DNA of 20,000 nucleotides from the IMG/VR virus record IMGVR_UViG_3300029309_000017; one strand, given 5' to 3'. This DNA is from an uncultured virus (IMG/VR IMGVR_UViG_3300029309_000017) (taxonomy: Duplodnaviria; Heunggongvirae; Uroviricota; Caudoviricetes; Crassvirales). Positions 1 through 20,000 of the stretch are shown one piece after another (position 1 is the first letter of the stretch; every line of letters begins with the position of its first letter). Position numbers and translations under genes: made by a program. The notes below the pieces were generated by a model that had not been told where the DNA came from, did no database searches, and saw only the letters and a list, made by a program, of their open reading frames with translations.

Positions 1-375
1 GAAATGTCTACCTTTACCAGTAGTTCTTTTGTTTGTTTGCTTTATTGGTGAATTTTTGTCTTTTCCAAATGCTTTTTTATCACCTGGATAACCAGTAGAG
101 CCAAATCTTTTAGGACCAATAATACCACAGCCGCAATGTTTTATAGGTGTTTCAACAACATAGTCTGCATTACCAAAATCATATTCTTTACCTGGCTTCA
201 TGTGTTTTGTTATACCATTACTACCAACACCTTTAACAGGAAAAGCAACACCCACCATTGTAATTTTGCTACTAGGTATTATATTTACATCGTTATTTAC
301 ATCTGGACTATCTGACTTATAACCTGTTTTAGTTATAGCCGCTTTTATACTTGAGTTAGGTAGTTTAAAAGCCAT
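1..375 (-). CDS. Basic modular phage protein, partial (C-terminus runs off the window); putative virion-internal protein
   Basis: Not in ORF track. Manual translation from ATG at 375: MAFKLPNSSIKAAITKTGYKSDSPDVNNDVNIIPSSKITM...ETPIKHCGCG...KNSPIKQTNKRTTGKGRHF, open to base 1. Starts 1 nt after the stop of the previous gene (377). Confidence 0.8.
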   Translation of the reverse strand, partial: MAFKLPNSSIKAAITKTGYKSDSPDVNNDVNIIPSSKITMVGVAFPVKGVGSNGITKHMKPGKEYDFGNADYVVETPIKHCGCGIIGPKRFGSTGYPGDKKAFGKDKNSPIKQTNKRTTGKGRHF

Positions 376-376
376 A

Positions 377-1435
377 TTATTTTTTATTACCGTAACCTTT
401 CATTTTATATGAAGGTCTCATTACGTTTACAGTGATATTAGGAGCTTTCATTTTTGCAGGTGAAGGTTTTACATATTTCTGCTTCTTTGGATCATATACT
501 AACCCTTTTCTTTCAGCCATTTTTCTAGTTCTATCATTTATATAATGCATTTCACCTTTATAATGCTTAGACTTATTAGGATCACCAAATGTAGACTGTA
601 CGTTTGATTTTGCTTGCGCCATTAGATCTTTTGTAATTTTCTCAGCTTCTTCTTTAGTTGCACCTTTTAATTGACCATCTTTATAATTAGGGTGTTCAGC
701 AGCTAATCTATTAACTTCAGCTTGTAGTTTATCATTGTAATTCCTCATTCTACTTTTACTAGCTTCCGGCTGAACAGCTCCACGTGTCATACCTGTATAT
801 ATAGATCTACTACCTCTTGTGTGTCTGTAGATATTTACATTATCATCTAAAGAACCTAAAGACTGTCCAGAAACTATATCTTGATCTTGCTGTGATATAG
901 GTAAACCTTTTCTTATAGCTTTTCTTATTCTTCTATTAGCTCTTTGTATATTACGTTGTGTTCTTCTAGCACCACTATCAACCATTCTTTGGTTCATTCT
1001 AACTTCTCTGTTAGTTAAAATACCTTGCTGCTGAGGATCTATCTCTTGTGATATATTTCCAGTTTCAACAACTTCACCACCTGGTGAATCACTAACACAG
1101 TTACAAGTTTTACCATCTGCTGAAACTTGTTTCTTCTGACCGCTTGGGCATTCTGCTTTTGACGCGCAAGGATCGTAATCATCTCCTGCGTCAGCACACA
1201 TGTAATTTGGACAAGTTGGTGACATTTTGCCATTAGGGCCATTAGGACAACACTTTCTAAATGTCTTACCACCTTCGTTTAATTGTGTATTAGGCTCGCT
1301 TGTTTGATCACCAGGAAAACTAGCATCAACCTGTGCATCGTCTTGATGTAAAGGTGAAGAATACTTTGTTAGCTGTGGAGCTACTCTTGTTGTTGATCTT
1401 AGCTGCGTGCCAGATCTTTTCATTTTAAAAGCCAT
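377..1435 (-). CDS. Hypothetical phage protein with an 8-Cys segment, an Arg-rich helix and SPxK-type motifs
   Basis: 352-aa ORF, tightly packed with neighbours; N-terminus MAFKMK, motifs SPLHQ and SPAKM. Confidence 0.8.
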   Translation of the reverse strand: MAFKMKRSGTQLRSTTRVAPQLTKYSSPLHQDDAQVDASFPGDQTSEPNTQLNEGGKTFRKCCPNGPNGKMSPTCPNYMCADAGDDYDPCASKAECPSGQKKQVSADGKTCNCVSDSPGGEVVETGNISQEIDPQQQGILTNREVRMNQRMVDSGARRTQRNIQRANRRIRKAIRKGLPISQQDQDIVSGQSLGSLDDNVNIYRHTRGSRSIYTGMTRGAVQPEASKSRMRNYNDKLQAEVNRLAAEHPNYKDGQLKGATKEEAEKITKDLMAQAKSNVQSTFGDPNKSKHYKGEMHYINDRTRKMAERKGLVYDPKKQKYVKPSPAKMKAPNITVNVMRPSYKMKGYGNKK

Positions 1436-1446
1436 AATTAATTAGT

Positions 1447-1800
1447 TTATTCTGTTTCTTCAGGAGAATCATCAGTGGTTATATTTACACTTACACCACC
1501 ACCTTCAACTGTATTTTTTAATCTTTCAAGTTCTTGTTCTTCTTGACATTTTATTAGTTCTTCGCCTTCTAAGTTTTCACAAGGATCATTTTGGCTATTA
1601 ATTATAGCGTTATTAGTATCTTTATTATTATCAGCTTTACTAGAACCATACTGCATACCACCACCCATAAAGCTATTTTGTATATCTGTAAAAGATTTAG
1701 CGGCATCACCTGCGCCTTGTATTAAAGCCGCGTTTTGCTTAAATGGACTGGCTTTATCGCCGGTTGCGTGTACGTTTTTGTGTTTTAATTTAAATGTCAT
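1447..1800 (-). CDS. Hypothetical protein (MTFKLK... SPFKQ, acidic C-terminus)
   Basis: Track ORF 1447..1890. The internal ATG at 1800 is preferred: it removes the overlap with 1802..2161 and gives an MTFKLK N-terminus like the neighbours. Confidence 0.75.
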   Translation of the reverse strand: MTFKLKHKNVHATGDKASPFKQNAALIQGAGDAAKSFTDIQNSFMGGGMQYGSSKADNNKDTNNAIINSQNDPCENLEGEELIKCQEEQELERLKNTVEGGGVSVNITTDDSPEETE

Positions 1801-1801
1801 A

Positions 1802-2161
1802 TTATGCGTTTTTAACAGAGCCGTAAGCTCTTGTTTTAGCTCCTTTTTCCCATGGAAACCTATTGTCACCTTCTTGAAGCCATTTGCCATTATATAATAT
1901 TCTGCCGTTTTTTCTTGGATAAGTCTTGTTTTTATAAGTTATACTATGATCGGTGTAATCTAGTACGCCAGACTCCATATCTTTTTGATGCTCTATCTCT
2001 TCTTTAACAGCATGTTTTTGCATTGCAGGTGAAACATCTTTACTTACAAATATAGTTCCATCTTTGTTTGCTTCAGCTACAACGCCTTTATCTAGTTTTT
2101 TCTCTATTACAGGATAATCTTTCCTTTTTTTAAAAGGACTATTGTTCTGTATATAAGGCAT
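1802..2161 (-). CDS. Small zincin-like metallopeptidase-fold protein with a variant motif (EEIEH instead of HExxH)
   Basis: Pattern G..A...GTIFV......(helix)EEIEH...PWE resembles minimal zincins; recognised by eye only. Confidence 0.5.
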   Translation of the reverse strand: MPYIQNNSPFKKRKDYPVIEKKLDKGVVAEANKDGTIFVSKDVSPAMQKHAVKEEIEHQKDMESGVLDYTDHSITYKNKTYPRKNGRILYNGKWLQEGDNRFPWEKGAKTRAYGSVKNA

Positions 2162-2163
2162 AT

Positions 2164-2607
2164 TTATTTTTTGCTTTTACCCATTTTACCTGGGCCTCCA
2201 GCTTTAGTACATCTTACACCCCAACCAGAAGCATAAGCACTAGGCCATACATCAAACTTTTTTTTAGCAGCTGTTTTACAAGCTCCACTAATTTTTTTAA
2301 TTGGGGAACTTTCACCATATTTATCACCTAAAATTCTTTTAGATTTTCTTTCTGCTTTTTTATTAACTCTATCAACAACTTTTTGTTTTCTTTTTTCAAG
2401 TCTTTGAACTTTTCTATCACCTCTTGCTTCTAATCTTTTAGTTTTTTCAAAAGCTTTAGTGTCTTTTTTATCAACTCCAATTTGTTTAATAGGTGACTCT
2501 TTCATAGGCCAACCAGCTGGTGATACCTTAGGCGAGTCTGATTTACCACCCGGCTTTGGCATACCTTTTTGAACTATTGCCGTTATAGGCATATTTACAT
2601 TTCCCAT
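2164..2607 (-). CDS. Basic modular phage protein with a C-terminal WPSAYASG module
   Basis: 147 aa, Lys-rich; SPIKQ and SPIKK motifs flank the modules; C-terminal ACKTAAKKKFDVWPSAYASGWGVRC. Confidence 0.8.
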   Translation of the reverse strand: MGNVNMPITAIVQKGMPKPGGKSDSPKVSPAGWPMKESPIKQIGVDKKDTKAFEKTKRLEARGDRKVQRLEKRKQKVVDRVNKKAERKSKRILGDKYGESSPIKKISGACKTAAKKKFDVWPSAYASGWGVRCTKAGGPGKMGKSKK

Positions 2608-2610
2608 AAT

Positions 2611-3306
2611 TTATTTTTTATTACAATGTGCCTTAGCTGGCGATTTTTTATATTTTTTAGCTGGAGATTTCTTCATACCACCGCATTGTTTAGCTGGTGA
2701 TTTACCAGATGTTTTTTTCATAGCTTTTATACCAGCTTTGCCAAAACCACCACATTGCTTAGCAGGAGATGACTTCTTTAGTTTACTCATCTGCTTAGCA
2801 GGTGACTTCTTTTTATCAGGATGTCCTGCGCCGCCATCAGCTTTATTAGCGTGAACAGCTTTTCTTTGAGCAGCTGACTTATATCCTTTAGCTGGTGAAG
2901 ATTTTTTAAGATCTCCAGCACCTTTACCATCTGCGGCAAACTTAGGTACTTTCTTACCATCAACTTCAACCATCTCCATTTTTTGTTTAACTGGAGAGTT
3001 TTTTTCTTCTTTCTGCTTTTTTCTTAAATCTCTTCTTTCTTTTCTACGCTTTCTTCCTTCTTCAGTAGATATTTTAATATTACCTATTTTATTGACTAAG
3101 TCTTTAGCGCCTTCAGCTACTTTTCCAGGCACATCTTTTAATTTAACATCTCCTTTTTGTTTAACTGGAGATGCACAATGTGCTTTAGCAGGTGAAGCTT
3201 TTATTGCTGCTTTTAAACCTTCGTTAAGGTTTTTTTGATTACCAATTAAAGCCTTTAATACAGGGCTTTTTGGCATCATTTTAAATGGTGATTTCTTGTA
3301 GGCCAT
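2611..3306 (-). CDS. Very basic protein with 10 SP(A/V/F)K repeats; putative DNA-condensing or processed internal protein
   Basis: 231 aa; SPAK x7, SPVK x2, SPFK x1 counted in the translation. Confidence 0.85.
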   Translation of the reverse strand: MAYKKSPFKMMPKSPVLKALIGNQKNLNEGLKAAIKASPAKAHCASPVKQKGDVKLKDVPGKVAEGAKDLVNKIGNIKISTEEGRKRRKERRDLRKKQKEEKNSPVKQKMEMVEVDGKKVPKFAADGKGAGDLKKSSPAKGYKSAAQRKAVHANKADGGAGHPDKKKSPAKQMSKLKKSSPAKQCGGFGKAGIKAMKKTSGKSPAKQCGGMKKSPAKKYKKSPAKAHCNKK

Positions 3307-3332
3307 TTTTTTTGTTTTTAATTAGTTATTGT

Positions 3333-3695
3333 TTATGCTTTGGTCCAATAAGCGTAGTCTATTAAACAAGCGGCAGTGTCAGCTTGACATCTTAATCCAA
3401 CCGCAGTACCAACTGGAAAAAATGCAAACTCACCTGGATGTAAAATACCCCACTCTTGATCAGTGTCGTTAAACAGCTTTATAAAGTTTGTGTTATCTGT
3501 ATTTTTTAAGTACACATATGTAGCAGCTGAATTGTTTTCAAGTATATTTGATTTACCTGAATTACTAACTGAAATTTGAGAAAGTCCATTACTTGGAGCT
3601 CCTACAGTTAACGTATCAACTACTGATAAACCTAAAGTTTCATTAGCTGAAACAGTTGTACTGTCTAACGTTAGTTTTGATGTTATTGTTGCCAT
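3333..3695 (-). CDS. Hypothetical beta-rich protein, probably structural
   Basis: 120 aa, Thr/Ser/Asn-rich, alternating hydrophobic pattern (YVYLKN, LHPGEFAFFP). Confidence 0.7.
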   Translation of the reverse strand: MATITSKLTLDSTTVSANETLGLSVVDTLTVGAPSNGLSQISVSNSGKSNILENNSAATYVYLKNTDNTNFIKLFNDTDQEWGILHPGEFAFFPVGTAVGLRCQADTAACLIDYAYWTKA

Positions 3696-3697
3696 AA

Positions 3698-4138
3698 TTA
3701 TCTATCTTTGTCTTTTATCATATCATCAATAGCTTTGTTATAGACTTTGTCTGTATATGATTTATTGTTGTAAAACTTGCTTCGCTCGCTAGTAGGTAAA
3801 TCCTCCTCAGCAAGCAATATTCTGTAAATTCTTGAGATTAGCTGCCTACATCTGAAAGAAGTTTTGTAGACGCTGTATTTAATTGAAGTGCGGTTTCGGT
3901 GTCGCCAAACATCTATCCAGCCTGCTTTACGCAAGCGCTCCCATCTGGCTTTATCCCAGGAGTAAGTATATACCCCTTCTATAAAATCATTACGTGTAAA
4001 TCGCGATTTGCAATCTAAATAGATTAAAAGTTCTAAATCAGCGTCTTTTAACCCATAAGTTTTACAGGCCCATTTGCGAACGAGCCTGTAATACTTAAAC
4101 AAATTCATATCACGTATATCTGTTGCGCTTAGTTTCAT
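3698..4138 (-). CDS. Hypothetical protein, possible winged-helix DNA-binding fold
   Basis: 146 aa; start overlaps the groES stop; DLELLIYL...RLRKAGWIDV pattern is wHTH-like (weak). Confidence 0.7.
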   Translation of the reverse strand: MKLSATDIRDMNLFKYYRLVRKWACKTYGLKDADLELLIYLDCKSRFTRNDFIEGVYTYSWDKARWERLRKAGWIDVWRHRNRTSIKYSVYKTSFRCRQLISRIYRILLAEEDLPTSERSKFYNNKSYTDKVYNKAIDDMIKDKDR

Positions 4139-4392
4139 TCAACAAGTACAACATCGCTAAACTGTATAACTGTGTAAACATTTTCTTTATACGATATACC
4201 ATGACCAGCATGCTTATCATAGAATATAATATCACCAGTTTTAATACCTACAACTTTATCACCTGCAGATATTACTTTAGCTTTTTTATATCTAACCTCT
4301 TTGTCTTTGGCTTCTGCTATTTCTAGCCCACCCATTTTTCGAGGTGCCTCTTTTATTTTTTCTATTATAATGTAGTAATTAATTGCTTTCAT
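4135..4392 (-). CDS. groES: Co-chaperonin GroES (Cpn10)
   Basis: 85 aa; KAINYYIII, mobile loop KMGGLEI, KVISAG, IKTGDIIFY, C-terminal SDVVLV; adjacent to groEL. Confidence 0.9.
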   Translation of the reverse strand: MKAINYYIIIEKIKEAPRKMGGLEIAEAKDKEVRYKKAKVISAGDKVVGIKTGDIIFYDKHAGHGISYKENVYTVIQFSDVVLVE

Positions 4393-5959
4393 TTGTCCTC
4401 ATATTAGATATTACACAATCCGCAGAGATTATAGTTTTAGCAACACTTACTGCATTTTTTAAAGCTGACTTAGTTACAAGTAGTGGATCAACAATACCTT
4501 CTTCAATCATATTTTTAGTACAACCACACGTTACATCAACACCCTCGCCTTCTTCCCACTCATCTACAAATTGTTTTCTTTCTGAGTAATTAGCGTTTTC
4601 AAGTACTTTTTCAAAAGGATATTGTATTGCTGACATTAATATCTTTTCACCATCACCACCGTGAAACTCTGCGTGTTGAGCAGCGTTTAGCAAGGCTATA
4701 CCACCACCTGGTACTACACCTTCTTCAATAGCGGCTTTAGTTGCATGCAATGCATCATCAACTCTATCCATTTTTTCTTTTGCCTCTATTTTAGTATAAG
4801 CACCAACTTTAATCACACTTACAACTCCTGATAACATAGCTAGTCTTTTTTTATGTAAACCTTTCCAAAACTTATCTTTAGTTTCTTTAATTTTCTTTTC
4901 TACAACTTTTATTCTATCTTTTAAAAGCTTTTCATTTTTTTCAACAGTAAGAATTGTAGATTTTTTATCAGTAACAGCTTTCTTTGCTCTACCAAGAACA
5001 TCTGGAGTCATTAAATCCATGTCATCACCAAGTTGTTCACTTATAACTTTAGCACCTGTTAACAATGCTAGGTCTTCAAGCGTGTCTCTCTTTGAAGGTC
5101 CAAAGCCCGGTGAGTCAACTATATTAACTTTTATGTTTCCTTTTACTTTATTCATCATTAATGTAGCAAAAGGTTGTTGCTCCATATCTGCAACAATTAA
5201 CAAAGAAGCTCCTTTTTTAATTACAAACTCCAAAATTGACTGTATTTTACGGACTTGCTCAATTGGTGAGTCGACAATTAGTATATAAGGCTCTTCTAAG
5301 ATAGCTTTGTGGTTGTCTTTATCTGTGTATAAGTGCGGAGACTTGATTTTACACCCACTTAGCTCAACCCCGTCAACAGTTTCAACGTAAGTTGTCTCAT
5401 CTTGTGAGCCTTCCATTAAAACTATACCGTTTTTACCGGCTTTTTCGTAAGCTTCTGCAATTAAATTGCCTAAAATCTCATCATTATTGCAAGAAATTTT
5501 AGCAACATGCTTAATTAGCTCATCATTTGCGGGTTTTTTTATTTTTTCTAGGTATTCTAGCACTTTTTCCAGCGAATAGTCGATGCCTCTTATAATTTGA
5601 CGCGTGTCTTGCCAGCCTTCGTAGCTATTATACTCCTTTAAAACAGCATGGGCAAGTACGGTAGCTGTAGTAGTACCATCACCTGCCTCATCTACTGTGT
5701 TACTAGCGGCTTCTTTTACCAGCGTTACACCCATATTTTCGACCGGATCAATCAAGACTACGCTTTCCGCAACGGTTACACCATCTTTTGTAATCACCGG
5801 TCGACCCATAGAGTCTTCATATATAACGCATTTACCGCCGGCGCCTAAAGTTGAACCAACTGCTTTGGCTAACTTGTCAACACCTTTCATTATTTTAGTT
5901 CTTGCTTTCTTATTAAAACTAAGATCTTTAACTATACTTGTAGTATTATTATAATTCAT
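4379..5959 (-). CDS. groEL: Group I chaperonin GroEL (Cpn60)
   Basis: 526 aa; ITKDGVTVA, AGDGTTTATVLA, PGFG, EEGVVPGGG, GIVDP motifs; no GGM tail. Confidence 0.97.
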   Translation of the reverse strand: MNYNNTTSIVKDLSFNKKARTKIMKGVDKLAKAVGSTLGAGGKCVIYEDSMGRPVITKDGVTVAESVVLIDPVENMGVTLVKEAASNTVDEAGDGTTTATVLAHAVLKEYNSYEGWQDTRQIIRGIDYSLEKVLEYLEKIKKPANDELIKHVAKISCNNDEILGNLIAEAYEKAGKNGIVLMEGSQDETTYVETVDGVELSGCKIKSPHLYTDKDNHKAILEEPYILIVDSPIEQVRKIQSILEFVIKKGASLLIVADMEQQPFATLMMNKVKGNIKVNIVDSPGFGPSKRDTLEDLALLTGAKVISEQLGDDMDLMTPDVLGRAKKAVTDKKSTILTVEKNEKLLKDRIKVVEKKIKETKDKFWKGLHKKRLAMLSGVVSVIKVGAYTKIEAKEKMDRVDDALHATKAAIEEGVVPGGGIALLNAAQHAEFHGGDGEKILMSAIQYPFEKVLENANYSERKQFVDEWEEGEGVDVTCGCTKNMIEEGIVDPLLVTKSALKNAVSVAKTIISADCVISNMRTNESN

Positions 5960-5984
5960 TATATTATATTGTATTTAATGTGGT

Positions 5985-6308
5985 TTATTTAAATGTTTTG
6001 ACTACTTTTGGGCCTTTTATGAAATCAGCTCTTTTTTTGTAGTGCTCGACAGATCCGTCAACAGCTTGTTCCGCTCCGACTAAAGTCTCTCTTCTTGTGA
6101 CATCATTCCATTTTTCACAACATGGATCTAATTTTGGATCACAAGTGCAGTTAGGATCTTTATATTCTGTCTGATAATATCCATTGGGTAATTGTGTTAT
6201 CCTCCAGTTCTTTTTTTCTGAAAGATGGTTCCAAAGGTCAATGGTTTCTTTGGAGGTTTGTTGTGGTTGACTACTCCACGTATTAGTCTTGTAATAAAAA
6301 TACGTCAT
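5985..6308 (-). CDS. Hypothetical phage protein
   Basis: 107-aa ORF co-oriented with and directly upstream of groEL. Confidence 0.75.
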   Translation of the reverse strand: MTYFYYKTNTWSSQPQQTSKETIDLWNHLSEKKNWRITQLPNGYYQTEYKDPNCTCDPKLDPCCEKWNDVTRRETLVGAEQAVDGSVEHYKKRADFIKGPKVVKTFK

Positions 6309-6334
6309 TTTAATTGGTATTTAAGGTTAATAAT

Positions 6335-6376
6335 TAAAATTAGAACTAAGGCGCCGTTAAGACGCCTTAACTCTAA
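6335..6376 (-). terminator. Intrinsic terminator
   Basis: Minus strand TTAGAGTTAAGGCGTC-TTAAC-GGCGCCTTAGTTCTAA forms 16 bp. Three pairs are G-U and work only on this strand. It is followed by TTTT and lies just after the 6385 stop. Confidence 0.8.
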
Positions 6377-6384
6377 GGTTTTTG

Positions 6385-6657
6385 TTATGCTACTTCTACT
6401 TTAGTTATAGCTTTACTAGGTACCCACACAACTTCAACTAATTGAGAGTCTGTAAGAACGTCATAGATAGCTTTGCTTAAAGCAATTTGCATTGAAAAAG
6501 CAGAATCAGCAGCACAAGTAAGTGTTACTAATTTACCTCCAGTAGCTACTTTTACAGAAGTTGCGTCAGCAGCAGCTTGTCCAACAGCTGAAGTACCATC
6601 TACAGGTAAATAGTATGTCTTGTTTGTGTCATACGTGAATTTAATAAATTTTGCCAT
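6385..6657 (-). CDS. Hypothetical small Ala/Thr/Val-rich protein, possibly structural
   Basis: 90-aa ORF followed by a terminator. Confidence 0.75.
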   Translation of the reverse strand: MAKFIKFTYDTNKTYYLPVDGTSAVGQAAADATSVKVATGGKLVTLTCAADSAFSMQIALSKAIYDVLTDSQLVEVVWVPSKAITKVEVA

Positions 6658-6694
6658 GTTTTTGATTTTTAGTATTTGTTATAAGGTATATGGA

Positions 6695-6934
6695 TTAAGT
6701 GGAATACCTATTACCACTTTCTTTTTTAGTTCCCATGCCTTCATTACCTCTATTAGACTTTATTGAAACACATTTTTGTCTTTTGTGATCGTAATCATGA
6801 CCTGGAGGACAAGGATTACTTCTACGCTCTCTTTGTGAGTGAGCTTTTTTTGCTCTTCTAGCAGGTGTTTTAGCAAAGGCTAAATCTCTTGCTGCTTTAT
6901 CTCTTTTTGCTTGAGGTGATAGTTTTTGTCCCAT
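6695..6934 (-). CDS. Small basic hypothetical protein, first gene of the leftward arm
   Basis: 79 aa, K/R-rich; DYDH...SNR is weakly HNH-like. Confidence 0.7.
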   Translation of the reverse strand: MGQKLSPQAKRDKAARDLAFAKTPARRAKKAHSQRERRSNPCPPGHDYDHKRQKCVSIKSNRGNEGMGTKKESGNRYST

Positions 6935-6938
6935 ACTG

Positions 6939-6969
6939 TATATAGTTACACGATAAATAATTAAGTTAA
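6939..6969 (-). promoter_or_regulatory. Candidate phage-sigma (middle/late) promoter, TTAAYT-N13-TGTAAYTATATA
   Basis: Minus strand TTAACTTAATTATTTATCGTGTAACTATATA just upstream of ATG 6934; the same pattern occurs at 15870-15900. Confidence 0.45.
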
Positions 6970-6974
6970 AATAG

Positions 6975-7017
6975 TGACAATAGGTGGTTACTTATATAGA
7001 TTATAAGGCTAGTGTCA
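6975..7017. promoter_or_regulatory. Inverted-repeat operator-like site TGACA-N33-TGTCA (copy A)
   Basis: Same half-sites, same 33-nt spacer length and shared internal TTACT and ATTATAAGG as 14464-14506 (in inverted orientation). Confidence 0.6.
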
Positions 7018-7239
7018 TAAAAAAAAGTTGTTAAATATTTTGGGAGTTAGCGTTGCCCCCTCCCCTACACACCATGCATAAAAAAGTAAAGTGCATTATT
7101 TTTGGCCAGCCCCACCTGTATAATCTGGATTTAGCCTATATCACCATGGTTTTATGTATAGCATCTATCTCACCATGTACATCCACTATAATAATTTCTA
7201 TAGAACATTTCACATTTTTCACTACATGTATAGCATTTC

Positions 7240-7271
7240 TTACAAAAGTAATACGGCGCCATATAGATAAT
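7240..7271 (+). promoter_or_regulatory. Early promoter-like motif, copy 1
   Basis: TTACAAAAGT AATACG GCGCCATAT AGATAAT. Confidence 0.75.
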
Positions 7272-7390
7272 AATAATGTAACAAACTAAAAAAATATAAA
7301 TGTTAAAATTAAATTAGAATTAAATATATAATGTGAGAGTGTGTGCAATACTACTAAACTAAATTTAATAAGTAAACAAACAATATACTT

Positions 7391-7422
7391 TTACAAAACT
7401 AATACGAACTAATTTAGATAAT
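7391..7422 (+). promoter_or_regulatory. Early promoter-like motif, copy 2
   Basis: TTACAAAACT AATACG AACTAATTT AGATAAT; upstream of ATG 7460. Confidence 0.8.
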
Positions 7423-7459
7423 AATAATGTAAATAAATAATAACTTAAATATAATAACT

Positions 7460-7690
7460 ATGAGCAATTTAATTTCAAAAAGATTTGTAATAAGAAAATC
7501 ACTAGTCGGTAAAAATCAAGACATCACTGTCAATTTCAAAAATGGCAAAACTGTTACTTACAATCACGATAAAGTGTATGAAGTTATGAAATCTAAACTA
7601 GAAACTATGCCATGTTTCATCAAGTATAAATCTTATACTTCATCAACAAGTGTACCAGTTTCAGTAAGAAGTGTAGTCGAAGTACAGTAA
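7460..7690 (+). CDS. Hypothetical early protein
   Basis: 76-aa ORF downstream of tandem promoter motifs, with an A-rich leader. Confidence 0.8.
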   Translation: MSNLISKRFVIRKSLVGKNQDITVNFKNGKTVTYNHDKVYEVMKSKLETMPCFIKYKSYTSSTSVPVSVRSVVEVQ

Positions 7691-7701
7691 ACTACACTTT
7701 T
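7669..7701 (+). terminator. Hairpin (terminator or processing signal) overlapping the stop codon
   Basis: AAGTGTAGT (7669-7677) pairs with ACTACACTT (7691-7699), followed by TT; the loop is long (13 nt). Confidence 0.35.
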
Positions 7702-7707
7702 AAATAC

Positions 7708-7785
7708 GGGTAACTACATGGACAGTAGCGTATGTGCACCGGAGTTTTTGTGTGTCGCGTAGAGGTTCGACTCCTCTCTTATCCA
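7708..7785 (+). ncRNA. tRNA-like RNA or pseudo-tRNA with G3-U70 and A73 but no canonical anticodon loop
   Basis: Acceptor GGGTAAC/CTTATCC (6 of 7 pairs), perfect T-arm AGAGG-TTCGACT-CCTCT, ends A-CTA; central stem TGCAC/GTGTG has a 10-nt loop. Confidence 0.6.
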
Positions 7786-7807
7786 CTAACTAATATAATA
7801 TAACACT

Positions 7808-7981
7808 ATGAACAGAAAATTTATACACTACGTTTTACTTAGAGTAACTGACATTACTATCAAACTATTCATTGCATCACTTGCAACATTAGCTATCGGC
7901 GGAATACTATCATTCATATTCTTTTGGGTGACAGGTGAGATAACAATCAATGATAACACTTCATTCGGAATATTAGGATAA
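7808..7981 (+). CDS. Small membrane protein (57 aa)
   Basis: Manual translation: MNRKFIHYVLLRVTDITIKLFIASLATLAIGGILSFIFFWVTGEITINDNTSFGILG; one long hydrophobic segment. Confidence 0.7.
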   Translation: MNRKFIHYVLLRVTDITIKLFIASLATLAIGGILSFIFFWVTGEITINDNTSFGILG

Positions 7982-8139
7982 TGAGAAGTTACTACAGTAA
8001 AATACAACAGAGATTTGTAGACAGAGGTGAATACTTTGATGAGCTTCTGTTTGCAACACTCGAACCACCGTTCGATAAACCTGTTACAAATAAAATACGA
8101 AAAGAAACAGATAATAATAATAAAACAAATGATATTTAA
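7981..8139 (+). CDS. Hypothetical protein (52 aa)
   Basis: Manual: MRSYYSKIQQRFVDRGEYFDELLFATLEPPF...; TAATG stop/start coupling with the previous gene. Confidence 0.55.
   Translation: MRSYYSKIQQRFVDRGEYFDELLFATLEPPFDKPVTNKIRKETDNNNKTNDI
8084..8115 (+). promoter_or_regulatory. Early promoter-like motif, copy 3
   Basis: TTACAAATAA AATACG AAAAGAAAC AGATAAT; ATG at 8129. Confidence 0.8.
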
Positions 8140-8347
8140 AGATACCAAATTCAAAGAACTAGACGCTAAAGGTCTAATCACTAAAAAGCTACAACAAATC
8201 GACGAGTTTGAAGCAAACTATAATCCTAATACTTCAAGTCGAGCTATGAAGAAATGGTGTACTGACTATGAATATCGCAAACGTGAGTGGCAATTCCGTC
8301 AAGGTATAGCTGAATACGCTAAACACAATGCACATAAATGCTTATAA
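8129..8347 (+). CDS. Hypothetical early protein (72 aa, MIFKDTKF...)
   Basis: Track ORF 8027..8347; ATG 8129 downstream of the promoter motif is preferred. Confidence 0.7.
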   Translation: MIFKDTKFKELDAKGLITKKLQQIDEFEANYNPNTSSRAMKKWCTDYEYRKREWQFRQGIAEYAKHNAHKCL

Positions 8348-8348
8348 T

Positions 8349-8483
8349 ATGAAGAAAGATTTATATAGATTTGCTAAAGCAAGAAGAAATAAGCGCAAAG
8401 AAATATTTAAATTAAGCGCTGAAGAGATTAAAATGATAGAATATAATTACTATTACAAATATAATACGAATACGTTTAGATAA
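8349..8483 (+). CDS. Hypothetical basic protein (44 aa)
   Basis: Manual: MKKDLYRFAKARRNKRKEIFKLSAEEIKMIEYNYYYKYNTNTFR; fills the gap exactly. Confidence 0.5.
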   Translation: MKKDLYRFAKARRNKRKEIFKLSAEEIKMIEYNYYYKYNTNTFR

Positions 8484-8484
8484 T
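8453..8484 (+). promoter_or_regulatory. Early promoter-like motif, copy 4
   Basis: TTACAAATAT AATACG AATACGTTT AGATAAT; ATG at 8498. Confidence 0.8.
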
Positions 8485-8497
8485 AATATAAAAAACT

Positions 8498-8665
8498 ATG
8501 AATAAAATAAAATTTCTCAATAACAATCACGTTAAAATAACTACTAATAAAGGCGTTGCAATACTAACTAAAACTAATTATACTAAAATATACGACAAAG
8601 AATCTAAAAAATACGTATCTTTAACAATACCTTTTTACAAAATAAACAATAATTACTATGTCTAA
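8498..8665 (+). CDS. Hypothetical protein (55 aa)
   Basis: Manual: MNKIKFLNNNHVKITTNKGVAILTKTNYTKIYDKESKKYVSLTIPFYKINNNYYV. Confidence 0.6.
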   Translation: MNKIKFLNNNHVKITTNKGVAILTKTNYTKIYDKESKKYVSLTIPFYKINNNYYV

Positions 8666-8855
8666 CACACCAAAAAATATGAAAGAACTATGCGAGTACG
8701 TAGCTAACAAGCGTAAATCTCGCAGCCACAATCACCTTGAAATGATTAAAATATATGGTGCTTGTAAAGGTATGGGTAATAGAAAATATAAACTACCGCA
8801 AAAATCTGTTTGGCCTAAGCAACATAAAGCGGCTTATAATAAAATATGGAGATGA
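8658..8855 (+). CDS. Hypothetical basic protein
   Basis: 65-aa ORF in a tightly packed series. Confidence 0.65.
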   Translation: MSNTPKNMKELCEYVANKRKSRSHNHLEMIKIYGACKGMGNRKYKLPQKSVWPKQHKAAYNKIWR

Positions 8856-9049
8856 GTGAAATAAAAAAATATATAAACAACGAATTAAGTAAACTAGATC
8901 GTGGTATAGTGGCTACGCCTACAGAAGATTACCTTGACAAGTTTGCAGAAGCAAACAACGGAAGTAATGACTTATTACTAATGCAATTAGCTAAAAACTA
9001 TGGCTACAAACTAGCTTTACTTGAAATACTAGATGAAATAAATGAGTAA
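8846..9049 (+). CDS. Hypothetical protein
   Basis: 67-aa ORF (start may be ATG 8852). Confidence 0.7.
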   Translation: MEMSEIKKYINNELSKLDRGIVATPTEDYLDKFAEANNGSNDLLLMQLAKNYGYKLALLEILDEINE

Positions 9050-9218
9050 AATGAAAGAACTAGATTTGATTGCACAAGGTGTAGCAGATCACATTAAAGA
9101 AATTATAGAAGATAGTGTCGATTGGCAGTTAGCTGACATACCTCTTGAAGGCGATGACTATAATGACTGTAAAGAATATGTAATAAATGTTGCACTTAAT
9201 AAATTATTACAAAAATAA
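9042..9218 (+). CDS. Small acidic hypothetical protein (58 aa)
   Basis: Manual: MSKMKELDLIAQGVADHIKEIIEDSVDWQLADIPLEGDDYNDCKEYVINVALNKLLQK. Confidence 0.65.
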   Translation: MSKMKELDLIAQGVADHIKEIIEDSVDWQLADIPLEGDDYNDCKEYVINVALNKLLQK

Positions 9219-9238
9219 TACGAATCAAATCAGATAAT
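9207..9238 (+). promoter_or_regulatory. Early promoter-like motif, copy 5
   Basis: TTACAAAAAT AATACG AATCAAATC AGATAAT; ATG at 9250. Confidence 0.8.
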
Positions 9239-9249
9239 ATAATAAAATT

Positions 9250-9438
9250 ATGTATTGTAAATGTGGTAAAATAGTACACCCTGTACGCTTAGAATTAGGT
9301 TATAAAACATGTGTTTCATGTAGTACGACGAAAACGTACTCTTACGTGCCAATAATCGAGCACAAAACAGGTAATACAATACAAATCGTTAGCCAAGAAG
9401 TAAGTGCGTCAGTGCACAGAGCTTGGCGGCGCAAGTAG
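9250..9438 (+). CDS. C4 zinc-finger protein, DksA/TraR-type finger
   Basis: CKCG..VHPVRLELGYKTCVSC matches the CxxCG..I...RL.....CxxC pattern (first pair is CxC). Confidence 0.65.
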   Translation: MYCKCGKIVHPVRLELGYKTCVSCSTTKTYSYVPIIEHKTGNTIQIVSQEVSASVHRAWRRK

Positions 9439-9715
9439 TTGGAAGGTGCTGCTGTTAGCGGCAGACTACTTAAAAAGCTACATGATTAAAGGCGAACTTG
9501 ATTCGGCTCGATGATTGTAGTTTGTGAAGAACAACCACAGCTTGAAATAGTAGTGCACGGTTGTGAAGCAGGTACAGTATCACGGATTGCAGAGTAATTA
9601 ACTGCATGCACGGTGGAAGTCCGACTGCGAATGTGATGAGTAATAATGCAAGTGTATGAGGTTCTTAGCCCTCCACTAAAAATACTCAAATAGAATTTGC
9701 ATAGATAACTGTACT
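9433..9715 (+). ncRNA. Putative structured ncRNA of unknown family
   Basis: No plausible + strand gene, GC-richer than flanks. Helices: AAGTAGT/ACTACTT, TGCTGCT/AGCGGCA, GCTACA/TGTAGT, ACAACC/GGTTGT, GTACAGT(9572)/ACTGTAC(9708), TGCAG/CTGCA, TGCAAGT/ATTTGCA. Confidence 0.55.
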
Positions 9716-9718
9716 TAT

Positions 9719-9795
9719 GGGCGTGAAATGGTTAGACTACGCACCAGGGTTTCCCATGGTTGGTAGTAACGCAGGTTCGATTCCTGCCACGTCCA
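9719..9795 (+). ncRNA. Mini tmRNA-like RNA (tRNA-like domain only)
   Basis: GGGCGTG/CACGTCC acceptor with G3-U70 and A73; stemless D-loop AAATGGTTAGA; interrupted helix CTAC/GTAG, ACCA/TGGT, GGG/CCC; T-arm GCAGG-TTCGATT-CCTGC. Confidence 0.7.
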
Positions 9796-9800
9796 CTAAC

Positions 9801-9943
9801 AGGGTAAAACACGAAGGACGGTAAGCATAACACCAAAAGCATCATGTGGTGCCGACTATCGACGGATATAAGCGAGCGTACGGAAGTGTATTATGTGAGG
9901 TGGCAAACCTCAGAAAGCGTGGATACGTGCACAGTATCACCCT
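9801..9943 (+). ncRNA. Putative structured ncRNA of unknown family
   Basis: Closing AGGGT/ACCCT; internal CATAA/TTATG, CACCA/TGGTG, TGAGGT-GGCAA-ACCTCA, GATAC/GTATC. Confidence 0.45.
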
Positions 9944-9962
9944 TAATATTAAATTTAAAATT

Positions 9963-10331
9963 ATGAATTGGAAACAAGAACAACTAGCACTAGAAGATGC
10001 GTTTGTAAGACAAATGCTTATTAACTACAACATTAAAGAAGTAACCACACAGCGTCAAGCTATAAACGGTACAAGAATATTTATTTGTCCTGATGGTCAG
10101 TTACTCGGCTCATACAAAAGCGGTTACGTTAGAAGATGTGACAGTAGCGATAGAATATGGCAATTAAACCCTAAATACAAGCGTAAAGTAAGATATGTAT
10201 TTCTTAAAAGTAAAGGCTTAGTTACTGAAGAACATGATATGTGGTCAAGAGCACTGATCTATTCTGGCATAGCTAGATTGAACTTTTTACTTCAATATTA
10301 CTTAAAAAATTACAAAACAAATACGAAATAA
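9963..10331 (+). CDS. Hypothetical protein (122 aa, MNWKQEQ...)
   Basis: Track ORF 9846..10331; ATG 9963 with the leader AAATTTAAAATT is preferred. Confidence 0.75.
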   Translation: MNWKQEQLALEDAFVRQMLINYNIKEVTTQRQAINGTRIFICPDGQLLGSYKSGYVRRCDSSDRIWQLNPKYKRKVRYVFLKSKGLVTEEHDMWSRALIYSGIARLNFLLQYYLKNYKTNTK

Positions 10332-10341
10332 ATCAGATAAT
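10310..10341 (+). promoter_or_regulatory. Early promoter-like motif, copy 6
   Basis: TTACAAAACA AATACG AAATAAATC AGATAAT; ATG at 10355. Confidence 0.8.
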
Positions 10342-10354
10342 ATAATAAACGAAT

Positions 10355-10594
10355 ATGAAAACAGTTTGGAATACATTAAAACCTTTGTATCAAAACAAAA
10401 TTAAAGAAAATACTCGTACATATAGCTCTGCTAAAAGACTTAAATACAAGTTGATGTCTGCTAGTGGTTGGTATGATTTATCTATGCGTGACATACAAGG
10501 TATACTTACATACACTGATAAATATACTCACGAGATTACAGCAACAGATATTATGTACGGTACAGAATTTTTAAAACCAGAAGACAATGAGTGA
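10355..10594 (+). CDS. Hypothetical protein
   Basis: 79-aa ORF after the promoter motif. Confidence 0.75.
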   Translation: MKTVWNTLKPLYQNKIKENTRTYSSAKRLKYKLMSASGWYDLSMRDIQGILTYTDKYTHEITATDIMYGTEFLKPEDNE

Positions 10595-10853
10595 CTCAGT
10601 AAAAGCATGGCATGAAATGCAAGAAGAAAAAATAGTAGCAAAAGAATTAGGAGAACACATACCTAGATTTATATTTCTACTAGATTTTAATGATGGTAAT
10701 GTATATAGATATGACATTAGCGCATTATGTAACGAAGAAAATAGTTGGAATCCTGACTCAGAGTCTTGTGAAGCGTTTTTATACGGCGCAGGTCACAAAG
10801 TAAGTGACTGTGAGTGGATGGTAACAACAACAAGTAAAATAACAATTAAATAA
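10587..10853 (+). CDS. Hypothetical protein
   Basis: 88-aa ORF with overlapping stop/start. Confidence 0.75.
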   Translation: MSDSVKAWHEMQEEKIVAKELGEHIPRFIFLLDFNDGNVYRYDISALCNEENSWNPDSESCEAFLYGAGHKVSDCEWMVTTTSKITIK

Positions 10854-10858
10854 TAAAT

Positions 10859-11323
10859 ATGGCAGAACTATTAACAGATGATATTATCATCGAAAAACTA
10901 AACGAAGATGGCTATATGCAGGAGCCGGATGGCCCTTGGATATTAGAATATATCTATGAAAATCATGGCGGTAAATTAGATACTACAAGTGACTTTGTAG
11001 ATAACAAATGGACTTTAAAAATATACAGTGAATGTACTTACGATTCTTATGATATATACTTTTGTACTTTTGACGATAGACCTTATGTATCACAAGATGG
11101 TTATTATTATGAAAATTATTCTGATTGGTCAGACAGAGCATTAGAAGAATTAGTTAACGGTACAGATGTATGGGTAGATCCTAATCTATGGTCAGACATG
11201 GAATATGACTTTAACTACAGACTAGAAGAGTGGTGGCAAGATGTATACGAAGAATTATCAGACGAAAAGAAAGAAGAATTATTAGACTCAGAAGATTATT
11301 ATGAAGAAAAGGAAACTGAATAG
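10859..11323 (+). CDS. Highly acidic, aromatic-rich protein (possible DNA mimic)
   Basis: 154 aa; about 45 D/E versus about 10 K/R by hand count. Confidence 0.75.
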   Translation: MAELLTDDIIIEKLNEDGYMQEPDGPWILEYIYENHGGKLDTTSDFVDNKWTLKIYSECTYDSYDIYFCTFDDRPYVSQDGYYYENYSDWSDRALEELVNGTDVWVDPNLWSDMEYDFNYRLEEWWQDVYEELSDEKKEELLDSEDYYEEKETE

Positions 11324-11447
11324 TACTAATCCAAAGTACATGAAGCAAGTGGCTGATAATCAACCAGTTGTAAAAGAAAAAAGATTAATTAGTAACAAAG
11401 GTAAGATTAAAGCTTACGCAATATTTTTAGAAAATGACAGAGACTAA
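11301..11447 (+). CDS. Small basic hypothetical protein (48 aa)
   Basis: Manual: MKKRKLNSTNPKYMKQVADNQPVVKEKRLISNKGKIKAYAIFLENDRD; bridges the two neighbours. Confidence 0.5.
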   Translation: MKKRKLNSTNPKYMKQVADNQPVVKEKRLISNKGKIKAYAIFLENDRD

Positions 11448-11694
11448 ACAAATACTACCTAAATGGTTTAATGGTGAAGTATATACTGACGGCGGTATAG
11501 TATCAAATCCTTTTACAGGTATTGAAGTAGAACTAACAGCTGAGGAATTATCTATATATGATTTCATAAAAGGCGCTGAATACTATATAGCTATATCAGG
11601 TAAACAAAACGATAAACTAGCAGACGAGATGCATAAAGGCTTGATGTGGTTTGCAAAGAACAACATTGAAGCTTATATGACATTACTCGACTAA
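11434..11694 (+). CDS. Hypothetical phage protein
   Basis: 86-aa ORF (NPFTG...ELSIYDFIKG...AYMTLLD). Confidence 0.8.
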   Translation: MTETKQILPKWFNGEVYTDGGIVSNPFTGIEVELTAEELSIYDFIKGAEYYIAISGKQNDKLADEMHKGLMWFAKNNIEAYMTLLD

Positions 11695-11706
11695 TGCTAT
11701 ACACAT

Positions 11707-11780
11707 TGCGCGGTAGAGCAGTTGGCCAGCTCGCGAGCCTCATAAGCTCGAGGTCGGTGGTTCGAATCCACCCTGCGCAC
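11707..11780 (+). tRNA. tRNA-Met (CAT), CCA not encoded
   Basis: Full cloverleaf: TGCGCGG/CTGCGCA, D GAGC/GCTC, anticodon CGAGC-CTCATAA-GCTCG, T GGTGG-TTCGAAT-CCACC. Confidence 0.93.
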
Positions 11781-11794
11781 CTAAAATTTAAATT

Positions 11795-12358
11795 ATGGCA
11801 ACAAGAAACTTAATAATGGTCGTAGACCGTAAACACAGTAGTAAATACCCAGAAGGCTTTGCTATTCACCCAGATCTTGTACGTGACAAGAGCTATGTTA
11901 ACATGTATATGCACCACGATGGTTATCCTGAGTGGCAAGGCGTACAAATTGCTAACTGGTTACTAACAAGTAACAATGGATGCATGGATGGCGCTAGGTT
12001 AGCTGGTAAATTAGTGCATGATATGTATTATGATAGTTGTTACTTATATAGTGACGCACAGCAAATAGATCACGAGTATAGATATGTAATATGGAGCGGT
12101 AATAAAGATAAAATACATGTAAGCTGCTGGAATATGTACAAAAGCGAGTGTGTGTTCGTGTTAAAACCACATAAAATTATATCTAAATATATGGCAGATA
12201 TGGATTACACTGATTTTTCTATTGGTGAAACTAGATTATCACAGCAAGAATTTAAACGTGATGCAGGTTTAGAGTTTCATACAAAAGAAGAAATAGAGAA
12301 ATATAATAAAGTTAGAGCTAACGCTCAGTCAATCATAGATATACTAACTACAAAATAA
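11795..12358 (+). CDS. Conserved-type phage protein of unknown function (MATR...YxHxDGYP...G)
   Basis: 187 aa; the YMHHDGYPEWQG motif is recalled from phage hypotheticals (not searched). Confidence 0.8.
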   Translation: MATRNLIMVVDRKHSSKYPEGFAIHPDLVRDKSYVNMYMHHDGYPEWQGVQIANWLLTSNNGCMDGARLAGKLVHDMYYDSCYLYSDAQQIDHEYRYVIWSGNKDKIHVSCWNMYKSECVFVLKPHKIISKYMADMDYTDFSIGETRLSQQEFKRDAGLEFHTKEEIEKYNKVRANAQSIIDILTTK

Positions 12359-12379
12359 ATACGAAACAAATCGGATAAT
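12348..12379 (+). promoter_or_regulatory. Early promoter-like motif, copy 7
   Basis: CTACAAAATA AATACG AAACAAATC GGATAAT, abutting ATG 12380. Confidence 0.7.
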
Positions 12380-12622
12380 ATGACAAACAACGATATTGAA
12401 AAAATAGCTCAGCGTGTTGCTGAGTTAGTTATTGCAGAGTTATTATTTAATGCTGATACGCTAGTAGTTCCTACAAAGAAAACATCTGAAGAGGAATTAC
12501 TAGCTGAATTAGCAGCTGCAATGACTAAATTAGACTTCGAGCTTCAGCGTGAAAACTATGAAGCTTGTAAAGTTCTAAAAGATAAGATAACAGAAATAGA
12601 AAAAAAATTAAAAAACCTATGA
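12380..12622 (+). CDS. Small helical protein with a C-terminal UVR (UvrB/UvrC)-like motif
   Basis: LQRENYEACKVLKDKITEIE resembles the E(D/N)YExA..LRD.I..L UVR motif. Confidence 0.6.
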   Translation: MTNNDIEKIAQRVAELVIAELLFNADTLVVPTKKTSEEELLAELAAAMTKLDFELQRENYEACKVLKDKITEIEKKLKNL

Positions 12623-13455
12623 CATTAAAACCTATGCTAGCACACAAGTTTGATGACAGTCGAGTTGATTGGTCACTACCTGTGTATATACAACCTAAAC
12701 TAGATGGCGTCCGCTGTCTATTTACTAAAAAAGGTGCGTTTTCTCGTACCGGTAAACAATTTAAAAACCTAGCTCACATTGAGTTAGCACTTATACCATT
12801 TTTTAAGCAATATCCTGATGTTGTACTCGATGGCGAGTTATACAATCACAAGCTTAAAAATGACTTTGAAAAGATTATATCATTAGTTCGTAAGCAAAAG
12901 CCTACCGCAGATGATAGATTAAATGCCCAACATCTTGTGCAGTTTCACGTGTATGATTATTTTGATGGCGTTATGTATGACAGCTACAAAACTCGTATGC
13001 AACAACTTGTGACATCAGACATATACGATGCTCAAATCAAGTATGTACCTGCAAAGTTAGTTGATAGCTACAATTATGCTAGAGATCTTCATGCAACATA
13101 TCTTCGTGAAGGCTACGAAGGCTCTATCATTCGTCTAGACGGTCTATACAAACACGGTAGGTCTTACGACCTAATGAAATTTAAGGACTTCAGCGATACT
13201 GAAGCAACTATCATAGGTTATGAATTAGGTAAAGGCAAAAGGACAGGCACACTTGGCAAGTTCATTATGCTAGATGACGAAGGTGTACAGTTCGGTTGTC
13301 CGCCGGGCAAAGGCTACAGCTACAAGGATTTAGCGGAGATGTTGAAAAACGTCACTGACTACATTGGTAAGCGTGCTACCTTTACCTATTTTCAAAAAAC
13401 TAATGCTGGTAGCTACAGGCATCCACTATTTAAATGTATTAGAAATTATGAGTAA
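12619..13455 (+). CDS. ATP-dependent DNA ligase (minimal type)
   Basis: Motif I PKLDGVR, III LDGELY, IIIa FHVYD, IV EGSIIR, V LMKFK, VI YRHPLF..IR. Confidence 0.95.
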   Translation: MTLKPMLAHKFDDSRVDWSLPVYIQPKLDGVRCLFTKKGAFSRTGKQFKNLAHIELALIPFFKQYPDVVLDGELYNHKLKNDFEKIISLVRKQKPTADDRLNAQHLVQFHVYDYFDGVMYDSYKTRMQQLVTSDIYDAQIKYVPAKLVDSYNYARDLHATYLREGYEGSIIRLDGLYKHGRSYDLMKFKDFSDTEATIIGYELGKGKRTGTLGKFIMLDDEGVQFGCPPGKGYSYKDLAEMLKNVTDYIGKRATFTYFQKTNAGSYRHPLFKCIRNYE

Positions 13456-13558
13456 ATTAATATGGCAATTATACAACGACAATATGATAAGTGAAGAAGT
13501 TGCTTTAATATTGTTAGATAAACATTACAATAGATTAAACAATAAAAGATACAAATGA
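13448..13558 (+). CDS. Hypothetical 36-aa protein
   Basis: MSKLIWQLYNDNMISEEVALILLDKHYNRLNNKRYK; coupled to both neighbours. Confidence 0.55.
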   Translation: MSKLIWQLYNDNMISEEVALILLDKHYNRLNNKRYK

Positions 13559-14079
13559 ATATATTTTACTTAGATGAATGTCCTGACAAAGCAGCTAGAC
13601 TACAATACAATAAACATGTAGTCAAGATGATACTTGAGTCAGCGCAAATGCTTTGTACAGCTCATCATATTTATGGTAACGACTGGCAAAGAGAAAATGT
13701 ACCTTACAAAGAAGCTCATTTAAATCACCCATCAACAATGTGGACTAGATTATGTAGAGCTAATTATATGTGGTTATATAATCACATGATAGCTCTTGGT
13801 GATGAGTATACAAATCGATATGGTAAAACTCATTTAACAATAACTAAATGTAAAGAATTTTTGGCTAAGCCTCCACAGAATTTACCTGGTGGTGAGTTTA
13901 CACAACCGCCACAGGCTATGCCAGATGAATATAAAGTACCAGGTGACAGTATAAAAGCTTACTGGAATTATTATATTGGTGACAAGAGCCATATAGCTAA
14001 CCCTAATAAAGAAAAAATATATGAAAACAATAGCATTATATTTGCTGGTAACAGCAACAGTGTACCATCCGGTACCTGA
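13555..14079 (+). CDS. Pyrimidine-dimer DNA glycosylase / T4 endonuclease V-like family protein
   Basis: MNIFYLD, KHVVKMILESAQML, HLNHPSTMW, PPQAMPDEYK motifs. Confidence 0.75.
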   Translation: MNIFYLDECPDKAARLQYNKHVVKMILESAQMLCTAHHIYGNDWQRENVPYKEAHLNHPSTMWTRLCRANYMWLYNHMIALGDEYTNRYGKTHLTITKCKEFLAKPPQNLPGGEFTQPPQAMPDEYKVPGDSIKAYWNYYIGDKSHIANPNKEKIYENNSIIFAGNSNSVPSGT

Positions 14080-14353
14080 ACAAACAGATAATACACCGTT
14101 TATTACAGCATCAGGCGCTTATATAGAAGAGTGTTGTCCTGGTGATCATAGATGGCTTGCAGTAAGTAGAGACCTAGAAGATTTTGGTTTTGTATTTGGC
14201 GCAAGAGTCTTAGTTGAAGGAGCTGGTGAATTAGACGGTGTTTGGACTGTAGAAGATAGAATGAACAGAAGGTACACAAACCGTATTGATTTTTTAGTTG
14301 ATTACGATGTGTACGGTAGATGGGATAACGTAAAAATAACATTATTAGACTAA
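14021..14353 (+). CDS. 3D (Asp-Asp-Asp)-domain cell-wall-lytic-like protein with a hydrophobic N-terminus
   Basis: ATVY...QTD.TPFITASG, LAVSRDL, FGARV, VED, RIDF. Confidence 0.75.
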   Translation: MKTIALYLLVTATVYHPVPEQTDNTPFITASGAYIEECCPGDHRWLAVSRDLEDFGFVFGARVLVEGAGELDGVWTVEDRMNRRYTNRIDFLVDYDVYGRWDNVKITLLD

Positions 14354-14466
14354 TGAGCAGAATTAAAATTTACAAACATCTTATATCAACCGATGTGTTT
14401 GGTGTAAGAACTAAGATAAAAAACTTTAGAAAATCTAAAAAAACTAAAACAAGAAAGGGTCTGTGA
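14353..14466 (+). CDS. Hypothetical basic peptide (37 aa)
   Basis: Manual: MSRIKIYKHLISTDVFGVRTKIKNFRKSKKTKTRKGL; TAATG coupling. Confidence 0.45.
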   Translation: MSRIKIYKHLISTDVFGVRTKIKNFRKSKKTKTRKGL

Positions 14467-14506
14467 CAACAGCCCTTATAATATAATTAGTAATAGGCAA
14501 ATGTCA
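14464..14506. promoter_or_regulatory. Inverted-repeat operator-like site TGACA-N33-TGTCA (copy B), overlapping the HTH gene start
   Basis: TGACA-ACA-GCC...GGC-AAA-TGTCA; the right half-site lies in ATGTCA of the 14501 gene. Confidence 0.6.
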
Positions 14507-15127
14507 TACGAAAGAAATATAAAATGGCTGAACGATAGACGAATAGTTTATAGGCATGATGGCAGTGATACACCTACTATTGAAACTGATAAGTACAAGT
14601 ATTATGAAGAAGGTACTTATGCATGTTATAGTTTATTTAATACTAAAGCAAAAATAACAACATACAAATCTTTAAAATGGCATTTCTTAGTTTTATATTA
14701 TTTAAATCAAGATATGCACGATGATAAAAATGCTTTACCATTTTTTCTATTATTTAAATTTATAGCTAATAAAGAAAATGGTTTTGTTACTTTCTTTATT
14801 AGTAACAAAAAACTAGAAGAAATAATAAGAGATGTATTAATTACAGGTGGCGATCCACCTAAAAACAAATTACGTAAAGTAATATTTAAAGATTACAGTA
14901 TGTTGACTCTTAATGAAAAACTAAGTATTGTAGGTAAATTAATTGGCAGATCGTCTAATGTAGACGCTGAAGCTATTTATGAATGCATGCTAGATTTAAA
15001 TGAGTCTAATAAAAAAATTACGTGGGCTAGGGTTGCTGGCTTGCTTAATTGTTCTGTTAGAACTATTTATAGAAACTTAGACAAACATTTAAAAAAAGAA
15101 AAACAAATATTAAATGAAGAAATATAA
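14501..15127 (+). CDS. DNA-binding protein with a C-terminal helix-turn-helix
   Basis: ITWARVAGLLNCSVRTIYRNL is a classic HTH signature. Confidence 0.8.
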   Translation: MSYERNIKWLNDRRIVYRHDGSDTPTIETDKYKYYEEGTYACYSLFNTKAKITTYKSLKWHFLVLYYLNQDMHDDKNALPFFLLFKFIANKENGFVTFFISNKKLEEIIRDVLITGGDPPKNKLRKVIFKDYSMLTLNEKLSIVGKLIGRSSNVDAEAIYECMLDLNESNKKITWARVAGLLNCSVRTIYRNLDKHLKKEKQILNEEI

Positions 15128-15860
15128 TATAAATAATTATATTAGGTATAAAGAAGATTTAAAATCTTCAATGCCTAGTGATAAACCTTATAATAATTAC
15201 ACTAGAGATGAAATGATTATAAAATTTTTACCTTTAGTAGAAACAATAGCTAGAAAATTTTCAACTAGCCAACAGGCATCAGGAGTTTTAACTATAATGG
15301 ATCTGCTACAAATAGGTGCTGAAGCATTAACTAGAGCTGTTGATAAACTTGAGTGGTCTAAGCTTGAAGAATCAGAAGACGTAGAGCAAACACTTAAATC
15401 TTTTTTCAGCAAAAGAATAAAAGGTCATATACGTAGACGTATAGATGTATGCAGAGGTGACATTAAAATACCAGAACATCAGCTTACTAAAATACGTAAA
15501 AACCCTGAAGATGAAAGAATGGTTGCAATGTTTTTTAATAGTATATTTTCAAGCATTGATCACAAACCAAGAGACGAAAATCCAATATATAATATTGAAG
15601 ATAAATCTAAACAATACAACATACATATATTAAATGCTTATCTTCTAGGATTAATGAAAGAACATTTAAGTTATGAACAGTACGAAGCTATAAGATTAAG
15701 CTATGGTTTAGATTGTGATAAACACTCTGCATCTCAGATAGCTGCAAAACTTGGCATGAAGATGAACACAGCTATAGTAAGAGTTTCACAAATAAAAAGA
15801 GATGGAATAAAAGCCTTAATTAAAAACGTTGACGCTTCGCAAGTGATTGATTATCTTTAA
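15114..15860 (+). CDS. Phage sigma70-family RNA polymerase sigma factor
   Basis: Region 2-like RDEMIIKFLPLVETIARKF...DLLQIG..AL..AVDK; region 4-like IRLSYGL...SQIAAKLG...RVSQIK. Confidence 0.85.
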   Translation: MKKYNINNYIRYKEDLKSSMPSDKPYNNYTRDEMIIKFLPLVETIARKFSTSQQASGVLTIMDLLQIGAEALTRAVDKLEWSKLEESEDVEQTLKSFFSKRIKGHIRRRIDVCRGDIKIPEHQLTKIRKNPEDERMVAMFFNSIFSSIDHKPRDENPIYNIEDKSKQYNIHILNAYLLGLMKEHLSYEQYEAIRLSYGLDCDKHSASQIAAKLGMKMNTAIVRVSQIKRDGIKALIKNVDASQVIDYL

Positions 15861-15869
15861 GTTAGGCGA

Positions 15870-15900
15870 TTAATTATTAACGTTTATATGTAATTATATA
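15870..15900 (+). promoter_or_regulatory. Candidate phage-sigma promoter upstream of the replication module
   Basis: TTAATTATTAACGTTTATATGTAATTATATA; same pattern as 6939-6969 on the minus strand. Confidence 0.45.
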
Positions 15901-15922
15901 TATAGACCAAATACCAAATATT

Positions 15923-16441
15923 ATGACTTTAAACAACAAGTTAGCAACAATTCAAACAAAATTTAAATCTAAAAAATCTAGATTTAATTCATTCGGCAAA
16001 TATTACTTTCGCAGCGCCGAAGACATTCTCGAAGCAACAAAACCCTATCTGTTAGAGTTAGGAGTTAGTGTAAGGATTGATGAGGAATTAATCAGCAACG
16101 ATCCTATGCCTATATTGCAAACTAAAGCTACAATTAGCGATGGCACCGATGCTATACACGCTACCGCTTTGGTTGGCGTTGACCTAAATCAAAAAGGTAT
16201 GCAAACACCACAACAGTTTGGTGCCGCGTCGAGTTATGGTAAAAAATACGCGTTAGGTAATTTGTTCTTGATTGATGATACTCAAGACAGCGATGCTACT
16301 AATACTCACGGTAAAGGTAATTTACAAGATATTGGTAAAGCAGTTAGTTATATAAAATCTGGTGGCACTATTGACGCTATCAAAAAAAAATATAAGCTTA
16401 CATCAGAGCAAGAACAAAAATTAAAAACTCTAAATGGATAA
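15923..16441 (+). CDS. ERF-family ssDNA annealing protein
   Basis: FNSFGKYYFRSAEDILEA.KP and Q..GAASSYGKKYAL..LF.IDD..D.D motifs. Confidence 0.88.
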   Translation: MTLNNKLATIQTKFKSKKSRFNSFGKYYFRSAEDILEATKPYLLELGVSVRIDEELISNDPMPILQTKATISDGTDAIHATALVGVDLNQKGMQTPQQFGAASSYGKKYALGNLFLIDDTQDSDATNTHGKGNLQDIGKAVSYIKSGGTIDAIKKKYKLTSEQEQKLKTLNG

Positions 16442-17159
16442 AGCAATAGAAAAGCTACGCGATGACGAGCATTACTATGGCGACTTCGGCAAGAAGTATC
16501 TAAGTAATTCTGACATTGGCACGCTACTTAAAAATCCTTTAGCTTTGGGCAAGCAGTTAGCACCGCGACCTGCGTTTCTAGTTGGTGGATATTTTCACAC
16601 AGCTATACTTGAGCCAGATAAACTGAACAAGTATAAAGTGATACAATCTACCACTAGAAACACTAAAGCATATAAAGAGATGTCAGGTGGAGAACTATGC
16701 TTATTACAGCATGAAGTAGATGAAATAGAATTATTAACTGACACTATGTTAGATAATAATATATGCAAAGGTCTTATTCGTGATGGTAATACAGAATACG
16801 AAACACCAGGTATTAAAAAGCTAGAAGGTGAAATGTGGAAAGGTAAAGCAGATATTATAAACCACAATGAAAAATTAGTAATTGATTTGAAAACTACTAA
16901 TGATATAGATAGATTCAAGTGGTCTGCATCTAAATACAACTACGATTCACAGGCTTACATTTATAGTGAACTATTTGGTTATGAAATGTTATTTATTGTA
17001 ATAGATAAAAACACTAAACAAATAGGATTATTTGACTGCTCACCAGAATTTTATGCAAAGGGTAAAGACAAAGTCCAACGGGCAGTGGAGGCTTATAAGT
17101 TATTTTATAAGCAAGAAGGTTTTGACCCAAAGCAATATTTTATTAATAAAACACTTTAA
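16434..17159 (+). CDS. PD-(D/E)XK exonuclease (RecE / exonuclease VIII-like)
   Basis: YLSNSDI, G.YFHTAILEP, KGKADI, IDLKTT, Y..QAYIY. Confidence 0.85.
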   Translation: MDKAIEKLRDDEHYYGDFGKKYLSNSDIGTLLKNPLALGKQLAPRPAFLVGGYFHTAILEPDKLNKYKVIQSTTRNTKAYKEMSGGELCLLQHEVDEIELLTDTMLDNNICKGLIRDGNTEYETPGIKKLEGEMWKGKADIINHNEKLVIDLKTTNDIDRFKWSASKYNYDSQAYIYSELFGYEMLFIVIDKNTKQIGLFDCSPEFYAKGKDKVQRAVEAYKLFYKQEGFDPKQYFINKTL

Positions 17160-17161
17160 TT

Positions 17162-17341
17162 ATGGCAAGAACCAGAAAGAACCAAACAAAAGTTTGTTCA
17201 GTTACAGGATTAGAAACTTCAATAAACAACTTTTATAAAAACCAAAACCATGTAAAAGCTGTAGATAATTTAAGAAGAACTACTAATGCTAATAAAGAGC
17301 AATTACAAAGAATGTTTAATCAGATAAATCAATACGCATAA
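17162..17341 (+). CDS. Hypothetical protein (59 aa)
   Basis: Manual: MARTRKNQTKVCSVTGLETSINNFYKNQNHVKAVDNLRRTTNANKEQLQRMFNQINQYA; fills the gap exactly. Confidence 0.65.
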   Translation: MARTRKNQTKVCSVTGLETSINNFYKNQNHVKAVDNLRRTTNANKEQLQRMFNQINQYA

Positions 17342-17342
17342 T

Positions 17343-17651
17343 ATGGCAAGTATAATAGCAACAAGTATAAACCTTAACAATATACCTAAAGATAAAATTA
17401 TTGAAGGTAAAAAAGGCAAATACTTACCTATTACTATTACATTAAATGATGAAACAGATCAGTTTGGTAATCAAGGACCTGTGGTTGTGCAACAATCAAA
17501 AGAGGAAAGAGATGCTAAAACAGAAAAAGTTTATTTAGGTAATGTAAAAGTAGTATGGACAAATGGCAGTAATGTAGAAGCTGCACCAAGACAAGACCAA
17601 ACTGCTAAAGCTGCACCAGCTGCAGCACCGGTAGACGATTTACCATTTTAA
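17343..17651 (+). CDS. Putative single-stranded DNA-binding protein
   Basis: Beta-rich core, Ala/Pro linker, acidic DDLPF tail; lies between recombination genes and the primase-helicase. Confidence 0.7.
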   Translation: MASIIATSINLNNIPKDKIIEGKKGKYLPITITLNDETDQFGNQGPVVVQQSKEERDAKTEKVYLGNVKVVWTNGSNVEAAPRQDQTAKAAPAAAPVDDLPF

Positions 17652-17661
17652 ATTAAATTAA

Positions 17662-19386
17662 ATGCAGACAGTAGAGATCAATGGATTTTTGATTGATGAG
17701 TTCAATCAACATAAGCTAGAAGAAGGGAAAAGGCAGGGTATATGTCCTCTTTGCTCGCACACTAGAAAACCCAAGAATCAAAAGGCAAAATGTGCGTCTT
17801 ATGATTGGGAACGGGGTCTCGGTACTTGTCACAATTGTAATACATCATTTCAACTACATACTTATCAGCGTAAAGGAGCTAGTGAAAAAGAATATGTAAG
17901 ACCTATTGACAAACAAGAGGATTATAATATAACTGGTGATCCAGAACAAAAAGTATTGAAATGGTTTAAAACAAGAGGTATATCGGCTCAGACTCTTATC
18001 GACTTACAAGTTGGTGAGGGTCTTGAGTATATGCCACAAACTGGCAAGCAAGAGAATACAATTAAGTTTAATTACTTTATGGGCGATCAACTTATTAATA
18101 TTAAGTATAGAGATGGTCGTAAAAACTTTAAGTTATATAAAGGCGCTGAAAAAGTATTTTATAATATAAATAGCATTGTAGGATATGACTATTGTATTAT
18201 AACTGAAGGTGAAATAGATGTGTTAGCGCTGCATGAGGCAGGTATACCAAATAGTATATCAGTTCCTAACGGAGCTACACTTAATAGTAATAATTTAGAT
18301 TATTTAGATAATTGTATAGATTACTTTGAAGATAAAGAGAAAGTAATATTAGCTGTTGATTCAGACGAAGCAGGTCAAGCTTTACAAGCAGAACTAGTTA
18401 GAAGACTTGGTGCTGAAGTTTGTTATTTAGCTTCATTTGATGACTGTAAAGATGCTAATGAATATTTAATAAAATATGGCAAAGAAAAACTGGTACAGCG
18501 TATATCTCAATCAAGACCAGTACCGCTTGAAAACGTTACAACGTTCAGAGACATTGAAGACGAGGTTACTGACTTCGTACGTAACGGTTTTAAAAGAGGT
18601 TATCAAGTTGGTTTGGAAAACTTTGATAACATTTTTAGCACGTATACCGGTCAGTTTATTACTGTTACTGGCATACCTAGCAGCGGTAAGTCTGATTTTG
18701 TTGATCAGATGGTTGTAGGTTATAATCAAAACTACGGCTGGAAGACTGCTTTTGCTTCACCAGAAAATGCTCCTACTTATCTACACGCTCATAAGTTAAT
18801 GCGTAAAACATGGCAGCACATGCCTACATCAGCTGATATTCATACAGATAAATGGAACCAAATAGCTAATCATGTAAATGATAACTACTTTTTTATTGAC
18901 ATGGATAAATATAGTCTTGAATCTGTATTGCGTAAAGGAGCTGAGCTTGTTAAGCGTAAAGGCATTAAATGCTTAGTAATTGACCCGTTTAATAAAATTA
19001 GAGATGTAGACTGTAAAAGTGAAGACGTTAATAGATATACAATGGAATATCTAACTAAAATAGAAATATTTGCTAAGAAATTTGATGTATTAGTTTTTAT
19101 AGTAGCTCACCCAACTAAAATGTATAAAGACAAAGATGGAAAAATTGAAGAACCGACTATGTATAATATCAAAGGCGGAGGCGAATGGTACGATGCGAGT
19201 TATCATGGCATTCTTGTACACCGCGATTATGATGCAAAAACTGTTAAGGCAAAAGTCCTTAAAGTTAAGTTTCAAAATCTCGGAGAGAACGGAGCTGAAG
19301 CTCATTTTAAATGGGAGCCTCGTTCAGGTTGCTTTATACCGTTTGAGCAATTAGAAATTAATAACGAACCAATGCCATGGGAATAA
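17662..19386 (+). CDS. Bifunctional primase-helicase (T7 gp4 / Twinkle-like)
   Basis: Zn finger CPLC...CHNC, TOPRIM EGEID and DSDEAG, Walker A GIPSSGKS, LVIDP, VAHP motifs. Confidence 0.93.
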   Translation: MQTVEINGFLIDEFNQHKLEEGKRQGICPLCSHTRKPKNQKAKCASYDWERGLGTCHNCNTSFQLHTYQRKGASEKEYVRPIDKQEDYNITGDPEQKVLKWFKTRGISAQTLIDLQVGEGLEYMPQTGKQENTIKFNYFMGDQLINIKYRDGRKNFKLYKGAEKVFYNINSIVGYDYCIITEGEIDVLALHEAGIPNSISVPNGATLNSNNLDYLDNCIDYFEDKEKVILAVDSDEAGQALQAELVRRLGAEVCYLASFDDCKDANEYLIKYGKEKLVQRISQSRPVPLENVTTFRDIEDEVTDFVRNGFKRGYQVGLENFDNIFSTYTGQFITVTGIPSSGKSDFVDQMVVGYNQNYGWKTAFASPENAPTYLHAHKLMRKTWQHMPTSADIHTDKWNQIANHVNDNYFFIDMDKYSLESVLRKGAELVKRKGIKCLVIDPFNKIRDVDCKSEDVNRYTMEYLTKIEIFAKKFDVLVFIVAHPTKMYKDKDGKIEEPTMYNIKGGGEWYDASYHGILVHRDYDAKTVKAKVLKVKFQNLGENGAEAHFKWEPRSGCFIPFEQLEINNEPMPWE

Positions 19387-19632
19387 ATGCCAAGAGTAAA
19401 GAAACAAACAATGGGAAGTTATTTGCCTACATCGGAAGAGCTAACAGCATATCAGTGGTGTATAAACAACGGAATATATATTTCCCCGTTTGCAACTGGA
19501 GACGCGACATGGTACTTAGACATAGAGATTAACAAAAGAACTAATAGATCACCATCTACATATGGTAAAGATACTATATGGATTAAGATGTATGAATTTT
19601 ATAAATATTATTACGATAAATATGCTAAATAG
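19387..19632 (+). CDS. Hypothetical phage protein
   Basis: 81-aa ORF directly after the primase-helicase. Confidence 0.75.
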   Translation: MPRVKKQTMGSYLPTSEELTAYQWCINNGIYISPFATGDATWYLDIEINKRTNRSPSTYGKDTIWIKMYEFYKYYYDKYAK

Positions 19633-20000
19633 TTATAACAACGCAAACGAAGCTTATGAAGCATTATTAGATGAAGTCATTTTACATGGCATAGACTTTG
19701 ATAATACTAAAGCTTTATTTAATTGTGGGTTTTATATACGTAACCCTTTGGATAATCATATAACCAATAAACAACGTGATTGGAAACTAGAGTATGCTGA
19801 AGCTGAATGGCAATGGTATTTATCTGGTGATCCTAGTATTGACAAGCTTGGTGACATATATGGTAAAATACCACCAATATGGGAGCGTATGGCTGATCAC
19901 GAACGTAAAGTTAATAGTAATTACGGTTACCAATGGAAACGTAATTGTCAAATAGATTATGTTTGTGCTAAGTTAAAAACAAACCCTAACACTAGACACG
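19622..20000 (+). CDS. Thymidylate-synthase-family protein, T4 gp42 dCMP hydroxymethylase-like (partial)
   Basis: Not in track. Manual: MLNSYNNANEAY...YAEAEWQWYLSG...PPIWERMADHERKVNSNYGYQW...QIDYVCAKLKTNPNTRH, open to the window end. Confidence 0.8.
   Translation, partial: MLNSYNNANEAYEALLDEVILHGIDFDNTKALFNCGFYIRNPLDNHITNKQRDWKLEYAEAEWQWYLSGDPSIDKLGDIYGKIPPIWERMADHERKVNSNYGYQWKRNCQIDYVCAKLKTNPNTRH

Follow-up and report, generated by a model that had tools for sequence, protein, structure and literature searches.

Evidence for a family of tmRNA genes reduced to the tRNA-like domain in an uncultured marine phage clade

INTRODUCTION

In tmRNA, position 3 is invariably a G-U pair, which is the determinant for alanyl-tRNA synthetase (AlaRS), and the deformed D arm is the contact for SmpB, according to PMC3985003. 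Of 18,146 phage genomes, 2.3% were reported to carry tmRNA genes (PMC9004378). One phage RNA is of particular relevance here, that is, the tmRNA of mycobacteriophage DS6A, which was reported in 2014 by Hudson, Lau and Williams to consist of the tRNA-like domain (TLD) only (PMC4131195; PMC11915505). It is listed in the tmRNA Website as tmID 11587 and is 83 nt long (JN698994, 28478-28560). PMC4131195 states that a TLD-only molecule inhibits tmRNA strongly, perhaps via titration of SmpB. Furthermore, tmRNAs without a reading frame have been retained in mitochondria and in some plastids, where they are believed to continue assisting with incomplete mRNAs (PMC11915505).

Here, we describe an element in a 20,000-nt stretch of DNA from an uncultured virus of the Crassvirales (IMG/VR record IMGVR_UViG_3300029309_000017; this whole stretch will be named hereafter the window). 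The initial annotation of the window had proposed a phage tmRNA reduced to the TLD, with SmpB titration, tag-free rescue or a decoy role as conceivable functions, and knew of no such RNA in phages; the last statement does not hold, given the DS6A report. A TLD-only phage tmRNA was therefore already known once, whereas a family spanning a whole phage clade appears to be new. We found no description of this marine family in the literature; the viral-tmRNA supplements of PMC11915505 and PMC9004378 could hold members.

RESULTS AND DISCUSSION

Structure of the element

The element is located at positions 9719..9798 on the + strand and comprises 77 nt up to the discriminator A, followed by a CTA trailer. 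Its acceptor is made up of the 5′ strand GGGCGTG (9719..9725) and the 3′ strand CACGTCC (9788-9794), which form the G3.U70 pair, followed by A 9795 and CTA (9796-9798); CCA is not encoded. The acceptor 5′ strand is followed by a GG-containing D-loop, AAATGGTTAG (9726..9735), which is stemless, the 5′ strand of a D stem being absent both in the sequence and in the fold. At the position of the anticodon arm lies an interrupted, P2-like helix (9736..9767) with base ACTAC/GTAGT, inner segment ACCA/TGGT and tip GGG-TTT-CCC, closing in a 3-nt loop in the MFE fold, and then come an AAC linker 5′ of the T stem (9768..9770) and a canonical T arm (GCAGG/TTCGATT/CCTGC; 9771..9787), all on the + strand. 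The architecture described in the initial annotation, from the acceptor with G3-U70 and A73 through hairpin, linker and T arm to the terminal ACTA, is thus present, and so is the stemless GG loop. The loop length of 11 nt given there had to be corrected to 10 nt, as in the family consensus, the eleventh base (A 9736) pairing with T 9767.

The MFE fold (-33.5 kcal/mol) reproduces the proposed plan, with a z-score of -3.78 and none of 200 shuffled sequences being equally stable. Moreover, the 80 nt are 100% identical in a second phage contig, the flanks of the two copies being unalignable. Together with the family-wide covariation of the helices (see below), these results indicate that the TLD fold is beyond chance.

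Comparison with tmRNA and tRNA models

Both ARAGORN and Rfam at gathering thresholds identified a single gene in the window, a tRNA-Met(CAT) located at 11707..11781 on the + strand, and nothing at 9719-9798, in agreement with the initial expectation that no canonical tRNA would be called there. Of 60 loci scanned with ARAGORN, the 56 belonging to the family gave no call at the TLD. The element possesses neither the cloverleaf with a D stem nor the 7-nt anticodon loop of a canonical tRNA, and it scores below 29 bits, the cut-off of the tRNA model RF00005. What it does possess are the hallmarks of a TLD-only tmRNA, i.e. an acceptor of 7 bp that includes G3.U70 and is followed by A73, a GG loop lacking a stem, and P2 followed by a short linker and a T arm.

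The best Rfam match of the window copy was to tmRNA (28.1 bits), with both ends aligned and the interior skipped, and the identical copy scored 36.7 bits with the tmRNA model RF00023 versus 26.8 bits with RF00005; both tmRNA scores lie under the curated gathering cut-off of 47 bits. The tmRNA model outscored the tRNA model in all five family genes compared (33.5-37.7 versus 12.1-27.2 bits). In three MAGs, family members (35.0-39.1 bits) ranked next below the real tmRNAs (142-174 bits), all other matches scoring at most 28.4 bits. Importantly, a sister subfamily found at the same locus and named A2 passed the curated cut-off in all seven loci (53.1-65.7 versus 47 bits), which together with the two-ended alignment upholds the identification as a tmRNA TLD. 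The initial annotation had also called for a search with the mitochondrial tmRNA model (RF02544), and here no match was obtained at E ≤ 10 in five family genes. Two weak RF02544 matches (14.6-14.7 bits) were seen elsewhere in one genome, outside the family genes.

In the family alignments, about 300 positions of the tmRNA model, covering pseudoknots, resume codon and tag frame, were skipped. No tag-like frame could be detected in 70 inserts, nor any consistent stop-terminated frame among members; a candidate frame that would stop at TAG TAA in the 3′ strand of P2 was dropped because it was inconsistent across members. The element was therefore filed as TLD-only rather than as a full tmRNA. Neither a full tmRNA, which the initial annotation had listed among the findings that would refute its reading, nor a tag frame was present in any relative examined. 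The element is very probably a phage-encoded tmRNA of which only the TLD remains, and would represent a diverged branch, subfamily A1, of a clade-wide family derived from Flavobacteria-type tmRNA.

Distribution and conservation of the family

Contigs from IMG/VR and marine metagenomes contain about 140 distinct versions of the TLD, and in every case a conserved ORF, zn62 (see below), lies shortly upstream. The exact 3′ 22-mer is present in at least 64 IMG/VR contigs, and we estimate that some 520 metagenome stretches contain a family member. Among 185,579 cellular species representatives, the 22-mer was found only on six MAG contigs, five of them small (0.6-8.6 kb) and the sixth a 56-kb contig with two copies downstream of zn62. 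The hosts of this marine phage clade are concluded to be Flavobacteria-like. When positions 9400-10000 were compared by blastn with a collection of cultured phages, no match was obtained, and the 80 nt alone matched only tRNAs there, through the T arm. The zn62 protein had no tblastn match in the same collection, and four cultured Flavobacteriia-phage relatives, identified from primase-helicase matches, yielded no TLD-like match above 9 bits. By these searches, then, no cultured model was found.

The loop AAATGGTTAG is the modal 10-nt form, its exact string occurring in 70 of 137 family sequences, and loop and linker lengths of 10 and 3 nt are the most frequent combination (32 of 70 members). 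The P2 closing helix forms in 69 of the 70 unique members, from 34 different starting sequences, and in the hairpin-base helix all five base pairs change on both sides. Seven versions of the T stem occur across subfamilies, all of them fully paired (six by Watson-Crick pairs, one with a G.U). In an aligned set of 21 sequences, 100% of the cells were paired and both-side changes affected six of 12 pairs; pair 4:69 takes four Watson-Crick types (C-G, G-C, A-U and U-A). The adjacent pair 3:70 is G.U in 20 of these 21 sequences, in 55 of 56 zn62-linked loci and in 67 of 70 unique sequences, the three exceptions among the latter being A3-U70 in L101 and L130 and G3-C70 in L150. As the frame is near-invariant overall, retention of the G.U is unremarkable beside that of its neighbours, save for the contrast with 4:69. 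The ACTA tail was present in 65 of 71 unique sequences (the 70 members of the family and an ordinary tRNA-Glu). The alanine identity set (G1-C72, G2-C71, G3.U70 and A73) is retained in three acceptor variants. The expectation that homologues would conserve G3-U70 and the stemless D-loop was thus borne out, with covariation in the acceptor, T and hairpin-base helices. Judging from these alignments, strong purifying selection acts on the TLD design across the phage clade, the covariation being of a textbook kind.

Subfamily A2 has a uniform body of about 81 nt and no variable cargo. Its loop is GGTTTTGAC or GGTATTGAC, the former also being found in 13 of 15 tmRNAs of a Bacteroidetes MAG group. 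The tandem G.A signature at the base of P2 is clear in A2 (GAC...GGA) and degraded in A1 (GAC...GTAAC). In the window copy, the TAAC linker and the T arm match those of a phage tRNA-Glu (L124) letter for letter, so that the A1 frame could conceivably be of tRNA-derived or mosaic origin.

Neighbouring genes and RNA libraries

Upstream of the TLD and on the same (+) strand, zn62 (9250..9438) encodes a conserved 62-aa zinc-ribbon protein. By tblastn, zn62 precedes the TLD in about 65 loci, where identity is 42-95% and the two are separated by 3-410 nt, and relatives are encoded in 192 viral contigs. The protein belongs to no Pfam or PHROG family and has no PDB sequence match; its AlphaFold model is weak (pLDDT 66.3), and searching the ESM Atlas returned viral hypothetical clusters only. 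The tRNA-Met gene lies about 1.9 kb downstream of the TLD. In other phages, this tRNA gene follows the TLD directly, and in L049 the tRNA starts about 10 nt past an identical TLD. Scanning of positions 6900-12000 revealed no terminator, and promoter-like sites at chance level, Bacteroidetes promoters being outside the scope of that scan.

The element and its flanks are partly covered by contigs from four marine RNA libraries (four studies); the libraries were examined as assembled contigs, and such presence does not amount to proof of transcription. Positions 9300-9326, 9813-9839 and 9894-10100 are left uncovered by these contigs, as is most of the TLD body in three of the four runs, gaps that do not constitute evidence of absence. 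With respect to the 3′ end, an encoded CCA is also missing in 13 of 15 host-type tmRNA genes, in the phage tRNA-Met and in the DS6A TLD, suggesting that post-transcriptional CCA addition is the rule in this setting. The window tRNA-Met has the same N73+CTA trailer as the TLD.

Proposed mode of action

We propose that the TLD would be transcribed in an early + strand unit together with the upstream zn62 and excised in a tRNA-like manner, with RNase P cutting at G1, 3′ trimming at A77 and CCA addition by the host enzyme. The RNA could then be charged with alanine by the host AlaRS through G3.U70 and A73 and be bound by SmpB. No SmpB gene was found in five phage genomes that are 97-100% complete, and any SmpB partner must therefore be host-derived. 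Because the TLD offers no reading frame, it would compete with the host tmRNA for SmpB and stalled ribosomes, such that tagging for degradation may be blocked or diverted in infection. Since the P2 tip would point away from the parts that matter, it could tolerate inserted hairpin modules. A TLD-only tmRNA competing with the host tmRNA is the best explanation overall, to which we give a somewhat better than even chance. The full chain of co-transcription, tRNA-like excision, alanine charging, SmpB binding and competition, taken jointly, is a more tentative proposal that falls slightly short of an even chance. In broader terms, the phage probably interferes with host ribosome rescue by means of the TLD.

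Hairpin modules in P2 and in the flanks

The inserts at the P2 tip range from 22 to 104 nt and are hypervariable. The same modules also occur free in the flanks (140 BLAST matches outside the frames, all on the TLD strand), nested in one another (three strict cases), and inside a different tRNA-like frame without G3.U70 (L357 and L359). The latter genes, named type C, are other anticodon-less tRNA-like genes of the same phages that can hold the same modules, which suggests a more general role for anticodon-less tRNA-like frames. A hammerhead-like CTGACGAG noticed in type C genes was dropped from consideration, as there was no matching GAAA or helix layout.

Three free-standing modules are found in the window, all on the + strand. 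The one at 9482..9516 is 100% identical over 35 nt to the TLD insert of L105, with a related version in L099; that at 9627..9706 is homologous by alignment to the TLD inserts of L069, L047 and L045; and that at 9844..9895 is 100% identical over 52 nt to the TLD insert of L062 and L070. The tip hairpin of the window copy itself recurs nested in L074 and free in L062. In addition, one RNA-library contig joins position 9689 to 9768 via 18 other letters, as expected from a relative carrying the 9627-9706 module inside its TLD. The stability of the whole non-coding region (9440-9965) is not above that of shuffled sequences (z = -1.26), which leaves one rigid large RNA over this region unsupported. 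Rfam searches in E-value mode gave no match in 9230-9720, and only tRNA and tmRNA in 11 related loci, indicating that the modules belong to no known Rfam family. In the subfamily of the window, the hairpin tip thus serves as a landing site for shuffled, nested modules, which appears to be new.

These modules could themselves be the active parts. The tRNA-like frame would then be a handle for processing and stability, with RNase P and RNase Z cutting stable small RNAs out of the early transcript. The hypervariability of the inserts over about 140 distinct versions would fit such a scaffold, as would the occurrence of modules outside the frame, in one another and in type C genes, and the arrays of tRNA-like genes with spacers of 1-5 nt (L349). 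However, A2 is cargo-free and yet conserved and the most tmRNA-like, and the shortest A1 members hold just a 22-24 nt hairpin. Moreover, a mere handle needs neither a fixed G3.U70 beside a covarying 4:69 nor a near-invariant D-loop, and modules that would function equally outside the frame have no need of it. We regard this explanation as unlikely, although it is the least improbable of the alternatives to competition with the host tmRNA.

Slightly less probable still is that the TLD is the fixed anchor of a recombining RNA-cassette system, in which at least 15 conserved hairpin modules would be exchanged among the P2 tip, the loops of other modules and the flanks. Here the zn62 protein, whose gene is always adjacent and whose basic C-terminal helix is invariant, would act as a phage-made TLD partner that replaces or blocks SmpB, and the phage would run its own ribosome-directed ribonucleoprotein, beyond titrating a host factor.

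Possible alternative roles of the RNA

The TLD could also be an alanyl RNA used off the tmRNA path, either as a dedicated donor for a non-ribosomal transferase or as a tag-free rescuer that would add alanine and then hand the stalled ribosome to another release factor, a mode of action assumed for the frame-less organellar tmRNAs. The alanine identity set kept in three acceptor variants is consistent with this, as is its retention by a second, unrelated tRNA-like gene of the window (7708-7788), and the frame-less tmRNAs of mitochondria and some plastids (PMC11915505) provide a precedent for persistence. Nevertheless, none of the 22 ORFs of the window was recognised as encoding an aminoacyl-transferase, a release-factor-like protein or SmpB, nor was an SmpB gene found in the five near-complete genomes, and the sole published experimental hint for a phage-type TLD-only RNA (PMC4131195) is one of inhibition, not rescue. 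We consider such a role improbable.

A decoy or sponge for host defences that sense or cut tRNA- or tmRNA-like RNAs, through SmpB-like domains or tRNA nucleases, is equally improbable. CoCoNuTs defence systems contain SmpB-like OB folds predicted to bind tmRNA-like RNA (PMC10542128), the TLD gene lies in the early region, and extreme conservation of the frame combined with diverse decorations would suit an arms race. The TLD has no anticodon loop to mimic a nuclease target, though, no link to defence genes was seen, and the tracking of the host tmRNA D-loop by the frame would be left unexplained, as would the alanine identity.

Finally, a functionless leftover, i.e. an attP-type host ssrA fragment or a decaying tRNA gene, is highly improbable, as although ssrA-integrating phages carry the ssrA 3′ end and prophage ssrA fragments are known (PMC9004378), the gene contains the two acceptor strands and is self-closing, its 3′ end differs from host-type tmRNA 3′ ends and is confined in cellular genomes to the six MAG contigs above, and it is 100% conserved between unalignable flanks, with covarying helices.

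Significance and comparison with known systems

The fixation of the design across this abundant clade and its conservation point to interference with ribosome rescue, or to some other use of an alanine-accepting tmRNA mimic, as a regular part of marine phage infection. As ARAGORN misses the family, and so does Rfam at curated thresholds in most subfamilies, surveys of phage tmRNAs undercount. Natural variants are available for experiments, namely three acceptors that keep the G.U, two with A3-U70, the compact A2 and the cargo-bearing A1, and the shuffled, nested modules in and around the TLD may merit study of their own.

Like the Flavobacteria-type tmRNA TLD (RF00023), the phage family has G1-C72, G2-C71, G3.U70, G7-C66, A73 and a T loop TTCGAWT, and A2 additionally shares the loop motif GG-TTTT/TATT-GAC and the GGA before the T stem. 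Unlike it, the family lacks about 300 internal positions, and the window A1 copy has the loop GGTTAGAC, the linker TAAC and a score below cut-off. Complete phage tmRNAs, such as those of Bxz1-like mycobacteriophages and Bacillus phage G, and the two-piece ssrA of the marine myophage Melnitz (PMC9004378), are likewise phage-borne ssrA genes in early units, but they keep the mRNA-like domain and tag and are found by ARAGORN. The frame-less organellar tmRNAs, that is, those of jakobid and oomycete mitochondria (RF02544) and the ~65-bp plastid forms of Mallomonadaceae (PMC11915505), resemble the phage family in being conserved, reduced to the TLD and devoid of a tag frame. They show no sequence kinship with it, as seen from the RF02544 search, and they work in an organelle rather than a virus, together with an SmpB that is imported.

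The greatest likeness is to the DS6A TLD, which is also phage-encoded and about 80 nt long. It shares the 7-bp acceptor including G3.U70, the GG loop without a stem, the single P2 hairpin, the linker of 3 nt, the T arm and the ACTA tail, and likewise has no tag frame. It too matches Rfam tmRNA end to end and below cut-off (43.2 bits). The host phylum is unrelated, however, and there is no sequence kinship beyond the tmRNA consensus. Furthermore, DS6A is a single reported case, whereas the marine family comprises many contigs and has subfamilies, a fixed neighbour gene and modules at the P2 tip. The tag-less phage tmRNA thereby passes from a curiosity of one mycobacteriophage to a design that is fixed throughout an abundant, uncultured clade of marine phages.

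Structure of the element

The element at 9719-9798 on the plus strand contains the parts that the initial annotation had described, as confirmed by reading the sequence: a 7-pair acceptor (GGGCGTG/CACGTCC) whose third pair is G.U, an unpaired loop, AAATGGTTAG(A), following the 5′ acceptor strand and having no D-stem partner, an interrupted 32-nt hairpin with a GGG-TTT-CCC tip followed by AAC, a perfect T arm (GCAGG/TTCGATT/CCTGC), and an A after the acceptor followed by CTA. The minimum-energy fold is exactly the three-way junction (-33.5 kcal/mol; z = -3.78, equalled by 0 of 200 shuffles). No typed tRNA was called at the element, as both ARAGORN and Rfam at curated thresholds returned only a tRNA-Met at 11707-11781 in the window, and none of the relatives has a complete tmRNA at the locus. 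The absence of an mRNA-like domain was also borne out: the inserts in the P2 hairpin region are 22-104 nt long, with no consistent stop-terminated frame and no tag-like ending, and a search of the family genomes with the Rfam tmRNA model gave no match above cut-off.

Relationship to tmRNA

When run against the element alone, the Rfam tmRNA model was aligned end to end (model positions 1-374, with 318 interior positions skipped), thus matching both tmRNA ends, and its 28.1 bits was the top score of the tRNA clan. An identical copy scored 36.7 bits with the tmRNA model versus 26.8 with the tRNA model in the genome-search pipeline, and the tmRNA model won in all five family genes (33.5-37.7 versus 12.1-27.2 bits), none of which matched the mitochondrial tmRNA model. 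In three MAGs, real tmRNAs scored 142-174 bits, family members 35.0-39.1 and everything else at most 28.4. All these family scores lie below the curated cut-off of 47 bits. The A2 subfamily, which has a GGGGGTG acceptor, a uniform length of 80-83 nt and the same locus as the window's A1 form, scored 53.1-65.7 bits, above the cut-off in 7 of 7 loci, which ties the family to tmRNA; four A3 or hybrid members scored 36.1-39.9 bits. The A2 loop contains GGTTTTGAC or GGTATTGAC, and GGA precedes the A2 T stem. Since GGTATTGAC also occurs in some A1 members (L071, L072 and L074), the subfamilies grade into one another. Of the branches, A1, the window's form, is the more derived. Both its TAAC linker and its T arm are identical to those of a phage tRNA-Glu (L124), so that A1 could possibly be of mosaic origin. 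Judged by sequence, then, the family is to be placed with tmRNA, and the identity originally proposed for the element appears to hold.

Distribution of the family

Scanning IMG/VR with patterns identified the same 80 nt in a second phage contig with unalignable flanks, and constraining nothing but the loop and the T loop yielded further members mixed with ordinary tRNAs. With the 3′ 22-mer fixed, 65 loci on 64 contigs were found, and a GGGCGTG strand lay at most 110 nt away in 62 of them, the remaining three being longer (146 and 152 nt) or carrying GGACGTG. With the T arm fixed and the acceptor left free, CACGTCC was present in 50 of 55 viral loci. Of the other five, three have an acceptor that is compensated or altered, one is a divergent form, and one is an ordinary tRNA-Glu. 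The T-arm pattern occurs in an estimated 520 stretches of marine and other metagenomes; among the matches listed, 113 of 119 stretches had CACGTCC, and the 119 collapse to 85 unique sequences, of which 71 are new. The pooled set amounts to at least 137 distinct family sequences. Across 185,579 species representatives of cellular genomes, the exact 22-mer was restricted to six MAG contigs, indicating that the element is no host-gene copy or attachment site. The element is thus a member of a gene family and not an accident. A 56-kb contig (L113) from the bin of a Bacteroidetes MAG carries two TLD genes in tandem (1763-1853 and 1920-2025), the first of which shows a wobble pair, G7.U66, and encodes ACCA.

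Covariation and selection

Among 29 short members, 93.6% of cells were paired versus 84.6% in shuffles, and each of the five pairs in the insert helix showed two-sided changes. When a script was permitted to shift the register, it detected a closing helix in 69 of the 70 unique members. These helices begin with 34 different sequences and comprise 374 Watson-Crick, 14 G.U and 7 U.G pairs in total. What proved decisive was the variation among loci retrieved not via the RNA but via the neighbouring gene zn62, a 62-aa zinc-ribbon ORF upstream on the same strand (9250-9438, +). A GG...TCC-type element lay downstream of zn62 in 56 of 80 such loci, with the acceptors GGGCGTG/CACGTCC (35 loci), GGGGGTG/CACCTCC (14), GGGAGTG/CACTTCC (6) and GGACGTG/CACGTCC (1). 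That is, pair 4:69 varies between C-G, G-C and A-U, and 3:70 is G.U in 55 of the 56, a retention to be read with the caveat that the whole TLD frame is nearly invariant. Seven versions of the T stem exist, every one fully paired: six are Watson-Crick and one includes a G.U. A mixed alignment of 21 sequences had 100% of cells paired and two-sided changes in 6 of 12 pairs, and none of the slid registers came near the pairing of the true one. The G.U is absent from three of the 70 unique members (A3-U70 in L101 and L130, G3-C70 in the divergent L150); homologs otherwise keep both this pair and the stemless loop, as the initial annotation required. The TLD structure is under selection.

Hairpin modules

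The inserts of one phage recur outside the TLD in others (140 BLAST matches), on the strand of the TLD and within a few hundred bases. Three such modules stand free on the plus strand of the window, on either side of the TLD: 9482-9516 equals the L105 insert, 9844-9895 equals the L062/L070 insert, and 9627-9706 has a homologue in the L069/L047 insert. The hairpin at the P2 tip of the window element occurs elsewhere too, as a nested copy in L074 and as a free one in L062, and whole inserts lie within longer ones in three strict cases. The P2 tip is thus at least a permissive site. By eye, at least 15 conserved hairpins were counted in the module cluster (window 9440-9718 and 9799-9962; loci L043-L107), shuffled between phages as free-standing, nested or TLD-internal copies; none matched an Rfam family. 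That the TLD frame serves as a scaffold for these modules is an unlikely reading, though the foremost of the alternatives considered here.

Coverage in RNA libraries

Parts of 9440-9965 are present in 24 listed runs, 15 of which carry an RNA label. Four marine RNA libraries (four studies) supplied the contigs that were mapped on 9300-10100; presence in such a library is no proof of transcription, and the contigs are uninformative on RNA ends. Coverage was very deep over zn62 (peaking at a summed word depth of 12,927), extended over the upstream modules, and reached depths of 3.7 and 38.4 at the first TLD bases and, in one run, 4.8-6.2 over the 3′ part. One contig joined 9689 to 9768 via 18 other letters, as expected from a relative with the upstream module inside its TLD.

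Genomic context

The window is phage DNA, encoding GroES/GroEL, an ATP-dependent DNA ligase, an ERF recombinase, a PDDEXK nuclease, a primase-helicase and a thymidylate synthase; the GroES/GroEL pair lies at 4135-5959 on the minus strand (Cpn10 32 bits, Cpn60 187 bits). By primase-helicase, the closest cultured relative is Cellulophaga phage phi10:1 (42.8% identity), and searches of cultured phages revealed no carrier of the TLD. Always just upstream of the TLD, as seen in about 65 loci (42-95% identity, gap 3-410 nt), zn62 has relatives in 192 viral contigs and an invariant C-terminus, ...VH(R/K)xWRRK, and matched no known family in Pfam, PHROG, PDB sequences or the ESM Atlas. A tRNA-Met follows the TLD, often within 10-1500 nt; some phages have the TLD in an array with tRNA-Met and a further tRNA-like gene, separated by spacers of 1-5 nt.

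Other tRNA-like genes were observed as well. A second anticodon-less gene in the window (7708-7788, +) has the acceptor GGGTAAC/CTTATCC, in which G3.U70 is present and 7:66 is mismatched (C.C). Its GG loop is stemless, its hairpin variable, its T arm AGAGG/CCTCT and its tail ACTA; 7 of 9 IMG/VR matches of its 5′ 18-mer have this plan, the T stem covaries, and the copy in genome G009 scored just 15.3 bits with the Rfam tmRNA model. A third kind (L349:1147-1219, L313:1168-1256, L357, L359 and others), with the acceptor AACTAG./.CTAGTT and no G3.U70, ends 1-2 nt before the TLD and can hold hairpin modules of the kind found there; in L349 it stands in one array with TLD and tRNA-Met. Minihelices made up of an acceptor and a T arm, about 41 nt long and with a short GG loop (G001:60766-60806, G003:13131-13171, G004:18466-18506; L177-L179) show acceptor covariation (AGATAT/ATATCT versus AGACAT/ATGTCT). 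Finally, paired tRNA-like genes on phage contigs (L003, L016, L026, L039, L040) share the loop AAATGGTTAGA, the T arm and an ACTA/ACCA tail; their acceptor is A-rich and lacks G3.U70.

Possible function

In the window's tRNA-Met, as in the TLD, the discriminator is followed by CTA. An encoded CCA is absent from 13 of 15 host-type tmRNA genes (Bacteroidetes MAG group; L171, L389-L401, L169), which have CCACTT, CCACAA or CCACAT at the 3′ end in place of CCACCA, implying that CCA is added post-transcriptionally in these hosts. From both observations it is reasonable to infer that the TLD is matured by the host tRNA pathway with CCA addition. According to passages of PMC3985003, the position-3 G-U is fully conserved in tmRNA and is the determinant for AlaRS, SmpB makes its main contact with the deformed D arm, and TLD and SmpB together mimic a whole tRNA. 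A TLD-only molecule strongly inhibited tmRNA, perhaps by titrating SmpB, as stated in parts of PMC4131195 (citing Mao et al. 2009) and restated in PMC11915505. Given these roles and this inhibition, the best reading is that the TLD RNA would be matured by the host, charged with alanine and bound by SmpB, and that it would compete with host tmRNA. No SmpB gene was found in five genomes that are 97-100% complete. A role as a tag-free rescuer or alanyl donor seems improbable, and a defence decoy equally so; that the element is a mere relic is scarcely credible.

Comparison with known systems

Full-text literature searches returned no clade-wide TLD-only family in marine phages, no subfamily series from cut-off-passing to diverged forms, no fixed TLD neighbour gene and no modular cargo at P2. 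Phage tmRNAs (in parts of PMC9004378) and frame-less organellar forms are already in print. The initial annotation was aware of no description of such an RNA from phages, but passages of PMC4131195 and PMC11915505 report one TLD-only phage form. This published gene, from DS6A, has the same plan and ACTA tail as the window element and likewise stays below the cut-off, at 43.2 bits. Host-type tmRNAs from a Bacteroidetes MAG and its relatives share the loop motif GGTTTTGAC with A2 in 13 of 15 cases.
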